IMG/VR virus record: IMGVR_UViG_3300022217_000231
Coordinates: 1,779 to 65,778 of that record
DNA from: a virus
Direction: 5' to 3' (one strand)
DNA length: 64,000 nt
Made by a program: the position numbers and the translations under genes. The notes beneath the pieces were generated by a model. That model saw only the letters and a list, made by a program, of their open reading frames with translations. It did not search any database and had not been told where the DNA came from. Positions 1-64,000 of the stretch are shown piece by piece (within the stretch, counting starts at the first letter, position 1; each line of letters starts with the position of its first letter).

Positions 1-40
1 AATTTAAATCGTAAAATAAAAAATTATTAATTAATTATAG

Positions 41-475
41 TTAATCTTCACCATCTTCATTAACGCTATTTATTATTTTACTTATAATTTCTTCTGAAGT
101 TGCTATCACTACTTGACTATTATTTATATGTGGATTAGTTCCAGAATCACTTCTAGGCTTAGATTCTTTTTCAGCTTTATTTAACATCATCAATGTATTT
201 AGAGCTTTATCTACTCCAGAAATCAACGTACTAACTGCTTCACTATTCCTAGGAATAGTTTCTTCTTGTTGTGCTACAATAGCTTTATCTAAGGCAGTAT
301 TAGCTTTATCTACTAGAGTTTTCAAATTAGATCGAATAAAATTAGAATCTGGTAAGTTTTCAATTGCAGTTTCAGGAAGATTATTAGAATCTTCCTCAAT
401 TATCACTAATTCTTTATCTTCATTCTTTTCTATAGGATCTACATTAAATATTTCTTCTAATCCTGATGCTTTCAT
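41..475 (-). CDS. gp16: Terminase small subunit (T4 gp16-like)
   Basis: D-x-x-F-I-R-x-N-L...AL..A.....PR..E.V..L helical core and C-terminal N-x-V-V-I-A-T-S-E-E motif resemble T4-like gp16; follows gp13-14-15 in the same transcription direction. Confidence 0.65.
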   Translation of the reverse strand: MKASGLEEIFNVDPIEKNEDKELVIIEEDSNNLPETAIENLPDSNFIRSNLKTLVDKANTALDKAIVAQQEETIPRNSEAVSTLISGVDKALNTLMMLNKAEKESKPRSDSGTNPHINNSQVVIATSEEIISKIINSVNEDGED

Positions 476-484
476 AATTCTTTT

Positions 485-694
485 TTATTCATTTAACATT
501 AATTCTCTTTGATTAGGAGGGACTTCACACAGTAGACTGTCTACATTTTTATTATTTTCTTGAGTGTTATCATCAGATACTTCTATCCAACCCTTTCCAG
601 TACAACCATTGCAAATAACTTCAATATTTCTTTCTAATTCCTTAATTGTTTGATTTCCACTTCCTTGACAAACAGGGCAAATTTCCGCATGCAT
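485..694 (-). CDS. Small zinc-finger protein (DnaJ-type CxxCxGxG repeats)
   Basis: CPVCQGSG and CNGCTGKG motifs. Confidence 0.6.
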   Translation of the reverse strand: MHAEICPVCQGSGNQTIKELERNIEVICNGCTGKGWIEVSDDNTQENNKNVDSLLCEVPPNQRELMLNE

Positions 695-745
695 ATATTT
701 CTCCTATTTTTTAATAATTTTAAGTTTTAAATATTATTATATAAT

Positions 746-1957
746 TTAAAATAATTCTAGCCATGTTAAAGCAACTTTGACTTCAGTTGATTGATCTGAA
801 CTTGCTGTTATTACTAAATTTTCACCAGGATTAATATTAACATCAAATGGTATTGTAAAATTATCAGAAGAATTTTTGGATAATTCAAAAATAAATAATT
901 CAGTACCACCTGCACTTGTAGATACTGTAGTACCATCAATATCATATTCAGTAGTAGAGGTATTTAAATTAATATTATTATAATTAACTGGCCCGAATAC
1001 CTCAGCATTTAATAAAACTCTAAATTCAACATCTTTATTTCCTTCATTTGTTACTGATAAAAATTTTGGTTTAATTCTAACTCTATTTATTATTGAATGA
1101 TATATACTTTTATTTCTAACTGTTAAAATATTATTTTCAGTAGTAATTCCAGATTTAGTATTACTTTTAGATTTTATAAGAGATGATGCAGTATGCTCAT
1201 CTCTGCCTTCTATAAATGCCCCCATTGATGAAGTGTTCAGTTGAATATTAGTAGTATTAGTAGTATTTTCTACTTTAGCATATAATGGTAAAGTAGGATT
1301 ATGAATAGATGTATCAATATACGTATTAGCATATCGTATAGTATGAATTAATATTAATTTACCATTGATAGGATTTTCAATATAGTATTTTATTGCTCCA
1401 TACCCTAACCATTGATATCTAATTTGAAATACATTACCTTTAGTAAAATCTATTAATGGTAATACATTATTTCCATTAGCTAAATCACCGTTCCAATTAG
1501 TTTGAGGAACCCAAAATTCAGCTCCATCATGTCTCCTCAAAACTCCAAATGTTTCATCTATACATCCTACGAAAAATCCATCTAAATCATCTCCTATTCC
1601 AATTAATTGAGAAGATCCGGATATCCCAGGAGTAAATACAGCAGTAAATCTGGCTAATGCACCTTGTCCAGGATTATATTTTAAAGTTCTTTTAGATTCT
1701 AATTTAGCATAACTATTACTATTAGCACTAGTTTGTAAAATAGCTTTAGTATTAGCTTGAGTTACTATACCTGTACCAGAAGTTGAAATTGTTACCAAAT
1801 CAAGATTTATATTATATGGAAATTGTAATTGAACTCTAGGAACAGTTTCAGCTACTAGCAATTCATCAAATGCTGTTTTTTGTTGATCTTGTTCCGATAT
1901 AGCATTAAATATAGAATCTAATTTTCCTAAATTATTATTAGTATTATTTTCTGCCAC
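746..1957 (-). CDS. Putative virion structural protein (beta-rich)
   Basis: 403 aa, Thr/Asn/Ser-rich; YNPGQGALARFTAVF...G.F motif of a type common in large-phage structural genes; located in the neck operon. Confidence 0.5.
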   Translation of the reverse strand: MAENNTNNNLGKLDSIFNAISEQDQQKTAFDELLVAETVPRVQLQFPYNINLDLVTISTSGTGIVTQANTKAILQTSANSNSYAKLESKRTLKYNPGQGALARFTAVFTPGISGSSQLIGIGDDLDGFFVGCIDETFGVLRRHDGAEFWVPQTNWNGDLANGNNVLPLIDFTKGNVFQIRYQWLGYGAIKYYIENPINGKLILIHTIRYANTYIDTSIHNPTLPLYAKVENTTNTTNIQLNTSSMGAFIEGRDEHTASSLIKSKSNTKSGITTENNILTVRNKSIYHSIINRVRIKPKFLSVTNEGNKDVEFRVLLNAEVFGPVNYNNINLNTSTTEYDIDGTTVSTSAGGTELFIFELSKNSSDNFTIPFDVNINPGENLVITASSDQSTEVKVALTWLELF

Positions 1958-1968
1958 TCCTTATCTCC

Positions 1969-2199
1969 TTATTTATTAAATAAAGCTTTTGATGTATTAT
2001 AAATCCATTCAGCTTGTTTAGGAGCAAATGATTTTTCTTTTTTATAATAATTCATAATTCCATTGGCCATTTTTAGCATTTCTTTACTTTCATCATTAGA
2101 TGATTTTTTTAAAGTACCTATAATAGCTTCTAAAGTTCCTTTTGCTTTATCTATTGAATTTTCATTTAATATATTTTCTATCTTTGTTAATATGTTCAT
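1969..2199 (-). CDS. Small protein with MNILTKIENILNE leader (putative capsid-internal protein)
   Basis: Leader shared with ORFs at 9329, 11564, 12296, 12561 and 48910; late promoter immediately upstream. Confidence 0.5.
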   Translation of the reverse strand: MNILTKIENILNENSIDKAKGTLEAIIGTLKKSSNDESKEMLKMANGIMNYYKKEKSFAPKQAEWIYNTSKALFNK

Positions 2200-2218
2200 T
2201 ATTATTCCTTTTTTAAAT

Positions 2219-2226
2219 TATTTATA
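2219..2226 (-). promoter_or_regulatory. T4-type late promoter TATAAATA
   Basis: Minus strand reads TATAAATAATTTAAAAAAGGAAT upstream of ORF 2199. Confidence 0.7.
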
Positions 2227-2231
2227 AAATC

Positions 2232-2996
2232 TTATGGTATTTCCGAAATCCAAGTGTCTTCTAACACATTAAAATTACTAGGATCAGAACCACTAACAAC
2301 ATATGAATAAGTTGTTAAATGTACAGCACTAGTTTCTGGAACTAAACTACTATCATAAAATTCAGCTTTAACATTTTTAATTATAGAACTAGCTAAAATA
2401 GGACGATAAAACCAACAATCTACATCAAATGCTAATTCACATTCTATTCTTTTTATTTCTCCCTCTTCAACTTCATCTATAAAATTTGGTTCTATTGAAA
2501 CCAAATTTACTTTTATATCTCTTGTAAATTCTGGTAGAAAACTAAATTCTTGAATAGTAATTGTTTCATATGGTGTAAATTGTGGTAAAATTTGTTCTAA
2601 TATATTTTCCATTTCAGATAAACTCTTAGAAATAATAGATAAAGAGTATGATATTGTATATGGAACATGTCCAATTATTTTTTGTATACTTTCAGAAGTA
2701 CCATTAAAATATTTCATTAATGGTTGCAAATGACCACCTCTACTTTTAGTAGAATTTTTAGAGATGGCAGTAATTATAATTGACATCATAGGTAAAAATT
2801 TGTTAAAATCTGATTTAGATACTTTTGAAATACTAGATAAAAATTTACCTTTATGACCAAATACAATTGGTACTTGTCTATAATTAATAACAGTACCATC
2901 TGAATTTAATTTAGCTACTTGCAATTCATTAAATATAGATATAACTGCTATATTAATTTTACGTAATATTTGAGGAAAGAAAAATTGACGACTCAT
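2232..2996 (-). CDS. gp15: Tail terminator / sheath stabiliser (T4 gp15-like)
   Basis: F.F..I.RK...A..S.FN.L.V; VPI.FG.K.KF; LP.MS; P.PY.I.Y.L.I..K.......I.EQILP.F.P; typical gp15 pattern and synteny. Confidence 0.85.
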   Translation of the reverse strand: MSRQFFFPQILRKINIAVISIFNELQVAKLNSDGTVINYRQVPIVFGHKGKFLSSISKVSKSDFNKFLPMMSIIITAISKNSTKSRGGHLQPLMKYFNGTSESIQKIIGHVPYTISYSLSIISKSLSEMENILEQILPQFTPYETITIQEFSFLPEFTRDIKVNLVSIEPNFIDEVEEGEIKRIECELAFDVDCWFYRPILASSIIKNVKAEFYDSSLVPETSAVHLTTYSYVVSGSDPSNFNVLEDTWISEIP

Positions 2997-2997
2997 A

Positions 2998-3195
2998 TTA
3001 TTTTTCCTTTTGTATTTTTAATCTAATTGCTTCTTCTAATTTAATAGCCATATTTGTTTTTGAATGATCTGGTATAGAATTAAGATTATTTAAGGACTCA
3101 ATAAGTGACCATTTTTTCTTAAGTTTATCCTCAAAGGATTTTTCCATCTTTTTTTTAATAATTGTTGATGTACGTATATAATTTTTGAATCCCAT
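2998..3195 (-). CDS. Small hypothetical protein
   Basis: 65-aa ORF abutting gp15; KKW.LIE..N.L..I...SK..MA.KLE segment. Confidence 0.5.
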   Translation of the reverse strand: MGFKNYIRTSTIIKKKMEKSFEDKLKKKWSLIESLNNLNSIPDHSKTNMAIKLEEAIRLKIQKEK

Positions 3196-3245
3196 ATTAT
3201 CTCTTTATTTTAAATTATTTACATATTGTATAATAGAAAAACAGT

Positions 3246-3695
3246 TTAAATCTCATTTTCTATTTTATCTAGAGCTTTTCTAGTATCAATAGGATTAAAA
3301 CTATTTATTTCTCTATAAATATAGTTGCCATTAAATTTATATCCTATAGTAGTTTCTAAAATAATACCAAAATTTTTACTATTTTTTATAATATAGTGTT
3401 TTTGAGAAGTCGATAGTGGGCTATAAAATTCAAAATTTAACGAATTGCCGTATTTTTTATATCTTATGCTATTTGTTTCTTTTAAAAATTTATATAATCC
3501 TTTATCTTTATCTTTATCAATATTTAAGTCACTATTTATATCTCTATGATCTAATCCTTTAAAATTTAAAAATTTACCATTTGATAATAAAAAATTTGGA
3601 GTAGAGAATATTCTTTTAGAACTAAGACCATAAAAATTTATAGCTTTCTGTAATAAATTTTTTTTTGATTCTATTAAAAATTGTTTAAATTTCAT
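3246..3695 (-). CDS. Hypothetical protein with MKFKQFLIE leader (putative capsid-internal protein)
   Basis: Leader resembles T4 internal-protein targeting peptide MKTYQEFIAE. Confidence 0.55.
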   Translation of the reverse strand: MKFKQFLIESKKNLLQKAINFYGLSSKRIFSTPNFLLSNGKFLNFKGLDHRDINSDLNIDKDKDKGLYKFLKETNSIRYKKYGNSLNFEFYSPLSTSQKHYIIKNSKNFGIILETTIGYKFNGNYIYREINSFNPIDTRKALDKIENEI

Positions 3696-3698
3696 ATT

Positions 3699-4280
3699 TT
3701 ATTCCCAGTCACCAAATGGATCAATATCACCTGGTTTTTCTATTATAAAATCGGCAGCTGAAACTATATGACTAGTTCCATCATTAAATAGTGGATCTTC
3801 ATCTTCATAATCTTCAATTCCAATATTTGGGGTAACTTCTTCTCCTGAAATATCAGCTGGTTGAAGTAATAATTTATAAGCAAATTTATATTCTAAAAAA
3901 ACCCCTTCATCATCTTTAACATCAGCTATCTGAAATAGTCTACCTGAATAATTAAATTTAATAAAATCACCTTCGTTAGGTCTTTCATCATCACCGACAG
4001 TTTCTTCGAAATAATTCTTAGATAAAATTACTTCTGTTTCGTCGACATCTTCTATTCCAAAACGTGTTAGAATAGAAATCTCATCCATTGTAGTACCATG
4101 GACTTTCATATCATATCTAGCTGATATGAGCGGCTTGGTGTCATCCAAATATAATGAATCCTTCTCAGCATCTCTATCTACTCGCATGTAAGAAATCGAT
4201 AATCCATATAAATTTATTCTTTCATCTAATACTTTAGCAAATAAATTTCTATCTTTAGTATTTGTGATATCAAAACTCAT
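3699..4280 (-). CDS. gp14: Neck protein (T4 gp14-like)
   Basis: E.I..YG....Y..V......D.LY.DD....; RFGI...D.....LSK..F......RP.EGD.I.F......LF.I..V; C-terminal DPFG.W; lies between gp13 and gp15. Confidence 0.85.
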   Translation of the reverse strand: MSFDITNTKDRNLFAKVLDERINLYGLSISYMRVDRDAEKDSLYLDDTKPLISARYDMKVHGTTMDEISILTRFGIEDVDETEVILSKNYFEETVGDDERPNEGDFIKFNYSGRLFQIADVKDDEGVFLEYKFAYKLLLQPADISGEEVTPNIGIEDYEDEDPLFNDGTSHIVSAADFIIEKPGDIDPFGDWE

Positions 4281-4726
4281 TTAATTCCCATTAATTTGAA
4301 TAGATACTTTCTAACGTCCGTGCCATCTTCTAATTTATTAACTATAGTTTCAGGAACTATAACTCCCAAATAAATTTGATTTCTTGATGATCCTAATGTA
4401 CAATCAATAACTTTATTATTTTCAATATTCCAAGCATGTAGGGAGAAATTTATAAATTTCTCCCCTATAAGCAATCTTTCTACTACTTTCTTATCAAAAA
4501 CTACTCCAACAGATAATTTTATATTAGGGTTTTCTTTAGCTTTTTTTAAAGAATTAAGATAACATAATTGATCTATAGTTCCCTTTACTGATCCCTTTAT
4601 TTTATCAAATAATTGAAAATTTTTAGGTATAGGATACGATCCATAATTCTTATAAACTACATTCCATTTATCTATAATTTCTTTAGCAGTGAATTTATTT
4701 TCTAATAAATATTTTTTAAATCTCAA
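4277..4726 (-). CDS. Hypothetical protein with MRFKKYLLE leader; possible papain/transglutaminase-like Cys-His-Asp fold
   Basis: LCYLNS...HAWN...VIDCT spacing of a C-H-D triad. Confidence 0.45.
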   Translation of the reverse strand: MRFKKYLLENKFTAKEIIDKWNVVYKNYGSYPIPKNFQLFDKIKGSVKGTIDQLCYLNSLKKAKENPNIKLSVGVVFDKKVVERLLIGEKFINFSLHAWNIENNKVIDCTLGSSRNQIYLGVIVPETIVNKLEDGTDVRKYLFKLMGIK

Positions 4727-5226
4727 ACGTATATTACCTCAACTAAATTTTTTAATTTAACAGGACTTTTAGTATGTACTTCTGTTAAAGCATAATATTG
4801 AAAATCATTTTTATTTCCATTAATAGCTACCCAATTATCATATAAAGTTCTTTCTTTATTTAATAAATTTTCTTTTCTTTGGCCGCTAGGAATAAAATTT
4901 TTAGTAGAACTAAATTTAAAAACTAATACCACTCTTTTTCCTAATTTATCTGGATTTGGTCTTTTTTGTTTTTCAAAATTATACTCTCCTCCCATAAAGG
5001 AATATCCTTTGGCTGTATATGGATCAGGTGTTAAAAATACCTTACCATGTACTCCTAAATGATCAAATGCGACAGTTGGTTTTAGAGCTTTATCTTGTTT
5101 TATGCTATCAAATATTTTTTCTCTAGTACCATGAAATAAATATATAGGCTTATCTTCCCACCATCCAACATGGTTATATTTTTTAAGTGCTCCTGATGCT
5201 TCTTCTAAATATTCTTTAAATCTCAT
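4723..5226 (-). CDS. Putative ADP-ribosyltransferase-fold protein with MRFKEYLEE leader
   Basis: YLFHGT...I...G/K.L.P...G.VFLTPDP..A..Y...VVL.F...TEV pattern typical of HGT-type ART domains. Confidence 0.5.
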   Translation of the reverse strand: MRFKEYLEEASGALKKYNHVGWWEDKPIYLFHGTREKIFDSIKQDKALKPTVAFDHLGVHGKVFLTPDPYTAKGYSFMGGEYNFEKQKRPNPDKLGKRVVLVFKFSSTKNFIPSGQRKENLLNKERTLYDNWVAINGNKNDFQYYALTEVHTKSPVKLKNLVEVIYV

Positions 5227-5233
5227 ATATTTT

Positions 5234-5986
5234 TTATCCTACCATAAATCCCAATGGGCTAGCATATTTTTCTATTAATTCTTCATCTAATTTTTCTTTA
5301 TCTAATTTCCCTTCTTCTAAATACATGCTAGCATTTAAAGTAGAACCGTCAGGTAACGGAGTTCCTTCATATTTACCATATATTAATCCTAATGAAATTT
5401 TAGATAATGCTAAAACATATTGTTTAATCCATATTTCATTATATAAAGGAGAAGAACCTGTTCCAGGATCATATTCAGTATATATTTCTAAAACTCCAGA
5501 GTGATTTTCTGCAGGTATAGGAGTAACAGTTAAAGTATTACCATATTTATTATATTGAAGAAAAAATGAAACTGTTAATAAATTTCTAGACATTTCTACA
5601 TATTGCATACCTAATTCATATGTTGTTAACCCAGAATAACCACCTGTATCCCAAAGTAAATTATCAAAAGCACCCTGATTATATAAAATATTCATACTAG
5701 AAAATGGAGTATTAATTCCTCCAGAAGCAGTATCAGATTCAAAATTACTAACACATTTAGTTCCCGATGGTAAATTATAAGTATCAATTCCAGCTGATAA
5801 AGTTAATACATAAGCACTAGAATAGATAACATCCTCACTATATTCTGAAAACTTTTGTATGGCGGTGTCAATGTGTTGCTCTATCGCTGAATCGCTAAGC
5901 TCCACATTAACGGTATTCCCGCCTATTTCACGATATATCCAATTTACTAATTGAAGCTTAGTTGTTACATTACCAGATACTGCCAT
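5234..5986 (-). CDS. gp13: Neck protein (T4 gp13-like)
   Basis: L...I.R.IGG..VNVEL....I...ID.A...F.EY; W.K.Y.LA..K...G....KY....LP.G..LN.......EG..D...L.EEL......P.GF..G. Confidence 0.9.
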   Translation of the reverse strand: MAVSGNVTTKLQLVNWIYREIGGNTVNVELSDSAIEQHIDTAIQKFSEYSEDVIYSSAYVLTLSAGIDTYNLPSGTKCVSNFESDTASGGINTPFSSMNILYNQGAFDNLLWDTGGYSGLTTYELGMQYVEMSRNLLTVSFFLQYNKYGNTLTVTPIPAENHSGVLEIYTEYDPGTGSSPLYNEIWIKQYVLALSKISLGLIYGKYEGTPLPDGSTLNASMYLEEGKLDKEKLDEELIEKYASPLGFMVG

Positions 5987-7157
5987 TATAATATGTTACC
6001 TATCCTTTTTAATATTTCTTCCTTATTGTCTTTCCATTCATAATCGAATATTTCTATATATTCGCATCCATACTTTTCTATCATATGTTGCTTCTTAATT
6101 TGATCTCGTATATAAGTGTCCTTTAAGCTACCACCAAATGGACAAGTTTCATCTATATTATTTTCAACTAGCTGATCATATTTCTCTTTATTAATATGCC
6201 AACATGAACCATGATATTCTATAACTAAAATAATATTTTTAGTATCTTTTAGTCTAATTACGAAATCATATGCACCTGCCTTTATTTCAGGTTTATTAAT
6301 ATATTGAGTCCATTCTCTTTTATTTTTATCATTATCGTCACCATAATATAATTCATAATTCATATTTTGATCTAAATAAAAATGACTAATTATTTCTTTA
6401 ATCATATTAGTAGCTTCTTTAGATTTACCAGTCATATAATTACCATTTAATGCTCTAGTTTCAGCAGATAGATAACCTCCCTTAGTATAACTTGTTAATC
6501 CATTTTCATCTTTAATTTTTCTGGTTTTTACCATTTTTATAGTACCTATTTGAATACTATCAAGGCCATTTTCATCTATATTATTCTTTTTAGATGCTAC
6601 TACTTTATATGCTATAGTTTTACTTATTGTCATTCCGGTAACAGGATCTATATTCTTTTTAGTTTTACTAGATTTTAGCGCACCTCTTTGAAATCCATTA
6701 TTACCATTTTCATCTATATTATTTAGATTACCTTCTCTGCTTTTTTCACCACGTATTTTACTTTTACTTTTACCTGTAATTGGATCTACTTGAGACCATA
6801 ATTTACTATTATAAGCACCCATTCTTTCATAAGAATTTAACCCATTTCATCTACATCGTCTCTTTTATATTTTGTTATACATTCAGCATTGCCACAAACA
6901 GTAGAATATCCTGTTTTAAATCCATAAAAGTTTACTAAACTATCACAATATTTACATAATTGAATAGAATTTAAATTATGTACTATATGATAAATTCTTT
7001 CAGCTATAGTATGTTTTCTATCTAAATAAAAAGTTATAATATTTAAATCCTCGTATTCTTTTTTAAATCTACGTTTAAAAATAGCTGAACTATTTCTATC
7101 CCAAGGTCTTCCATCTAGATAAATTTTAATACATTCACTTAATTCTTTCCTATTCAT
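5986..7157 (-). pseudogene. Frameshifted homing endonuclease (Zn-binding N-domain, DENG/DPxTG repeats, Vsr/EDxHD-like nuclease); ORFs 6837-7157 and 5986-6822 are one gene
   Basis: C-terminal YDF.I......VIEYHGSCWH..........D..K......G...I.I...EW. Adding one A at ~6845-6847 joins the ORFs as VDENGLNSYERMG, matching the downstream IDENG/KDENG repeats. Confidence 0.65.
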
Positions 7158-7173
7158 TTGTTCTAACTCCTTA

Positions 7174-7181
7174 TATAAATA
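7174..7181 (+). promoter_or_regulatory. Late promoter TATAAATA pointing into structured-RNA copy A
   Basis: Exact octamer 6 nt upstream of the motif's P1 stem. Confidence 0.55.
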
Positions 7182-7186
7182 TTTTT

Positions 7187-7253
7187 ATAGAGGGACAGTA
7201 GGCAACTAACTCCGCCTATGATTATATGCACCCACATATAATCTTACCTCTAT
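7187..7253 (+). ncRNA. Candidate structured RNA, three-way-junction motif copy A
   Basis: P1 ATAGAGG/CCTCTAT, GA, P2 CA(g)TAGGC/GCCTATG, P3 ATTATATG/CATATAAT, CTTA. Confidence 0.6.
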
Positions 7254-7259
7254 TTTAAT

Positions 7260-7267
7260 TATTTATA
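7260..7267 (-). promoter_or_regulatory. Late promoter TATAAATA for the homing endonuclease / neck operon
   Basis: Minus strand TATAAATAATTAAAA. Confidence 0.65.
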
Positions 7268-7290
7268 TAAAGTAATTTTTAAACAAATAG

Positions 7291-7325
7291 AAAGGCCTCG
7301 TTAATTCATTTTAACGAGGCCTTTT
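7291..7325. terminator. Rho-independent, likely bidirectional terminator
   Basis: AAAGGCCTCGTTAA-ttcatt-TTAACGAGGCCTTTT perfect 14-bp hairpin with A/T tracts on both sides. Confidence 0.8.
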
Positions 7326-7532
7326 CGAATATTAAATGATTATGAATATTATCTAGAAGACAAACATTATCATAGCAATATCTAATCCAAAACCATAATA
7401 TGCCCACCATGGGGGTTAGTTATTATCTTATAACTTTCTAATGTAGAACCTAATATACCATATATAATAACTAATATAAATATTGCGATTACTTTATACA
7501 TTTTTCAATCTCCTTATTAATTTTTAATTTAT

Positions 7533-7561
7533 ATTATATAATATCATAAAACAAAAGTCAA
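7533..7561 (-). promoter_or_regulatory. sigma70-type early promoter module (copy 1)
   Basis: TTGACT-17 bp-TATAAT followed by AAGGAGATTGAAAAATG; drives a ~39-aa hydrophobic ORF (MYKVIAIFILVIIYG...). Confidence 0.8.
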
Positions 7562-7574
7562 GTAAATAATAAAA

Positions 7575-7582
7575 TATAAATA
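7575..7582 (+). promoter_or_regulatory. Late promoter for gp17
   Basis: TATAAATAATTAAAAA upstream of 7620. Confidence 0.7.
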
Positions 7583-7619
7583 ATTAAAAAGTAAGTCAAT
7601 GTAACTAAAAAAATATTAT

Positions 7620-9260
7620 ATGAATATACCAAATACCTCTCAAATAGATCCACATTCAATACCATTCAATACTCCTCTACCTGGAAGTTTAAAAGAATTA
7701 CCTAGGTGGGCGACTTATCAGGGAAATAAACTGATCAAGAAGTCAAATGTAAAAATTCAATTTGAAGAATGGCAAATTGAGGAGATAGCTAAATGTGTAA
7801 ATGATGTAACTTATTTTGTTGAAAATTTTGTATATATAATTTCTCCAGATAAAGGAAAACATTTAATTGAATTATATGATATACAATATGATTATTTAAG
7901 ACATTTAGATGATAATCGATTTAGTATTGTCATGGCAAGTAGACAAGTAGGAAAATCTACATGTTGTGCTATATATGTATTGTGGTATATTTTATTTAAA
8001 AGTCAACAAAAAGCTGTCATTATAGCTAATAAGGAAAAAATAGCCAAGGACATCTTCCAAAAGGTAAGAATTGCCTATGAGCAACTTCCAATATGGTTAC
8101 AAATAGGAGTAAAAGAATGGGCTAAAACATCTTGTGTTTTAGAAAATGGTAGTTCTTGTTCATGTGAAGCTACTACAGAAGATGGTATGCGTGGAATTAC
8201 AGGATCCTTGATAATTCTAGATGAATATGCGTTTATCAAAAAAAATATTGCCGATGAATTCTATACTAGTATGTATCCTGTCATCACTTCTAGTAAATCT
8301 TCTAAGCTTGTAATTGTAAGTACGCCCAAGGGACTGAATCATTTCCATCATATGTGGAAAGCTGCTATTAATAAAATTAGTACATTTGCTCATTTTTTAA
8401 TGTTATGGAGTCAAATACCTGGTAGAGATGAAGAGTGGAAAGAAGAAACTATAAAAAATATTGGGGAGCGTAGATGGCGTCAAGAATTTTCGTGTGAGTT
8501 TTTAGGGTCATCTAAAACTTTAATACAGCCAGAATCTTTAGAAGCATTTACCTCATTAGACCCTATAGAAACTAAATATGATGGTTATTTTAAAATATAT
8601 AAGAAACCTATTAAGAATCACCAATATGTAGTAGGTGGAGATATCGCTAAAGGCACAGGTGGCGATTACTCTACTGCACAAGTTTTAGATATAACTACAT
8701 TTCCAGTTAAACAAGTCGCTGTATATAGAAATAATACAATTGGAACTAGAGCATTTGCTAATTTGATAGTAGATATTTGTGAAATGTATAACGACTCATA
8801 TCTCATGTTAGAAAACAACGATATCGGACATGGTGTAGTTGACTTAGTTTGGCGAGATATAGAATACGAAAATCTTGTAAATTTTAGTTATGACAAAAAG
8901 AATAAAGCTGAAATAGGTATACGTTCTACTAAAAAATCTAAATCCGTAGGGTGTGATCTATTAAAAGAAATGATTGAAGAAAATAAAGTAGAAATTATAG
9001 ATGCTGACACTATATATGAGTTATCAAATTTTACAGAATTTAGGGAAGGAATTTTTAAAGCGGCAGATGGAGAACATGATGATTTAGTTATGGCTTTATT
9101 ATGGGTATTGTTCGTTTTTAAAACAGAATGGGTCGATAAAGATGAAATGTTAATAATTGAAAAGGTTGAAGAAAGAGAAGAGGAAGAACCAGTAGATCCG
9201 GTATTAGGAGATGAAGCACAAGATAAAGAAATAATGAGTTTAAATTGGACAGCAATATAA
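7620..9260 (+). CDS. gp17: Terminase large subunit (T4 gp17-like)
   Basis: Q motif (L...Q), Walker A SRQVGKST, Walker B LIILDEYAF, VSTPKG coupling motif, RNase H-like GGDIAKG.G.DYS and HDDLVMAL. Confidence 0.97.
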   Translation: MNIPNTSQIDPHSIPFNTPLPGSLKELPRWATYQGNKLIKKSNVKIQFEEWQIEEIAKCVNDVTYFVENFVYIISPDKGKHLIELYDIQYDYLRHLDDNRFSIVMASRQVGKSTCCAIYVLWYILFKSQQKAVIIANKEKIAKDIFQKVRIAYEQLPIWLQIGVKEWAKTSCVLENGSSCSCEATTEDGMRGITGSLIILDEYAFIKKNIADEFYTSMYPVITSSKSSKLVIVSTPKGLNHFHHMWKAAINKISTFAHFLMLWSQIPGRDEEWKEETIKNIGERRWRQEFSCEFLGSSKTLIQPESLEAFTSLDPIETKYDGYFKIYKKPIKNHQYVVGGDIAKGTGGDYSTAQVLDITTFPVKQVAVYRNNTIGTRAFANLIVDICEMYNDSYLMLENNDIGHGVVDLVWRDIEYENLVNFSYDKKNKAEIGIRSTKKSKSVGCDLLKEMIEENKVEIIDADTIYELSNFTEFREGIFKAADGEHDDLVMALLWVLFVFKTEWVDKDEMLIIEKVEEREEEEPVDPVLGDEAQDKEIMSLNWTAI

Positions 9261-9328
9261 AAAATTGAAAAAGTAAAAATTAATTTATATAAATAATTAA
9301 AATAAATATAAGGAGAATTTTTTATAGA

Positions 9329-9604
9329 ATGGATATATTAGATAAAATTAATGAAAAACTAAATAAGGAAGTAATTAGAGAAGGCAAGCCCAGTCATCAA
9401 ATAGAATCAAAGGATTTGATTAATTATAAATTGAAACAAATTATAGCCAGATCTATCAGTGGAGAAAAACTTAGTAAAGCATTATTTTTTAATTATAATT
9501 TTAAAGATGGTTCATTTATTACAGTAGAAAAAAATAAGAAAGAAATTGGAAGATTTAAGGAAAAAGATTCTAATAAAGCAATAGAATTATATAATTCTAT
9601 TTAG
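9329..9604 (+). CDS. Small protein with MDILDKINEKLNKEVIRE leader
   Basis: Late promoter at 9288-9295 and AAGGAG RBS; shared leader. Confidence 0.6.
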   Translation: MDILDKINEKLNKEVIREGKPSHQIESKDLINYKLKQIIARSISGEKLSKALFFNYNFKDGSFITVEKNKKEIGRFKEKDSNKAIELYNSI

Positions 9605-9814
9605 AGAAAAAGATAGATATTTATCGCATTTAAATGAAGCCCAAGATCTAAATGAATTAGGAGCTACTTGTGAATGGTTAGATGAATATCATTATAATCC
9701 TAGTAAAATAAAGAAATTATACCATGAAGGAGAACACCCAGAAGGGTGGATAAATAAAAGATTAAAAAGATAAATATAAATAATTAAAAAGAAGATTTAA
9801 AGGAGATAAATAAA

Positions 9815-11452
9815 ATGCCAGGTGTTCAACTTAGCCCAGGTGTAAAAATCACTGAGGAAGATCAAAGTACTAGAATATCGCCAGCTGCTGTTTCAATTGG
9901 TGTATATGTAGGTCGTAGCATTAAAGGTCCAGTTTGGAGTCAGACACTTGTTACAAATGAAAGGGAATTTGCAGAATTGTTCGGTGATCCAACTGATGAT
10001 AATTATGAAGATTTTTTCACAGCTGCTGGATTTTTAACTTATGGTAATACATTATATTACACAAGAGTTGTAGATGCTGCAACTGCACAAAATGCTCAAA
10101 TTGATGTTACTACAACATCTGCATCTGCGGGTACTGGAGATTATATTGCAGATTGGGAAGATTATACACCAAGTTTTGGCGGAACTGATAAATTTCAATT
10201 CTTTGCTAAATATCCAGGTGCATATGGAAATACAGAATTTAAATTAGTACTGATTAATAATACCGATTGGGCTAATATTTCTACAGTTGCAGCTGTTTCT
10301 GCGTATGAATCAGATGTTGATACTGGACCAAGCACTACAGATGAATCAGTTATTTTAGTCTATGTTAAAAATGTAGATGGTGATTATGAATACCAAGAAC
10401 AATGGTTAGTATCAGATACTGCGGGAACTAAAGATAATTTTGGTAACAATATTTACATCAATGAAAGAATTAATAGAGGGTCAAAGTATATATTAGCCTT
10501 TAATAATACTAGTACCTCAGGCGAACCTGAGTCATTTGGTCAATTATTACCAGCAGGTGGTGTAGATGGAACAGAAAATGAAAGTGATATTGTAGATGGG
10601 TATGCATTATATGATAATCCTGAAGATATATCAATTAATTATGTTATCGGTGGTAGTCATACAGTGGTAGCTACTCAAAGTAGTTTAATCACTCTAGCCG
10701 ATGTAACAAGAGCAGATTGTATAGCAATCTTAGATGTTCCAAAAACCGATGTAGTTAATATAGCTAATCAAAGCACAGCTATTAGTAATGTAGTTGATTT
10801 TAGAAAGAACGAACTAAATGCTAATGCCAAAAGAGCTGCTCTGTACGCCAATTGGCTGAACATTTACGACAAATATTCGGATGTATATAGATGGGTACCT
10901 TGCTCTGGATATGTAGCTGGTATTTATGCCCATAGTGCTAATGTAACAGATGCTTGGAGGGCACCTGCTGGGTTAAATAGAGGAATACTTAATAATATTG
11001 TTAGAGTAGCAATTAATCCTAATTTAGCACAAAGAGATACTTTATATAAAAATCAAATAAATAGTATAGTTAAATTCCCTGGACAAGGTACAGTAGTGTG
11101 GGGGCAAAAGACTTTATTATCAAAACCTTCTAGCTTTGATCGAGTGAACGTGGTGAACTTGTTTAATTATTTGGAATCTTCTATAAAAGTGAGTGCGAAA
11201 TATGTTACATTCGAACCGAATGATGATTTAACAGTTGCAATGTATAGAAATATGGTTGAACCATTCTTAGATGACGTAGTTGGTCGTAGAGGAATTGTAG
11301 AATATGTCTTAGAATTTGATAGAGATCCCGAACTTATCGAGAATAATCGATTTGTTGTTAGGCATTTTATAAAGCCAACAAAGGCTGCTGAATTTATTCA
11401 GCTAATATTTATCAGTTCGCGACAGGATGCAAATTTTAGTGAAATAGGATAA
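9815..11452 (+). CDS. gp18: Tail sheath protein (T4 gp18-like)
   Basis: SPGV...E.D.S; W.APAG.NRG; RD.LY...IN.I..FPGQG...WG.KT.......FDR.NV..LF; IKPT...EFI.L.F; late promoter at 9775. Confidence 0.97.
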   Translation: MPGVQLSPGVKITEEDQSTRISPAAVSIGVYVGRSIKGPVWSQTLVTNEREFAELFGDPTDDNYEDFFTAAGFLTYGNTLYYTRVVDAATAQNAQIDVTTTSASAGTGDYIADWEDYTPSFGGTDKFQFFAKYPGAYGNTEFKLVLINNTDWANISTVAAVSAYESDVDTGPSTTDESVILVYVKNVDGDYEYQEQWLVSDTAGTKDNFGNNIYINERINRGSKYILAFNNTSTSGEPESFGQLLPAGGVDGTENESDIVDGYALYDNPEDISINYVIGGSHTVVATQSSLITLADVTRADCIAILDVPKTDVVNIANQSTAISNVVDFRKNELNANAKRAALYANWLNIYDKYSDVYRWVPCSGYVAGIYAHSANVTDAWRAPAGLNRGILNNIVRVAINPNLAQRDTLYKNQINSIVKFPGQGTVVWGQKTLLSKPSSFDRVNVVNLFNYLESSIKVSAKYVTFEPNDDLTVAMYRNMVEPFLDDVVGRRGIVEYVLEFDRDPELIENNRFVVRHFIKPTKAAEFIQLIFISSRQDANFSEIG

Positions 11453-11462
11453 ACTTTAACTT

Positions 11463-11537
11463 ATAATTTAATAACGAGGACAGCGATTGATCCCGTTGGA
11501 ATTACTTCGTTTAATTCCTTACTCGTTATTAAATTAT
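11463..11537 (+). ncRNA. Candidate structured RNA, three-way-junction motif copy B
   Basis: P1 16-bp ATAATTTAATAACGAG/CTCGTTATTAAATTAT, GA, P2 CAGCG/CGTTG (one G-U), P3 GAATTA/TAATTC, CTTA. Confidence 0.65.
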
Positions 11538-11563
11538 TATAAATAATTAAAAAAGAGGATTTG

Positions 11564-11784
11564 ATGGATATATTAAATAAAATAGATAATATTTTAAATG
11601 AAAAATCTAAAAGACCAGAATTAAAAAAGGAAACTATGTTACTTATAGATCTGGAACTAAATATGAAGGTGAAAGTGGAATAGTTGTTAGTAAAGAAACT
11701 ACTGGTAATTATACTCTTAAAATGGATGATGGTAGTAAAATAACAGAAGTCCCTAGAGATGATTTAATTTTAAATAAAAAATAA
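11564..11784 (+). CDS. Leader-family protein with SH3/KOW-like domain reached by a -1 shift at A-AAA-AAG (11623-11629)
   Basis: 0-frame MDILNKIDNILNEKSKRPELKK stops at 11683; -1 frame KKGNYVTYRSGTKYEGESGIVV...YTLKMDDGSKITEVPRDDL stays open to 11784. Confidence 0.55.
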
Positions 11785-11801
11785 TTAAAAGAAGAATTAA
11801 T

Positions 11802-12041
11802 ATTGATATATTAAAGAAAATAGATAATATTTTAAATGAAAAATTAAAAACTATGACAGATCATGCCAATGCTATATTAGATATATATGAAAAAATGGCA
11901 GCAAAGGGGGATCCTAAATCAATAGATTTTAAAGATATGTATTTAGATTATGCGGGGTTTCACCGTTTAGTTCCTAAAGATTTAAAGGCTGAAATTAAAA
12001 AACAAGTAAAAGAAAGAAAAATTAAAGTAAGATTAAGTTAG
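11802..12041 (+). CDS. Leader-family small protein (ATT-started extension of ORF 11853-12041)
   Basis: In-frame ATT-GAT-ATA-TTA-AAG-AAA-ATA-GAT-AAT-ATT-TTA-AAT-GAA reproduces the (M)DILxKIDNILNE leader. Confidence 0.5.
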   Translation: MDILKKIDNILNEKLKTMTDHANAILDIYEKMAAKGDPKSIDFKDMYLDYAGFHRLVPKDLKAEIKKQVKERKIKVRLS

Positions 12042-12058
12042 TAATAAAAAATAAACTT

Positions 12059-12106
12059 TGGCGGGGACAGCCACTAGGTTGGGAATGCCTCCTCCCTTAC
12101 CCGTCA
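12059..12106 (+). ncRNA. Candidate structured RNA, three-way-junction motif copy C
   Basis: P1 TGGCGGG/CCCGTCA (one G-U), GA, P2 CAGC/GTTG (one G-U), P3 GGA/TCC, CTTA; GC-rich island in AT-rich DNA. Confidence 0.6.
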
Positions 12107-12118
12107 CATATAAAAAAA

Positions 12119-12295
12119 ATGAATGTACCAGGAAAAATAAAAAAGAAAAAATTAAAAAAGAATAAACCTCATAAATTAGATAAATGTAATTTAAAATTTA
12201 AAATATGTGGTGCTACTATTGATCCTGATAATATTACATTTGATATTATGATTAGTAAAAGAGGCTATGAATTTATATATAAGGAAGGAAAATAG
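12119..12295 (+). CDS. 58-aa basic hypothetical protein (not in ORF track)
   Basis: MNVPGKIKKKKLKKNKPHK...YKEGK*; stop directly abuts the ATG at 12296. Confidence 0.4.
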   Translation: MNVPGKIKKKKLKKNKPHKLDKCNLKFKICGATIDPDNITFDIMISKRGYEFIYKEGK

Positions 12296-12553
12296 ATGGA
12301 TATAATAGATAAAATTAATGAAAAATTAAATGATGAAGTAATTGAAGAAAGTAAGACTTTGAAGTTTGCGGAATTTTTAAAAAATGATGCTACTTTTTAT
12401 GAATATAAACCTATACTTCAAGCTATCATAATTGGGTTGATGAGAGGCGGGGATGCTATAGGTGGCGAAGTGAGTAAAGATATGGACAAAGCCGCTAAAA
12501 AGATAGATGAGGCCGTAACATTAATTAATAAAGCATTAGTAAAATTTAAATAA
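12296..12553 (+). CDS. Leader-family small protein (MDIIDKINEKLNDEVIEE)
   Basis: Shared leader; AAGGAAGG RBS. Confidence 0.6.
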   Translation: MDIIDKINEKLNDEVIEESKTLKFAEFLKNDATFYEYKPILQAIIIGLMRGGDAIGGEVSKDMDKAAKKIDEAVTLINKALVKFK

Positions 12554-12560
12554 GAGAAAT

Positions 12561-12806
12561 ATGAATATTATAGATAAAATTAATGATAAGTTGAATGAGG
12601 AAGTAATAGAAGAAGCATCCATTGGTAAAAATTTTGCAGGTCTTGTGGAGTTAGTGCGTAGAGCAGAAAAAATTTCAAGAAGTACGGGTGTACTATATAA
12701 TCAATTTCATAAAGAAGGCGATAAATTAAAAGAAATGGGCATATTAATAAAAGCTAATGAGTCTATTAAAAAGGCCCAAGATTTATTAAATAAAATAGGA
12801 GTTTAA
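12561..12806 (+). CDS. Leader-family small protein (MNIIDKINDKLNEEVIEE)
   Basis: Shared leader. Confidence 0.6.
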   Translation: MNIIDKINDKLNEEVIEEASIGKNFAGLVELVRRAEKISRSTGVLYNQFHKEGDKLKEMGILIKANESIKKAQDLLNKIGV

Positions 12807-12812
12807 AATATA

Positions 12813-13322
12813 ATGGCATTTTCAGTAAATGATTTTAGATCAAAAGTTAGAGATTTGGCCAAGAATTATATGTTCGAGGTGGAAATCGTGTTCCCCGTAG
12901 CTATAGGTTCATCCGATCTAGTTAACATACTAGCACAATCTACTAGTATTCCAGGTAGAACTGCAGAAGCGATAGATGCACCATTCATGTCACAACAATA
13001 TAAATTGGCAGGTGGAATTACATATGATCCATGGACAGTGACATTTAGAGTAGATGATAATTATGATATCTATAAAAAATTTAGAGCATGGTCAGAATTA
13101 ATAAAAGGAACAGAATCTAATATTGCAGCATTCCCAGCGCAATATAAGGCCCGTCCGGCAATTTTTCAGCTAGATAATTCTGGTAATAGACTTAATAAAA
13201 TTACATTGATTGGAGCATGGCCAAGTGTAGTTGCTGAAATAGCAGTCGATACTACAACTTCTGACATCCAAAATTTCGACGTTACTTTCGAAATGGATTC
13301 GAATATTTTCTCAGTAGAATAA
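12813..13322 (+). CDS. gp19: Tail tube protein (T4 gp19-like)
   Basis: F.S....LA....FEV; .Q.T.IPG......I..PF......AG...YD.WTVTF..D....I...F..W; QLD..G...K...L.G.WP..V..I..D......I..F.VTF..D. Confidence 0.93.
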   Translation: MAFSVNDFRSKVRDLAKNYMFEVEIVFPVAIGSSDLVNILAQSTSIPGRTAEAIDAPFMSQQYKLAGGITYDPWTVTFRVDDNYDIYKKFRAWSELIKGTESNIAAFPAQYKARPAIFQLDNSGNRLNKITLIGAWPSVVAEIAVDTTTSDIQNFDVTFEMDSNIFSVE

Positions 13323-13347
13323 TATAAAGGATAAAAAAAGAATATAA

Positions 13348-13566
13348 TTGAATGATGATGTGATTGAAGAAGCTAGATCAGCTAAACTAGAAATAGAATT
13401 TTATGCTGGTAACAATCCCAAAAAAGTTTTAGATTTTATATCAAATGATCTAGAAACAGTTATATTTGATAATTTTGAAACTGATATAGAAGAGTTTAAA
13501 GATACTTATCCTAAAGATACACCAAGTAAATATAAAGCTAAAATAGAAGTAATACAAATAAAATAA
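13348..13566 (+). CDS. Small protein with truncated leader (LNDDVIEE)
   Basis: TTG start; retains the 3' half of the LN.EVIEE leader. Confidence 0.45.
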   Translation: MNDDVIEEARSAKLEIEFYAGNNPKKVLDFISNDLETVIFDNFETDIEEFKDTYPKDTPSKYKAKIEVIQIK

Positions 13567-13570
13567 AAGG

Positions 13571-13591
13571 GAGGGTAATTAAATTACCCTC
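13571..13591. terminator. Hairpin terminator (U-tract on minus strand)
   Basis: GAGGGTAAT-taa-ATTACCCTC; minus strand followed by CCTTTTATTT. Confidence 0.65.
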
Positions 13592-13690
13592 ACAGCTCCT
13601 TCCGCATGTAACACCCTAGATTGAATACTCCTTGTAAAATAATCATACCATAAATTAAATTATCAAACTAAAATTCAGGAGGATTGTCTA

Positions 13691-14464
13691 ATGTCTGATA
13701 TAGACAAACTATTAAAACAAGTTCAAGAAGAAACTTATACGTTCAAAATACCTTTATTGAGTGATAAAAATCAAGAAGTAGAAATAAGAACAATTAAAAC
13801 AAAAGATCAAAAGAGTTTAACTGTAGAATCACAAGAAGTTAAAAATGACATAGACAAGCTAGTCTTGCTTTTAAAACTTTTAGATAAATGTATAGTAAAA
13901 AATTCTAAACCATTGGGGGATATGTTATTTGAAGATTTTCTATGGTTATTAATAAAACTTAGATCTAAATCATTTGGGGAAGAAATTACATTAAAATCAA
14001 ATTGTAAACATTGTACATATGATAATAATACAGTCACTATAAATTTAGAAAAAGATATTATTATAAATTATTTAGAAAATTTACAAAATAAACCTATTCA
14101 ATTAACTCCATCTATAACACTTTCTTTAGGGTTTATAACTGTAAATGAAGCTCTAGAAATTTTAAAATTTGAATTAGAAGAAGATAAAACTATTGCTACA
14201 TTTGCTACAATGATAAAACAAATTGAATTGAATGAAGAAATTTTAGATATTAATTTGCTAGAAGAAAAAATGTTATTTTTAGAAGAATTATCAGAAACTG
14301 ATTTAGAAAAATTTATGACATTTTTAGAAAATAATGAATTTGGACTTAATATAAAAACTTCATTCAATTGCGGCGGTAAAATAATAGAAGGTAAAGAAAA
14401 TAATGGTTGTGGAAGAAGTAATGAAGTAGAATTAAATGGATTTGAAATAATAAGTTTTTTTTAA
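13691..14464 (+). CDS. gp26: Baseplate hub / assembly protein (T4 gp26-like)
   Basis: Y...IP......V..R....KD.K.L; D..WL.IKLRSKS.GE.I.L...C..C; C-terminal C..C...N.V.L.G...FF. Confidence 0.8.
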   Translation: MSDIDKLLKQVQEETYTFKIPLLSDKNQEVEIRTIKTKDQKSLTVESQEVKNDIDKLVLLLKLLDKCIVKNSKPLGDMLFEDFLWLLIKLRSKSFGEEITLKSNCKHCTYDNNTVTINLEKDIIINYLENLQNKPIQLTPSITLSLGFITVNEALEILKFELEEDKTIATFATMIKQIELNEEILDINLLEEKMLFLEELSETDLEKFMTFLENNEFGLNIKTSFNCGGKIIEGKENNGCGRSNEVELNGFEIISFF

Positions 14465-14631
14465 ATATTGTTTGCAATTATGAACTTGAAGATATTTTAT
14501 CAGAAATATTTTATTTAACTTATTATACAAATTTAACACCTGAATACATAGAAAATATGCCTTTGTGGGAAAGAGAATTTCATATATATTCATTAATTAA
14601 TAAATTAAAAAAAGAACAAGAAGAGAATTAA
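14461..14631 (+). CDS. gp51: gp51-like baseplate hub assembly domain in the -1 frame, no own start codon
   Basis: LNIVCNYELEDILSEIFYLTYY..L....IENMPLWERE.....L...LK.EQEE; ENM..WER motif typical of gp51; reachable only via the T8 run at 14455-14462. Confidence 0.7.
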   Translation, partial: LNIVCNYELEDILSEIFYLTYYTNLTPEYIENMPLWEREFHIYSLINKLKKEQEEN

Positions 14632-14643
14632 AGAAGAGTAAAA

Positions 14644-16176
14644 ATGCCTACTAAAGAAGAACAAATAAATCAAGATAGATTAAAAGCTTTAATGACCAAT
14701 AATAAAGATTTTAAAGCTGCTATCGAGCAGTATAAGAAATCTACAGAAGCTTCTAATCAATTGACAAATCTTGTTAAGAAGCAACAAATAGAAATAATAA
14801 AGGGACAATCCCAAATAGTCAAACAGGGTAGTACTTTAAAACAATTTGTTGCTAAACAATCTCCTTTAATGGCTAAAACATTTCAGTTTTTAAAAGCTAG
14901 GAAAGAAGGGAAAGAAGCTGGTAAATTAAGAAGCATTTTCAATTTAAAAACATTAGGGCCTACCTTAATTAAAGGATTATCTTTAGGATTAATGAAATTT
15001 GGAGTAGGAGGAGCAATAGGGGCAGCTAAAATTATTGATTTAACTGAACAATTTCAAGAATTTAGAAAAGAATCTGAAGATAATCAAAGAGAAGCTGCTA
15101 TTGGTATCATTGATCAATTAATGAAAGATGGTAAAACTCAAGAAGAAGTAATTAATCAATTAAAAAAAGATGGATTAAAAGCTAGAGAAGCTAATTTAAC
15201 TTTTGAAGCATATAGAGATTCCTTAGATAAACAAATAGTAGAACAAGTTAAACAAGGAGATATAGAAGAAGATAAAGATGACGCAGTCATTGAAATTCAA
15301 AAAGAATCTATAGAAGCTTCTATTAAAGCTAGTGATATAATAGATGAAGCTCTTAATTTATTATTATTTGAGCAAGAAGAAACTACTAAAGAATTACAAT
15401 TACAAAGAGTTACTGCTGAAAAAAGGTTAGAATTAGAAAAACAAATTGAACAAAATGAAGCACTTAGACATACTGAATTAATGGATTCTAGGAAGGAAGT
15501 TTCTGAAGAATCTGGAGGATTCTTCAGTTCTCTATTGGGTAGCTTCACTGGATTAAAGAAAGGGTTTGGTATGTTAGGAGGAATTGTTACTAAAATAGGA
15601 GGATTAATAACAATGTTAGCTCCTGTGGTAGCAGTAGCTGCTACTGCGTTTATAGCATATAAAGTAGGTGGATTTATTAATAAAGGAATTAATAAAGTCG
15701 TTGAATTTTTTACTGGTACTAAAGGAGAAACTTTAGGGGGATTATTATTTGATTTTCTACATCCTAGTGTTGAAAGTAGAAAAATAGCTCAAGATAAATT
15801 TTTTGCTACTAGAGAAGGACAAAAAATTTTAAAAACTGCCAAAGAAAAAGGATTTAAAGTAACTGCAACTACTACTAGAAAAGAACTAGATGATTTCCTC
15901 TTAGAATATAATAAGCAATTAAGAGCTGAAAAACAAAAAACTAGAACACAAGAAATAAATCAAATAGAAAAAATTAACAAAAAGAAATTGACAGAAGAAA
16001 GAAAAAATAGAAGAGAAGAAGATAGAATTTTTCAAGAAAAAATATTAACTGAAAGAAATGAATCATTAGCAGCTAATATAAATATAAATCAAAATAATGG
16101 TACTAGATTAGATAAAATACCAGCTAATTCAGATGATCTTCAATTTGCATTGATGGCAAAAGGAGGAATTAGTTAA
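14644..16176 (+). CDS. Tape measure / baseplate hub protein (gp29-like)
   Basis: 510 aa coiled-coil with Gly/Ala-rich hydrophobic segments; lies between gp26/51 and gp48. Confidence 0.7.
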   Translation: MPTKEEQINQDRLKALMTNNKDFKAAIEQYKKSTEASNQLTNLVKKQQIEIIKGQSQIVKQGSTLKQFVAKQSPLMAKTFQFLKARKEGKEAGKLRSIFNLKTLGPTLIKGLSLGLMKFGVGGAIGAAKIIDLTEQFQEFRKESEDNQREAAIGIIDQLMKDGKTQEEVINQLKKDGLKAREANLTFEAYRDSLDKQIVEQVKQGDIEEDKDDAVIEIQKESIEASIKASDIIDEALNLLLFEQEETTKELQLQRVTAEKRLELEKQIEQNEALRHTELMDSRKEVSEESGGFFSSLLGSFTGLKKGFGMLGGIVTKIGGLITMLAPVVAVAATAFIAYKVGGFINKGINKVVEFFTGTKGETLGGLLFDFLHPSVESRKIAQDKFFATREGQKILKTAKEKGFKVTATTTRKELDDFLLEYNKQLRAEKQKTRTQEINQIEKINKKKLTEERKNRREEDRIFQEKILTERNESLAANININQNNGTRLDKIPANSDDLQFALMAKGGIS

Positions 16177-16177
16177 A

Positions 16178-17275
16178 ATGCCTATACAACCAGTAACAAT
16201 TCCAAAAAATTGGGCTAAAATGTTTAATATTGATAAAGAAGAAAATATTGATAATATGTTTTTAATTTTTAGAACATATCCCGCTCCAGTTTTAGCAGTT
16301 GAAAATATAGGAAGAGATAATATGTATTCCTTCCCAGATAAGGCAAATGCTTTAGAGCAATATAATTTCTTTTATCCTAAAGATAATATTTCTGAAAAAA
16401 TAGATCACGTATATAGTGAAAACAATTCAGCTGTTATAGAATCATTAACTAGAACTAGACAGGCAATAGGTGGTAAATTAGGGGCAGCAGTACAAATAAG
16501 TACAGCAGGTAGACAAGGAGTCTTACATGAAGAACCTTTTCTATATAGTAAAACTGAAAGAAGATCTTTTTCTATAAATTTAATGTTAATTGCATATAGC
16601 GATTTAGAAGAAGATATTTATGGACCTATTAAATTTTTCAGAAATAATTCATATCCTACAAGATTAACAGGAACAGGGATTACTACTAATATTGCAGGAG
16701 GGCAAAGATTAGGTAGAATTCAAAATCCAAATATATTTAGAATTAGTGGAGGATTATTCAATACTAATCAAGTAAATGATAGTTTTTATATTCTTAATAA
16801 TATAAATGTAGATTATAATACGGATATAAAATTCCTTAAAGAAGGATACCCAATGCAAGCTATGTTAACTTTAGATTTTACTGAATTAGTTCAAATGTAT
16901 GCTGATAAATTTAGAGCAGTAGAAGCTAAAATTAATGTAAAATTAGAAGATCAAGAAGTAGTATCACAATCTTTAAGTGATGTTGTAAAAGAAAATATAC
17001 AAAATACTATTAAAAATAGTCCAATTGTTAGAGCTGCTAAAAATGCACCTACTATAATAGAGCAAGAAGTGAAAAGAAAAGTAACTGAAATGGTTAAAGA
17101 AAATCCATTATATAAACAGGTTACTAGTATTACTGATATTGATCCTAGACAAAGACTTGAAGTTGAAAAAATTACAAATAATAGTCCTTTATTTAAAAAG
17201 ATTTTAAATATTACAGATATTAAAACTAATCATAAAGAAGAAGTTGATAATATATTGAGAAAAATTAGAGGTTAA
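16178..17275 (+). CDS. Baseplate tail-tube cap (gp48-like)
   Basis: RSF.....L...S..E...I..I..FF....YP; P.IF.I; L.NI.VDY.......F....P....LTL.F.E. Confidence 0.65.
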   Translation: MPIQPVTIPKNWAKMFNIDKEENIDNMFLIFRTYPAPVLAVENIGRDNMYSFPDKANALEQYNFFYPKDNISEKIDHVYSENNSAVIESLTRTRQAIGGKLGAAVQISTAGRQGVLHEEPFLYSKTERRSFSINLMLIAYSDLEEDIYGPIKFFRNNSYPTRLTGTGITTNIAGGQRLGRIQNPNIFRISGGLFNTNQVNDSFYILNNINVDYNTDIKFLKEGYPMQAMLTLDFTELVQMYADKFRAVEAKINVKLEDQEVVSQSLSDVVKENIQNTIKNSPIVRAAKNAPTIIEQEVKRKVTEMVKENPLYKQVTSITDIDPRQRLEVEKITNNSPLFKKILNITDIKTNHKEEVDNILRKIRG

Positions 17276-17283
17276 ATATATAT

Positions 17284-17616
17284 ATGGCTATTGCTAGAAG
17301 AAGTAATACTAAATCAATTATAAGAGTTTTGGGAAAAATTACATTAAATAATCAAGAAATGACTAATATATTTCATAAACTTAAAATTGAACAACCAGGA
17401 TTACAAGATGCTGATTTATATGAAGAATATATTATAGAAGATAAAGATAGATGGGATGTTATTTCTAATAAAATATATGGTACGCCATATTTATATTGGT
17501 TAATTTTAACATTTAATGAAATTAAAGACCCATTTAATTCTTTAATAAGTGGAAATACTTTAAAATTAATTAAAAATGAATTAGTTCCTGGTATATTACT
17601 TAAATTACAAATTTAA
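17284..17616 (+). CDS. gp53: Baseplate wedge protein (gp53-like, LysM-type)
   Basis: Y.I...DRWD.IS.K.YG.P.LYW.IL.FN.I.DP. Confidence 0.8.
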   Translation: MAIARRSNTKSIIRVLGKITLNNQEMTNIFHKLKIEQPGLQDADLYEEYIIEDKDRWDVISNKIYGTPYLYWLILTFNEIKDPFNSLISGNTLKLIKNELVPGILLKLQI

Positions 17617-17621
17617 AAATT

Positions 17622-18887
17622 ATGGCTAATAATTTTGAAATCCAATATTTATTAACAAATATTCAAGAACCATTCAAAGGTGGAGAAATTCCTTTAGATC
17701 CATCTTTCATTACTTATTTTTGGTTTTGTGAAAATATTGAAAACATGTACATAACTGGAAGTTTAGAAATAGAGGATACTGGTGGGTTTTTTGAAAGATT
17801 ACCATTAACAGGTGAAGAAATATTAAAAGTAACTATTACTCAAGATTTAGAAAAAGATGAATCCGATAATACGGGGGATTCTAAAAATTTTCAAAAAATT
17901 ATAGAATTTGAATTATATAAAACTCCTATTAAAGATATAAATAAAAATAGATTAATGGTATATGAATTTAGATTAGCAGAAAAAGGATTTTTTGAATTTT
18001 TTAGAAAACAATATAGTAAATCATATTCAGAAAAATTTATTACAGATATTATAAAAGATATCTGTAATAATCAATTAGGAATAGATGAGGCTAATTATGA
18101 TATCGAAGAAACAGCTGATAAAATAGATTATATTATTCCTTATTGGAAACCTTCTATTACCATACAAGATCTAAGATATAGATCTAGAAGGAAAAAAACT
18201 CCAAGTGAGGGTAGTTATTTATTTTTTAGTACAATTGGAGATATAGATAGAAAAACTCCTTTAAAAAGATTAGTATCCTTTGCTACTTTATTAGAACAAG
18301 AAGTAAATGATACTATTTTTGAAAAATTTTATTTTAAAAAACAAGATATAAATTCTTCATTTATAAATAATATTAAAGAACTTAGGAATATTAATTACAA
18401 TAATAGATCTATTATTAATGAAGGTATTGGTGGTAAAAAAAATTATTATATAGATTTAATTAATGATAAAGTAGTTAAAGAAACTACTAAAATATATGAT
18501 GATTTTATTTCTAATTCACCTATATTAGGCACTAAATCTTATTTATCATTATATTTAAATGATGTAGACTCTGATGTTAAATTTAGTGGATTAGATAATG
18601 AAAATGACATTAAAAGATCTCAAGATACAAGATTTCGAATGAGTTTAGAAAATTATAATAAACGAGAAATTGTAATAGAAGGATTATTAGATAGATATTC
18701 TGGTAGAAAAATATATTTAGAAGAAATGTCTAATAGTGCAGGAGAAGTTGAAAATGAGAAAGATTCTGGAGAATGGTTAATAAAAGGAGTAACTAATTAT
18801 TTTACAATAAATAATTTTGAGCAGAGAATAACAATAATTAAAGATGCTTGGTCAGTTAGTGATGTTGATGGGCATATTACTATATAA
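17622..18887 (+). CDS. Baseplate hub protein (gp27-like)
   Basis: ENI....ITG.L.I.D.G...E.LPL.G.E; IIPYW.P...I..L; G.WLI..V...F; sits directly upstream of gp5. Confidence 0.7.
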   Translation: MANNFEIQYLLTNIQEPFKGGEIPLDPSFITYFWFCENIENMYITGSLEIEDTGGFFERLPLTGEEILKVTITQDLEKDESDNTGDSKNFQKIIEFELYKTPIKDINKNRLMVYEFRLAEKGFFEFFRKQYSKSYSEKFITDIIKDICNNQLGIDEANYDIEETADKIDYIIPYWKPSITIQDLRYRSRRKKTPSEGSYLFFSTIGDIDRKTPLKRLVSFATLLEQEVNDTIFEKFYFKKQDINSSFINNIKELRNINYNNRSIINEGIGGKKNYYIDLINDKVVKETTKIYDDFISNSPILGTKSYLSLYLNDVDSDVKFSGLDNENDIKRSQDTRFRMSLENYNKREIVIEGLLDRYSGRKIYLEEMSNSAGEVENEKDSGEWLIKGVTNYFTINNFEQRITIIKDAWSVSDVDGHITI

Positions 18888-18907
18888 TTTTTTATAAATA
18901 ATTAAAA

Positions 18908-19825
18908 ATGTTTGATACTAATTCACATACATTAACTAATACTAATTTCAATGGACATTTCATAGGGGTCGTAGAAGATAATTTAGATCCTTTAAAAATG
19001 GGTCGTTGTAGAATTAGAGTATTAGGATTACATACTTCTAATAAAAATAAAAGTGCCATTACTGGAATTCCAACTAATGAATTACCTTGGGCATTACCAG
19101 TTAATCCTATTTCTAATGGGTCAGTATCTGGTTTAGGAGATTGGAAAATTCCAGTTAAAGGTAGTTATGTTGTTTTATTTTTTCTGAATGGTGATCATTC
19201 AGATCCTTTATATTTTGGTTCTATAGGGGGATATCCAAAAACAGCCCCAGATAGTACTAAAGGATTTAATGATCCGGATGGCATATATCCTAATATATTA
19301 AATGAACCAGATTGGAATAAATATGCTAGAGGTAGTACTTTAAATAGTTTAAAAAATGGTAATTTAGATACTTTTGAACCGACGGCAGATGCTTCTCCCG
19401 AATATCCACATAATAATGTTTTTGAAGCTCCAGGAAGTGGAATAATAGTCGAACATGATAGTACACCAGGAAAAGAAAGGTGGCATATTTATCATAAAGC
19501 TTCTAAATCATATATGGAAATCAAAGAAGATGGTACCACAATATTTAAAAGTGTAAAAGATAATTATGAAATAATATCGGGACTAAAAAAATTATTTGTA
19601 AAAACTACTTTAGATGAACAAGTAGATGGTAATAAAACTTCTACAATAGGTGGAACATTAAATATTACAGTTACTGGTAAATGTACTGTTAAAGCAAATG
19701 TGATAGAACTAGATGGAGGAACTACTGCTTCTTTAGATGGAGTAATTACTGGCAAATCTATTTGTCATTTTACAGGAACTCCTATTACAGATAAATCTAC
19801 AACAGTAAAAGCTACAAAAACTTAA
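18908..19825 (+). CDS. gp5: Baseplate central spike (gp5-like; OB-fold plus beta-helix, no lysozyme domain)
   Basis: F.GVVED..DPL..GR.R.RV.G.H....LPWA; YP.N.V.....G...E.D.TPG.ER.H..H; late promoter at 18893. Confidence 0.9.
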   Translation: MFDTNSHTLTNTNFNGHFIGVVEDNLDPLKMGRCRIRVLGLHTSNKNKSAITGIPTNELPWALPVNPISNGSVSGLGDWKIPVKGSYVVLFFLNGDHSDPLYFGSIGGYPKTAPDSTKGFNDPDGIYPNILNEPDWNKYARGSTLNSLKNGNLDTFEPTADASPEYPHNNVFEAPGSGIIVEHDSTPGKERWHIYHKASKSYMEIKEDGTTIFKSVKDNYEIISGLKKLFVKTTLDEQVDGNKTSTIGGTLNITVTGKCTVKANVIELDGGTTASLDGVITGKSICHFTGTPITDKSTTVKATKT

Positions 19826-19841
19826 AAGGAGACTTATAATA

Positions 19842-20060
19842 ATGGCAATGAATTCTACTAATTTAGCTTCTGAAATTGTAACACAATTAGAAGCTCAAGG
19901 ATTTGTATCAGGAACTTTTTCAAAATATGATGAAATGGCTACTGCTCTTGCAATTGCTATTGTTAATCACATACAAACAAATGCTGAAATTGGTTCCAGT
20001 GGCGCACATGCTGAGGCTGGAGATGGTAATCATACACATCCCGCTGGAAATATATCATAG
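19842..20060 (+). CDS. Small His-tipped protein, possible spike-associated
   Basis: Follows gp5; C-terminal HAEAGDGNHTHPAG. Confidence 0.4.
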   Translation: MAMNSTNLASEIVTQLEAQGFVSGTFSKYDEMATALAIAIVNHIQTNAEIGSSGAHAEAGDGNHTHPAGNIS

Positions 20061-20066
20061 GAAAAT

Positions 20067-20567
20067 ATGACAGAAACTAGAAACATATCAACTTCTCATC
20101 CTAGTAGATTTAGATTAGTATTTCCATTTTTAGATTTTTTATCACCTACTGAAAAAGGTGAAGATTTAATTTTATATTGCAGTGAAGCTCAATTGCCAGG
20201 AATAACTTTGGATGTTATTCCTATTGAAACTCCATATTTTGATTTAAAAGAACCAAGCAATAAAATTAATTTTGATGATTTAATTTTAACATATTCAATA
20301 GATGAACTATTTACCAATTATACATTAATATTAAATTGGTTACAATATATAAAAAATCCCGAAAGATACGAAGTAAAAAATCAAAAAGTAGATGCTACTT
20401 TAATGATTTATAGTAATAATAATAATCCAAAAGTACAAGTAACATTTAAAAATATATTTCCTATTGCAATTGAACCAATTAATTTTGATAAAAAAATTGA
20501 TGATATAGAAGATCTTGAAAATACAGTAACTTTTGCAGTAGAGTCATTTTTTATCAGAGAGGATTAA
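20067..20567 (+). CDS. Tail completion / tube-like protein (T4 gp3/gp54 family)
   Basis: F.L.F....C....LPGI.L.....P......P..K..FD.L...Y.IDE...NY..I..W; F...FP....I.F. Confidence 0.75.
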   Translation: MTETRNISTSHPSRFRLVFPFLDFLSPTEKGEDLILYCSEAQLPGITLDVIPIETPYFDLKEPSNKINFDDLILTYSIDELFTNYTLILNWLQYIKNPERYEVKNQKVDATLMIYSNNNNPKVQVTFKNIFPIAIEPINFDKKIDDIEDLENTVTFAVESFFIRED

Positions 20568-20570
20568 ACA

Positions 20571-20957
20571 ATGGCAGAAGTTAAAAGATATAGTGATATT
20601 GATCATAAATTTCGTAAATTATCAACTGGAGATATTAATAAAGTATATGATGAAAAAGCAATTAATCAATCTTTAACTTCTTTATTTCATACTATTCCTG
20701 GAGAAAGATTTTTTAATTTAACATATGGAAGTAATTTACCATTTTTATTATTTGAACCTTTTGATGCATTAACAGCTAAAACTATAACAGAAGAAATTCA
20801 AGATTCAATAAGAATTTGGGAAAGTGCAAGAATAAGAATAAAAGATTTAGAAGTGCAATTAGATTATCAAAATACTAGATATTTAATTAGATTAGTTTAT
20901 GAAATTAAAAATACCACAGAAACTGGGAATTTAGATTTATTATTAAAAAAATTATAA
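20571..20957 (+). CDS. gp25: Baseplate wedge subunit (gp25-like)
   Basis: YSDID..F.....GD.......AI.QS...L..T..GER.F...YGS.L..LLFEP. Confidence 0.9.
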   Translation: MAEVKRYSDIDHKFRKLSTGDINKVYDEKAINQSLTSLFHTIPGERFFNLTYGSNLPFLLFEPFDALTAKTITEEIQDSIRIWESARIRIKDLEVQLDYQNTRYLIRLVYEIKNTTETGNLDLLLKKL

Positions 20958-20984
20958 GAATATTATAAAAGGAATATATTATAA

Positions 20985-22511
20985 ATGAGTACATTAAATT
21001 ATACAAATTTTGATTTTGCCACAATCAAAACAGATATCATTACTTTATTAAGTAATGATAATGTATTTAAAGATTATAATTTTTCAGGGTCAAATATAAA
21101 TACAATAATTGAATTAATATCTGGAGTAGCAGATTTATTTAATTTTTATATTAATGCTTTAGCCGATGAGTCATATATATCTTCAGCAGATTTATATCAA
21201 AATGTTAATAAATTAGTCGAACTTATAGGATACAACCCTAATGGTTATGTATCTTCTACAACTACAATTACTTTAGCTTCTACAATTACTTTTGTACAAG
21301 ATGATGACTACTTTGAAATACCAAAATGGTCAGAATTTTCTGTAAGTGAAACTTCTCCCGATGGAGATACTATTAAATATGTTAACCCTTCTAAATTAAC
21401 TTACATAGGATTTGCTGGTGTAAATAATTTTACTGAGGATATTTATTTAGTTCAAGGTACTTCTGAAACTCAAAATTTTATAGGAACTGGCGAAGAATTT
21501 CAAAAATTTGAAATAACTGAACCAAAGGCAACTGAAGAGTATGTGGAAATTACCATAGACGGTGAAATATGGACAAAAGTAGATAATTTATATAGAAATA
21601 TAGATGATATCTCTAATGTTTTTACAACTAGATACAATAAAAATGAAAAAGTTGAAATACAATTTGGTGATGGTATATTTGGAGTAAAACCTAATAATAA
21701 TTCTTCTATAATAGTCACTTATGTAAAAACTTTAGGAGATACTGGAGTAATTAGTGCTAATGTTATGACCGGTTTAGATGAAGAAATTCAAATAAAAGAT
21801 AAAGATACTGGAAATAATAAAGGTGTGATTACATTTACAATCACACAATCTAATATATCTGATGGAGGTAGAATACCATTAACGGCAGAAGAAATTAGCA
21901 ATTATGGCCCTAAATCTTTTAGAACTCAAGATAGAGCAGTTACATCACTTGATCATGAGGATTTATTAATATCAGAATTTAATGAATTTATATTACAAGC
22001 AGTTACTTTAAATAGTGATAATTATTTTACTCTTACTGGAGATTCTCCAGCTACAAGCGGATTATATTATAACAATGTATATTTATATATTCTTCCCAAA
22101 AATGGAAATACTATTAGTGGTAACCTTCAATTAGAAATACAGAATTTTTTGGAAGATTATAAAATGACTACTATTAATTATATATTAAAAAATTTAGACT
22201 ATAGATATTTTGATGTAAATGTCGAATTTAAAATTTTAACTAATACATTACGAACAAATTCTGAAGTAAGTACTGATATAGAAACTATAATTAACAATTA
22301 TTTTTTAAGAAGTGTTAGATCAATTGGAGATGAAATTAAATATTCTGATATAATAAGTCAATTGCAGGCAGTGTCTGGAATATCTAGTTTAACTATGTCT
22401 TTAAGTTCTGATTTAGATGTTGGAATAAAATACGAGAATATTAATTTAGGATCTATTCAATTTCCATTAATTAATACAATAACTATATCGCCTTGTGGTA
22501 CTGGAGATTAA
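20985..22511 (+). CDS. gp6: Baseplate wedge subunit (gp6-like)
   Basis: DF..IK..I...L.....FKDYNF.GS.I..II; FGDG.FG..P; F.TQ.RAVT..D. Confidence 0.92.
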   Translation: MSTLNYTNFDFATIKTDIITLLSNDNVFKDYNFSGSNINTIIELISGVADLFNFYINALADESYISSADLYQNVNKLVELIGYNPNGYVSSTTTITLASTITFVQDDDYFEIPKWSEFSVSETSPDGDTIKYVNPSKLTYIGFAGVNNFTEDIYLVQGTSETQNFIGTGEEFQKFEITEPKATEEYVEITIDGEIWTKVDNLYRNIDDISNVFTTRYNKNEKVEIQFGDGIFGVKPNNNSSIIVTYVKTLGDTGVISANVMTGLDEEIQIKDKDTGNNKGVITFTITQSNISDGGRIPLTAEEISNYGPKSFRTQDRAVTSLDHEDLLISEFNEFILQAVTLNSDNYFTLTGDSPATSGLYYNNVYLYILPKNGNTISGNLQLEIQNFLEDYKMTTINYILKNLDYRYFDVNVEFKILTNTLRTNSEVSTDIETIINNYFLRSVRSIGDEIKYSDIISQLQAVSGISSLTMSLSSDLDVGIKYENINLGSIQFPLINTITISPCGTGD

Positions 22512-22518
22512 TATATAA

Positions 22519-24501
22519 ATGAGTTTAAATCCTATTATAACTTCAGGTTCTCCATTTGAAGGATTCTTCAAAGATCATTTACCTAGTTTTCTATTTGATA
22601 AATTTACTGGAACAGATTTTCAAAGAATAGAAGCCTTATATTCTAATTTAGATATTATTTTTGATAATATATATCAAAAATTAAAAAATTTTCCAGATGA
22701 ATTAGATGTTAATTTAGCACAAGCTAAATATTTATATCAATTAGGACAATTAATAGGAATAGATAATATTGAAGATTTAAGTACATATTTAGATGATGAT
22801 GGTGTATTAAATACAGAAGGTGTAACTCAAGTAGAATGGGATGAAAAATTAATACGGCAAAGAAATTATGTAACTAATACAATTGTTAGATATTTGCTTA
22901 AAGGTACTACAGAAAGTATAAAACAACTTCTTTATGCTAATGGATATACCGTAAATATCAGAGAATTATGGGCTGAAGATGTTATAAATGGTCCATATTT
23001 TGAATATAATAATGCATTAATAACTAGTTATGGTGATAGTATTACTGGTGCTACTACAGGAGATATATATTCAGAAGAAACATTTGATTTAATATCTGAA
23101 ATTCAAGGAGATGTAGTTACAGCAGGAATTAGTGCAGTATCTTTATGGGAAACTAATAATTACAACTATCAATATGTTTTAGATACTTATAATAATTTAT
23201 ATTATAAAACTTCAACTACCCCTACAAGTGCAAATAGTGAAACATGGTATCAATACGATACATCTTCATTACCAGTTTCAGGTGATATAGAAGAGTTCAA
23301 ATTAATAAATAGCAAAATTTATATAAGAACTAATATTAATAATCTCGTAGTTTTTGATTATGATTTAGATTCAGCTAGTCTTATTGAAGATTTTAAAATT
23401 GATGATAATAATTGTTATTTTTTTAATATTATAGAAAATGGTACTAAAATTTTCTTAGATAGAGGTAATAATATTGAAGTAAGAAATATTTCGACATATC
23501 AAAAAATTTCATCCTCTGTAGCAAAACCAATAGGAAATTTACAAACTATAGAAAAAATAATCTTAAAAAAAGTTGGTGAGTATCTAATAATTAATACTAA
23601 TTCAATTGGATATATTTTAATAATTTCAGAAAATGCTTATGATTTATATGGTAGTCCAACAACATATAATCTTTCTATTGATTTAGATGAAGCTAAACAT
23701 GATATTTTTAGTATAGAAAATGATGAATTTATAATATTAAAATATAATATTACAACTAATGATTTAAAATCTACTTTTATATTTTTTGATGAAAACTATG
23801 TTATGGGGCTGGCAACTTCATCTGTTACTTCAGCGGGAGCATTTTCAGAAGTAAATGATATATATGGTTATTCTAATCAAGTTTTAATATTAGCAAATAG
23901 TAATTTTGGAATATATAATTTATCAGATAGAGATATTAATATATATTATGATTATGTTACTATAGGTTATAATTATTTAAAAGTATTTTATCTTGATAAA
24001 TTTTATTTTGAACGTCGCATTGGCGATATTATTGATTTTGCAAAAATTATAGGTTGGAATTCTTTTTTAGAAGCATTATATAAATCCCATTATTTTGATA
24101 TTGAAATAAATATAGATGAAGATTCCGATCCAATAAATGAAATAACTAATACTATTGACGTATTATTACCCATAGTAAAACCTATACATACTGAACTTCA
24201 AACAGTAATATCAATATTAACTGATCTTTCTGCCATATTATCTGAAGATGTATTTAATGATGATAATGCTACGGTTTTACCAATTTCTGCAGGAGGAACA
24301 CAATATACAATTGCTTTAATTGGTAGCTATGATGCTCAACATCCTTGGAAAAGAACAAATAATCAATCATTTAAATATCAATGCGATGGAATAGATGGTA
24401 GACCTAATTTAAAATATGGAGAAACCCCATTTAATTTTGATATTGATACAACAAATGATGAATTAGATAATTTTATATATACAAATACACCTGAACCTTA
24501 A
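22519..24501 (+). CDS. Baseplate wedge protein (gp7-like)
   Basis: LP..L......; YL..LG..IG; Y..KGT..SI..LL...G..V.I.E.W; VKP.HT; follows gp6. Confidence 0.7.
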   Translation: MSLNPIITSGSPFEGFFKDHLPSFLFDKFTGTDFQRIEALYSNLDIIFDNIYQKLKNFPDELDVNLAQAKYLYQLGQLIGIDNIEDLSTYLDDDGVLNTEGVTQVEWDEKLIRQRNYVTNTIVRYLLKGTTESIKQLLYANGYTVNIRELWAEDVINGPYFEYNNALITSYGDSITGATTGDIYSEETFDLISEIQGDVVTAGISAVSLWETNNYNYQYVLDTYNNLYYKTSTTPTSANSETWYQYDTSSLPVSGDIEEFKLINSKIYIRTNINNLVVFDYDLDSASLIEDFKIDDNNCYFFNIIENGTKIFLDRGNNIEVRNISTYQKISSSVAKPIGNLQTIEKIILKKVGEYLIINTNSIGYILIISENAYDLYGSPTTYNLSIDLDEAKHDIFSIENDEFIILKYNITTNDLKSTFIFFDENYVMGLATSSVTSAGAFSEVNDIYGYSNQVLILANSNFGIYNLSDRDINIYYDYVTIGYNYLKVFYLDKFYFERRIGDIIDFAKIIGWNSFLEALYKSHYFDIEINIDEDSDPINEITNTIDVLLPIVKPIHTELQTVISILTDLSAILSEDVFNDDNATVLPISAGGTQYTIALIGSYDAQHPWKRTNNQSFKYQCDGIDGRPNLKYGETPFNFDIDTTNDELDNFIYTNTPEP

Positions 24502-24536
24502 TAGAAATAATCTCAACAGGAGAAAATAATATAAAA

Positions 24537-25064
24537 ATGTTAGAATTAAAAGAAAAAATAGATAATAGATTAAAAGGAGAAGTATTTCTTAAAGTAATTA
24601 ATAGTGATGGATCAATAATTCTAGAAGGACATCAAAATAATTTAATAGTAGATAATGGATTGCTAGTTACTGCTAGTTTATTAGCTTCAGATTTTACTGA
24701 TTATGCTATTACACAATTTGCATTTGGAGATGGTACTACTGCTGCAACTAGTGCAGATACAAATTTAGGGGGTGACTACTTTCGTAAAATTGGAATAGAT
24801 ACTACTCTAACAGGAGTATTTGGTAATAATATTGCAAGGATTTATTGGGAAGTAATATTTAATAATGATATTGCTGGACAAACATTTGAGGGAGCAATAG
24901 GAGGGGTATGGCCAGCAAATACAGCTTTTACTATAAAAGAATTTGGATTATATTCAACTAATGATACTTTATTTAATAGATTAATTTGGACTGGAGCAGA
25001 TTTGATATTAAATAAAGGGGTTAAAATAGAAGGATTTTTTCAAATTACGATTTCTGCTAATTAA
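24537..25064 (+). CDS. Baseplate / tail-collar protein
   Basis: GEV.L......G......HN.IV..G; I...AFGDG........DT.L; IKEFGLY.....LFNR. Confidence 0.6.
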   Translation: MLELKEKIDNRLKGEVFLKVINSDGSIILEGHQNNLIVDNGLLVTASLLASDFTDYAITQFAFGDGTTAATSADTNLGGDYFRKIGIDTTLTGVFGNNIARIYWEVIFNNDIAGQTFEGAIGGVWPANTAFTIKEFGLYSTNDTLFNRLIWTGADLILNKGVKIEGFFQITISAN

Positions 25065-25103
25065 AAAATATATATAAATAATTAAAAATATTATGGGTAA
25101 ATA

Positions 25104-26450
25104 ATGGATATTATAGCTGATACAAGTATAACTGAAATAACTAGTTCTGACGACGTAACTGCTTCCGTAGCTAATGCACCACATTATCAATTACAGTCTA
25201 TGATGAATGAAATAAATATTCATCATAATCAGAATTTAATTCATTCTAATAGTCTTATAATTAGTGGTGGTGATATACAAACTCCTGCTTTAACTGCAGA
25301 AACAGCATTAATAAAAGATTTAGAAATAGAAAATGTAATAGAATGTGCTATAACATGGTATGGAGATTATTCTGGAGATATAAATTCTAGAGTTACTCAA
25401 TTATTTCCATGGAGTAATGCATCTTCTATTCCTTCTTCGGCATTTGATACTTTACCCACAGGTCCTACGTTTGATTCATCTTGGTCACCAAATGGGGAAT
25501 TTTTATCAACTGCTCATGATATTTCTCCATATATCACAATTTATAAAAGATCTGGAAATAAATTTACTAAATTAGCTAATCCTTCAAATTTACCTGGTGA
25601 TATTGCTGATGATACTGACTGGTCACCGAATGGAGAATTCTTGACAGTTATTTATAGAACATTTTCTCCTTATTTAATAAATTATCAAAGATCTGGAACT
25701 ACATTTACTAAATTAGCTGATCCTGCTGTTGCTCCTACTGGACAACCTACTTGTTGCAAATGGTCACCAAATGGAGAATTTTTAGCTGTTGCTCATAATA
25801 ATTCTCCATATATAACTATATATCAAAGATCTGGAACTACATTTACTAAATTAGCTAACCCTTCTACTTTACCAGGATCGCAAAGTAATGGATGTGATTG
25901 GTCACCAAATGGAGAATTTTTAGCTGTTGCTCATAATAATTCTCCATATATAACTATATATCAAAGATCTGGAACTACATTATTTACTAAATTAGATGAT
26001 CCTGCTACTTTACCAGGATCTATAGGAACTTATTGTAAATGGTCACCAAATGGAGAATTTTTAGCAGTTGTAACTTCTTCATCTCCATATATAACTATAT
26101 ATCAAAGATCTGGAACTACATTTACTAAAGTAGCTAATCCTTCTACTTTACCTACTGCAATAGTTAGGAGTTGCTCTTGGTCACCAAATGGAGAATTTTT
26201 ATTAATTGGCTATGAAGCTTATCCTTATTTAATAACTTATCAAAGATCTGGAACTACATTTACTAAATTAGATGATTTTTTTATTTTACCAACTACATCT
26301 TATGGAAATAATTGGTCACCAAATGGAGAATTTTTAGCAGTTGCTTCTTTTTCATCTCCATATATAATAGTTTATCAAACTGCTGGAAATTTACCAGAAT
26401 ATGGTATTATGAAAATATTGAGTCCTATGAAAAATGATACTAATTTTTAA
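25104..26450 (+). CDS. Putative fibre/receptor-binding protein with seven-bladed WD40-like beta-propeller
   Basis: Seven WSPNGEFL...SPY...YQRSG.TFTK repeats; late promoter at 25073. Confidence 0.75.
   Translation: MDIIADTSITEITSSDDVTASVANAPHYQLQSMMNEINIHHNQNLIHSNSLIISGGDIQTPALTAETALIKDLEIENVIECAITWYGDYSGDINSRVTQLFPWSNASSIPSSAFDTLPTGPTFDSSWSPNGEFLSTAHDISPYITIYKRSGNKFTKLANPSNLPGDIADDTDWSPNGEFLTVIYRTFSPYLINYQRSGTTFTKLADPAVAPTGQPTCCKWSPNGEFLAVAHNNSPYITIYQRSGTTFTKLANPSTLPGSQSNGCDWSPNGEFLAVAHNNSPYITIYQRSGTTLFTKLDDPATLPGSIGTYCKWSPNGEFLAVVTSSSPYITIYQRSGTTFTKVANPSTLPTAIVRSCSWSPNGEFLLIGYEAYPYLITYQRSGTTFTKLDDFFILPTTSYGNNWSPNGEFLAVASFSSPYIIVYQTAGNLPEYGIMKILSPMKNDTNF
25482..26380 (+). repeat. Seven coding tandem repeats of ~135-141 nt
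   Basis: TGGTCACC(A/G)AATGG(A/G)GAATT units; units at 25761 and 25899 are identical over ~82 nt. Confidence 0.9.
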
Positions 26451-26454
26451 ACTT

Positions 26455-27024
26455 TTAAAAATCTACTTTTAATCCTATTTTATAGTTATTATATATAGTT
26501 CCTATTTCTATAAATGAAACTCCATATAAGAATTTATCTCTATCTAAAAACCAATGTTCTTCTGGTAGAAGATGAGCTATAGTTAATGTACCTATAATGG
26601 CTAAAGGCATATATGTATCTACTTCTCCTATCGAAGGATTTTTTCCTAAATAAATATTAGTTTTTTCATAATATTTATAATCACACCACCATGAACCATC
26701 TTTATATATTATACATCTATCTTTATTTCTTTTAACTATATATCTAGTTTGTCCCCAATCTATACCGGTAGTAATAACAACAATTGTACCTAAAGTAACA
26801 CTTTTTTTATCCCAACCAAAAAAACTAAATTTTTTAATACTTTTTATATCTTTATTTTCATCATATTGAAAATTATTTTTTAATAATTTTTTAGATTCAT
26901 AATATTCTTCTAAAATTGACATATTAGAAAAAATTTTTAATTCTGTAGCATAAGACTCAGAATTAAATCCAATTAATACCCCCAATAAATATAAAATAAC
27001 TATTTTTCTATTTTTCATTTTCAA
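26455..27024 (-). CDS. Secreted / outer-membrane-like protein in an early cassette
   Basis: N-terminal signal peptide (KNRKIVILYLLGVLIG...SYA) and C-terminal YKIGLKVDF beta-signal-like end. Confidence 0.5.
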   Translation of the reverse strand: MKMKNRKIVILYLLGVLIGFNSESYATELKIFSNMSILEEYYESKKLLKNNFQYDENKDIKSIKKFSFFGWDKKSVTLGTIVVITTGIDWGQTRYIVKRNKDRCIIYKDGSWWCDYKYYEKTNIYLGKNPSIGEVDTYMPLAIIGTLTIAHLLPEEHWFLDRDKFLYGVSFIEIGTIYNNYKIGLKVDF

Positions 27025-27054
27025 TCTCCTTTTAATTATTTAATTTATAAATTA

Positions 27055-27083
27055 ATTATATTATATCACAAACCTAAAGTCAA
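27055..27083 (-). promoter_or_regulatory. sigma70 early promoter module (copy 2)
   Basis: TTGACT-17-TATAAT, AAGGAGATTGAAAATG RBS. Confidence 0.8.
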
Positions 27084-27150
27084 GTAAAATATTTTTTATA
27101 TAAATAATTAAAAAATATTATATTTATATGGTGGGAATAAATTATTAAAA

Positions 27151-27492
27151 ATGTTGTATTTATCATGGGTAGGAATATATGTAAAATTACATGATTCTAT
27201 TTCTTTAACTAATGTATATAATTTAGCTCCAACAATGACTGATCCAAAATTATGGAATACAAATCAATATAAATTAATACAAGATTTTGATGAAGATGGA
27301 ATAGAGTATACTTTTATGTCATTATTTTTTTTAAATAATACCGATAGAACTACTTTTCTTAATAGTGTAAATAGTACTATTAATTTTAATTCATGTTTAT
27401 CTGGTAGTTATATAAAAACATCAAAATGTTATCATCATAATATAGAAATGAATAAACTTGATGAAATTGAAAATATAGAGGTAATAGTTTAA
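27151..27492 (+). CDS. Hypothetical late protein
   Basis: 113-aa ORF downstream of TATAAATA at 27099. Confidence 0.5.
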   Translation: MLYLSWVGIYVKLHDSISLTNVYNLAPTMTDPKLWNTNQYKLIQDFDEDGIEYTFMSLFFLNNTDRTTFLNSVNSTINFNSCLSGSYIKTSKCYHHNIEMNKLDEIENIEVIV

Positions 27493-27494
27493 TA

Positions 27495-28256
27495 ATGTCT
27501 ATTATTTCTATAAAAAATAAATTAGTTTCTTCATGGCCTATAAATGAGTTATCAGGGGAAAACATAGAAGATGTTTGGGGTTCTAATAATGCAATATCAT
27601 ATGGAACCATAATAAATAGTACAGATCCTAAGCTTGGTACTGCGTGTAGAACTTTTGATGGGTTGAATGATTATATTGTAGCTACTGGATATAAAGGTGT
27701 ATTAGGTACTGCTCCTAGATCCTTTACAGCATGGATACGAACTTCTAGTAATGATACACAAACTATATTTTCATATGGATGGGCCGGTGGGGCATTTCAA
27801 CATTTAAGATTAGTACTTGGACCTGAAAATAATCTTTTTGTAAGGACTATAGGTGGTGTAGTTCAATGGCCTACACCACCCATAGTTGATAATAATTGGC
27901 ATCATGTTGTTATGGTTATATATGATGGTGGAATTTTTAGTGAAATGGATGTTTATTTAGATGGGCAATTATTAACATCTAGTAATCCTCCAGGAGGTAA
28001 TTTAAATACTGTTGGAGTAGATGATTTTACAATAGGAGCACGCTCATATTTAACAGGGGCATATTTTAATGGTGATATTGATGCAGCTCATTTTTTTGAT
28101 GATGCCTTAACTAGTGAAGAAATTTCAATTTTATATAATGATGGAATAGGAGTAGAAATAGGAGTTTCGTCCTTTTCAAAAGCTAAATTAATTAATGCTG
28201 GTGGAAATCTAGGAGGATTATCTCGTTCGACTTTAAATAATTTAGGTGGAATATAA
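27495..28256 (+). CDS. LamG / concanavalin-A-like lectin-domain virion protein
   Basis: FDG..DYI; SFTAWI.T; WHHVV; VYLDG; F.IG.R......FNG.ID....F..AL...EI..LY. Confidence 0.85.
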   Translation: MSIISIKNKLVSSWPINELSGENIEDVWGSNNAISYGTIINSTDPKLGTACRTFDGLNDYIVATGYKGVLGTAPRSFTAWIRTSSNDTQTIFSYGWAGGAFQHLRLVLGPENNLFVRTIGGVVQWPTPPIVDNNWHHVVMVIYDGGIFSEMDVYLDGQLLTSSNPPGGNLNTVGVDDFTIGARSYLTGAYFNGDIDAAHFFDDALTSEEISILYNDGIGVEIGVSSFSKAKLINAGGNLGGLSRSTLNNLGGI

Positions 28257-28258
28257 TT

Positions 28259-28672
28259 ATGAGAGAAATAAAACAAAATTCTGATGCAAATATTAAATTG
28301 TTTTTTGCATCAGACGCAGATCATATAACAGGTAAAACAGGATTATCAATAGATATAGAAATTTCTAAAGATAATGAAAGTACATTTACTAATATTATTT
28401 CTGCCGCCAATAATTTAGAAATAGGATATGGATGGTATCAAATACCATTATATAATTCTAACAATCATACTGATACTTTAGGAGATTTAATAATTAGAGG
28501 AACGGGAATTGATGCGGATCCAGCAGAAAGAGTATTATCTATTGTAGAAAATATAGAATCTGATACATATAGTACAGTTCAACCACTAAGTGGAGATTTT
28601 TTAAGTATTAAAGGATCAGGTTTTGATACTAACCAACATAGTTTAACAAAAATTAAAAATAGAATAGGATAA
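28259..28672 (+). CDS. Putative structural protein
   Basis: F....DH.TG.TGL......SK; G.GWY...L....T.TLG.L. Confidence 0.5.
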   Translation: MREIKQNSDANIKLFFASDADHITGKTGLSIDIEISKDNESTFTNIISAANNLEIGYGWYQIPLYNSNNHTDTLGDLIIRGTGIDADPAERVLSIVENIESDTYSTVQPLSGDFLSIKGSGFDTNQHSLTKIKNRIG

Positions 28673-28674
28673 GT

Positions 28675-29232
28675 ATGGCGGCAATTAATATAGTAGATAG
28701 TGTAAAAATTCAAAATGATACAAATGATTTATTACAAATTGATTCAATTACAAATAGCGCTTATATCATACCTGTAGAACATGGATATATTCATAAAGGT
28801 TTAGGATTTTTTTTATCACATTCAACTATCGTAGATGCAAATAATAATTATGATATATTATTGATTAATCCTACTAATAATAATTTACATTTAATGAATC
28901 ATAATGCTACTGCTGCTTTTTCTCCTGGAGAATTTAGCATATATGAAGATGCTATAATTAATGATAATGGATCTTCATTAACTATAAAAAATTCTAATAG
29001 ATTATCATCTAATATACCTAATGCAACAATCTATGAAAATCCTAATATTAATGATATAGGTTATGAATTAGATTGTGATTTTATAATAGGTTCAAAGGTT
29101 TCCGGTGGTATTACGTCAGAAATATCATTTGAATGGATTTTAAAGCAAAATAGTAATTATATATTTCGGTATAAAAATAATTCAGGAATTGCTGCAGATT
29201 TAAATATTAAATTATTCTTTTTAGAGGTATAA
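28675..29232 (+). CDS. Putative structural protein
   Basis: H..IH.G..F; EW.LK.NS.Y.FR..N.SG; lies in late operon. Confidence 0.45.
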   Translation: MAAINIVDSVKIQNDTNDLLQIDSITNSAYIIPVEHGYIHKGLGFFLSHSTIVDANNNYDILLINPTNNNLHLMNHNATAAFSPGEFSIYEDAIINDNGSSLTIKNSNRLSSNIPNATIYENPNINDIGYELDCDFIIGSKVSGGITSEISFEWILKQNSNYIFRYKNNSGIAADLNIKLFFLEV

Positions 29233-29233
29233 A

Positions 29234-29956
29234 ATGAGAAATCGTAACTATATATCATCTAATGGTGAAAGAAATTCTATAGCCATAATTGCACAAGGAT
29301 CTGATATTTGGCCTGGAACAGCTACTAGTTTAGTAATTCCTCCATCTGCTGGAGAGCAAATGCAAATTGTTTGTGCTGATTCTAATGATACTTTTAATGG
29401 AACAGGTATTCAAGAATTAGATATTCATTATTTAGATGGCAGTGGAAATTCTCAAATAACTAGTATTTCCACAAATGGTGGAACAAAAGATATACCTATA
29501 ATGGACATGAAATTTATTCAAGAATTACATGCTAGCAAAGTAGGAAATAATAATGCAGCTGTAGGTAATATTGAAATACGAAGTTTAAATACATTAGATG
29601 TATATAATATAATTTTAGCTAATTATACAACATCTATGACTATAAATAAAATGGTTCCAGCTGGTAAAACTCTTTATTTAACTCAATGGAATGCTACTGC
29701 TTCTGGAAAAACTGGAGCTACCTTTTATTTAAAATCTACAGATCATCATAATGAATTATTTAATTCAAATAATCCAATATTTATAATAAAAGATACAGCA
29801 GCATTAGAAAATTCTTCTTTTTCTAAAAGTTGGGCAATTGAAGAATGGATACCTATACCTGAGTTATCTATAATAAAAATATCAGTTATAGCCCCAGATC
29901 AAGCAGGTGCTGATGTATCTGCTAGTTGGTCAGGCATATTAATAGGAAATAATTAA
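29234..29956 (+). CDS. Putative structural protein
   Basis: Q.V.....D...GTG.....I..LD; YTVPAGK-like MVPAGKTLY. Confidence 0.45.
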   Translation: MRNRNYISSNGERNSIAIIAQGSDIWPGTATSLVIPPSAGEQMQIVCADSNDTFNGTGIQELDIHYLDGSGNSQITSISTNGGTKDIPIMDMKFIQELHASKVGNNNAAVGNIEIRSLNTLDVYNIILANYTTSMTINKMVPAGKTLYLTQWNATASGKTGATFYLKSTDHHNELFNSNNPIFIIKDTAALENSSFSKSWAIEEWIPIPELSIIKISVIAPDQAGADVSASWSGILIGNN

Positions 29957-29964
29957 GGATTTGC

Positions 29965-30912
29965 ATGCAAACTTATTTTAAACATGGTATGGGAGATACT
30001 ATTAGATTATATTTTGAAATTTTTAAAAATAATATCGGTCAAATAGGAGAATTTCCAACAGTAGCTATTCAAAAACAATCTACATCTGAATGGTTAAATG
30101 ATAGTAAAGATACCTGGCAAATTACATATAATGAAATATCTTTAACAGAAACAACATCGGGAAATTTACCAGGAATATATCATTTAGATATTACACATAT
30201 TGATAATACATCAGAAACTTATAATTGTTATTTTAAGAATACTGGAATAAATACTGGCAATGATTTCGAAAATCATATCTTCACCGGAGCAGTTTATGTT
30301 CCAGATACTTCAACATATGATTCAGATACTGTTCTTGGTAATTTAGACCAGATAAAAAATAAAGATGGTAACAGAACATTTGATCAATCTACAGATTCTT
30401 TAGAAGCTATTGTCGATATAGGTATTAGTTCATTAACATTAGAAGAAATAGAAAATTCAGCAATATTATCTAAAGAAGCAACTCTATTATCAATAAGTGG
30501 AGATATTGCAAAAATAGATGATGGTCTTTTTAGTGAAGGAGGATCTATTTCTAAAGTAATTGTACAACCAGTTCAAGGTAATTTTAATTATGCTCGAATA
30601 AAAAAACAAGAAGTAGAAATTAAACTAGGAGATTCTCCTTCTATTTCTTATAATCTTAATAGTGATATTTCTAGTTATTCAGTATGGTTTATGGCTAAAG
30701 AAACTTATGATACTACTACTATAGCAATAAGCTCTAGAGAAATAACGAATTATGTTTCAGATGCTACTATTGGTATTGGTACTATTCCACTAAGTATAGA
30801 AGATACTAATATTGAACCAGGTGATTATATAGGAGAAATTCAATTACGTAATAATAATATAATTTTAACTCCTTCAGAATTTAAATTAAAATTATTAAAT
30901 TCTATTTTTTAA
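29965..30912 (+). CDS. Putative structural protein with BppU-like C-terminus
   Basis: C-terminal ...IPLS..DT.I.PG.Y.GEIQL....I.T....F.L. Confidence 0.45.
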   Translation: MQTYFKHGMGDTIRLYFEIFKNNIGQIGEFPTVAIQKQSTSEWLNDSKDTWQITYNEISLTETTSGNLPGIYHLDITHIDNTSETYNCYFKNTGINTGNDFENHIFTGAVYVPDTSTYDSDTVLGNLDQIKNKDGNRTFDQSTDSLEAIVDIGISSLTLEEIENSAILSKEATLLSISGDIAKIDDGLFSEGGSISKVIVQPVQGNFNYARIKKQEVEIKLGDSPSISYNLNSDISSYSVWFMAKETYDTTTIAISSREITNYVSDATIGIGTIPLSIEDTNIEPGDYIGEIQLRNNNIILTPSEFKLKLLNSIF

Positions 30913-30933
30913 AATATAAAAATAAAAAGTATT

Positions 30934-31281
30934 ATGAAAAATGAAGAAATAAATAAATTAATTAGTAAAACTATTGAAAAAACTATATTTGAATTAAATA
31001 AAAATAATGAAGATATTATAGAAGCCGCTGTCAAAAAAATATTGTTAAAAAATCCATTTAAAGAATGTTTATTAAAACTAACTTTAGATGAAAAAAAAGA
31101 ATTTATAGAAGCAATACCTGATTTAATTACATTACATAAAAATATGGTAAGTGCAAAAAAAGGCGCAAAAAAAGTATTATGGGTTTTTGTAGCTATTGCT
31201 ATTGCTAATACATATAATGAAATATTAGAATTTTTTCAATATATATTAAGTTTACTAAAGGGTACTGATATATCCAAATAA
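30934..31281 (+). CDS. Small membrane protein (possible holin)
   Basis: Single C-proximal hydrophobic helix (KKVLWVFVAIAIA); last gene of the late structural block. Confidence 0.35.
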   Translation: MKNEEINKLISKTIEKTIFELNKNNEDIIEAAVKKILLKNPFKECLLKLTLDEKKEFIEAIPDLITLHKNMVSAKKGAKKVLWVFVAIAIANTYNEILEFFQYILSLLKGTDISK

Positions 31282-31287
31282 TAAAAC

Positions 31288-31317
31288 TTGACTTTTTAAT
31301 TGAAAATAATTTATAAT
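31288..31317 (+). promoter_or_regulatory. sigma70-like promoter upstream of the glycosyltransferase cluster
   Basis: TTGACT-18 bp-TATAAT followed by GGAGG RBS and TTG start at 31350. Confidence 0.55.
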
Positions 31318-31349
31318 ATATAGATATAAAAAATCATGGAGGTGATTCT

Positions 31350-32933
31350 TTGAAAAAAATTTCCATCATTATTCCCAACCAAGATCATTACTTAGATCTT
31401 AAAAAATGTTTAGAATCAATATGCTTTTCTACTGAATATTATACCGAAATCATTATTGTTGAAAATAACTCAACAGATTCTGAAATTTTTAAATATTATT
31501 TAACTCTTAACCTATGTACAGAATATTCTAATTTTAAATATAAGATAATAACATGGAATAAACCATTTAATTTTTCAAAAATTATAAATTATGGTGTTAA
31601 ACATAGTTCTGGAGAATATATACTTATTTTAAATAATGATACTAAATTAATCTCTTCTAATAATTGGCTTGAAAAAATGGTAAATGCTTTGGATAAAGAT
31701 AAAATAGGAGTAGTAGGACCTATTCTTCTTTATCCAGATAATACTATTCAACATGCAGGAGTTAATATTAATCATGGATATCATCCATATCATAAAAATT
31801 TAAAATTAGATAAAAATTTATATGATTATTATTTTAAAGTATCTCCCACTGAAACAGTAGTTGCTATAACTGGTGCATGTTTAATGACTAAAAAAGAATT
31901 ATTTGTTAAAGTAAAAGGATTTGATGAAAAATATCCTTTAGCTTTAAGTGATATAGATTATTGTATGAAATTAAGATCTAAAGGTTATAGTTCTGTATTA
32001 ACTTCAGATGTGACTTTGATACATTATGAATCACAAACTAGAGGATATGAGGATACCCCAGAAAAACAAAAAAGATTTTTAAAAGAATCTAGATATTTTC
32101 ATCATAAATGGTTGAAATATATACAAATTAATAAGATTAAATCATCACTAGATTTACCAATTACTAATATAGTTATGACTACATTTAATAGATTAGAATA
32201 TGTTAAACAATCAATTAAAAGTTTAATCGAAATGACATCTAAAACGTATCCATATATGATTACTTGTATAGATAATGGTAGTACTGATGGAACTAAAGAA
32301 TATTTACAAAAATTATATAAAAATAAAAAAATACATACATTAGTTCTTATAGATGAAAATATAGGAATTGCTAAATCACAAAATATAGGATGGCAATTAT
32401 TTAAAACTGATTTGACTATGAAATATGACTCCGACGTAGTAATGACTAAAAAGAATTGGATTGATGACATGATACCAATTATTATGAATGTTAGACAAAT
32501 TGGGGCATTAGGTTATAATTGTGAAGAAACTAGTTATGCTATACGAGAAGTTGGACCCTTTAAAATTAGACCTAAAGGTGGTAATATAGGTGGCGCTAGC
32601 TTTATGATGAGAAAAGATGTTATCGAGAAATTAGGTTATTGGTGTGAAAATTTAGGAAAATATGGAGAAGAAGATGCTTTAAAGGGAGCTCAAATTGCAT
32701 ATTCCGGATTAGCTAATTGTTATATGGAAGATGAAAAATGTATGATACATCTTCCAGATAAACAAGATGATTATAGAAAATTTAAAGATGAAGAAAGAAA
32801 TGAAAATTTAAAGAAAGATTCTAATTTCTGGAAAATATTAAATGAATATAAAAAAGGAAATATTATAAAAGATATACCTACGATTATAGAAAATTATAAA
32901 GACAAAATTCAAATATTAAGTTATATAAAATGA
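31350..32933 (+). CDS. Two-domain GT2 family glycosyltransferase
   Basis: ISIIIP...EIIIVENNS...ILILNNDT...TGACLM...GFDE..SD.DYC; second domain IVMTTFNR...IDNGSTDGT...KYDSDV. Confidence 0.9.
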   Translation: MKKISIIIPNQDHYLDLKKCLESICFSTEYYTEIIIVENNSTDSEIFKYYLTLNLCTEYSNFKYKIITWNKPFNFSKIINYGVKHSSGEYILILNNDTKLISSNNWLEKMVNALDKDKIGVVGPILLYPDNTIQHAGVNINHGYHPYHKNLKLDKNLYDYYFKVSPTETVVAITGACLMTKKELFVKVKGFDEKYPLALSDIDYCMKLRSKGYSSVLTSDVTLIHYESQTRGYEDTPEKQKRFLKESRYFHHKWLKYIQINKIKSSLDLPITNIVMTTFNRLEYVKQSIKSLIEMTSKTYPYMITCIDNGSTDGTKEYLQKLYKNKKIHTLVLIDENIGIAKSQNIGWQLFKTDLTMKYDSDVVMTKKNWIDDMIPIIMNVRQIGALGYNCEETSYAIREVGPFKIRPKGGNIGGASFMMRKDVIEKLGYWCENLGKYGEEDALKGAQIAYSGLANCYMEDEKCMIHLPDKQDDYRKFKDEERNENLKKDSNFWKILNEYKKGNIIKDIPTIIENYKDKIQILSYIK

Positions 32934-33340
32934 AAACTAAAGAATTAATAAAATTATTACAAGAAGCTGACCCTGATGGTAATGAAGAAGTATGTGTAGA
33001 TAATATGTCTATTTTTGAAGTATATAAAGAAGCAGCTTATTATGATGGATCTTTACAAATATTAAAAACAAATTCTAATGGTCATATATCAGGAGGAATT
33101 ATTAGAAGATCTGGTAATAAAATACAAATACGAGTTTTAGATTTAGAAGAGGCAGTTTTTTGTCATGTTGAAAGACAATATAATCAATATAATAAATTAC
33201 GGGAAAATTTTCATATAGAAGTAATTGGAGATACTTATAATGGTAAACCTAAGCATTCATATGATGAAAGAATTAAACAATGGCACGATAATGCTATAAA
33301 AATTATAGAAAGTGTCAGAAATAAGGAGAATTTAAAATGA
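32930..33340 (+). CDS. Hypothetical protein
   Basis: MKTKELI..LQE.DP.G start common among phage hypotheticals; overlapping stop/start. Confidence 0.5.
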   Translation: MKTKELIKLLQEADPDGNEEVCVDNMSIFEVYKEAAYYDGSLQILKTNSNGHISGGIIRRSGNKIQIRVLDLEEAVFCHVERQYNQYNKLRENFHIEVIGDTYNGKPKHSYDERIKQWHDNAIKIIESVRNKENLK

Positions 33341-33615
33341 GTGAAATAATTAAAAAGTTAACAATTAAACTTGGGAAAAAAGAAATTGACATAACACCTG
33401 AAGAAGCTAAACAGTTATATTTAGAATTAGATAAAATTTTTGGTACAGCGTCACCAACATATATTCCTGTGCCATATAAAGAACCTATTACATATCCTTG
33501 GAAAAGACCATATATTTGGTGGTATACTGATACAGGTATTAATCCTGTAATAGATGATAAATTTAAGATTACATATACTACTAATAATCAATTACTTTGT
33601 GAATCTATAAAATAA
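33337..33615 (+). CDS. Hypothetical protein
   Basis: AAGGAG RBS, coupled start. Confidence 0.5.
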   Translation: MSEIIKKLTIKLGKKEIDITPEEAKQLYLELDKIFGTASPTYIPVPYKEPITYPWKRPYIWWYTDTGINPVIDDKFKITYTTNNQLLCESIK

Positions 33616-33626
33616 ATAATAAAACT

Positions 33627-34418
33627 ATGATAACAAGTAATTTATGTGGCGGTTTAGGAAATCAAATGTTTCAAATTTCAGCTGCGTATGCTTTAGCTTT
33701 AGAAAATAATAATAAAGCCATTTTTAATTTAGATGAGGGAACTTTCCCTCATCATCCACCATCATATTATGCTGATACTATATTTAGAAAATTAGAATTA
33801 GGAAATATTACAAATCCTAACATCTATCAAGAACCAAATTTTTATTATGATGAAATTCCTTACGTTGATTTTAAGAATGGAATTTGTCTAGAGGGATATT
33901 TTCAATCTGAAAAATATTTTAAAAAATATAGAAAAGAAATATTAGAATTATTTGAACCAACAACTCAAATAAACAATTACATTCATTATAAATATGGTCA
34001 TTTATTTGAAAAAGATACAATAGGATTGCATGTTAGACGTGGTGATTATTTACAATATCAAGATCATCATCCTATTTGTAATATTTTTTATTATAATAAA
34101 GCTTTATTTGAAATATGTGGAGATGTTAGATGTCATCCACATAATATATTAGTTTTTTCAGATGATCCGGAATGGTGTAGAAATAATTTTAAATCTGATA
34201 ATTTTACTATAATTGAAGAAGAATCTGATATAATAGATTTATATTTAATGTCTAAATGTCAACATCAAGTGATTGCCAATAGTTCATTTTCCTGGTGGGG
34301 TACTTGGTTAAATCAAAATCCTGATAAAAAAGTAGTAGCACCTAAACATTGGTTTGGTAATGCATATTCTCATATAAATACTAAAGATTTAATACCTAAG
34401 GAATGGATAACAGTATGA
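33627..34418 (+). CDS. alpha-1,2-fucosyltransferase (GT11)
   Basis: GGLGNQMFQ; L.GYFQSEKYF; GLHVRRGDY; FSDD.EWC; DL.LMS.C.H.VIANSSFSWWG.WL. Confidence 0.92.
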   Translation: MITSNLCGGLGNQMFQISAAYALALENNNKAIFNLDEGTFPHHPPSYYADTIFRKLELGNITNPNIYQEPNFYYDEIPYVDFKNGICLEGYFQSEKYFKKYRKEILELFEPTTQINNYIHYKYGHLFEKDTIGLHVRRGDYLQYQDHHPICNIFYYNKALFEICGDVRCHPHNILVFSDDPEWCRNNFKSDNFTIIEEESDIIDLYLMSKCQHQVIANSSFSWWGTWLNQNPDKKVVAPKHWFGNAYSHINTKDLIPKEWITV

Positions 34419-34795
34419 AAGATAAAGTAATTTATACAATATGTACAATAGAAAATTTAGGGAGTTATATTAGCCCTTACGAAATTGCTAATTTAAAAGA
34501 ATATTTTAGAAATAAACAATATACAAGAACTCCAGGTTTTTATTTTAATTTAGAAGAAGCACAACAATGTGTAGAAGAGAATTGGGGTCATATATCTGAA
34601 GTTTCATATAAACATGTAGTTATAGAAGAAATGACTGAGGGATTATATGGTGGCAAAAATGTTGGAAATAATAGGGAATGGTGGTATCAATGGCAAGGAG
34701 ATTGGGAAAATGGGAAATATATTCTTGTGAAAAAAGAAGATTTAAAGAAAATAGATGAAAGTATTATGCAAACAGTTAATTGGGGAATTGGATGA
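34403..34795 (+). CDS. Hypothetical protein
   Basis: 130-aa ORF with coupled start. Confidence 0.5.
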   Translation: MDNSMKDKVIYTICTIENLGSYISPYEIANLKEYFRNKQYTRTPGFYFNLEEAQQCVEENWGHISEVSYKHVVIEEMTEGLYGGKNVGNNREWWYQWQGDWENGKYILVKKEDLKKIDESIMQTVNWGIG

Positions 34796-35043
34796 AAAAA
34801 TTAACTCAATCTAAATTAGAATCTTTTATAGAAAGTTTTTTAAATATTATTAGTGGATTTATTATAGCTTTATTAGTTTGGATGTATATTGTGCCTATTC
34901 TATTTAATGTAAAATCTAATTTATCTCAGGGTTTTGGAATAACTTTATTATTTACTTTTATGTCAATTATTAGAAGTTATATCTGGAGGAGATATTTTAA
35001 TAATGTCACTAGAAAAAGAATTCATAAATTTTTGGGAGGATAA
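34780..35043 (+). CDS. Two-TM membrane protein
   Basis: QSK..S..ES..N...GF..A; two hydrophobic helices; RSY..RR.FN. Confidence 0.6.
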   Translation: MGNWMKKLTQSKLESFIESFLNIISGFIIALLVWMYIVPILFNVKSNLSQGFGITLLFTFMSIIRSYIWRRYFNNVTRKRIHKFLGG

Positions 35044-35261
35044 TGAAAAGATTACAGAATATAATAAATAATATTGAAGGTATAACACCAAAATTAAAAG
35101 TTTATAGAGATAATGCTATTAATATTGAAATAAATAAAGATTTAATAATTATGACTCCTTCAGGTAGACCATTAGAAACTAATATACAAAGTGCTATTAA
35201 ATTAGTAAAAGATTACATAAAAAAATCTAAAAATGCGGATATGATTATAGATGAAAAATAA
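35043..35261 (+). CDS. Hypothetical protein
   Basis: 72-aa ORF, coupled. Confidence 0.4.
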   Translation: MKRLQNIINNIEGITPKLKVYRDNAINIEINKDLIIMTPSGRPLETNIQSAIKLVKDYIKKSKNADMIIDEK

Positions 35262-36003
35262 TCATTTTACTATTGTTATAACTGGTAGAAATGCTGCATC
35301 TTATATTTCTAAATGTATTCAATCTGCTTTAAGTCAAAAATATGATAATTATGAAATTATCATATTTGATGCTTGTTCTAATGATGGGTCATATGAAATA
35401 GCTTTAGATTATGAAAATAATTTTTCTAAATATATATCCCTTATAAGAAATAGTGAAAGACAATATCAAGGGCAAAATTTATTACAGGGAGCAAAATTTG
35501 CTATTGATAATTCAATAATTATAAATTTAGATTCAGATGATTACCTTTATGATGATCAAGTTTTAAATAAATTAAATGAAGTGTACCAAAATGATATATG
35601 GCTTACATATGGAGGTGGATATATTCAATCAGATGGAAGAGACGTTAGAAATATATATTCTGCATATCCTCATGATGTAATAAATAATAATAGTTATAGA
35701 GAATATAGATGGTTAGCTTCCCATCTAAGAACTTGGAAAAAAGAATTATTTTTAAAAATAGATGAAAATGATTTAAAAGATTCTACTACAAATGATTTTT
35801 ATTCAATGGCACCTGATCTGGGCTTTATGTTTCCGATGTTGGAAATGGCAGGGTATAAAGCTAAATATATGAATGATTTATTATATGTCTATAATGTAGA
35901 AACACCATTTAATGAAAGAAAAATTAATCAATCTGAAATAGATAGGATTGAAAAAGAAGTTAGATCTAAACATAAATACTTATTAATAAAAGATTTAAAA
36001 TAA
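35251..36003 (+). CDS. GT2 family glycosyltransferase
   Basis: YI.KCI.S.LSQ.Y.NYEII..D..S.DGS; LDSDDYL; HLRTW...LF. Confidence 0.9.
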   Translation: MKNNHFTIVITGRNAASYISKCIQSALSQKYDNYEIIIFDACSNDGSYEIALDYENNFSKYISLIRNSERQYQGQNLLQGAKFAIDNSIIINLDSDDYLYDDQVLNKLNEVYQNDIWLTYGGGYIQSDGRDVRNIYSAYPHDVINNNSYREYRWLASHLRTWKKELFLKIDENDLKDSTTNDFYSMAPDLGFMFPMLEMAGYKAKYMNDLLYVYNVETPFNERKINQSEIDRIEKEVRSKHKYLLIKDLK

Positions 36004-36013
36004 AAAAGTTAAT

Positions 36014-36196
36014 ATGAAAATTTTACTTTTTAATAATCAAGAATGTGATTGTCAAGAATGGAAAAAGTATATGCCAATCATAGAAGAACAACAATGTATT
36101 GCACAAATTAAAAGTTATGTTACTTCATATCCTAAAGAAGGTATTTTTAAATTTTGTCCTTGGTGCGGTAAAGAAAGAATTACTATATGTCATTAA
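36014..36196 (+). CDS. Small zinc-ribbon protein
   Basis: C.C.EW ... F.FCPWCG. Confidence 0.55.
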   Translation: MKILLFNNQECDCQEWKKYMPIIEEQQCIAQIKSYVTSYPKEGIFKFCPWCGKERITICH

Positions 36197-38067
36197 ATAC
36201 TTTAATACAACAAAAAGAAGAATATTCAATAAATTATAAAAATATTATATCTAATGAGAATACTATTATTAATTTTGTAGATAATTCTATATCAGATATT
36301 AATATTTTTTTACCTATTAAAAATAGAATTCCACATATAAAATCTACTATATATTTTTTAAAAAGAGCTATTGATTTTTGTAGAAATAAAGCTTTAAAAA
36401 TAAAAATTTATATCTTAGAAAATGATAATCATCCACATTTAAAAAAATATGCTGAAGAAGATAATAATATTAATTATCTTTTTATTCCTTTGAATATTTC
36501 ACAATCTCAGGAAAATATAGCAAAATCTTTATTATTTAATATTGGATATAAATTATCCAATAGATCTAAATGGAATATTTTTCATGATTCAGATATAATT
36601 GTACCTAATTATTTTTTTAATCATTTAGAACAATATATGAGTAATAATCCTAATTGGATACAACCTTTTGCTACAAAACGAGTTATACATATAAATGAAA
36701 ATTTAACTAATAAAATATTAAATGATCCTTCTATTGGAAATAATATTGAATTAAATTGGAAAAATAATAAAAATGAATTTTCATATAAACATAAAGCAGG
36801 TGCTCCAGGTGGGTCGATTGTTATAAGAAATGATGTATTTGAAAATATAGGTGGCTATGATCCTGAATTATTTCATGGATATGCTCCAGAAGATGCTTTT
36901 ATTTGGATGAAATTAGAATCTTATACTAATAGTATTCAATCTATTCCTAATGTTATAGGCAATGCTATGAATATTCATAAAAATGGTGCCATATATTGCG
37001 ATAATCCTCCTATTTATCTATATCATTTAAATCATATTCCAAATTATTCTAGACATGACAAATTAAATATGTCTGATTGCTTGCATAATTTAGCTATAAT
37101 AACTGCTGAAGAAAAGAAAAAATTTTTAGAAAAATGTAAAGAAATATTTAATAAATTTGAAATAAATGAAAATACTACATACTCTATTATTAGAAAAATT
37201 CCCAATGAAGTAACTGTAAATTTATATGATACTGCATTTGCACATTTAGAAACACAAGATGGAAAATATTCTGTAGTACATGGTAAAAAATCAAACAATA
37301 TACATTATATAAAAGATAGATCTTATAATAAAGATAATAAAATAAGTATTTTTACTGAAGAATGTATTTTTTCAGAGGATGTAGATAAAGATAAATCTAC
37401 TAATAAAATAGGATGGTTAATTGAAACTAGAGAGGTTAATCCTAAAAAATATGAAACTATTATAAGAGTTAAAGATAAATTTAAGTTTATAATGACCCAT
37501 GATAAACTTTTACTGAAAACTTATCCAGATAAGTTTAAATTTTTACCATTTGGGGGTTGTTGGATACAAAATAAAAATTTTAAATTACATGACAAGCCTA
37601 AAATGCTTTCTATGATTTATTCATATAAAACTCAATTTACTGGTCATAAATTAAGACATGAAATAGTTAAAAAATTAAAAGAGAAAAAAATAAATATAGA
37701 TTTTTTAGGAAATGGATCATGTAGAAAAATTCAAACAAAAGAAGAAGGATTAAAAGATTATAGATTTTCTATTGTAATAGAAAATTCTAATACTTATAAT
37801 TATTTTACTGAAAAATTAGTTGATTCTTTAGCAACTGCTACAATTCCAATTTATTGGGGATGTCCAAATATAGGTGAATTTTTTAATAAACATGGAATTA
37901 TAACATTTACTACAATTAAAGAACTAGAAAATATATTATCTATTCTATCTATAGATTTATATAATTCCATGTTACCTTTTATAGAAGAAAATATAGAATT
38001 AGCTAAAAGATATGAAGTTAACGAAAATTTAATTTATGAATTATTTAAAAAAGAAGAAATAATATGA
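36187..38067 (+). CDS. Fused glycosyltransferase: GT-A (GT2/GT7-like) plus GT10 alpha-1,3-fucosyltransferase-like domain
   Basis: FHDSDI; GGS......F..IGGYD.....GY..ED; C-terminal K.EGL.DY.FSI.IEN....YFTEKL.D......IPIYWG.PNI..FF. Confidence 0.75.
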   Translation: MSLNTLIQQKEEYSINYKNIISNENTIINFVDNSISDINIFLPIKNRIPHIKSTIYFLKRAIDFCRNKALKIKIYILENDNHPHLKKYAEEDNNINYLFIPLNISQSQENIAKSLLFNIGYKLSNRSKWNIFHDSDIIVPNYFFNHLEQYMSNNPNWIQPFATKRVIHINENLTNKILNDPSIGNNIELNWKNNKNEFSYKHKAGAPGGSIVIRNDVFENIGGYDPELFHGYAPEDAFIWMKLESYTNSIQSIPNVIGNAMNIHKNGAIYCDNPPIYLYHLNHIPNYSRHDKLNMSDCLHNLAIITAEEKKKFLEKCKEIFNKFEINENTTYSIIRKIPNEVTVNLYDTAFAHLETQDGKYSVVHGKKSNNIHYIKDRSYNKDNKISIFTEECIFSEDVDKDKSTNKIGWLIETREVNPKKYETIIRVKDKFKFIMTHDKLLLKTYPDKFKFLPFGGCWIQNKNFKLHDKPKMLSMIYSYKTQFTGHKLRHEIVKKLKEKKINIDFLGNGSCRKIQTKEEGLKDYRFSIVIENSNTYNYFTEKLVDSLATATIPIYWGCPNIGEFFNKHGIITFTTIKELENILSILSIDLYNSMLPFIEENIELAKRYEVNENLIYELFKKEEII

Positions 38068-38906
38068 AAATACATAAAATATTAGTAACGGGTAATAAAG
38101 GTTTCATTGCTACTCATTTAATAGAATCTTTAAAATATAAATATCCAAAATCTAAAATAATAGGATTTGAAATAAATGATAATCCGTTAGATTTTAAATA
38201 TGAACATTATGATGTTATATTTCACTTAGCTTCTATAGCAAGAACCGTAGATTGTACTGAAGATCCATTTGGGCAATCTTTCAAATCAAATATAGAATTA
38301 ACTAATATTTTATTAAAACATTTTAGCTATGATAAATTTATATATGCTTCTAGTTGTGCTATATATGGAAATCAAATTGAGTTACCAATAAAAGAAAGTA
38401 ATTTACCAAACCCACCTAGCATATATGCAGCTCAAAAATTATATTCTGAGAATTTAATAAATATGTATCATCAAAAAATAAATAAACCTAGCATTTGTTT
38501 AAGATTATTTAATACATATGGAAAAGGGCAATCACAACTAGGCTCATATCCTAATGTAATAGCTTCAATGATTAAATGTTATAAAGAAAATGGATATGTT
38601 GAAGTTACTGGGGATGGAACACAAAGTAGAGATTTTGTCTATGTTAGTGAGGTAGTTAGGGCTTTTATTATGAGTATGAATATTGGAATATCAACAACTA
38701 TAAATATTTGTTCTGGTAAAGAAACTAATATTTTAACACTAGCTAGATATATTACTAATAAAATTCACTTTATTGAAAAAAGAGAATTTGATATATATAA
38801 ACAACGAGGAGATTATTCTTATGCTCAGAATTTTTTAGGATGGTCTACAACATTTACATTAAAAGACGACATAGAAAGGACTTTAAAATTTGAAGGCTTG
38901 TTGTAA
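38064..38906 (+). CDS. NAD-dependent epimerase/dehydratase (extended SDR)
   Basis: ILVTG.KGFI; ASS.AIYG; Y...K; R.FN.YG; G.G.QSRDFVYV. Confidence 0.9.
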   Translation: MKIHKILVTGNKGFIATHLIESLKYKYPKSKIIGFEINDNPLDFKYEHYDVIFHLASIARTVDCTEDPFGQSFKSNIELTNILLKHFSYDKFIYASSCAIYGNQIELPIKESNLPNPPSIYAAQKLYSENLINMYHQKINKPSICLRLFNTYGKGQSQLGSYPNVIASMIKCYKENGYVEVTGDGTQSRDFVYVSEVVRAFIMSMNIGISTTINICSGKETNILTLARYITNKIHFIEKREFDIYKQRGDYSYAQNFLGWSTTFTLKDDIERTLKFEGLL

Positions 38907-39708
38907 TGTACTACAAACAAATTCTAATTTAAATTTATGTTTTTCTCATGTACATATGTATAATTCAATAAATAAATATATTGAGTGCTATTTAGGAAAA
39001 ACTATTTTACAACCAGATACTACTCATTATATTATAATGGATTTAAGTAATAGTGTTGAAGAAAATTTAGATCATATCATAGAATTTAAAAAAAATGGTG
39101 GAATTGTCATTCTTATGGTTTTTGATCCTATATCATTTCCTAAAATAGATATATTTATTGAAAAAGAAGCATTGTCTAAAATTATTTTATTTGATCAAAA
39201 ATTTAAAGACAGATTTCCTATCCCTACTTTTATAAGTGATTATTTTTTTAATGAATCTATTTTTTCTAAAAATAAAACTTTATGTCAAGAAAAAAAATAT
39301 TGCATAATTGGACATTTAGTCCATGATAGACAAAATGATTTTATGCAATTATATAATAGTGTAGATTTAGAAAAAGTAGATAGAGGATTATATAATCATA
39401 AAAATTATAGCGACATATATAAAAAAATACAAGAATTTAATGGACTAGTAATTTTTGATAGTGGGATCGGTGAAGATGGAATTAAATTAGAACATTATAA
39501 TAAAGCTAAAGCTATTGAAGCTTTAATGTGTGGAGTTAATGCATACTGTAAAAATAGCATTAATACTAAATATTATAATGAATTCATTATTAAACCATTT
39601 GATGATATGAGACACACATTAAAACAAATCAAATTTAATCAAGAGCATATATGGAAAATAAATAAACGAGTTATAAATGAATTAATAGAAGAATGTAAAA
39701 TTATATAA
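38890..39708 (+). CDS. Hypothetical protein, possibly GT-B-like
   Basis: Embedded in sugar cluster; K..EALMCG motif near C-terminus. Confidence 0.4.
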   Translation: MKACCNVLQTNSNLNLCFSHVHMYNSINKYIECYLGKTILQPDTTHYIIMDLSNSVEENLDHIIEFKKNGGIVILMVFDPISFPKIDIFIEKEALSKIILFDQKFKDRFPIPTFISDYFFNESIFSKNKTLCQEKKYCIIGHLVHDRQNDFMQLYNSVDLEKVDRGLYNHKNYSDIYKKIQEFNGLVIFDSGIGEDGIKLEHYNKAKAIEALMCGVNAYCKNSINTKYYNEFIIKPFDDMRHTLKQIKFNQEHIWKINKRVINELIEECKII

Positions 39709-39732
39709 ATATTTTTAAAGGAATTAAATTAT

Positions 39733-40623
39733 ATGATAAAAAAGAAAATATTAGTTACAGGTGGATCGGGATTTATTGGCAGTCATGTAATCGATGAATT
39801 AGTAAATAGAGGGCATCAAGTAATAAGCGCTGATAGATCTATGAATTGGCAAAATGATAAAGCAGAATATTTTGAATTAGACATAACAAATAAAGTTAGA
39901 GTTGATAGATTAATAAAAAAATTACAACCTAATCTTGTTATTCATTTGGCGGGTATTCTTGGAACATCAGAAACATGGAATCATATTCATGAAACTATAG
40001 ATTCTAATATTCATGGCGCTATTAATATTTATGATGCGTGTGCTAAATATAATTGTGATATAGTGACAGTAGATGTTGGATCTAGATGGCTCTCCCCTTA
40101 TACTATTACTAAAACTACGGGGGCAGAATTTGCTAAAGGATATGGTAATAAGTATGATATTAATGTAGGAATTTTAAGAATTTTTAATGTATATGGCCCT
40201 AGACAAAGTACTAAAATAATTAAAATTGTTCCTAAATTTATTGAAATGGCTTTAAAAGATAGTGAATTACAAGTTTGGGGTAATAAAAATGCTGATTTAA
40301 TTCATGTTAAGGATGTAGCAAAAGCTTTTGCTAATGCTGTTGAAAAAATAGAAAAAATAAATGGTATTGAGGATATTTTTATTGGATCTGGTGAACAATT
40401 CACAGTTTATGATGTGGCTGAAATGATAGGTGAAAAAATTGGAAGTGGAATTATTAAACAAATGAATCCTAGATGTGGTGAAGAAAAAGCAGAATCTGGA
40501 TATATGAGTAATACTAAAGCCAAAGATATTTTAAATTGGGAACCTGAAATAAATTTAGAAGACGGTTTAAATGAGACAATTGAATGGTATAAAAATAAAT
40601 TTATGGATACCAAAAATATATGA
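39733..40623 (+). CDS. NAD-dependent epimerase/dehydratase
   Basis: ILVTGGSGFIGSH; Y.ITK; R.FNVYGPRQ; W.P...LE.GL..TI.W. Confidence 0.9.
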   Translation: MIKKKILVTGGSGFIGSHVIDELVNRGHQVISADRSMNWQNDKAEYFELDITNKVRVDRLIKKLQPNLVIHLAGILGTSETWNHIHETIDSNIHGAINIYDACAKYNCDIVTVDVGSRWLSPYTITKTTGAEFAKGYGNKYDINVGILRIFNVYGPRQSTKIIKIVPKFIEMALKDSELQVWGNKNADLIHVKDVAKAFANAVEKIEKINGIEDIFIGSGEQFTVYDVAEMIGEKIGSGIIKQMNPRCGEEKAESGYMSNTKAKDILNWEPEINLEDGLNETIEWYKNKFMDTKNI

Positions 40624-40768
40624 CTAAAATAGAATTGGTACAGAGAATAGGTGATGATATTTGTGAAGGGTGTGGGCCTGATCCTGATTGCGGAATAGAA
40701 ATATCAGAATGTGATCGTATAGATAATGCTATAACTATATTAGATGAATTTATTAATGAGGAATTAGA

Positions 40769-41242
40769 ATGAAATATTTTATTTTAACTTTAAAACATAA
40801 ATGGTTTGTGTTTTTAGCTGGTCTTAAAACTAAAGCTCCCTTATGGCGTTTAATTATTCATGATTAGTCTAAATTTATGCTCGATGAGTTACCTCATTAT
40901 GATAGACAATTCTTTGGTAAAGCGGATGATCCTGAAGGATTTATTAGATGTTGGGTAAGACATCAAAATAGACATCCACATCACTGGGAGTACTGGCAAC
41001 CAAGAACTGGGCATAATCGTTGTGATCCTCCATATCCTGATAACGAACCTATTCCAATGCCAGAATGGGCAGTAAGGGAAATGATAGCTGATTGGTTAGG
41101 AGCCAGTAGAGCATATGAAAAAAGATGGCCAACTAAAGATAATTGGCCATGGTTAGAAGCTAATTTAGAAAAAGTTAAATCTAGAGTTCATAAAGATACT
41201 GCTAAACTTATAGATAAAATATTAGAGGAAGTAGATTATTAA
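40769..41242 (+). pseudogene. HD-like phage protein interrupted by an in-frame TAG at 40865-40867
   Basis: MKYF...KHKWFVF.AG......WR.IIHD*SKF...E...Y...F is in frame with ORF 40877-41242 (W..H..R..HHWEYW...EM.ADW.GA). Confidence 0.65.
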
Positions 41243-41261
41243 TAATATACTTCCCCACTAA

Positions 41262-41501
41262 TTATTTTTTAAGTTTAAAGTTTATTCCTTCACTATTACA
41301 ACCACATCCTGTGCAACTAGAAGAATATATCATTTGATTACCATTATGAATACATTTTGAACATAAATTTCCATGTAAAGAATCATATGTTGATAATGCT
41401 GCATCTTTTATAAAATCTAAAGTTTGATCCGAAATAGTATTATTATGGGTTCTTAAAAATATATAAGCAGATATAATTTCTTTTCTATCTATCATTTTCA
41501 A
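41262..41501 (-). CDS. Early-cassette hypothetical protein (Cys-rich)
   Basis: GGAGATTGAAA RBS; C..C...C.GC. Confidence 0.55.
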   Translation of the reverse strand: MKMIDRKEIISAYIFLRTHNNTISDQTLDFIKDAALSTYDSLHGNLCSKCIHNGNQMIYSSSCTGCGCNSEGINFKLKK

Positions 41502-41509
41502 TCTCCTTT

Positions 41510-41833
41510 TTAAATTAATTTAACATCACTACTAATTATCATTGACCCATTTTTAGCTATATATTTATTTTTGTTATTGAAGTCTTTTTTAACTAAAATA
41601 ACCTCTCCTATTTTATTAGAATACCATAAATTTAAGCAACTGCAAGATAATATTTTTACTTTAAAATATGTATTTATTAATTTATTATATATATCTTCAA
41701 GATCTGAAATAGAATTACCCTCTCTTAATTTTTTAGCTTTTTCTCTAGCATCATCGAGTGATAGTCCTTCATCCATATAAATTAACCCAATTTTTACAAT
41801 TAAATCATTTTTTTTACTAGAAGTTCTAATCAT
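41510..41833 (-). CDS. Early-cassette hypothetical protein
   Basis: GGAGATTAAAA RBS. Confidence 0.55.
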   Translation of the reverse strand: MIRTSSKKNDLIVKIGLIYMDEGLSLDDAREKAKKLREGNSISDLEDIYNKLINTYFKVKILSCSCLNLWYSNKIGEVILVKKDFNNKNKYIAKNGSMIISSDVKLI

Positions 41834-41864
41834 TTTTAATCTCCTTTTTATTTATTATTATTTA

Positions 41865-42089
41865 TTATTTATTGACATTTAAAAATTTTTGAAACATTTC
41901 TTCGTAGTTACCACTACCAAAAGTTCTATTATTTTGATGACACCAATTTAAGAAAGCATATATAGTATCGGATTCATTGACATAAAGATCTTCTTCAAAA
42001 ATAAAGAAAATCTTTTCTGGATTAAAAGTTCCAATAGTTTTTACACCTTCACTTATCATAGTATAATTATAGAACCCAAGTTTTTTCAT
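41865..42089 (-). CDS. Early-cassette hypothetical protein
   Basis: GGAGATCGAAAA RBS; first gene after promoter copy 3. Confidence 0.55.
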   Translation of the reverse strand: MKKLGFYNYTMISEGVKTIGTFNPEKIFFIFEEDLYVNESDTIYAFLNWCHQNNRTFGSGNYEEMFQKFLNVNK

Positions 42090-42122
42090 TTTTCGATCTC
42101 CTTTTATTCTTTATTTAATATA

Positions 42123-42151
42123 ATTATATAATATCATAAACCTAAAGTCAA
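42123..42151 (-). promoter_or_regulatory. sigma70 early promoter module (copy 3)
   Basis: TTGACT-17-TATAAT. Confidence 0.8.
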
Positions 42152-42259
42152 GTAAATAATTAATTATTTTTTATTTATAATTATATTATATCAAATATTT
42201 ATTAAAAAGTAAATATGAAATTAATATAAATAATTAAAAAATTTTAAGGATATAGTATA

Positions 42260-42862
42260 TTGCAACTTATAGATGAAGTCTACGAAAAAATTCCTAATAT
42301 TGGTCAAAATAAATCTGAAATAACAAATTTAGCTAAATTTGTTCAATCTATTAATCCTAAAAATATTTTAGAAATAGGTACTCAATTTGGTGGAACTTTT
42401 TATTTGTGGTGTAAATTAGCTTCAAATAAATGTATTTCACTTGATTTACCTAATGGAATTCATGGTGGTATAGATCAACAATCAATTTTTAATAGAAATA
42501 ATAAATTTCTAAATGATTGGTTTCCTAATAAAAATATAACTTTTATTAGTGCAAATTCTCATAAGCAAGAAACCTTTGATGTATTGTTTGAAAAAATGCA
42601 AGGTGAAGAAGGATTTGACTTTTTATTTATAGATGGAGATCATACTTATGATGGTGTTAAACAAGATTATGAGATGTATAGATTTTTAATAAAATCTGGA
42701 GGATATATAGCTTTTCATGATATTAATAATATTGATGATTGTGGCGTAGATAAATTATGGAAAGAATTAAAAGGTGAAAAAATTGAATTTAATGATAAAA
42801 CTACTTGGGTAAAAAATTCTAATAAAATTATGGGAGGAATAGGAATAATAAAAAATGAATAA
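42260..42862 (+). CDS. Class I SAM-dependent methyltransferase (Methyltransf_24-like)
   Basis: ILEIGT..GGT; DFLFIDGDH.Y.GVK.DY......K.GG.IAFHD; late promoter at 42225. Confidence 0.88.
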   Translation: MQLIDEVYEKIPNIGQNKSEITNLAKFVQSINPKNILEIGTQFGGTFYLWCKLASNKCISLDLPNGIHGGIDQQSIFNRNNKFLNDWFPNKNITFISANSHKQETFDVLFEKMQGEEGFDFLFIDGDHTYDGVKQDYEMYRFLIKSGGYIAFHDINNIDDCGVDKLWKELKGEKIEFNDKTTWVKNSNKIMGGIGIIKNE

Positions 42863-43532
42863 AAAATGGCTATTAAGTTATCCTAGATCTGGAAGTAATT
42901 GGCTAAAATATTGCATTGAAGCCTTAACAAACTTTGAAGTTTCAACTTTAATAGATTGTAAAAAAATTACTGAAGACATTATTCTTAAAGATCATGGCCA
43001 CGTATCAAATTTTTGGAATAATTATAGTGAATTTGATACAATAATATTGATAGTTAGAAATTATAAAGAATGCATTACAAGACATATTGATATTACTAAT
43101 TATGATGAATTAAAAAAAGAATTTCAAAATAAAACTCCTATTCAAAGTGGAATTGATGATACTGATTTTATAATGTTATTAGATTTGTATGATAAATCTA
43201 AAGGACCAAAAATATTAATCTATTATGAAGATTTTATTTTAAATCCTAAAAAAGAATTAGAAAAAATATTAAAATTTTTATTGAATCTTAATGCTCATAT
43301 AAAAATATCTTTAAATGATTTCTTAATAAATTTTAATTCTCATAAAGAAAAAAGCATTCAATATTATAGAAATAATTTTAGTGCATCTATAACTAGAGGT
43401 GATAAAGATAAACTTTTTTATCATTCTAAAAAAATAAATATTGAAGATAGAAAAAAATTAGATAATTTTTTACAACATGAATATCCTGATCTTTTTAAAA
43501 AATATTTACAAAGGTATTTAGAAAATGAATAA
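42855..43532 (+). CDS. Sulfotransferase-domain protein
   Basis: 5'-PSB loop LLSYPRSGSNWL; IVRN..E; I.YED....P..EL.KI..F. Confidence 0.8.
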   Translation: MNKKWLLSYPRSGSNWLKYCIEALTNFEVSTLIDCKKITEDIILKDHGHVSNFWNNYSEFDTIILIVRNYKECITRHIDITNYDELKKEFQNKTPIQSGIDDTDFIMLLDLYDKSKGPKILIYYEDFILNPKKELEKILKFLLNLNAHIKISLNDFLINFNSHKEKSIQYYRNNFSASITRGDKDKLFYHSKKINIEDRKKLDNFLQHEYPDLFKKYLQRYLENE

Positions 43533-44421
43533 AAATATATTCATCTGGACAGAAATAATTAATGTAGGTAAAATTGGTAAAATTGCATTAGAATCATTTA
43601 GAAAATATCATCCAAATTTACATGTTTTTATTTATGGAAAATGGGATGACTTTGAATGGATAGATCCTCTAGAATTAGATAATGCAACATATGTAGCTTT
43701 AGGTTCTGATAATGATATAGTTCAATCATTTAATAAAGGTCATGAGGGGACAGCTAAATTATGGGCTAAATTAATTCAAGAAAGACCTGAAAAATATATG
43801 ATTCATTTTGATAGTGATATTATATTTAGAGGTGATGTAGTTCAAGATATTATAACTAGAATTGAAGAAGGATATGATTTAATAGGAGCAGTTCGTAATT
43901 ATAAAAATAATTTATGCCATAATGATGATGTTAGACATTTACAAGATGTTTGTGCTACTGGATGTTTTGCTTTTAATAGAGAATTAATTTCTAATTTTGA
44001 TTATAATACATTAACTAGTATGTGTCAAGGAATACATAATCCTTTAGGTCACCCTGTTATGGATTTCTTTGATCCTGTTATGTTCGATATTCTAAAGAAT
44101 GGTGGCAAAATATCATTCTTAGATTTTGATGATGTAGGTGGATGTAATAATCAAGGTTCTAGAAATAATAAATATTCTGAACTCAACAATATGAATGCTG
44201 CCTTTAAAATTGAATTTGGCGAGAAAATGTCTCACTTTAGTGCTGTTGGATCTGGAATGAATTTTTTTCATAATTCAGAAAAAATAAGAAATGTTCCAAG
44301 TAGTTATAGAGATTATGCCATAGATAGGTATGCATTATTTTGTAAAATATTTTATAATGAAGATATTGGTATAGATGTTAGTCAATATAATAGTTTATTC
44401 AATGGCATTGAATGGTATTAA
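43525..44421 (+). CDS. GT-A fold nucleotide-diphospho-sugar transferase-like protein
   Basis: Y.IHFDSDI.F DxD motif; located in glycan cluster. Confidence 0.6.
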   Translation: MNKNIFIWTEIINVGKIGKIALESFRKYHPNLHVFIYGKWDDFEWIDPLELDNATYVALGSDNDIVQSFNKGHEGTAKLWAKLIQERPEKYMIHFDSDIIFRGDVVQDIITRIEEGYDLIGAVRNYKNNLCHNDDVRHLQDVCATGCFAFNRELISNFDYNTLTSMCQGIHNPLGHPVMDFFDPVMFDILKNGGKISFLDFDDVGGCNNQGSRNNKYSELNNMNAAFKIEFGEKMSHFSAVGSGMNFFHNSEKIRNVPSSYRDYAIDRYALFCKIFYNEDIGIDVSQYNSLFNGIEWY

Positions 44422-44569
44422 TCTCTCAAAATTATTAAAATTACTGTCGGAATCATAAAGGCATAAAATTCCCATTGAAAAATAGTAATATTAAAGAGTA
44501 AAATTGTACTCATACCTAACCACAGAGGTAATGCTGAATATTTTATTATTTTATAAAATTTATTCATTT

Positions 44570-44597
44570 TAATCTCCGTCTATTTTAAACATTTTTG
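44570..44597. repeat. 28-bp direct repeat, copy 1 (copy 2 at 45647-45674)
   Basis: TAATCTCCGTCTATTTTAAACATTTTTG exact at both sites; includes the minus-strand GGAGATTA RBS. Confidence 0.85.
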
Positions 44598-44731
44598 ATC
44601 AATATTATGACATTTTTTCTTTAAATGACACTCTATGCATCTTTGCATAAAAATATTATCATCTAAAATATTAATAATTTTTGTAATTTTATCAATATTT
44701 TTATAATTATTTTCAATATTTTGATTTCTAA

Positions 44732-44944
44732 TCATAACTTACAATTCTCATCATAACAATTACCATTTATTATTGGAGCTCCACAACTACAATGACTGTT
44801 TTCATATGGGCAATTTATACTTGGTTTTTGATCTATTGTTACTGATTCATATCCATATTTTTCTTTAATTGGTATACAATATCCCTCAAAAAATCGTTCA
44901 CATATACCACATATTTCTGGAGTATTTCTATATTCTTCAATCAT
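44732..44944 (-). CDS. Early-cassette Cys-rich hypothetical protein
   Basis: C..C....C..C.C....C. Confidence 0.5.
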   Translation of the reverse strand: MIEEYRNTPEICGICERFFEGYCIPIKEKYGYESVTIDQKPSINCPYENSHCSCGAPIINGNCYDENCKL

Positions 44945-44947
44945 TTT

Positions 44948-45331
44948 TCAATCACCACTTATAATTTCAGTTATTATTTCTTCCCCAAAAAATCTTCTTT
45001 CGCTTAAATTAAGATTTTTTAATCTACCAACAACAACGCCTCTACCACCTACAGATGACATAAAACTAGTTCCAGGTGTTTCAATAATATATCTATCTGC
45101 AATGTCAAATGGAAAATTATAAGTTCTTGCTTGTTCGCCGTGTTCCCATTCATAAATAGTTGCCATTAGAATTTGATGGCAAGAAAAATTACATCTAAAA
45201 ATTCCATATCTTCTATCATATACAAAAGGATAAGACATATCAAATTCTCTAAGTGGAATTGGCATAGAGGCATAATCACTAATATCCCACCATTGTTCTT
45301 CAGTAATAATTTGTATATTCATAATATTCAT
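44948..45331 (-). CDS. Early-cassette hypothetical protein
   Basis: 127-aa ORF in minus-strand cassette. Confidence 0.5.
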   Translation of the reverse strand: MNIMNIQIITEEQWWDISDYASMPIPLREFDMSYPFVYDRRYGIFRCNFSCHQILMATIYEWEHGEQARTYNFPFDIADRYIIETPGTSFMSSVGGRGVVVGRLKNLNLSERRFFGEEIITEIISGD

Positions 45332-45452
45332 TCTTAATTAACTTTATTTATATTATGACATTTCAATCATTCTCTCTAAAACTTTTACAACTCTTTTCTA
45401 TGTTGTTTTCATCTTTCCATATTTTCTAGTGGACTTGCTGCTGATTTATTTA

Positions 45453-45644
45453 TTATCTGTCTAATGACTCCTGATGACATTCTCTAAGAAAATTATCAAG
45501 TGTTGGTTTGTTGTCCTCGATGAATTCTTTTCTAGCTTCATCTATCAATATCCCATAAAACTCTATAATTCGTCGACGATGATTACCTTGAATTACTATC
45601 CTACTTGCAATTTTCCTTAACAACCATTTTTGAAAGTTAGTCAT
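45453..45644 (-). CDS. Early-cassette hypothetical protein
   Basis: Preceded by the GACGGAGATTAGT RBS repeat. Confidence 0.55.
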   Translation of the reverse strand: MTNFQKWLLRKIASRIVIQGNHRRRIIEFYGILIDEARKEFIEDNKPTLDNFLRECHQESLDR

Positions 45645-45871
45645 ACTAATCTCCGTCTATTTTAAACATTTTTGTAATTTTCTCAATATAGACATATCTA
45701 TCGTTAATTATTCTTACTAAATAATAACTCTAGAATACTAACAATTCCTGCAAATAAAATAATTAATGGAAATAAAATAATTTTCCCAGCCAAATTCATA
45801 TGAGATTTCTTACCTAGTGTACATATCCATGGTAGTATTACTTTTTCATATTTAGTCATAATATTTTATTA

Positions 45872-46306
45872 TCATTTTCCTACAATTAATTTTTCAAACT
45901 TCTTAGTAAATTTTTTATTACGTTTCCAGAACATGAAATGATTGTCAATGTCCCACCAAAAATCATTTCTACAAGTAAGATTTAAAGTATTATTTCTTAT
46001 TCCTACCCAATATTCAAAATCACAATATTCCTTTAAATAATATTTAGATTGAGCTAAACCTTCCACCGCCTCTTTGACCTTTTTAATTTCTTCTTTTTTA
46101 CAGAAAATTGTAATTTTCTTATCAAAAATTTTACAATGATGAATGACGTATATATCGATATGTTGCCTTAACACTTTTAAAGAATTTGGTAATGCACCAA
46201 ATTCAAATTCTGCAGATCCCATATAATCGAATGATAATATAGAATCTATTCCATTTTTACATTCATTTACTGAAAATTTTGCTCTCTGTACACAATAAGG
46301 TTCCAT
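45872..46306 (-). CDS. Early-cassette hypothetical protein (FDYMGSAEFEFGALP motif)
   Basis: Motif-like segment recurrent among phage hypotheticals; first gene after promoter copy 4. Confidence 0.6.
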   Translation of the reverse strand: MEPYCVQRAKFSVNECKNGIDSILSFDYMGSAEFEFGALPNSLKVLRQHIDIYVIHHCKIFDKKITIFCKKEEIKKVKEAVEGLAQSKYYLKEYCDFEYWVGIRNNTLNLTCRNDFWWDIDNHFMFWKRNKKFTKKFEKLIVGK

Positions 46307-46337
46307 TTTTAATCTCCTTTATTTAATTTATAATATA

Positions 46338-46366
46338 ATTATATAATATCATAAAACTAAAGTCAA
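46338..46366 (-). promoter_or_regulatory. sigma70 early promoter module (copy 4)
   Basis: TTGACT-17-TATAAT. Confidence 0.8.
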
Positions 46367-46426
46367 GTAAATAATTAGTTTATAAATAATTATGACATAA
46401 TATTAACATTTAAATATATAGGAATT

Positions 46427-47239
46427 ATGAATAATAACTTATCAGGACTTAGTGCCATCCACATCGAACTCACTTCTCGTTGTAACAAAAACTGTCACAT
46501 GTGTGGTAGAAGAAAAGTAGAAAAAACTCTACCAGATTTAGCTGACTATTCTAGCGATATAACACTTAACCTTCTAAAAAAAATATCTAGGCAATTACCA
46601 CATAATATTTTAGTTATTCTACATTGGAACGGAGAGCCAACCTTGTATCCTAGACTAAGATCATCTTTAAGATTGTTCAATAATCAAATTACTACTTTTA
46701 ATACAAATGGAAAATTACTTTTAGCTAAATCGGATGACATTATAAATAATTTAGATACATTAGTACTTTCTACTTTTGAAGATGATCCTGAATGGGAAAG
46801 TCAATTCAAAGTATTTCAAAAGTTCTTATATAAAAAAGGTAATAAAAAGCCTAATACTATTATCAGATGTTTAGGAAATATATCTGAAGAAAGAATGGAG
46901 TTATATAAAAGTACTGGTTCTATTATAGCTAAACGTATATTACACTCTCCTATGGGAAGCTTTAAGTATACTAATGAACCAACTATTCCCGAAGCTGGTA
47001 TTTGTTTAGATTTTTTAAATAGAGTAGCTATTAATACAAAAGGTGAAGTATCACAATGTGTCAGATTCGATTCTAATAGAGCTGGTATTATAGGTGATAT
47101 TAATATACAATCTTTAAGTGAAATATGGAATGGAGAAATAAGAATGAATTATTTAGACAAACATATTAGAGGAAAGCGTAACGAAATTCCATTATGTAAA
47201 GAATGTGAGTTTTGGGGCGTTCCTAGAGGAGGAGATTAA
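46427..47239 (+). CDS. Radical SAM / SPASM-domain protein
   Basis: IELTSRCNKNCHMC; GEP.LY; TNG.LL; C-terminal C.....I...G.V..C...G....SL.EIW...C..C; late promoter at 46381. Confidence 0.88.
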   Translation: MNNNLSGLSAIHIELTSRCNKNCHMCGRRKVEKTLPDLADYSSDITLNLLKKISRQLPHNILVILHWNGEPTLYPRLRSSLRLFNNQITTFNTNGKLLLAKSDDIINNLDTLVLSTFEDDPEWESQFKVFQKFLYKKGNKKPNTIIRCLGNISEERMELYKSTGSIIAKRILHSPMGSFKYTNEPTIPEAGICLDFLNRVAINTKGEVSQCVRFDSNRAGIIGDINIQSLSEIWNGEIRMNYLDKHIRGKRNEIPLCKECEFWGVPRGGD

Positions 47240-47603
47240 AATGGATAAATTTACACCAAATACTTTTGTTAAGAAAGGATGGGGTAGTGAGCTTTGGATA
47301 GTTAACAATGAATTATATTGTGGAAAAGTTCTTTCTTTTAGTATAGGTAAAAAATGTTCATGGCATTATCATAAATTAAAGGATGAAACTTTCTATATTT
47401 CTCATGGTAGCTTTTCTATTAAATACTCATATGAAGATGATATAGAAAAAGCAGATAAGATTATATTAAGTATTGGACAAAAATTTCATGTTCCCGTTGG
47501 ATTAAGACATCAAATGAAAGCTTTAGATCCTAATTCAGAAATAATAGAATTTTCTACAAAACATCATGATTCAGATAGTTATAGAATAATAAAAGGAGAT
47601 TAA
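47205..47603 (+). CDS. Cupin-fold sugar isomerase-like protein
   Basis: V.KGWG.ELW......YCGK.L......SWHYH..KDETF. Confidence 0.8.
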   Translation: MSFGAFLEEEIKMDKFTPNTFVKKGWGSELWIVNNELYCGKVLSFSIGKKCSWHYHKLKDETFYISHGSFSIKYSYEDDIEKADKIILSIGQKFHVPVGLRHQMKALDPNSEIIEFSTKHHDSDSYRIIKGD

Positions 47604-47605
47604 TA

Positions 47606-48004
47606 ATGAAAGTATTTTTAGGTGGCACATGTAATGATAGTAAATGGAGAGAAAAATTAATTTCTAAATTAGAAATAGATTATTTTAATCCAGTAGTAGA
47701 CAATTGGACAGAAGAATGTCAGGCAGAAGAAATTAAACAAAGAGGAGAATGTGATTATTGTTTGTATGTTATTACTCCTAAAATGACAGGAGTGTATTCT
47801 ATCGCTGAAGTTATTGATGATAGTAATAAGAGACCTAATAAAACAATATTTTGTTTTCTAAACCAAGATGATGATTTGATTTTTGCTCCTAACCAAATCA
47901 AATCTTTAGAAAATATAGGTAAAATGGTACAAAGAAATGGAGGAATTTGGCTATCTAATTTAGAGTCAGTTGCTGTTAATTTGAATTTTAAGAAAGGGTT
48001 ATAG
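47606..48004 (+). CDS. Nucleoside 2-deoxyribosyltransferase-like protein
   Basis: KVFLGGTC..S.WR..L...L...YFNPVV..W; E..YSIAE..D.S...P. Confidence 0.8.
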   Translation: MKVFLGGTCNDSKWREKLISKLEIDYFNPVVDNWTEECQAEEIKQRGECDYCLYVITPKMTGVYSIAEVIDDSNKRPNKTIFCFLNQDDDLIFAPNQIKSLENIGKMVQRNGGIWLSNLESVAVNLNFKKGL

Positions 48005-48008
48005 ACTA

Positions 48009-48926
48009 ATGAAAGTATTAGTAACGGGAGGGTCAGGATTTTTAGGAAAAGCTTTACAAAAAATTAGGCCAGAGTGGATATATTTATCATCTAAAGATTG
48101 TGATCTTAGAGAAAAAAGTTGGGTATTTAGCACTTTATCTGAAATAGCTCCTGATGCAATCGTACATTTAGCAGGTAGAGTTGGTGGAATTAAAGAAAAT
48201 TCTAAAAACCAAGCTGACTTTTATTATGATAATATATCAGTGAATACTAATGTTATTCATTGTGCACATATAATGGGAATAAATAGAATATTATCTGCTT
48301 TAAGTACATGTGCTTTTCCTGATGTTGTTAATAAATATCCATTTACTGAAAAAGACATTTTAAATGGTCCTCCTGCTTTTACTAATTTATCTTATGGATT
48401 TACTAAGCGTAGTCTTTATGCAATGTCTAATGCGTATAGAAGACAATATGGTCGAAATTATTCTTGTTTTTGTCCTAGCAATATATATGGCCCAAATGAT
48501 AATTTTGATTTAGAAAGTAGTCACTTTGTTCCAGCAATGATTAGAAAATTTATAGAAGCTAAAGATGGAGATACTATAGAATTTTGGGGAACTGGGGAAC
48601 CTTTAAGACAACAATTATATGTTGAAGATTTAGCATTTTTTATACCAACTTTATTAAAGCATCATAATAGTAATATTCCAATGATTGTAGTTCCCGATGA
48701 AAATTTAAGCATACGAAAGATGGTAGAAATATGTAAAGATCTTATAGGAAAAAATGTTAAATATTTTTTTAATAACTCTTTAGATGGGCAATATAGAAAA
48801 GATGGAGATAATTCTATGTTTATGAATTTAATTCATGAGCATTTACATACTAGAGAATTATTGCCATTTAAAAAAGGGTTAGAAGAAACGATTAAATGGT
48901 ATAAGAAAAATGGACATATTAGATAA
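48009..48926 (+). CDS. fcl: GDP-L-fucose synthase
   Basis: VTGGSGFLG; HLAG.VGGI..N; STC.FP; YG..KR; P.N.YGP.DNF....SH..PA.I.K; WG.G...R. Confidence 0.92.
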   Translation: MKVLVTGGSGFLGKALQKIRPEWIYLSSKDCDLREKSWVFSTLSEIAPDAIVHLAGRVGGIKENSKNQADFYYDNISVNTNVIHCAHIMGINRILSALSTCAFPDVVNKYPFTEKDILNGPPAFTNLSYGFTKRSLYAMSNAYRRQYGRNYSCFCPSNIYGPNDNFDLESSHFVPAMIRKFIEAKDGDTIEFWGTGEPLRQQLYVEDLAFFIPTLLKHHNSNIPMIVVPDENLSIRKMVEICKDLIGKNVKYFFNNSLDGQYRKDGDNSMFMNLIHEHLHTRELLPFKKGLEETIKWYKKNGHIR

Positions 48927-49218
48927 AATAAATGATATTCTAATATTAGAAGAAAAATGTGAATATGTAGTATTAGTATATTTTGAAGGTAAAATAATAC
49001 ACGCTATAGGATATCATAATAAACCAAATAAGGAAACTTATAAGCAATTAAGACAAGAATTTAGAGAAGATAAATCACATGGGTTATATAACATAGTTGA
49101 ACATATAGGATTTATACCTTCCAATAAACTAATTCCTCCTTTAACTATAAAAGAAATATCTAATAAAATGGACGAAATTAATAAAGAATTAGAAAATATA
49201 GATAAGGAAAATAAATGA
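48910..49218 (+). CDS. Leader-family small protein (MDILDKINDILILEE)
   Basis: Same leader as 9329 and 12296, about 37 kb away. Confidence 0.55.
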   Translation: MDILDKINDILILEEKCEYVVLVYFEGKIIHAIGYHNKPNKETYKQLRQEFREDKSHGLYNIVEHIGFIPSNKLIPPLTIKEISNKMDEINKELENIDKENK

Positions 49219-49226
49219 GCAAAACT

Positions 49227-49622
49227 TTATTTATCTTTAAATTTTTGTCTATATTCTTCTAATATGGATTCAAAGTTTCCCACATAATACTCATTTCTAT
49301 CTTCACATGATTGTAGATGATAATCATATTGACCACATTTTTTACAAGGTATAAGACGATCATCAAATCTTGCTTTAAGCTGCCATAATATGCACCGTGG
49401 CTTACTTGTTATTAAATGACCTATAGCATATAATTTTACTCTTTCTACTTTAGGATATAATTCAAAAAGTTCTAAACATCTTTTAGAAAATAGTCTTAAT
49501 AATTGTTCTTTAGTAAAATGAATAGGCACTTCTAGATTTTCTCTTCGTTGATCAAATCTTATTTCATATGTGGCTAATTTTAACTTTTTCATATCATTTA
49601 ATATTGCATTAGGGCTACCCAT
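49227..49622 (-). CDS. Early-cassette hypothetical protein
   Basis: 131 aa, C..C near C-terminus. Confidence 0.5.
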   Translation of the reverse strand: MGSPNAILNDMKKLKLATYEIRFDQRRENLEVPIHFTKEQLLRLFSKRCLELFELYPKVERVKLYAIGHLITSKPRCILWQLKARFDDRLIPCKKCGQYDYHLQSCEDRNEYYVGNFESILEEYRQKFKDK

Positions 49623-49627
49623 AATAA

Positions 49628-50152
49628 TTATCCTTTTAATCTATTTATTTTTATTATCCATGATGCAACCTCTTTAGTATTTCCTTCTTCTTTCTTTATT
49701 TCTAGGAATTCTTTAATGTATCTTTTTATTGTATTAGAGTGTAAAAATTCATAAATAGCTTTTGCAAATGGAACCGGTTGAATTAATTCATCTTCGAGTA
49801 ACCATTTAGAATTAAAGCAACATCCATATTTTTCAATAAACATTTGCCAAAATAATTGTTTTTGTGCCCAAGTCTTTAATATCCCAAATCCTTCCCATTG
49901 CGTTAAATCTATGTCACTTCTATTTGGATAGATTTTAGGTTCTTTTCCATCAATGGCATCTTGAGTTATTTCTTTAAAATCTTTACATTTATTACATTTA
50001 AAAAATAGTGAGTATTCTCCCATTTCAGGAACTAATCCAGGTAAAGTGAAATCAGATGAATCATAATCAAATACCCATTTGTGCCAACATTCACCTAAAC
50101 ATTCTATTAAAAATTGTTGCTCTTTTTTTGTCAATTTTATTTTCATTTGCAA
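49628..50152 (-). CDS. Early-cassette hypothetical protein
   Basis: 174-aa ORF. Confidence 0.5.
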   Translation of the reverse strand: MQMKIKLTKKEQQFLIECLGECWHKWVFDYDSSDFTLPGLVPEMGEYSLFFKCNKCKDFKEITQDAIDGKEPKIYPNRSDIDLTQWEGFGILKTWAQKQLFWQMFIEKYGCCFNSKWLLEDELIQPVPFAKAIYEFLHSNTIKRYIKEFLEIKKEEGNTKEVASWIIKINRLKG

Positions 50153-50471
50153 TCTCTTTTTTTATTTTTATGATAGAGAGGGCAACCTGCACTACGTTTC
50201 AATTTAGGATTCGAACCCAAATCTCTCTATCTGCTAGCCTTTTTAAAAAATTTCCATTTATGTCTTGTCCAATCTACTTGTAATCCACAATTTCTACGAT
50301 GTAAATCATGCCACCATTCATGTGCGGCATTTCCTGTTAATTCTCTACTAATTCCATCATCAAATTCTAGCAACACTTTAACCATTTTATTTGGTTCTTT
50401 TTCAAAAATTTCTTCAACCCAATTACGTTGTTTAAATATTGAAATAAATTTATTATAAAAATAAGAAATCA

Positions 50472-50768
50472 TTATATTTTTCCTTTCGTTAATGACCACC
50501 ATTTAATTCCATCGAGATAATATTTATCGCTGCTGTTATCTACAACAATAGTTAAAGTTTTACTTCCTATTTTCTGCACTTTATGTTCATAATCCAAAAA
50601 TGCAGTTTCTCCCTTTATATCTTTTATATATCCTCTTACATATAAATTAGGAGTTATATCAAAAAGATCTTTATATGCTTTTATTTTTCTTTTAATCTCT
50701 TTGATGGTAGGTTCACCTTCAAATGTTAAATCAATTGGATTCATATTTATTTCTCCTTTTAATTGCAA
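50472..50768 (-). CDS. Early-cassette hypothetical protein
   Basis: 98-aa ORF; AGGAG upstream of internal ATG. Confidence 0.45.
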   Translation of the reverse strand: MQLKGEINMNPIDLTFEGEPTIKEIKRKIKAYKDLFDITPNLYVRGYIKDIKGETAFLDYEHKVQKIGSKTLTIVVDNSSDKYYLDGIKWWSLTKGKI

Positions 50769-50773
50769 TCTTT

Positions 50774-51364
50774 TTAAGTGTCAAAATTAGCAAAAGAATA
50801 AAAACTTTTTATCAAATCATTATCAAATAGAATGGCACAAATAATACCTGTTCTAAAATTTTCAGATTGAACTATAACATTTCCACTTGGTCCTATTCCA
50901 GGGCTATCAATTACACCTACTAACTCAAAACCATCGTAAATTGTTTCTGCTATATAAGGAGCAGATCCCCATAAATCCCAGGATTTATTTTTAAGAAAAA
51001 CAAACATATCATCAATAGAATAAAAATGTTCAATCTGCAATTTCATATTATTCAATTCTTCTAAGGTTTTATTATAAGGAGGATTTGAATAATCAATCAT
51101 CATATCACTTAAAAATTTTAATTGAATTTCAAAAAACTTTCTCAAATAATTAAAATTATAATTACATCCCAATATTTCTAATGTTTCTTGTTGATCTAAA
51201 TCCTTTCTTATTTCAAAAAATAATTCAAAAATAGCTAATGCAGAAGAATATTGGCAACTACCCCACTCATTTACATCGAAATTAAATTTAAAATCATTAG
51301 GCCATCCATATTCTTTTTCTAATTTAATTTTCCATTCATCTTTATTCATTATGTTCCCACCCAT
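50774..51364 (-). CDS. Early-cassette hypothetical protein
   Basis: 196-aa ORF. Confidence 0.5.
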   Translation of the reverse strand: MGGNIMNKDEWKIKLEKEYGWPNDFKFNFDVNEWGSCQYSSALAIFELFFEIRKDLDQQETLEILGCNYNFNYLRKFFEIQLKFLSDMMIDYSNPPYNKTLEELNNMKLQIEHFYSIDDMFVFLKNKSWDLWGSAPYIAETIYDGFELVGVIDSPGIGPSGNVIVQSENFRTGIICAILFDNDLIKSFYSFANFDT

Positions 51365-51497
51365 CAGCTTTTAACCGCTTGTCACTCTCGGTTGCTTTGT
51401 TCAGACTTAATACTTTAAATGTATATTTTTTTCTATATATAAATACCATACACTCCATTTTCAATCTCCTTTTAGCCTTTATTTAATTTATACTATA

Positions 51498-51526
51498 ATT
51501 ATATTATATCACAACCTAAATGTCAA
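51498..51526 (-). promoter_or_regulatory. sigma70 early promoter module (copy 5)
   Basis: Perfect TTGACA-17-TATAAT. Confidence 0.85.
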
Positions 51527-51581
51527 GTAAATAATTATTTTTACTATCATTATAAATAATTAAAAATTAAGGATAATAGAA

Positions 51582-52565
51582 ATGAATCAAAAAGTTGCAT
51601 TTATCACAGGGATCACTGGACAGGATGGTAGTCATTTAACTGATCTATTACTAGAAAAAAATTATAAAGTAATTGGTATGGTTAGGAGAAATTCTGTTCC
51701 TGAAAATCAAACATATAGAATAAATCATGTAATGAATAATTCTAATTTGATTTTAGAATATGGTGATTTGGAAGATATTACCTCTATTATACGTATTTTA
51801 AATACATATCAACCAAATGAAATATATCACTTAGGGGCACAATCGCATGTTGGTATATCATTCAAAACACCAATTTATACTAGCAATGTAGTAGCTATAG
51901 GAACCGTGAATTTATTAGAAGCTATTCGAATAGCCTGCCCAGATACTAAAATGTACAACGCTGGTTCCAGTGAAATGTTTGGGAATTCAATTGATTCTGA
52001 TGGATTTCAAAGAGAAACTACCCCAATGCACCCTGTTAGTCCATATGGTTGTGCTAAGACCTTTGCCTATAACATATGTAGAAACTATAGAAATAGCTAT
52101 GGTTTATTTATTTCTACAGGAATTTTATTTAATCACGAGGGAGTTAGGAGAGGAATTAATTTTGTAACAGGTAAAGTCGCTAGAGATGCTGTTAGAATTA
52201 AGAAAGGAATTATTGAAAGTCTTCCTATGGGTAATTTAAATGCTGCTAGAGATTGGAGTAGCTCTAAAGATTTCGTTAAAGTAATGTGGGAAATTTTACA
52301 GTTAAATGAAGCTGATGATTTTGTATGTGCATCAGGTATTTCACATACTGTTGAAGATTTATTAAAATATACATTTAATTTATTAGATTTAGATTATAAA
52401 GATTATGTTACTATAGAAGAAAAATATTTAAGACCCGAAGAATTAAATGTACTTAAAGGAGATTGTTCTAAACTTAAAAAAGCTATTCCTCATTGGAAGC
52501 CTGAATATACATTTGAATCTATGATGAAAGAAATGGTTAATCACTGGATGAAATATTATGAATAA
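51582..52565 (+). CDS. gmd: GDP-mannose 4,6-dehydratase
   Basis: AFITGITGQDGS.L..LLLEK.Y.V.G..RR; EIYHLGAQSHV..SF; P..P.SPY..AK; GILFNHE..RR...FVT; GNL.A.RDW; late promoter at 51551. Confidence 0.96.
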   Translation: MNQKVAFITGITGQDGSHLTDLLLEKNYKVIGMVRRNSVPENQTYRINHVMNNSNLILEYGDLEDITSIIRILNTYQPNEIYHLGAQSHVGISFKTPIYTSNVVAIGTVNLLEAIRIACPDTKMYNAGSSEMFGNSIDSDGFQRETTPMHPVSPYGCAKTFAYNICRNYRNSYGLFISTGILFNHEGVRRGINFVTGKVARDAVRIKKGIIESLPMGNLNAARDWSSSKDFVKVMWEILQLNEADDFVCASGISHTVEDLLKYTFNLLDLDYKDYVTIEEKYLRPEELNVLKGDCSKLKKAIPHWKPEYTFESMMKEMVNHWMKYYE

Positions 52566-52842
52566 TGAAAATACGATAGAAAATTTAGATACTCAAATTT
52601 TAGTTTTAGGTAGAACTCTAGAATTTTTATTAGAAGAAAGAAAAGGTATAATAATTGAAGAAAATAATTTATGGTATTTAATATATAAATATTTAGGAAA
52701 TATCTACATGAATAATATTACTAATAATAAAGAATTTGAAACTTTAATAAAATATTATGATGGAGAAATTCTTTGGGTAGATGAAAATATTATAGAAATG
52801 GCTAATATGAAGAAAGAAAAAATACTTAATACTTATCATTAA
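52558..52842 (+). CDS. Hypothetical protein
   Basis: Coupled to gmd. Confidence 0.45.
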   Translation: MNNENTIENLDTQILVLGRTLEFLLEERKGIIIEENNLWYLIYKYLGNIYMNNITNNKEFETLIKYYDGEILWVDENIIEMANMKKEKILNTYH

Positions 52843-52850
52843 GGAAAGAT

Positions 52851-53189
52851 ATGTTTAGATTAAATAGATTTAAAAGATTTTATAGATGGATTAAATATAA
52901 AATATATGAATTAAGATATGGATTTAATCCAAGTGATTGTTGGAGTTTAGATTATTCTTTATCTAAATGGTTGCATCCTAGATTAGTACATTTTAGAAAT
53001 AATTTATGTGGGCATCCTTCTAATATAACTTATGAAAAATGGGAAGAAATTTTAGATAAAATGATATTTGCTTTTAAAAATATTGCAGATGATGATCCTT
53101 GCTTATGGACTGCTAATAATCCTGACTTTAAAAAAGTTGAAGAGGGACTAGATTTATTTAGAGAGTATTTTCATGATTTATGGAATTAA
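52851..53189 (+). CDS. Conserved-looking phage hypothetical protein
   Basis: WSLD..L...L.PRL..F....GHP......WE.ILD.MI.AF...EGL.LF..YF..LW. Confidence 0.6.
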   Translation: MFRLNRFKRFYRWIKYKIYELRYGFNPSDCWSLDYSLSKWLHPRLVHFRNNLCGHPSNITYEKWEEILDKMIFAFKNIADDDPCLWTANNPDFKKVEEGLDLFREYFHDLWN

Positions 53190-53192
53190 TAA

Positions 53193-53807
53193 ATGAAAAA
53201 TCCATTTAATTTTTTTGAAGCTATATTTTTAATTAATCTTGATGATCGACCAGAAAAATGGGAAGATTCTCAAGTAGAATTAGAAAAAGTAGGAATTCTA
53301 GATAGAACAGAAAGATTTGCGGCATATAAAACTAATCCTGGGGCAATAGGATGTGCAAAATCTAATATAGAATGTATTAAAATAGCTAAAGAAAGAGGAT
53401 TAAATAATGTTTTAATTTTAGAAGATGATATTGAATTTGAAGATAATTGCATAGAAATTTTAGAAAAATCATTAGAGCAACTTTTTCAAATAGAAAAAGT
53501 TGGGATGTTTTACCTAGGAATTAATCCTCTCACTAATTTTCCCAAAGTTACTAAGAATTTAGCAAAAATTATAGCTGGTTATACTACTCATGCATATTGT
53601 GTATTTCCTAATATGTATGATATCATTATTAATGAAGGTAAACCTCCTATTGATGTCTATTATTCTCAACTACATAGACGACTTAATAATAGTTATTGTA
53701 CTTACCCTCTTATAGGTTCTCAAAGAAAATGTTGGTCAGATATAGAAAATGTTGAATGTGATAATGGTGCTCATATAAAAGAAAGATTTTATAAATATGT
53801 AAATTAA
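53193..53807 (+). CDS. GT25 family glycosyltransferase
   Basis: INLD.R.EKW; GC..S...C...A.......VLILEDD; TTHAY; P.DV. Confidence 0.88.
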   Translation: MKNPFNFFEAIFLINLDDRPEKWEDSQVELEKVGILDRTERFAAYKTNPGAIGCAKSNIECIKIAKERGLNNVLILEDDIEFEDNCIEILEKSLEQLFQIEKVGMFYLGINPLTNFPKVTKNLAKIIAGYTTHAYCVFPNMYDIIINEGKPPIDVYYSQLHRRLNNSYCTYPLIGSQRKCWSDIENVECDNGAHIKERFYKYVN

Positions 53808-54403
53808 CACCTACCAGTAATTTTCATAAATTCATTATACCATTCTATAAATTTATCACATGATTCATAAGTAAATAATCCGCGAGGATGAGTAAATGTT
53901 TTAATTTGATCTCCAAAAGTTCTATTAAAATCATTATATATTTCTACTGGGCACCCATCAATAGGATCGTATCCTCCTAAAGTACACCATCCAAATTCAC
54001 CACAATTATTAGCATATTCATCATCTATTACTTCTTTTCCACATATGAATTCTTCATTTTTATTAATATTTAATAATTTACATCCAGGATATTCTATTAT
54101 ATTTTTATCTGGATTTATCCATATAGCTTTATGTTGTCTTCCGCCAGTCGTAGCACCCTTCCACTCAGAATAAAATTTAGTAATAGCTTCTCCTATATTA
54201 TTAGCTAATACTATAATATATTGATCCTTTACTCCTATTAAATGACTTCTAATATTTTTAATTGTTATATCCTCTTCTTTTTGATAATATACATATAGTC
54301 CAATATTATCAACTTCCATTATTTTATAACATGAAAACCAATCACCTGCTCCACATATAGACATAAATCTTTCTAATAATGGAATTTTATATATTCTATC
54401 CAT
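53804..54403 (-). CDS. Hypothetical protein
   Basis: 199-aa ORF convergent with GT25. Confidence 0.5.
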   Translation of the reverse strand: MDRIYKIPLLERFMSICGAGDWFSCYKIMEVDNIGLYVYYQKEEDITIKNIRSHLIGVKDQYIIVLANNIGEAITKFYSEWKGATTGGRQHKAIWINPDKNIIEYPGCKLLNINKNEEFICGKEVIDDEYANNCGEFGWCTLGGYDPIDGCPVEIYNDFNRTFGDQIKTFTHPRGLFTYESCDKFIEWYNEFMKITGRC

Positions 54404-54409
54404 TTTTCC

Positions 54410-54617
54410 TCAAATAGTCTGGTTAACTATTAAACTAACTATACCTAAAATTAGATATCCCCATCTTAAAGCTGGTAGATACCCTACCATTTCTAATTTT
54501 ACTTTTTCTTGAAAAGTTCCCCACTTCATAATAGATATAATCCCTATTATTCCTAAAAGAAATACTCCAAATCCTAAAATCATTCCAAAAAATTGAAAGA
54601 GCTGCTATTGTATTCAT
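54410..54617 (-). pseudogene. Two-TM membrane protein broken by a 1-nt insertion in a T6 run (54587-54592)
   Basis: MNTIAALSIF continues in the shifted frame as GMILGFGVFLLGIIGIISIMKWG...WGYLILGIVSLIVNQTI*. Confidence 0.5.
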
Positions 54618-54629
54618 ATTACCTCCATA

Positions 54630-54851
54630 TCATTTTGTCAAATATATTCTTTTTGCATTTACTAAAATAATCGCTGCCGCTTGTCTACTTTTAATTGGTT
54701 GCATATCTTCAACATCATTTAAATATTTTATAGCCTCTTCAAAATGATATGTATCTGAAACACATTGAGATGTCATATTGTATATATATTCAAATGCTTC
54801 TTCTAAATTAATAGTTCCATCTTTTCTACGATATTTATCTAAATTTTTCAT
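54630..54851 (-). CDS. Hypothetical protein
   Basis: 73-aa ORF. Confidence 0.5.
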   Translation of the reverse strand: MKNLDKYRRKDGTINLEEAFEYIYNMTSQCVSDTYHFEEAIKYLNDVEDMQPIKSRQAAAIILVNAKRIYLTK

Positions 54852-55166
54852 TCACCATACATCCTTAACTTCTTCTATAGAATCTATTTCTATATCATCT
54901 GCACAACATATGTCAGGTATATCTACTCTTTTTTCAATAACATTATCTGCGACATCCCAGGCATCATTTTCATTATATGCATCTACATAAAAATAATGAT
55001 TATTCATAGTAATCACATTAACTTTATATTTAACTAATTCACCATTTAATCCAGCCTCTTCTCTTATTGCTTTTTCTTCTTCAATATTTCGAAGTCTTTT
55101 TAATTCTATAATTTGTTCACTATTGCCAAATTCTAATTTTTTACCACATAGAAGATTTTCAGGCAT
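54852..55166 (-). CDS. Hypothetical protein
   Basis: 104-aa ORF directly downstream of the radical SAM C-half. Confidence 0.5.
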   Translation of the reverse strand: MPENLLCGKKLEFGNSEQIIELKRLRNIEEEKAIREEAGLNGELVKYKVNVITMNNHYFYVDAYNENDAWDVADNVIEKRVDIPDICCADDIEIDSIEEVKDVW

Positions 55167-55167
55167 A

Positions 55168-55956
55168 TTAACCTATAATCCTTTCTTCATCACTAAAACT
55201 AGACTTATATACTTTCATATCTTTAAGGTCTAAATAAGCGGAAAGAATTTCTGGTTCATAAAGAGAAATATCTAATTTTTTATTTCCTTTTAAATATGGA
55301 TGAAAATTGGCGCCAAAAGCTACTTGTTTAGTATCTAATTTTTCAACTTCAGATATTATATGTAGCGCTACTGAATCTAAATCATACATTAGTCCTTTAG
55401 CTCTACCTTGGGGCAATAAAGGTAAAAGAACAAAATATTCTATATCTTTATGATATAATTGATATAAAGCCTTAAACCTCTCAACATCTTGTTTAAAACT
55501 TAGTAATATATGAAAATTTGTTCTTACTCCATTTTCTATACAATCTTTAGTAGCATTTGTCCATTCATTTATTAAATGATTATGACAAGTAATAGCTACT
55601 CCACCACAATATTTTTTAGTAGCTTCAATAATTTCTTTTGTCATACCTATACCGTTAGTAGTATAATTTGGAGTAATTCCAAGATCATAAAAAGTTTTTA
55701 AAATTTCAATAAAATCTGGATGTTCATTTGGATTACCACCACCAATAGCTACTTGAAATGGTCGCTGATTTTCTGTCATTGGGCCATAGAAATTGTTTAT
55801 CTTTTCTATTACATTAGGATAATGCTCTTCTTGAATAGAGTTTTGGTAGCAGTTATGTACTAAAATATTGTTAGCAAAATAATTATGATAGTTTTTAATA
55901 CCTAAATTATATACAAATCCTTTATGTTTTCTTTTTGATATTTTTTTTATTTTCAT
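55168..55956 (-). CDS. Split-intein C-fragment (35 aa) fused to radical SAM C-extein
   Basis: True start ATG 55956 with GAGGGAG RBS; MKIKKISKRKHKGFVYNLGIKNYHNYFANNILVHN|CYQNS...QVAIGGGNPNEHPDF...NYTTNG. Confidence 0.9.
   Translation of the reverse strand: MKIKKISKRKHKGFVYNLGIKNYHNYFANNILVHNCYQNSIQEEHYPNVIEKINNFYGPMTENQRPFQVAIGGGNPNEHPDFIEILKTFYDLGITPNYTTNGIGMTKEIIEATKKYCGGVAITCHNHLINEWTNATKDCIENGVRTNFHILLSFKQDVERFKALYQLYHKDIEYFVLLPLLPQGRAKGLMYDLDSVALHIISEVEKLDTKQVAFGANFHPYLKGNKKLDISLYEPEILSAYLDLKDMKVYKSSFSDEERIIG
55852..55956 (-). mobile_element. Intein C-terminal splicing fragment (IntC)
   Basis: Block F VYNL.I...HNYFAN and block G ILVHN followed by +1 Cys. Confidence 0.9.
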
Positions 55957-56884
55957 AACATACTCCCTCTTTATAGTGACGGTGTTTATCAATTTTACCA
56001 TGACATGATGCACAGTAAGTGATTCCTATTTGTAAATTATCAAAATGATAATTTCTTATTCTGTGACATATTAATTCAAATTCTTTACTTTCAATATCTA
56101 TATCCTTTATAGATTTCCATATATTTAATTTTTGTAAGAAATTTTTAATAATATCTCTTAAAGGTTCTATATGATGTACTTCTAGCCTACCTCCTCTAAT
56201 ACTACATAATTGACAAGTATAATCATCCCTTTTTAAAATTTCTATATTCCAGCCAGCTAATCTATATCTTACAATGCCTCCTGCTCTCCCTCCACCTTTC
56301 CATCTAGGATTATCTTTACCAAATCTTTTCTTTATAGTACCAGTAACATAACCTCTTTTAATAGTTTCACTCATTTTTTTAACAGTTTCGGGATTTTTCA
56401 TAGGATTTTTATCCCCGGTCATTCGAATAGATTGTAAATGAGAAAGTTCCTCTTTAGTCATAGGAACTTTTGTTAAATTAGGTCCTCCTTTCCAATTTGG
56501 GTTTTTATCTCCTATTTTACTCTTAGATCGCAAATCACTACTTTTTGATTTACAATCTTCACATATATTTCCTTCTAATGTTCCAGTAGGAGATATATGG
56601 GTGATATTTTTTTCTACTTTTCCAGTGGGTTTCTTGCAATTCCGACAAAGAACTGTAATTTCTATTTTTTCTAGTTTTACATTTTTTCTCTTACATAAGT
56701 TACAATGAGTCCTATTTTGAGTTCCTATAAATGTTTCTTTACAATTTATACAGATTTTTTCATTTATTTTCTTTTTATAACGCTGTTTACCTAATGTTTT
56801 ATGGCATTCTTTATTAGAACAACATCGCGATCTTTTATCTCTGTTTTCATATTCTTCTTGACATATAACACATTTCTTTATCAT
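55922..56884 (-). CDS. Free-standing HNH homing endonuclease
   Basis: Zn-ribbon CxxC repeats, G.KNP.WKGG NUMOD-like repeats, RD.YTCQLC...G..LEVHHI...C..CH..ID. Confidence 0.88.
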   Translation of the reverse strand: MIKKCVICQEEYENRDKRSRCCSNKECHKTLGKQRYKKKINEKICINCKETFIGTQNRTHCNLCKRKNVKLEKIEITVLCRNCKKPTGKVEKNITHISPTGTLEGNICEDCKSKSSDLRSKSKIGDKNPNWKGGPNLTKVPMTKEELSHLQSIRMTGDKNPMKNPETVKKMSETIKRGYVTGTIKKRFGKDNPRWKGGGRAGGIVRYRLAGWNIEILKRDDYTCQLCSIRGGRLEVHHIEPLRDIIKNFLQKLNIWKSIKDIDIESKEFELICHRIRNYHFDNLQIGITYCASCHGKIDKHRHYKEGVCYENKKNIKKKT

Positions 56885-56932
56885 AATATATAATCCTTTG
56901 AGTTCCTTTATATAAGTATTTATATATTATGA
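56881..56932 (-). promoter_or_regulatory. Late promoter embedded in a start-codon-sequestering hairpin for the HNH gene
   Basis: 12-bp inverted repeat TCATAATATATA/TATATATTATGA covers the ATG; TATAAATA at 56917-56924 overlaps the 5' arm. Confidence 0.7.
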
Positions 56933-56992
56933 TTTTTACTTTGTATATGTTAAATTTTAATTTACTCCTTTATATAAAAAAATTTTATTATT

Positions 56993-57283
56993 TTATATAT
57001 CTAAGAAATAAATATCATCTATTTCTTTTATTTTGTCTGCTCTAATCCATCCTCTATTAAATGTAAATATCTTATGATTAGGAGTTATTTCTAAAATTTC
57101 GCCATTTTCTAATTCTATAATTATCAATTCTCCTGAATACTCTCTTTTATGTATTTGTTCTACCTCATTAGTCATAACTTCCAAATTTTTCGCATTTACA
57201 TTTAAAACTGTATCACCTACTACTATATCCTTTATTTTCTTTTTACCATCTATAGTAGAAATTAGACTATTTTCATTTAAACA
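56993..57283 (-). mobile_element. Intein N-terminal splicing fragment (IntN, 96 aa)
   Basis: Block A CLNENSLIST.DG.K.IKDI.VGD.V; block B EITPNHKIF; ends at a stop with no block F/G. Confidence 0.9.
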
Positions 57284-57454
57284 ATAATTACAAGCCCCGG
57301 AACAATAATTAGTAATTTTGACGTCATAAAATTCTGGATATTTTAATTCAACAATTGGTTTAGAACTATCATAGTACATTCTGATTGTCTTAAAATTATG
57401 ATAAACACTTCTATAATTTTCTTCTGGAAAACTTCTAGTTTTAATCATTTTCAA
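56993..57454 (-). CDS. Radical SAM N-extein fused to split-intein N-fragment
   Basis: YPEFYDVKITNYCSGACNY|CLNEN...; first two Cys of CxxxCxxC precede the intein. Confidence 0.9.
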   Translation of the reverse strand: MKMIKTRSFPEENYRSVYHNFKTIRMYYDSSKPIVELKYPEFYDVKITNYCSGACNYCLNENSLISTIDGKKKIKDIVVGDTVLNVNAKNLEVMTNEVEQIHKREYSGELIIIELENGEILEITPNHKIFTFNRGWIRADKIKEIDDIYFLDI

Positions 57455-57472
57455 TCCTTTATGTTTTAAATT

Positions 57473-57931
57473 TTAACAACTAATTTCTGTATTCACAAAA
57501 ACATCATTTAATCTACTTATTATATTCTTTCCTTCAAGTCCATCAGACTTAATTTTGATAGATATATCCTTTTGAAATCCTAACCCATCATTAACACTTT
57601 CATTTATATAATTAAATTCTTCTTCAGTAAGATCTTTAATAGGTATTTCATAATTTCCATGACATCTACCACAATTTCCTAGTTCATCTTCTTCTGTTTT
57701 AGTGATATCATATTCACAACAAGGACACCAAGCAGTTTCTTCTTCATTATATATAAATTCTATATCAAATATTTCATCTACCGTTTTATTAGAACCGGCT
57801 GCTTTTAACACACTAGTCAGTATTTCAGTCATAATATCTTTAGCATTATTACTTACACTTGCAAATATCTCTGTACTTGAATTAGTAATAACATCTATAT
57901 ATGAATGGAACGGAATTCTTATTTCTTTCAT
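57473..57931 (-). CDS. IDVITNSSTE-motif protein (paralogue 3, CxxC pairs)
   Basis: MKEIRIPFHSYIDVITNSSTEIF; CPCC and CGRC. Confidence 0.7.
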   Translation of the reverse strand: MKEIRIPFHSYIDVITNSSTEIFASVSNNAKDIMTEILTSVLKAAGSNKTVDEIFDIEFIYNEEETAWCPCCEYDITKTEEDELGNCGRCHGNYEIPIKDLTEEEFNYINESVNDGLGFQKDISIKIKSDGLEGKNIISRLNDVFVNTEISC

Positions 57932-57941
57932 TTTTCTCCTT

Positions 57942-58337
57942 TTAACCTAAATGATATCTTCGACAATTTGTAAAAAGATCTGCTATAGCCTCTTGTAATT
58001 CATAAGGTATAGAATTATCATCTGTACCTTCAATTAGTATATAATTTTTCTTTTTATTAGGAATGTTTAATCCCCACCCCTTATATTCTTTTAAAATGTC
58101 TTTTCCTAACATTGTTCTTATAGTTAAAATATTTTGTATTTTAACATGATCATCTAGGCCATGATAATGGTTATTTTCAGATCTATTGTATATACTCTTT
58201 AAATCTTTTAAGGTTTCTTTCAAAATATCAAATACCATTTTCTCTGATTTATCAGTATCACTTACAAATAATTCAGTAGAACTATTGGTAATTACATCAA
58301 TAAAACTATGCGTTTCTAATAAAAATAAATTTTTCAT
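57942..58337 (-). CDS. IDVITNSSTE-motif protein (paralogue 2)
   Basis: HSFIDVITNSSTELF; DDNSIPY. Confidence 0.7.
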   Translation of the reverse strand: MKNLFLLETHSFIDVITNSSTELFVSDTDKSEKMVFDILKETLKDLKSIYNRSENNHYHGLDDHVKIQNILTIRTMLGKDILKEYKGWGLNIPNKKKNYILIEGTDDNSIPYELQEAIADLFTNCRRYHLG

Positions 58338-58361
58338 TTTAACAATCTCCTATTTATTTTG

Positions 58362-58826
58362 TTAATAATTGTTTATGCCTTCCATTTCAAAAAGATTAAA
58401 AATACGACTAATTATGTTACTATATTCTTTCTCTTCTTTTTCAGTTAGATTCTTTGGTTTAATAATAAGTTCTCTTTCAAGCCCATATTCACAGTTATAA
58501 TAACTGTAGTATCTATCTGCCTCTTCTTCTGTAGGATTAATAGTACCATAACTTGCTTCAGTTCCACATCTAGGACATGGTTTACCTTCTTCTCTTACTA
58601 GATCTTCAGATTCCCCTCCACATACATAACAATCTTTCTCTTCATATTGAAGAGTAATATCAAAAATCTCTTCAACTTTTTTATCACCACCACCTAAAGT
58701 AATAATTTCCTGTAAAATATCTCTTATACCTTCAACTGAATTACTTGCAGCACTAACAAATATTTCAGTTGAACTATTTGTTATTACATCTATCGTACTA
58801 TGTATTGGAATTCTTATTTCTTTCAT
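58362..58826 (-). CDS. IDVITNSSTE-motif protein (paralogue 1, CxxC pairs); real start ATG 58826
   Basis: MKEIRIPIHSTIDVITNSSTEIF; CYVC and CPRC; AAGAGGG RBS; the track's upstream extension spans the promoter. Confidence 0.7.
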   Translation of the reverse strand: MKEIRIPIHSTIDVITNSSTEIFVSAASNSVEGIRDILQEIITLGGGDKKVEEIFDITLQYEEKDCYVCGGESEDLVREEGKPCPRCGTEASYGTINPTEEEADRYYSYYNCEYGLERELIIKPKNLTEKEEKEYSNIISRIFNLFEMEGINNY

Positions 58827-58854
58827 TATTAAGCCCTCTTTAATTTTTAATTTT

Positions 58855-58883
58855 ATTATATAATAATATATGAATAATGTCAA
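58855..58883 (-). promoter_or_regulatory. Perfect sigma70 promoter for the TNSSTE / radical SAM operon
   Basis: TTGACA-17-TATAAT. Confidence 0.8.
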
Positions 58884-59152
58884 GATTTAATTTCTTCGTC
58901 GTCAGACATTGGTGATATTTCATTTTTATGTTTAGCTTCTAAAATATCAACTTCATTTTTTAACATTTTCTCTAAACCATCTTCATCAATTAATCCCTTT
59001 TCTATAACTAATTTTTTTAAAACATTAAGAGATATAATCAATTGATTAGTATTATTTACACTATGAGTATGAACTTGATTTAAGGCTTGCATTAAATAAT
59101 TATATTTATCATTTAAATCTTTTAATTTAAATCTAGTTTGTGTTTCTTTCAT
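58880..59152 (-). CDS. Coiled-coil hypothetical protein
   Basis: AGGAG RBS. Confidence 0.5.
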   Translation of the reverse strand: MKETQTRFKLKDLNDKYNYLMQALNQVHTHSVNNTNQLIISLNVLKKLVIEKGLIDEDGLEKMLKNEVDILEAKHKNEISPMSDDEEIKS

Positions 59153-59187
59153 GAATATTCTCCTATAAATTTTTTATTTTAAAGTAT

Positions 59188-59551
59188 TTAAGCCCAGTTA
59201 TATTCAGCCCATTTTTTCCAAGAGAAACCACAGTAACAATCTGGCCAATCTCTATTGGCTTCGTCTGGACTCAAATAATCGGCTTGATAATCAGCAGGCT
59301 CAAAACATATTGGACATATAGGTGTTTGAATTATTACTTTTGTACCAGGAGGAACCATTTTTTGCAGGTATTTCAAGATTTAATATTTCACCATCTTCTA
59401 TATCACCTTCTTTAGGTATACTTGTCATCCATCTTGGTCGTGTTAAATCACATGTATCCCCATCATAAAAATCTGGTTCCATACGAAATGTTTCTATATT
59501 TTCAAATTGTACTTTTAGTGTAGAATAATCTATTTCTTTCTTTTGACACAT
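59188..59551 (-). pseudogene. One Zn-finger gene split by an extra A in an A6 run (59358-59363)
   Basis: Removing one A joins ...ILNLEIPAK to MVPPGTKVIIQTPICPIC...CYCGFSW. Confidence 0.55.
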
Positions 59552-59566
59552 AATTACTCCTCCTAT

Positions 59567-60658
59567 TTAAAATCCGAACAATTCTTTATATTTTGAAATT
59601 CCTTTTGTTTCTAAATAATATTTATCTAACATTTTATTTTGCTTATTTATTATTTCTTCTTTCTTTTGTTTATTTTGAAAAATGTCAATAATTTGGTCTC
59701 TATCTTCTTTCCAATCGTCTTGTAAAAATACTTTAGAATCATCTTTATATGTTACTATATTAGAACAAATACTTAATATATCAGCACTAGCATAATCTAA
59801 ACATTTTATATTTGATTTACATTTATTAAAAGGATTATTTAATAATGGAGCTAAGCCAAAATCGGCATTTAATTCCTTTAAAAAAGATGGAAATGATTGT
59901 ATAGATCTCATCCAATTTATTATTTTTACTTTAGGAGCTATATCTTTGAACCAATATGGAATATGATCTTTAGATATTCCCATAATTAACCAATCAAATT
60001 CCTTAGTAGTATTTTTTATTAAATCTAATATTAAACTAAAATCTCCTTGATCATGTAGACTAAAATGTGTAGCAGATCCTGCCCATAATACTGTAGGTTT
60101 ATTATTTTCCTTTTTTATAATTTCTTTAGTAGGTCTGTATATATATTTAGGAACATAATTTGGTATTACTTTTACTTTACATGTTCCTTTAAAAGTCTCA
60201 ATTTCTTTCTTTAATTCATATGTAGTTACTGTAAAAATATCAACTAAATTTACTACCTTAGATACATTTTCTTTAATAAATGGTTGATTATAGAATTTAG
60301 AAGCTGCATTATAATTAGGTACATTAGTATAAAGATCATCTACATCATATATAATTTTATATGGTAAATTATTTTTATCTCTAATTTGTCTTATTAATTC
60401 TATAAATTTTAATTGATCATTAGTTATCTGCCTTTGAAATCTTATAACTTTAGCATTAGCTAATAAATTTTGATCTATAAAAAATCTAGAAGATACAATA
60501 CCTTCATATTTTTTTGATTGTCCATATGTACTATTTAGAATATCATTTGGAAAAATTGTTCTTATAGCACCACATCCTGAATGATCTGCTACATAATGTA
60601 TAGTTAAACATGGTGTTATTGCTTTTTGTTTATTTGTTGACATAAACCCCGCCTCCAT
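59567..60658 (-). CDS. GT-B glycosyltransferase-like protein
   Basis: D..GCG..R...P; FQRQ; YD.DD; VTT..LK; VIPNY.P; W.GS.TH..D; APL..N.FN.CKSNIK.L.Y. Confidence 0.8.
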   Translation of the reverse strand: MEAGFMSTNKQKAITPCLTIHYVADHSGCGAIRTIFPNDILNSTYGQSKKYEGIVSSRFFIDQNLLANAKVIRFQRQITNDQLKFIELIRQIRDKNNLPYKIIYDVDDLYTNVPNYNAASKFYNQPFIKENVSKVVNLVDIFTVTTYELKKEIETFKGTCKVKVIPNYVPKYIYRPTKEIIKKENNKPTVLWAGSATHFSLHDQGDFSLILDLIKNTTKEFDWLIMGISKDHIPYWFKDIAPKVKIINWMRSIQSFPSFLKELNADFGLAPLLNNPFNKCKSNIKCLDYASADILSICSNIVTYKDDSKVFLQDDWKEDRDQIIDIFQNKQKKEEIINKQNKMLDKYYLETKGISKYKELFGF

Positions 60659-60948
60659 TAATAAATTTTTAATTATTTATTAAGGTTATTGTAAGGAAGG
60701 GTTTTATGTCTTTAAATTATAGGATTAATATTCATTTTAAATATCATATATATCCTTTCTTAATTTATATTTACCATTTACCAAATAAATCTCCCATTTC
60801 TTTTGACCTCATAACTTGTTCTCTATCTTCTTTACACTGATTATTATATCTTTTTTTCTCTGATACCCACCAATACATGGGCAATATAAAAGCCAATAAA
60901 AATACAATTATTGCTAAAATTATCCAAATTTTCATTTACCTTTTACCT

Positions 60949-61545
60949 TTAAGTTATATATTCAGAATTTATAATATTGATATCTTTAGGTGTAATATCT
61001 CCATCTAATCCAAATACTATATCAGCTTCATCTTTATTTTCAACTATATCACCTCTAGAAACAGCATGAGTCATAAATAAATCATAAAGTATAGGTTTAT
61101 TATTTAAAGATGTAACAGCTTTAAGAATTTGCTTAATAGAAGCTCTATTAGATTCTACATTATTACAACTTCTACCCCAACCTCTATAATGCCAACTTTT
61201 AGGAACTCCCTTTGTAGCCAAATCTACCCAAATGGCTTCTCTAGTTTTTAAATCAAAAATTACAGGTATAGCATTTCTAGAAGCTGTTTGTAAATCTAAT
61301 TTAGAAATTACTGTTTTTGGGTCGTAAATTTCATTGCTTTGTGGTTTATTTCTATGTCCAGATGAAGTTGAATTAGTTCTAATTTCAACTTGGTCTACTT
61401 TGTGAATACCTAATACAAAATCTTTAGGTGGGATAAAAACTCCCACTTCATCTCTATCTGAATTAGGCCCAGCTAATCCATACATATGAGAGCCAGTAAT
61501 AGTTTTAAATATCATATTATTTTTAGCAATTTCTTCTAAATCCAT
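60949..61545 (-). CDS. Chimeric ORF: truncated Pol-beta-type nucleotidyltransferase N-terminus joined to the C-terminal part of a TerD-associated-type protein
   Basis: GSHMYGL....SD.D..GVF, then PQSNEIYDPKTV..K.DL......IPVIFDL...EAIW.DL...NNVE.N...KP.LYDLF..HA..RG. Confidence 0.55.
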   Translation of the reverse strand: MDLEEIAKNNMIFKTITGSHMYGLAGPNSDRDEVGVFIPPKDFVLGIHKVDQVEIRTNSTSSGHRNKPQSNEIYDPKTVISKLDLQTASRNAIPVIFDLKTREAIWVDLATKGVPKSWHYRGWGRSCNNVESNRASIKQILKAVTSLNNKPILYDLFMTHAVSRGDIVENKDEADIVFGLDGDITPKDINIINSEYIT

Positions 61546-61554
61546 TTCACTCTC

Positions 61555-61947
61555 CTAAATAATTTCTAGATGTTCTAATGCTAATTTTAAAAATTCTATA
61601 GATGGTTTCTTTTTAAAATTTAAAAGTTGATTTATTCCCATCCAACCAATATATCCACCATTACAATAGAAAGCCTTTGTTACATCTAAAATACTTAATT
61701 TATATGCGGAATCATGATCATATAAATTATTCCAATGTTCTTTAATTTCTATCCAAAAATTATTCTTTTGATATCTATTAAAAGAAGCTCCCTTATTATT
61801 TTTTATTTTTTCTTCAGTCCAGCTATGTATAGGAGTATGCCCTAGTCCCATTTCTTTAATTTTTTCTTTATCAAAAACATCTCCCTGTAAATGGATAAAC
61901 CCATTATCTAATAAAAAGTTTGGTATTTCTGTATCATATGTTAACAC
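61555..61947 (-). CDS. Hypothetical protein
   Basis: GGAGATTGAA RBS. Confidence 0.5.
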   Translation of the reverse strand: MLTYDTEIPNFLLDNGFIHLQGDVFDKEKIKEMGLGHTPIHSWTEEKIKNNKGASFNRYQKNNFWIEIKEHWNNLYDHDSAYKLSILDVTKAFYCNGGYIGWMGINQLLNFKKKPSIEFLKLALEHLEII

Positions 61948-62501
61948 TTCAATCTCCTATTGTCAATCATATTCCAATTATCTGGTTTACTTTCCATTAT
62001 TTTTATAATTTCATCTATATGATAAGGATAATAACTATTTGTATTTACTCCAACATCCAATATTTTACCAGTCATATCATAACTATCTTTTAAACTTCCA
62101 TGTTCATGCCCATGACAATGAAAACTACCATAATGAGATTTTTCCCAAGCATACATTGGATAATGAGAAAGTACAATAGTTTGGTTTCTAATTTTAATAT
62201 TTTTAATTTCACTTATTGAACAAAATAAACTCTTTAAGAAACTAAAGCTTTGTCTATCATGATTTCCTCTAATTAAATGCCATTGACCGTTTAGTTTTTT
62301 TCTAATATTTTCCCATTCTTTAGTTCCACCAAAACAAAAATCCCCAGTAGAATAAACTATATCCTTAGAATTAACAATTTCATTATGTCTTTCTATCATG
62401 ATGTCATTCATTTCTTCAACAGATGAAAACGGTCTATTATCATACTTCATAATATTTTTGTGACTAAAATGGTGATCACCACAAATAAATATTTCACTCA
62501 T
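61941..62501 (-). CDS. Calcineurin-like metallophosphoesterase
   Basis: GDHHF.H.NI...D.RPF; .GDF; LIRGNHD; LSHYP; HGH.HG; DVGV. Confidence 0.9.
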   Translation of the reverse strand: MSEIFICGDHHFSHKNIMKYDNRPFSSVEEMNDIMIERHNEIVNSKDIVYSTGDFCFGGTKEWENIRKKLNGQWHLIRGNHDRQSFSFLKSLFCSISEIKNIKIRNQTIVLSHYPMYAWEKSHYGSFHCHGHEHGSLKDSYDMTGKILDVGVNTNSYYPYHIDEIIKIMESKPDNWNMIDNRRLKC

Positions 62502-62710
62502 TTACTACCCTCTTCTATCCAATGTTTATCACATAATTCACTATGAAATTCTGTCCAATAAGAATCTTGTGAAGGATCCCAATTACCTGTATTGCCTTTA
62601 TTGTCTTTTATTACACAATCTTCCAGATGTGAACAGGCTGCTTGTATACGATCTATTGTCTTTTGTCTTTCTTCTATTTCTTGTCTAAGTTCTAAAATTT
62701 TATTTATCAT
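62498..62710 (-). CDS. Hypothetical protein
   Basis: C.H.......GNTGNWDP..D.YW. Confidence 0.5.
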   Translation of the reverse strand: MINKILELRQEIEERQKTIDRIQAACSHLEDCVIKDNKGNTGNWDPSQDSYWTEFHSELCDKHWIEEGSK

Positions 62711-63126
62711 TTATTGTCTTTCTCACAATTACAAAATGTACACATAGTTTGCATATTATCTAATTTTTCACTTCCACCTTTAGATTTAGGAATAATATGG
62801 TCTTTGGTCATAAGAACTTCTTCTCCTTTATCATCTATAGCATATAAATTTAAATGATAAGGAGCCTTATCATTAGTTACTCTTTTCTTAGAAATTATTT
62901 TTTTATTCTTTTTTACTTTATTTACTTTATAGTGTCTTTCTTTTGCAAAATATTTACCTTCTATCCCACAAACAACACATTTAATACCTTTATTAAGAAA
63001 AGTCCTATATCGCATAGAAGATAATTTGATAGAATCTCCATCTAATATAAATTCTTCTTTATTATCTAACATTAAATTAAAAATTGTATCTGGAATATAA
63101 GTTTCTTTTCTTTCTAATTTTTGCAT
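62707..63126 (-). CDS. HNH endonuclease-domain protein
   Basis: CVVCG; MTKDHIIPKSKGG.....N.QTMC..CN..K. Confidence 0.85.
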   Translation of the reverse strand: MQKLERKETYIPDTIFNLMLDNKEEFILDGDSIKLSSMRYRTFLNKGIKCVVCGIEGKYFAKERHYKVNKVKKNKKIISKKRVTNDKAPYHLNLYAIDDKGEEVLMTKDHIIPKSKGGSEKLDNMQTMCTFCNCEKDNK

Positions 63127-63158
63127 TTATCAATCTCCGTTTATTATTTTTAAATAAT

Positions 63159-63187
63159 ATTATATTTAATATAAATTAAAAAGTCAA
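63159..63187 (-). promoter_or_regulatory. sigma70 early promoter
   Basis: TTGACT-17-TATAAT, then ACGGAGATTGATAAATG. Confidence 0.75.
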
Positions 63188-63489
63188 GAAATAATTTTTA
63201 ATTTTAATTTTTTACTTTCTAAATACTTTAATGGGTCACGAACATTATCTGTCTCAAGAATTATTCGAACTTCATCTGTTGCTTGTATAGTAAACATATC
63301 ATCATATGTGATAAATATATCTTTATTATATCTTTTAGCTATATCAAAAAATAATTTACAATCATTAAAACCTATATCACCATCGCCATCACAATAACTT
63401 TTAATTCCATTGTTTTCCATTTCCAATATTAATTTTCTAGCCTTTAAAATCTTATTTAATTTATTAATAGCCATAATATATAATCTCAC
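63184..63489 (-). CDS. Hypothetical protein
   Basis: 101-aa ORF. Confidence 0.45.
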   Translation of the reverse strand: MRLYIMAINKLNKILKARKLILEMENNGIKSYCDGDGDIGFNDCKLFFDIAKRYNKDIFITYDDMFTIQATDEVRIILETDNVRDPLKYLESKKLKLKIIS

Positions 63490-63956
63490 TTTCCTCTATT
63501 TATTAAAATATTTTTAGCAATATCGCTAGCTTCTTTTCCTTCATATTGGCAAGGATAAGAATCTTTAAGAATTTTCATAACTTTTCCCATATCTTTCACT
63601 GAACAAAAAGTTTTATCTTTAATAATATTGTGAATAACTTCTTTAAGTGAATCTCCTGTTAATTGAATAGGCATATAATATTCTAATAATTTTTTCTCTA
63701 CTATAAACTGTAATCGAGATTTAGTTAAAAAATATTTAGAATCTATATTATCTATAATATTTAAAGTATCATTGATACCCTTTAAAAAAGATTTAATTAC
63801 ATTAAGAACTTCAATATCTGTAGATTCCCTATTACTATCATTTTTACCAATCATAGAAGCTTCACTATATAAAGTAGCTAAAAAAGTAGCCTTAGTAACC
63901 TGATTTTCTTTTCTAGCTTTTATCATATCATTTCTAATTTCTTCTAAAAGAGTCAT
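63486..63956 (-). CDS. GatB/YqeY domain protein
   Basis: L.E.I..D...A.K......A..L..L.S; E.V..VI.S..K; E...LE.Y.P.QL....L; KDMGKVM..LK....QY.G..AS. Confidence 0.85.
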   Translation of the reverse strand: MTLLEEIRNDMIKARKENQVTKATFLATLYSEASMIGKNDSNRESTDIEVLNVIKSFLKGINDTLNIIDNIDSKYFLTKSRLQFIVEKKLLEYYMPIQLTGDSLKEVIHNIIKDKTFCSVKDMGKVMKILKDSYPCQYEGKEASDIAKNILINRGK

Positions 63957-64000
63957 CTATTATTTCCTATTTTTAAAATGATTATCTATCATTTCTTCTA

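Follow-up and report, generated by a model that had tools for sequence, protein, structure and literature searches.

A Phage Module Pairing a Compact Radical SAM Enzyme With Paralogous Proteins That Share an Invariant N-terminal Motif, Its Candidate Modification Site

Introduction

Why would three otherwise diverged proteins, encoded in tandem at the head of a viral operon, retain the same N-terminal motif, and how is this motif related to the radical SAM (rSAM) enzyme encoded directly behind them? This question is raised by a 64,000-nucleotide stretch of viral DNA (positions 1,779 to 65,778 of IMG/VR record IMGVR_UViG_3300022217_000231; hereafter, the window), in which three adjacent minus-strand ORFs of 154, 131, and 152 aa head the operon of an intein-fractured rSAM gene. 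The original prediction, made from the letters of the window, took the motif for a probable functional site, connected with the rSAM in a candidate uncharacterised enzyme system, and offered modification by the rSAM (RiPP-like or glycyl-radical-like), autoprocessing, or a hetero-oligomer interface as possible explanations.

Much new chemistry, along with protein-derived cofactors, comes from rSAM maturases that are dedicated to particular peptides or proteins. To our knowledge, nearly every characterised example is bacterial, and auxiliary clusters are found in those with peptide substrates. By contrast, the module considered here is abundant, essentially phage-confined and outside Pfam, PHROGs, and NCBIfam, and it offers a testable substrate hypothesis, comprising an invariant loop of 12 residues and an enzyme of 280 aa. 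Working out its chemistry could bring to light a novel modification as well as a new type of early effector in phages.

Results and Discussion

Ahead of the motif genes lies a sigma-70-type promoter (58855..58883, minus strand), in which TTGACA (58878-58883) and TATAAT (58855-58860) are separated by a 17-nt spacer, matching the consensus at 12 of 12 positions, just as had been claimed. Perfect sites of this kind occur three times in the window, each time on the minus strand, as compared to the 0.29 expected from shuffled sequences. Next come an AAAGAGG ribosome-binding site and the ATG at 58826, which is the real start of the first motif protein; the TTG at 58883 given in the ORF list overlaps the promoter and is an artefact. 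Given its consensus promoter, the operon is probably read early by the host RNA polymerase. No RNA dataset is listed with this stretch, the only full holder of the DNA being a sediment metagenome, possibly the sample from which it came.

The three motif proteins are all encoded on the minus strand, as are the motif positions given here. Motif protein 1 (58362..58826; 154 aa; stored as P0002) is acidic and presents the motif as HSTIDVITNSSTEIF (58758-58802). Motif protein 2 (57942..58337; 131 aa), in which the motif reads HSFIDVITNSSTELF (58266-58310), is of the 'HLG' subtype, with a C-terminus ending ...RYHLG, and groups in the tree with the HLG-type copy of another phage (SH-aLRT 93). Motif protein 3 (57473..57931; 152 aa), likewise acidic (pI 4.3), carries HSYIDVITNSSTEIF (57863-57907). 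Alignment upheld the claim of an invariant block in diverged paralogues, in that overall identity is 32-39% and the block H-S-x-I-D-V-I-T-N-S-S-T-E-(I/L)-F is identical; also as predicted, an insertion containing two CxxC pairs is present in the 154-aa and 152-aa copies and absent from the 131-aa copy. When the copies were compared at the DNA level, the motif codons were found to differ at synonymous sites, with the 152-aa copy showing AGT/TCA serine codon-class switches at all three motif Ser positions. The identity of the motif is thus kept at the protein level rather than by gene conversion, and it is on the protein level of the motif that selection acts.

The rSAM gene behind the motif genes is split, again as originally read. 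Its first portion (56993-57448, minus strand) encodes an N-extein of about 57 aa, ending CSGACNY, together with the N-terminal split-intein half (IntN), identified by Intein_splicing and Hint matches; the true start of the enzyme is the ATG of MIKTR, homologues beginning identically. The second portion (55168..55956, minus strand) encodes the C-terminal intein half (IntC) and a 227-aa C-extein, the first residue of which is a Cys encoded at 55849-55851. This ORF shows Intein_splicing and Radical_SAM matches and aligns with uninterrupted rSAM homologues at 1e-46 to 1e-75. Between the intein halves lies a free-standing HNH endonuclease gene (55922..56884, minus strand; PHROG HNH families), which is a mobile-element passenger outside the enzyme system and is missing from the otherwise identical cassette in L001. 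The rSAM would be active only once its two halves have trans-spliced. Inteins targeting the rSAM cluster motif were seen in at least four separate contigs, a recurrence which suggests that the enzyme is important to the phage.

To place the motif proteins in a family, a profile search of 1.84 billion representatives was conducted, yielding 2086 cluster representatives at E<=1e-3 and 819 at E<=1e-10. Across 151 sequences, namely, the best 150 of the 2086 matches and a seed, T-N-S-S and the Ser at -6 never vary, the His is found in 150, and the Asp in 143, counts that rest on the best-scoring profile matches and so on sequences partly selected for the motif. Mean column identity in a 117-sequence alignment of the family is just 21%. 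Members are 110-190 aa long and have a folded core, ahead of which the conserved segment occupies the very N-terminus. No significant match to Pfam, PHROGs, or NCBIfam was obtained for the three motif proteins of the window, nor did these libraries yield anything of use for the 117 relatives, among which no Pfam or PHROG family is shared, with isolated matches being those of single sequences. A sulfatase lead, provided by the match of P0123 to a sulfatase C-terminal domain at 2e-20, was dropped, since this is a lone chimeric sequence with a sulfatase-like tail. In public sources, family members are named only 'hypothetical protein', and literature searches with motif strings and for phage rSAM/RiPP systems did not find the family described. 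A tblastn search of 50,697 deposited phage records with two family members as queries returned no match, and 185,579 species genomes returned only three, all on short contigs of MAGs into which phage DNA had probably been binned.

Motif proteins were found to occur mostly with the rSAM, whichever of the two served as anchor, so that the occurrence pattern named as refuting in the original prediction (motif proteins mostly lacking the rSAM) was not borne out. In 13 of 17 motif-anchored viral contigs, the rSAM gene lies directly downstream of the motif genes, the four contigs without it being fragments estimated to be 12-26% complete. In the other direction, 79 of 80 rSAM-anchored loci hold one to six motif genes, on the same strand and mostly immediately upstream. 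All-against-all clustering of the proteins of these 80 loci placed the rSAM in 80, the motif family in 79, and the next family in 17. As such, there is no third gene conserved across the loci. Nor is a protease or exporter conserved nearby, a feature that distinguishes the module from RiPP maturase loci, as does its being essentially confined to uncultured, often large, phages. The minimal cassette, consisting of one motif gene and the rSAM gene, was found in a genome that is 72% complete. The module is abundant, comprising thousands of sequence clusters, with 220 rSAM loci in IMG/VR.

With CSGACNY|C restored across the intein, the enzyme is a member of the radical SAM superfamily (PF04055), which intact homologues match at 2.2e-11, above the cut-off; in the alignment of these homologues, C56, C60, C63, and GGGEP are invariant. 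The enzyme, about 280 aa in length, contains one cluster and lacks a SPASM domain. Indeed, when a SPASM or twitch auxiliary [4Fe-4S] domain was sought, no SPASM match and no invariant Cys beyond the three of CxxxCxxC were found, in contrast to RiPP rSAM maturases (SuiB, CteB, SkfB, PqqE, MftC). This removes the best-known chemistries at Ser, Thr, or Asn, namely, anSME-type oxidation, thioether or ether crosslinks, and Cys-dependent epimerisation. NCBIfam maturase models scored the rSAM at 14-20 bits, as against cut-offs of 265-650, and the viperin model (NF038283) did so at 18.8 bits, as against a cut-off of 180. Distant relatives in Klebsiella phage Matisse and Vibrio phage D479 (~24% identity) proved uninformative, being a longer SPASM-type enzyme with unannotated neighbours.

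The modelled rSAM (pLDDT 84.7) is a barrel, with an N-terminal element that forms a three-strand sheet. The solved structures closest to this model are those of the peptide maturases SuiB (2.8e-10, to a peptide-bound entry) and SkfB (1e-8), followed by BlsE, viperin, CteB, and anSME (4k38; 1.9e-5). In terms of modelled structure, the small-molecule enzymes viperin and BlsE (1e-7 to 1e-6, TM about 0.6) are nearly as close as the peptide maturases.

In the AF2 monomer of motif protein 3 (pLDDT 74), a confident alpha+beta core carries the motif segment as a low-confidence coil, as is typical of a segment that becomes ordered on a partner. Foldseek returned nothing at E<=0.001 for this monomer among PDB entries and AFDB clusters, the top match from VIA-align wide (N-terminal ferredoxin-like domain of Cas6; Z 4.9) is within noise, and ESM Atlas offered unnamed viral clusters only; such weak fold-search results are no proof of a new fold.

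The multimer prediction that had been proposed as a check was performed with the native L004 pair of a related phage, i.e., an intact rSAM and P0077, in the presence of SAM and a 4Fe-4S cluster. Here, ipSAE values of 0.66, 0.66, and 0.64 were obtained, as compared to 0.00 for the best control. The ipSAE mark employed is attained by 58 of 80 solved complexes and by two of 110 mismatched pairs, a calibration that holds only roughly, given the use of custom alignments and the inclusion of ligands in the prediction. The runs share at least 56% of their contacts, with a partner pLDDT of at least 65. P0077 makes contact through the motif (residues 8-32), through residues 35-43, and through its conserved C-tail (residues 160-162), touching rSAM residues 20-32, including the invariant K27, T28, and R30, as well as the barrel strand ends at residues 95-97, 124-126, 145-148, 172-176, 200-205, 233-243, and 253-266. 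Motif residues 10-15 are paired with rSAM residues 26-32, with an expected error of 1-2 A. The motif is thereby predicted to bind the N-terminal sheet of the rSAM and to sit in the active-site funnel. Together with the genetic linkage, the predicted complex supports the original prediction of a functional site linked to the rSAM.

The explanation favoured here, which we consider somewhat better than an even bet (probability of roughly 0.55), is that the rSAM takes the motif proteins as its substrates and modifies their TNSS loop. Among the options raised in the original prediction, a RiPP-like or other protein-substrate target is the one that fits best. The module would be a phage-specific two-component system, consisting of a compact single-cluster rSAM and one to several paralogous, small, acidic alpha+beta substrates, each offering a flexible N-terminal segment to the enzyme. 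The H-S-x-x-D part of the motif would join the small N-terminal sheet of the rSAM as a beta-strand, much like a RiPP leader peptide, and the I-T-N-S-S-T loop would enter the barrel beside SAM and the [4Fe-4S] cluster. We infer that the motif would there be modified rather than merely bound, with a 5'-deoxyadenosyl radical taking a hydrogen from one Thr, Asn, or Ser residue and so leading to a post-translational modification. As to the chemistry, a guess would be oxidation or dehydration of Ser or Thr, giving a carbonyl or dehydro residue that could serve as a protein-derived cofactor or warhead. More tentatively, the rSAM may install a new modification on the Thr-Asn-Ser-Ser loop in a manner not involving an auxiliary cluster, possibly a carbonyl or dehydro residue generated by radical chemistry, an altered backbone, or a stable radical, and so activate phage-only early proteins as effectors or enzymes for host takeover or counter-defence. 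If true, this would define a new class of virus-specific protein maturation system.

The substrate model draws on a likeness to RiPP rSAM maturases (SuiB/SuiA of streptide, CteB/CteA, SkfB), where substrate genes are similarly found upstream in one to several tandem copies, and of which SuiB and SkfB are the best structural neighbours of the phage enzyme. These maturases bind the precursor by beta-strand addition, as is predicted for the phage motif, the adjacent residues of which would enter the barrel. Unlike short leader-core peptides, however, the phage partners are full-sized folded proteins.

The linkage and the predicted binding would be the same were the motif proteins interchangeable subunits of the rSAM, with the N-terminal segment acting as a common docking plug, an arrangement that we deem unlikely. 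The plug may lend His, Asp, Ser, or Asn side chains to the active site, and the variable bodies would bring different targets (a host protein, nucleic acid, or small molecule) to one catalytic subunit. Such a role would suit cassettes with several ancient, diverged paralogues, in which, according to the family alignment, docking surfaces are conserved and middles are variable, as well as an enzyme with no auxiliary cluster for peptide-crosslink chemistry. The structural nearness of viperin and BlsE also speaks for it. These small-molecule rSAM enzymes (dehydratase, decarboxylase) are of similar size and rely on a single cluster, yet act on nucleotides or nucleoside sugars and, unlike the phage rSAM, have no dedicated partner protein. 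Against the subunit arrangement, any other substrate would have to compete with a loop that fills the active-site funnel, and the motif genes mostly lie upstream of the enzyme gene, as precursor genes do. Known rSAM partner proteins (RRE, PqqD-type chaperones), for their part, bind peptides rather than enter the barrel.

Less probable still is that the motif is the assembly interface or active site of a small enzyme complex formed by the paralogues, with the rSAM being only metabolically linked, for instance, by making a ligand that the paralogues bind. It is true that cassettes usually contain two to four paralogues belonging to distinct and old subtypes, that two paralogues are naturally fused in one case (P0010), and that the invariant His, Asp, Asn, and Ser could bind metal or phosphate. 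The fusion, however, is found on one contig only, and the monomer model does not fold the motif with confidence. Furthermore, a single motif copy is present in 23 of 95 loci, as in the 72%-complete genome mentioned above. With about a quarter of the cassettes being single-copy, the hetero-oligomer interface that had been suggested is not obligatory.

Self-cleavage at N-S-S by an N-O acyl shift, as in the maturation of pyruvoyl enzymes at X-Ser, would cut off some 18 residues as a peptide and generate a new, reactive N-terminus, whether or not the rSAM assists. The Asn-Ser-Ser triplet is indeed invariant, and PanD and other pyruvoyl enzymes, which resemble the motif proteins in size, are cut after a short N-terminal chain. 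Yet self-processing does not need an rSAM, linkage to which is almost absolute, and the fold searches gave no likeness to pyruvoyl enzymes or other autoprocessing domains, leaving this route highly improbable.

Equally implausible is that the rSAM is an activase that places a stable backbone radical on the partner, possibly on a conserved C-terminal Gly, since despite a size, single cluster, and predicted barrel insertion of a folded-protein loop that recall the glycyl-radical activases (PflA with PflB/GrcA, NrdG with NrdD), and despite a terminal Gly in 71 of 143 dereplicated family members and a conserved C-tail that contacts the enzyme in the model, the invariant motif holds no Gly, the defining RVxG[FWY] loop is absent, two of the three copies in the window lack the terminal Gly, the partner is a small alpha+beta domain rather than a ten-stranded glycyl-radical-enzyme barrel, and PFL activase is only a marginal sequence match to the rSAM (E 0.27).

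Other known systems share single features with the substrate model. anSME, the modification by which makes a protein-derived catalytic residue in sulfatases, is likewise one rSAM that addresses a Ser or Cys in a short N-terminal-proximal motif of several paralogous full-length proteins; it needs two SPASM clusters and a (C/S)-x-(P/A)-x-R motif, whereas the phage module, with its HSxxDxITNSST motif, has neither. T4-type capsid-targeting tags are also short and N-terminal, end in a prohead-protease site (L/I-x-E), and belong to proteins expressed late alongside head genes. By contrast, the motif genes stand behind a sigma-70-type promoter, and their linkage is to an rSAM gene and not to genes for the head. 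Finally, the HXS antiphage system is described as a bacterial defence in which an rSAM matures an effector with His-x-Ser repeats that acts in the periplasm (PMC13128918). Both there and in the proposed phage module, an rSAM would mature a protein effector with a His/Ser signature in the conflict between phage and bacterium. As far as that description extends, the phage module is set apart by being encoded by the phage, by carrying its signature once per protein, and by having no evident signal peptide.

Organization of the motif genes

Three adjacent genes encoding small proteins with an invariant N-terminal HSxxDxITNSST motif lie on the minus strand of the window within positions 57473-58883, namely, motif gene 1 (58362-58826; 154 aa), motif gene 2 (57942-58337; 131 aa), and motif gene 3 (57473-57931; 152 aa). 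Gene 1 begins not at the TTG (58883) given in the ORF listing, which is an artefact, but at the ATG at 58826, with an AAAGAGG ribosome-binding site in front of it; a public protein collection stores the product as a 154-aa protein. Over their full lengths, the three proteins share 32-39% pairwise identity, and the block H-S-x-I-D-V-I-T-N-S-S-T-E-(I/L)-F (residues 9-23; residues 10-24 in the 131-aa copy) is identical in all three. The motif codons vary between copies at synonymous positions, including AGT/TCA serine codon-class switches, so that selection at the protein level, rather than gene conversion, maintains this identity. An insertion with two CxxC pairs is present in the 154- and 152-aa copies and absent from the 131-aa copy.

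A TTGACA-17-TATAAT sequence at 58883..58855 on the minus strand matches the promoter consensus at 12 of 12 positions. Perfect TTGACA-N16-18-TATAAT sites occur only three times in the window (44000-44028, 51498-51526, and 58855-58883), all on the minus strand, as compared to 0.29 expected by chance, and probably mark early transcription units on that strand. For the cassette, i.e., the motif genes together with the radical SAM (rSAM) gene, such a sigma-70 consensus points to early expression by the host polymerase. Given that the genes are separated by gaps of only 10-25 nt and that no terminator was detected, they can be considered a single operon that runs on into the rSAM gene. A split intein, whose halves flank an HNH gene, interrupts the latter (55168-57448) within its CxxxCxxC motif. 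Coordinates, alignment, and promoter match hence agree with the original prediction, which described three tandem paralogues with an invariant motif, two bearing inserted CxxC pairs, behind a perfect promoter and ahead of a split rSAM gene.

A 104-aa gene (54852-55166, minus strand) begins two bases past the rSAM stop codon and, as such, is probably co-translated with rSAM. No homologue of this gene was found in 19 motif-anchored viral loci or on the related viral contig L001, placing it outside the conserved module.

The motif-protein family

Searches of Pfam, PHROGs, and NCBIfam returned no match for any of the three motif proteins, while a word-based search revealed a single outside relative, on L001, where the layout is that of the window, with three motif genes and, behind them, a split-intein rSAM gene, except that the HNH gene is absent. 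A family profile built from these six sequences (three from the window and three from L001) and searched exhaustively against 1.84 billion representatives yielded 2086 matches at E<=1e-3 and 819 at E<=1e-10. All 151 listed representatives retain T-N-S-S, the Ser six positions before it, and either Thr or Ser directly after it, while the motif His and Asp are retained in 150 and 143, respectively; being the best-scoring matches, these sequences are in part chosen for carrying the motif. Mean column identity across a 117-sequence family alignment is just 21%. The extreme C-terminus is also conserved (hydrophobic-F/L-x-S...E-A...G). Of 143 dereplicated members drawn from the window and loci L001-L104, 71 end in Gly after this tail, a frequency far above that expected for a last residue and one that may matter for modification or a later step. 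Motif proteins are uniformly acidic (median pI 4.45).

In a quick tree, upon which subtype assignment rests, the window 131-aa copy, belonging to an 'HLG' subtype with a C-terminal R-(Y/W/F)-H-L-G sequence, groups with an HLG copy from another phage (SH-aLRT 93), an 'xYS' clade is resolved (SH-aLRT 98), and the 154- and 152-aa copies fall in a mixed group, each with a different nearest neighbour. Such placement points to an ancient origin of the paralogues and not to recent tandem duplication. Among 50,697 deposited phage records no family member occurs, and 185,579 species genomes contain almost none, the exceptions being three short MAG contigs; public sources name family members solely as 'hypothetical protein'. 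One 163-aa member, P0123, presents a sulfatase C-terminal domain (PF16347; 2e-20) as its C-terminal half, the sole such case in 117 members and probably an assembly or recombination chimera.

Linkage of the motif genes to rSAM

The linkage of motif genes to rSAM was considered in both directions. A motif-anchored search identified 19 viral loci on 17 contigs, and in 13 of the 17 a close homologue of the window rSAM (1e-46 to 1e-75) is encoded directly downstream of the motif-gene array; the other four are fragments estimated to be 12-26% complete. An rSAM-anchored search found a relative of the enzyme to be encoded in 220 viral stretches. In 79 of the best 80 of these, one to six motif genes are found on the same strand, usually immediately upstream of rSAM and occasionally immediately downstream. 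Motif genes occurring mostly without rSAM, the pattern that would have spoken against a functional link, were thus clearly not what was seen. All-against-all clustering of ORFs from the 80 loci revealed only two conserved families, namely, rSAM (80 loci) and the motif proteins (79 loci; 195 ORFs), with the next commonest family reaching only 17 loci. As a single motif copy is found in 23 of 95 loci (a count that includes some loci fetched twice), with one 72%-complete genome containing exactly one motif gene and rSAM, the minimal unit is one motif protein and the enzyme.

In the single rSAM-anchored locus lacking a motif gene (L060, 4199-5849), the rSAM homologue is immediately preceded by a gene for a PP-loop ATPase-like protein with an SGGKAS motif; since this contig is 180 kb long, a motif gene may lie elsewhere on it. 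In 17 of the 80 loci, a gene encoding an RlaP-type nucleotidyltransferase (PF10127, an RNA-repair-associated family) is found directly downstream of rSAM (e.g., L049, 5851-6816). The window gene of this type (60949-61545, minus strand) is found upstream of the cassette at a distance of ~2 kb, with genes for a metallophosphatase (61941-62501) and a YqeY-domain protein (63486-63956) close by. Either a loose association with the cassette or just a common early region may account for these arrangements.

The rSAM enzyme and its predicted complex with a motif protein

Intact rSAM homologues are about 280-310 aa long, match PF04055, and contain no SPASM domain. Their invariant residues comprise the three cluster Cys (and no other Cys), GGGEP, PNYTTNG, an HPH pair, and several Asn, His, Tyr, and Arg residues. 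Sequence searches gave only marginal matches (TYW1, 1e-4; PqqE, 4.5e-3), with NCBIfam models scoring far under their cut-offs. In an AF2 model (pLDDT 84.7; pTM 0.85), a three-stranded N-terminal sheet precedes the barrel, and the closest solved structures are the peptide maturases SuiB (2.8e-10; the best match being an entry with peptide bound) and SkfB (1e-8), followed by BlsE, viperin, CteB, MoaA, and anSME. A split intein at the third Cys of CxxxCxxC is found at the same site in at least four separate contigs (window, 55168-57448; L001, 1872-3024; L016/L073; and L017/L061); in the latter two, N- and C-parts are encoded by separate ORFs, with rSAM-anchored matches confined to residues 63-279.

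The AF2 model of the 152-aa motif protein (117-row alignment; pLDDT 74) contains a confident beta-alpha-beta...alpha-beta-alpha core, for which fold-library searches returned no convincing match, with the invariant segment (residues 9-25) and the CxxC insertion modelled as low-confidence coil. Being invariant yet unstructured in the monomer model, the segment has the features expected of one that becomes ordered on a partner. The original prediction listed among its options that the motif is a target of the rSAM enzyme, and multimer structure prediction indeed docks it there in a homologous pair that is native and intein-free, the rSAM of the related phage locus L004 and the adjacently encoded motif protein P0077. 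With an alignment for each protein and a 4Fe-4S cluster and SAM as ligands, ipSAE values of 0.66, 0.66, and 0.64 were obtained, whereas the best of three controls scored 0.00. The tool's mark is calibrated on 80 solved complexes, of which 58 attained it, and on 110 mismatched pairs, of which 2 did; with custom alignments and ligands in use, this calibration applies only roughly to these scores. At least 56% of contacts agreed between runs, with partner pLDDT being at least 65.

P0077 contributes to the confident interface its residues 8-32 (the motif in full), 35-43 (first helix), and 160-162 (conserved C-tail). rSAM contributes residues 20-32 of its N-terminal sheet, among them invariant K27, T28, and R30, and the C-terminal ends of barrel strands (residues 95-97, 124-126, 145-148, 172-176, 200-205, 233-243, and 253-266). 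The lowest-error pairs place P0077 residues 10-15 (I-H-S-F-V-D) alongside rSAM residues 26-32, and the following I-T-N-S-S-T loop would make the barrel contacts. Both conserved parts of the family, motif and C-tail, are thus predicted to touch the enzyme, which would explain their conservation.

A candidate maturation module

The best-supported reading of these results is a two-component maturation module, in which rSAM acts on the motif protein as substrate. Recognition would fall to the H-S-x-x-D part, as a leader-like strand, and attack by the 5'-deoxyadenosyl radical would take place on the T-N-S-S(T) loop, predicted to dock at the active site. Of this reading, the family, the motif invariance, and the linkage in both directions are search results and the docked complex is predicted, with modification as such, the residue attacked, its chemistry, and the role of the products being inferred. 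Alternatively, the motif could be a common plug through which interchangeable adaptor subunits dock, a reading that we hold to be possible yet improbable. It seems less probable still that the motif proteins form a self-standing hetero-oligomer or act as a small enzyme; a natural fusion of two family members does exist (P0010, 332 aa, with complete HSxxDVITNSS motifs at residues 7 and 169 and a second half of the HLG type), but such a fusion is known from one 8-kb contig only. Autoprocessing at the N-S-S site is very unlikely, as is glycyl-radical-type activation by rSAM, an option of the original prediction that was not borne out, the defining Gly motif being missing.

As the enzyme has neither an auxiliary cluster nor any conserved Cys beyond the cluster motif, several chemistries are disfavoured in their known forms, namely, anSME-type oxidation, thioether or ether crosslinking, and Cys-dependent epimerisation. 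What can be offered as a low-confidence guess is dehydration as in viperin, a redox-neutral rearrangement, or installation of a radical. rSAM maturases paired with dedicated, adjacently encoded substrates are known. By contrast, the present enzyme is without an auxiliary cluster, its putative substrates are folded proteins of full length that would carry the target at their extreme N-terminus, the module comes without a protease or exporter, and it is essentially phage-restricted. No counterpart of this module was found in the family libraries searched and no description of it in the literature searched, and it represents a strong candidate for experiment. Acidity, restriction to phages, and the many diverged paralogues would fit a role of the products as host-takeover or counter-defence effectors.

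A second, unrelated rSAM/SPASM gene is found in the window at 46427-47239, within a plus-strand gene run (46427-52565) that includes three genes which, judged by eye from their sequences, resemble sugar-nucleotide genes, namely, a cupin-like (47205-47603), an epimerase/dehydratase-like (48009-48926), and a GDP-mannose-dehydratase-like gene (51582-52565), all on the plus strand.
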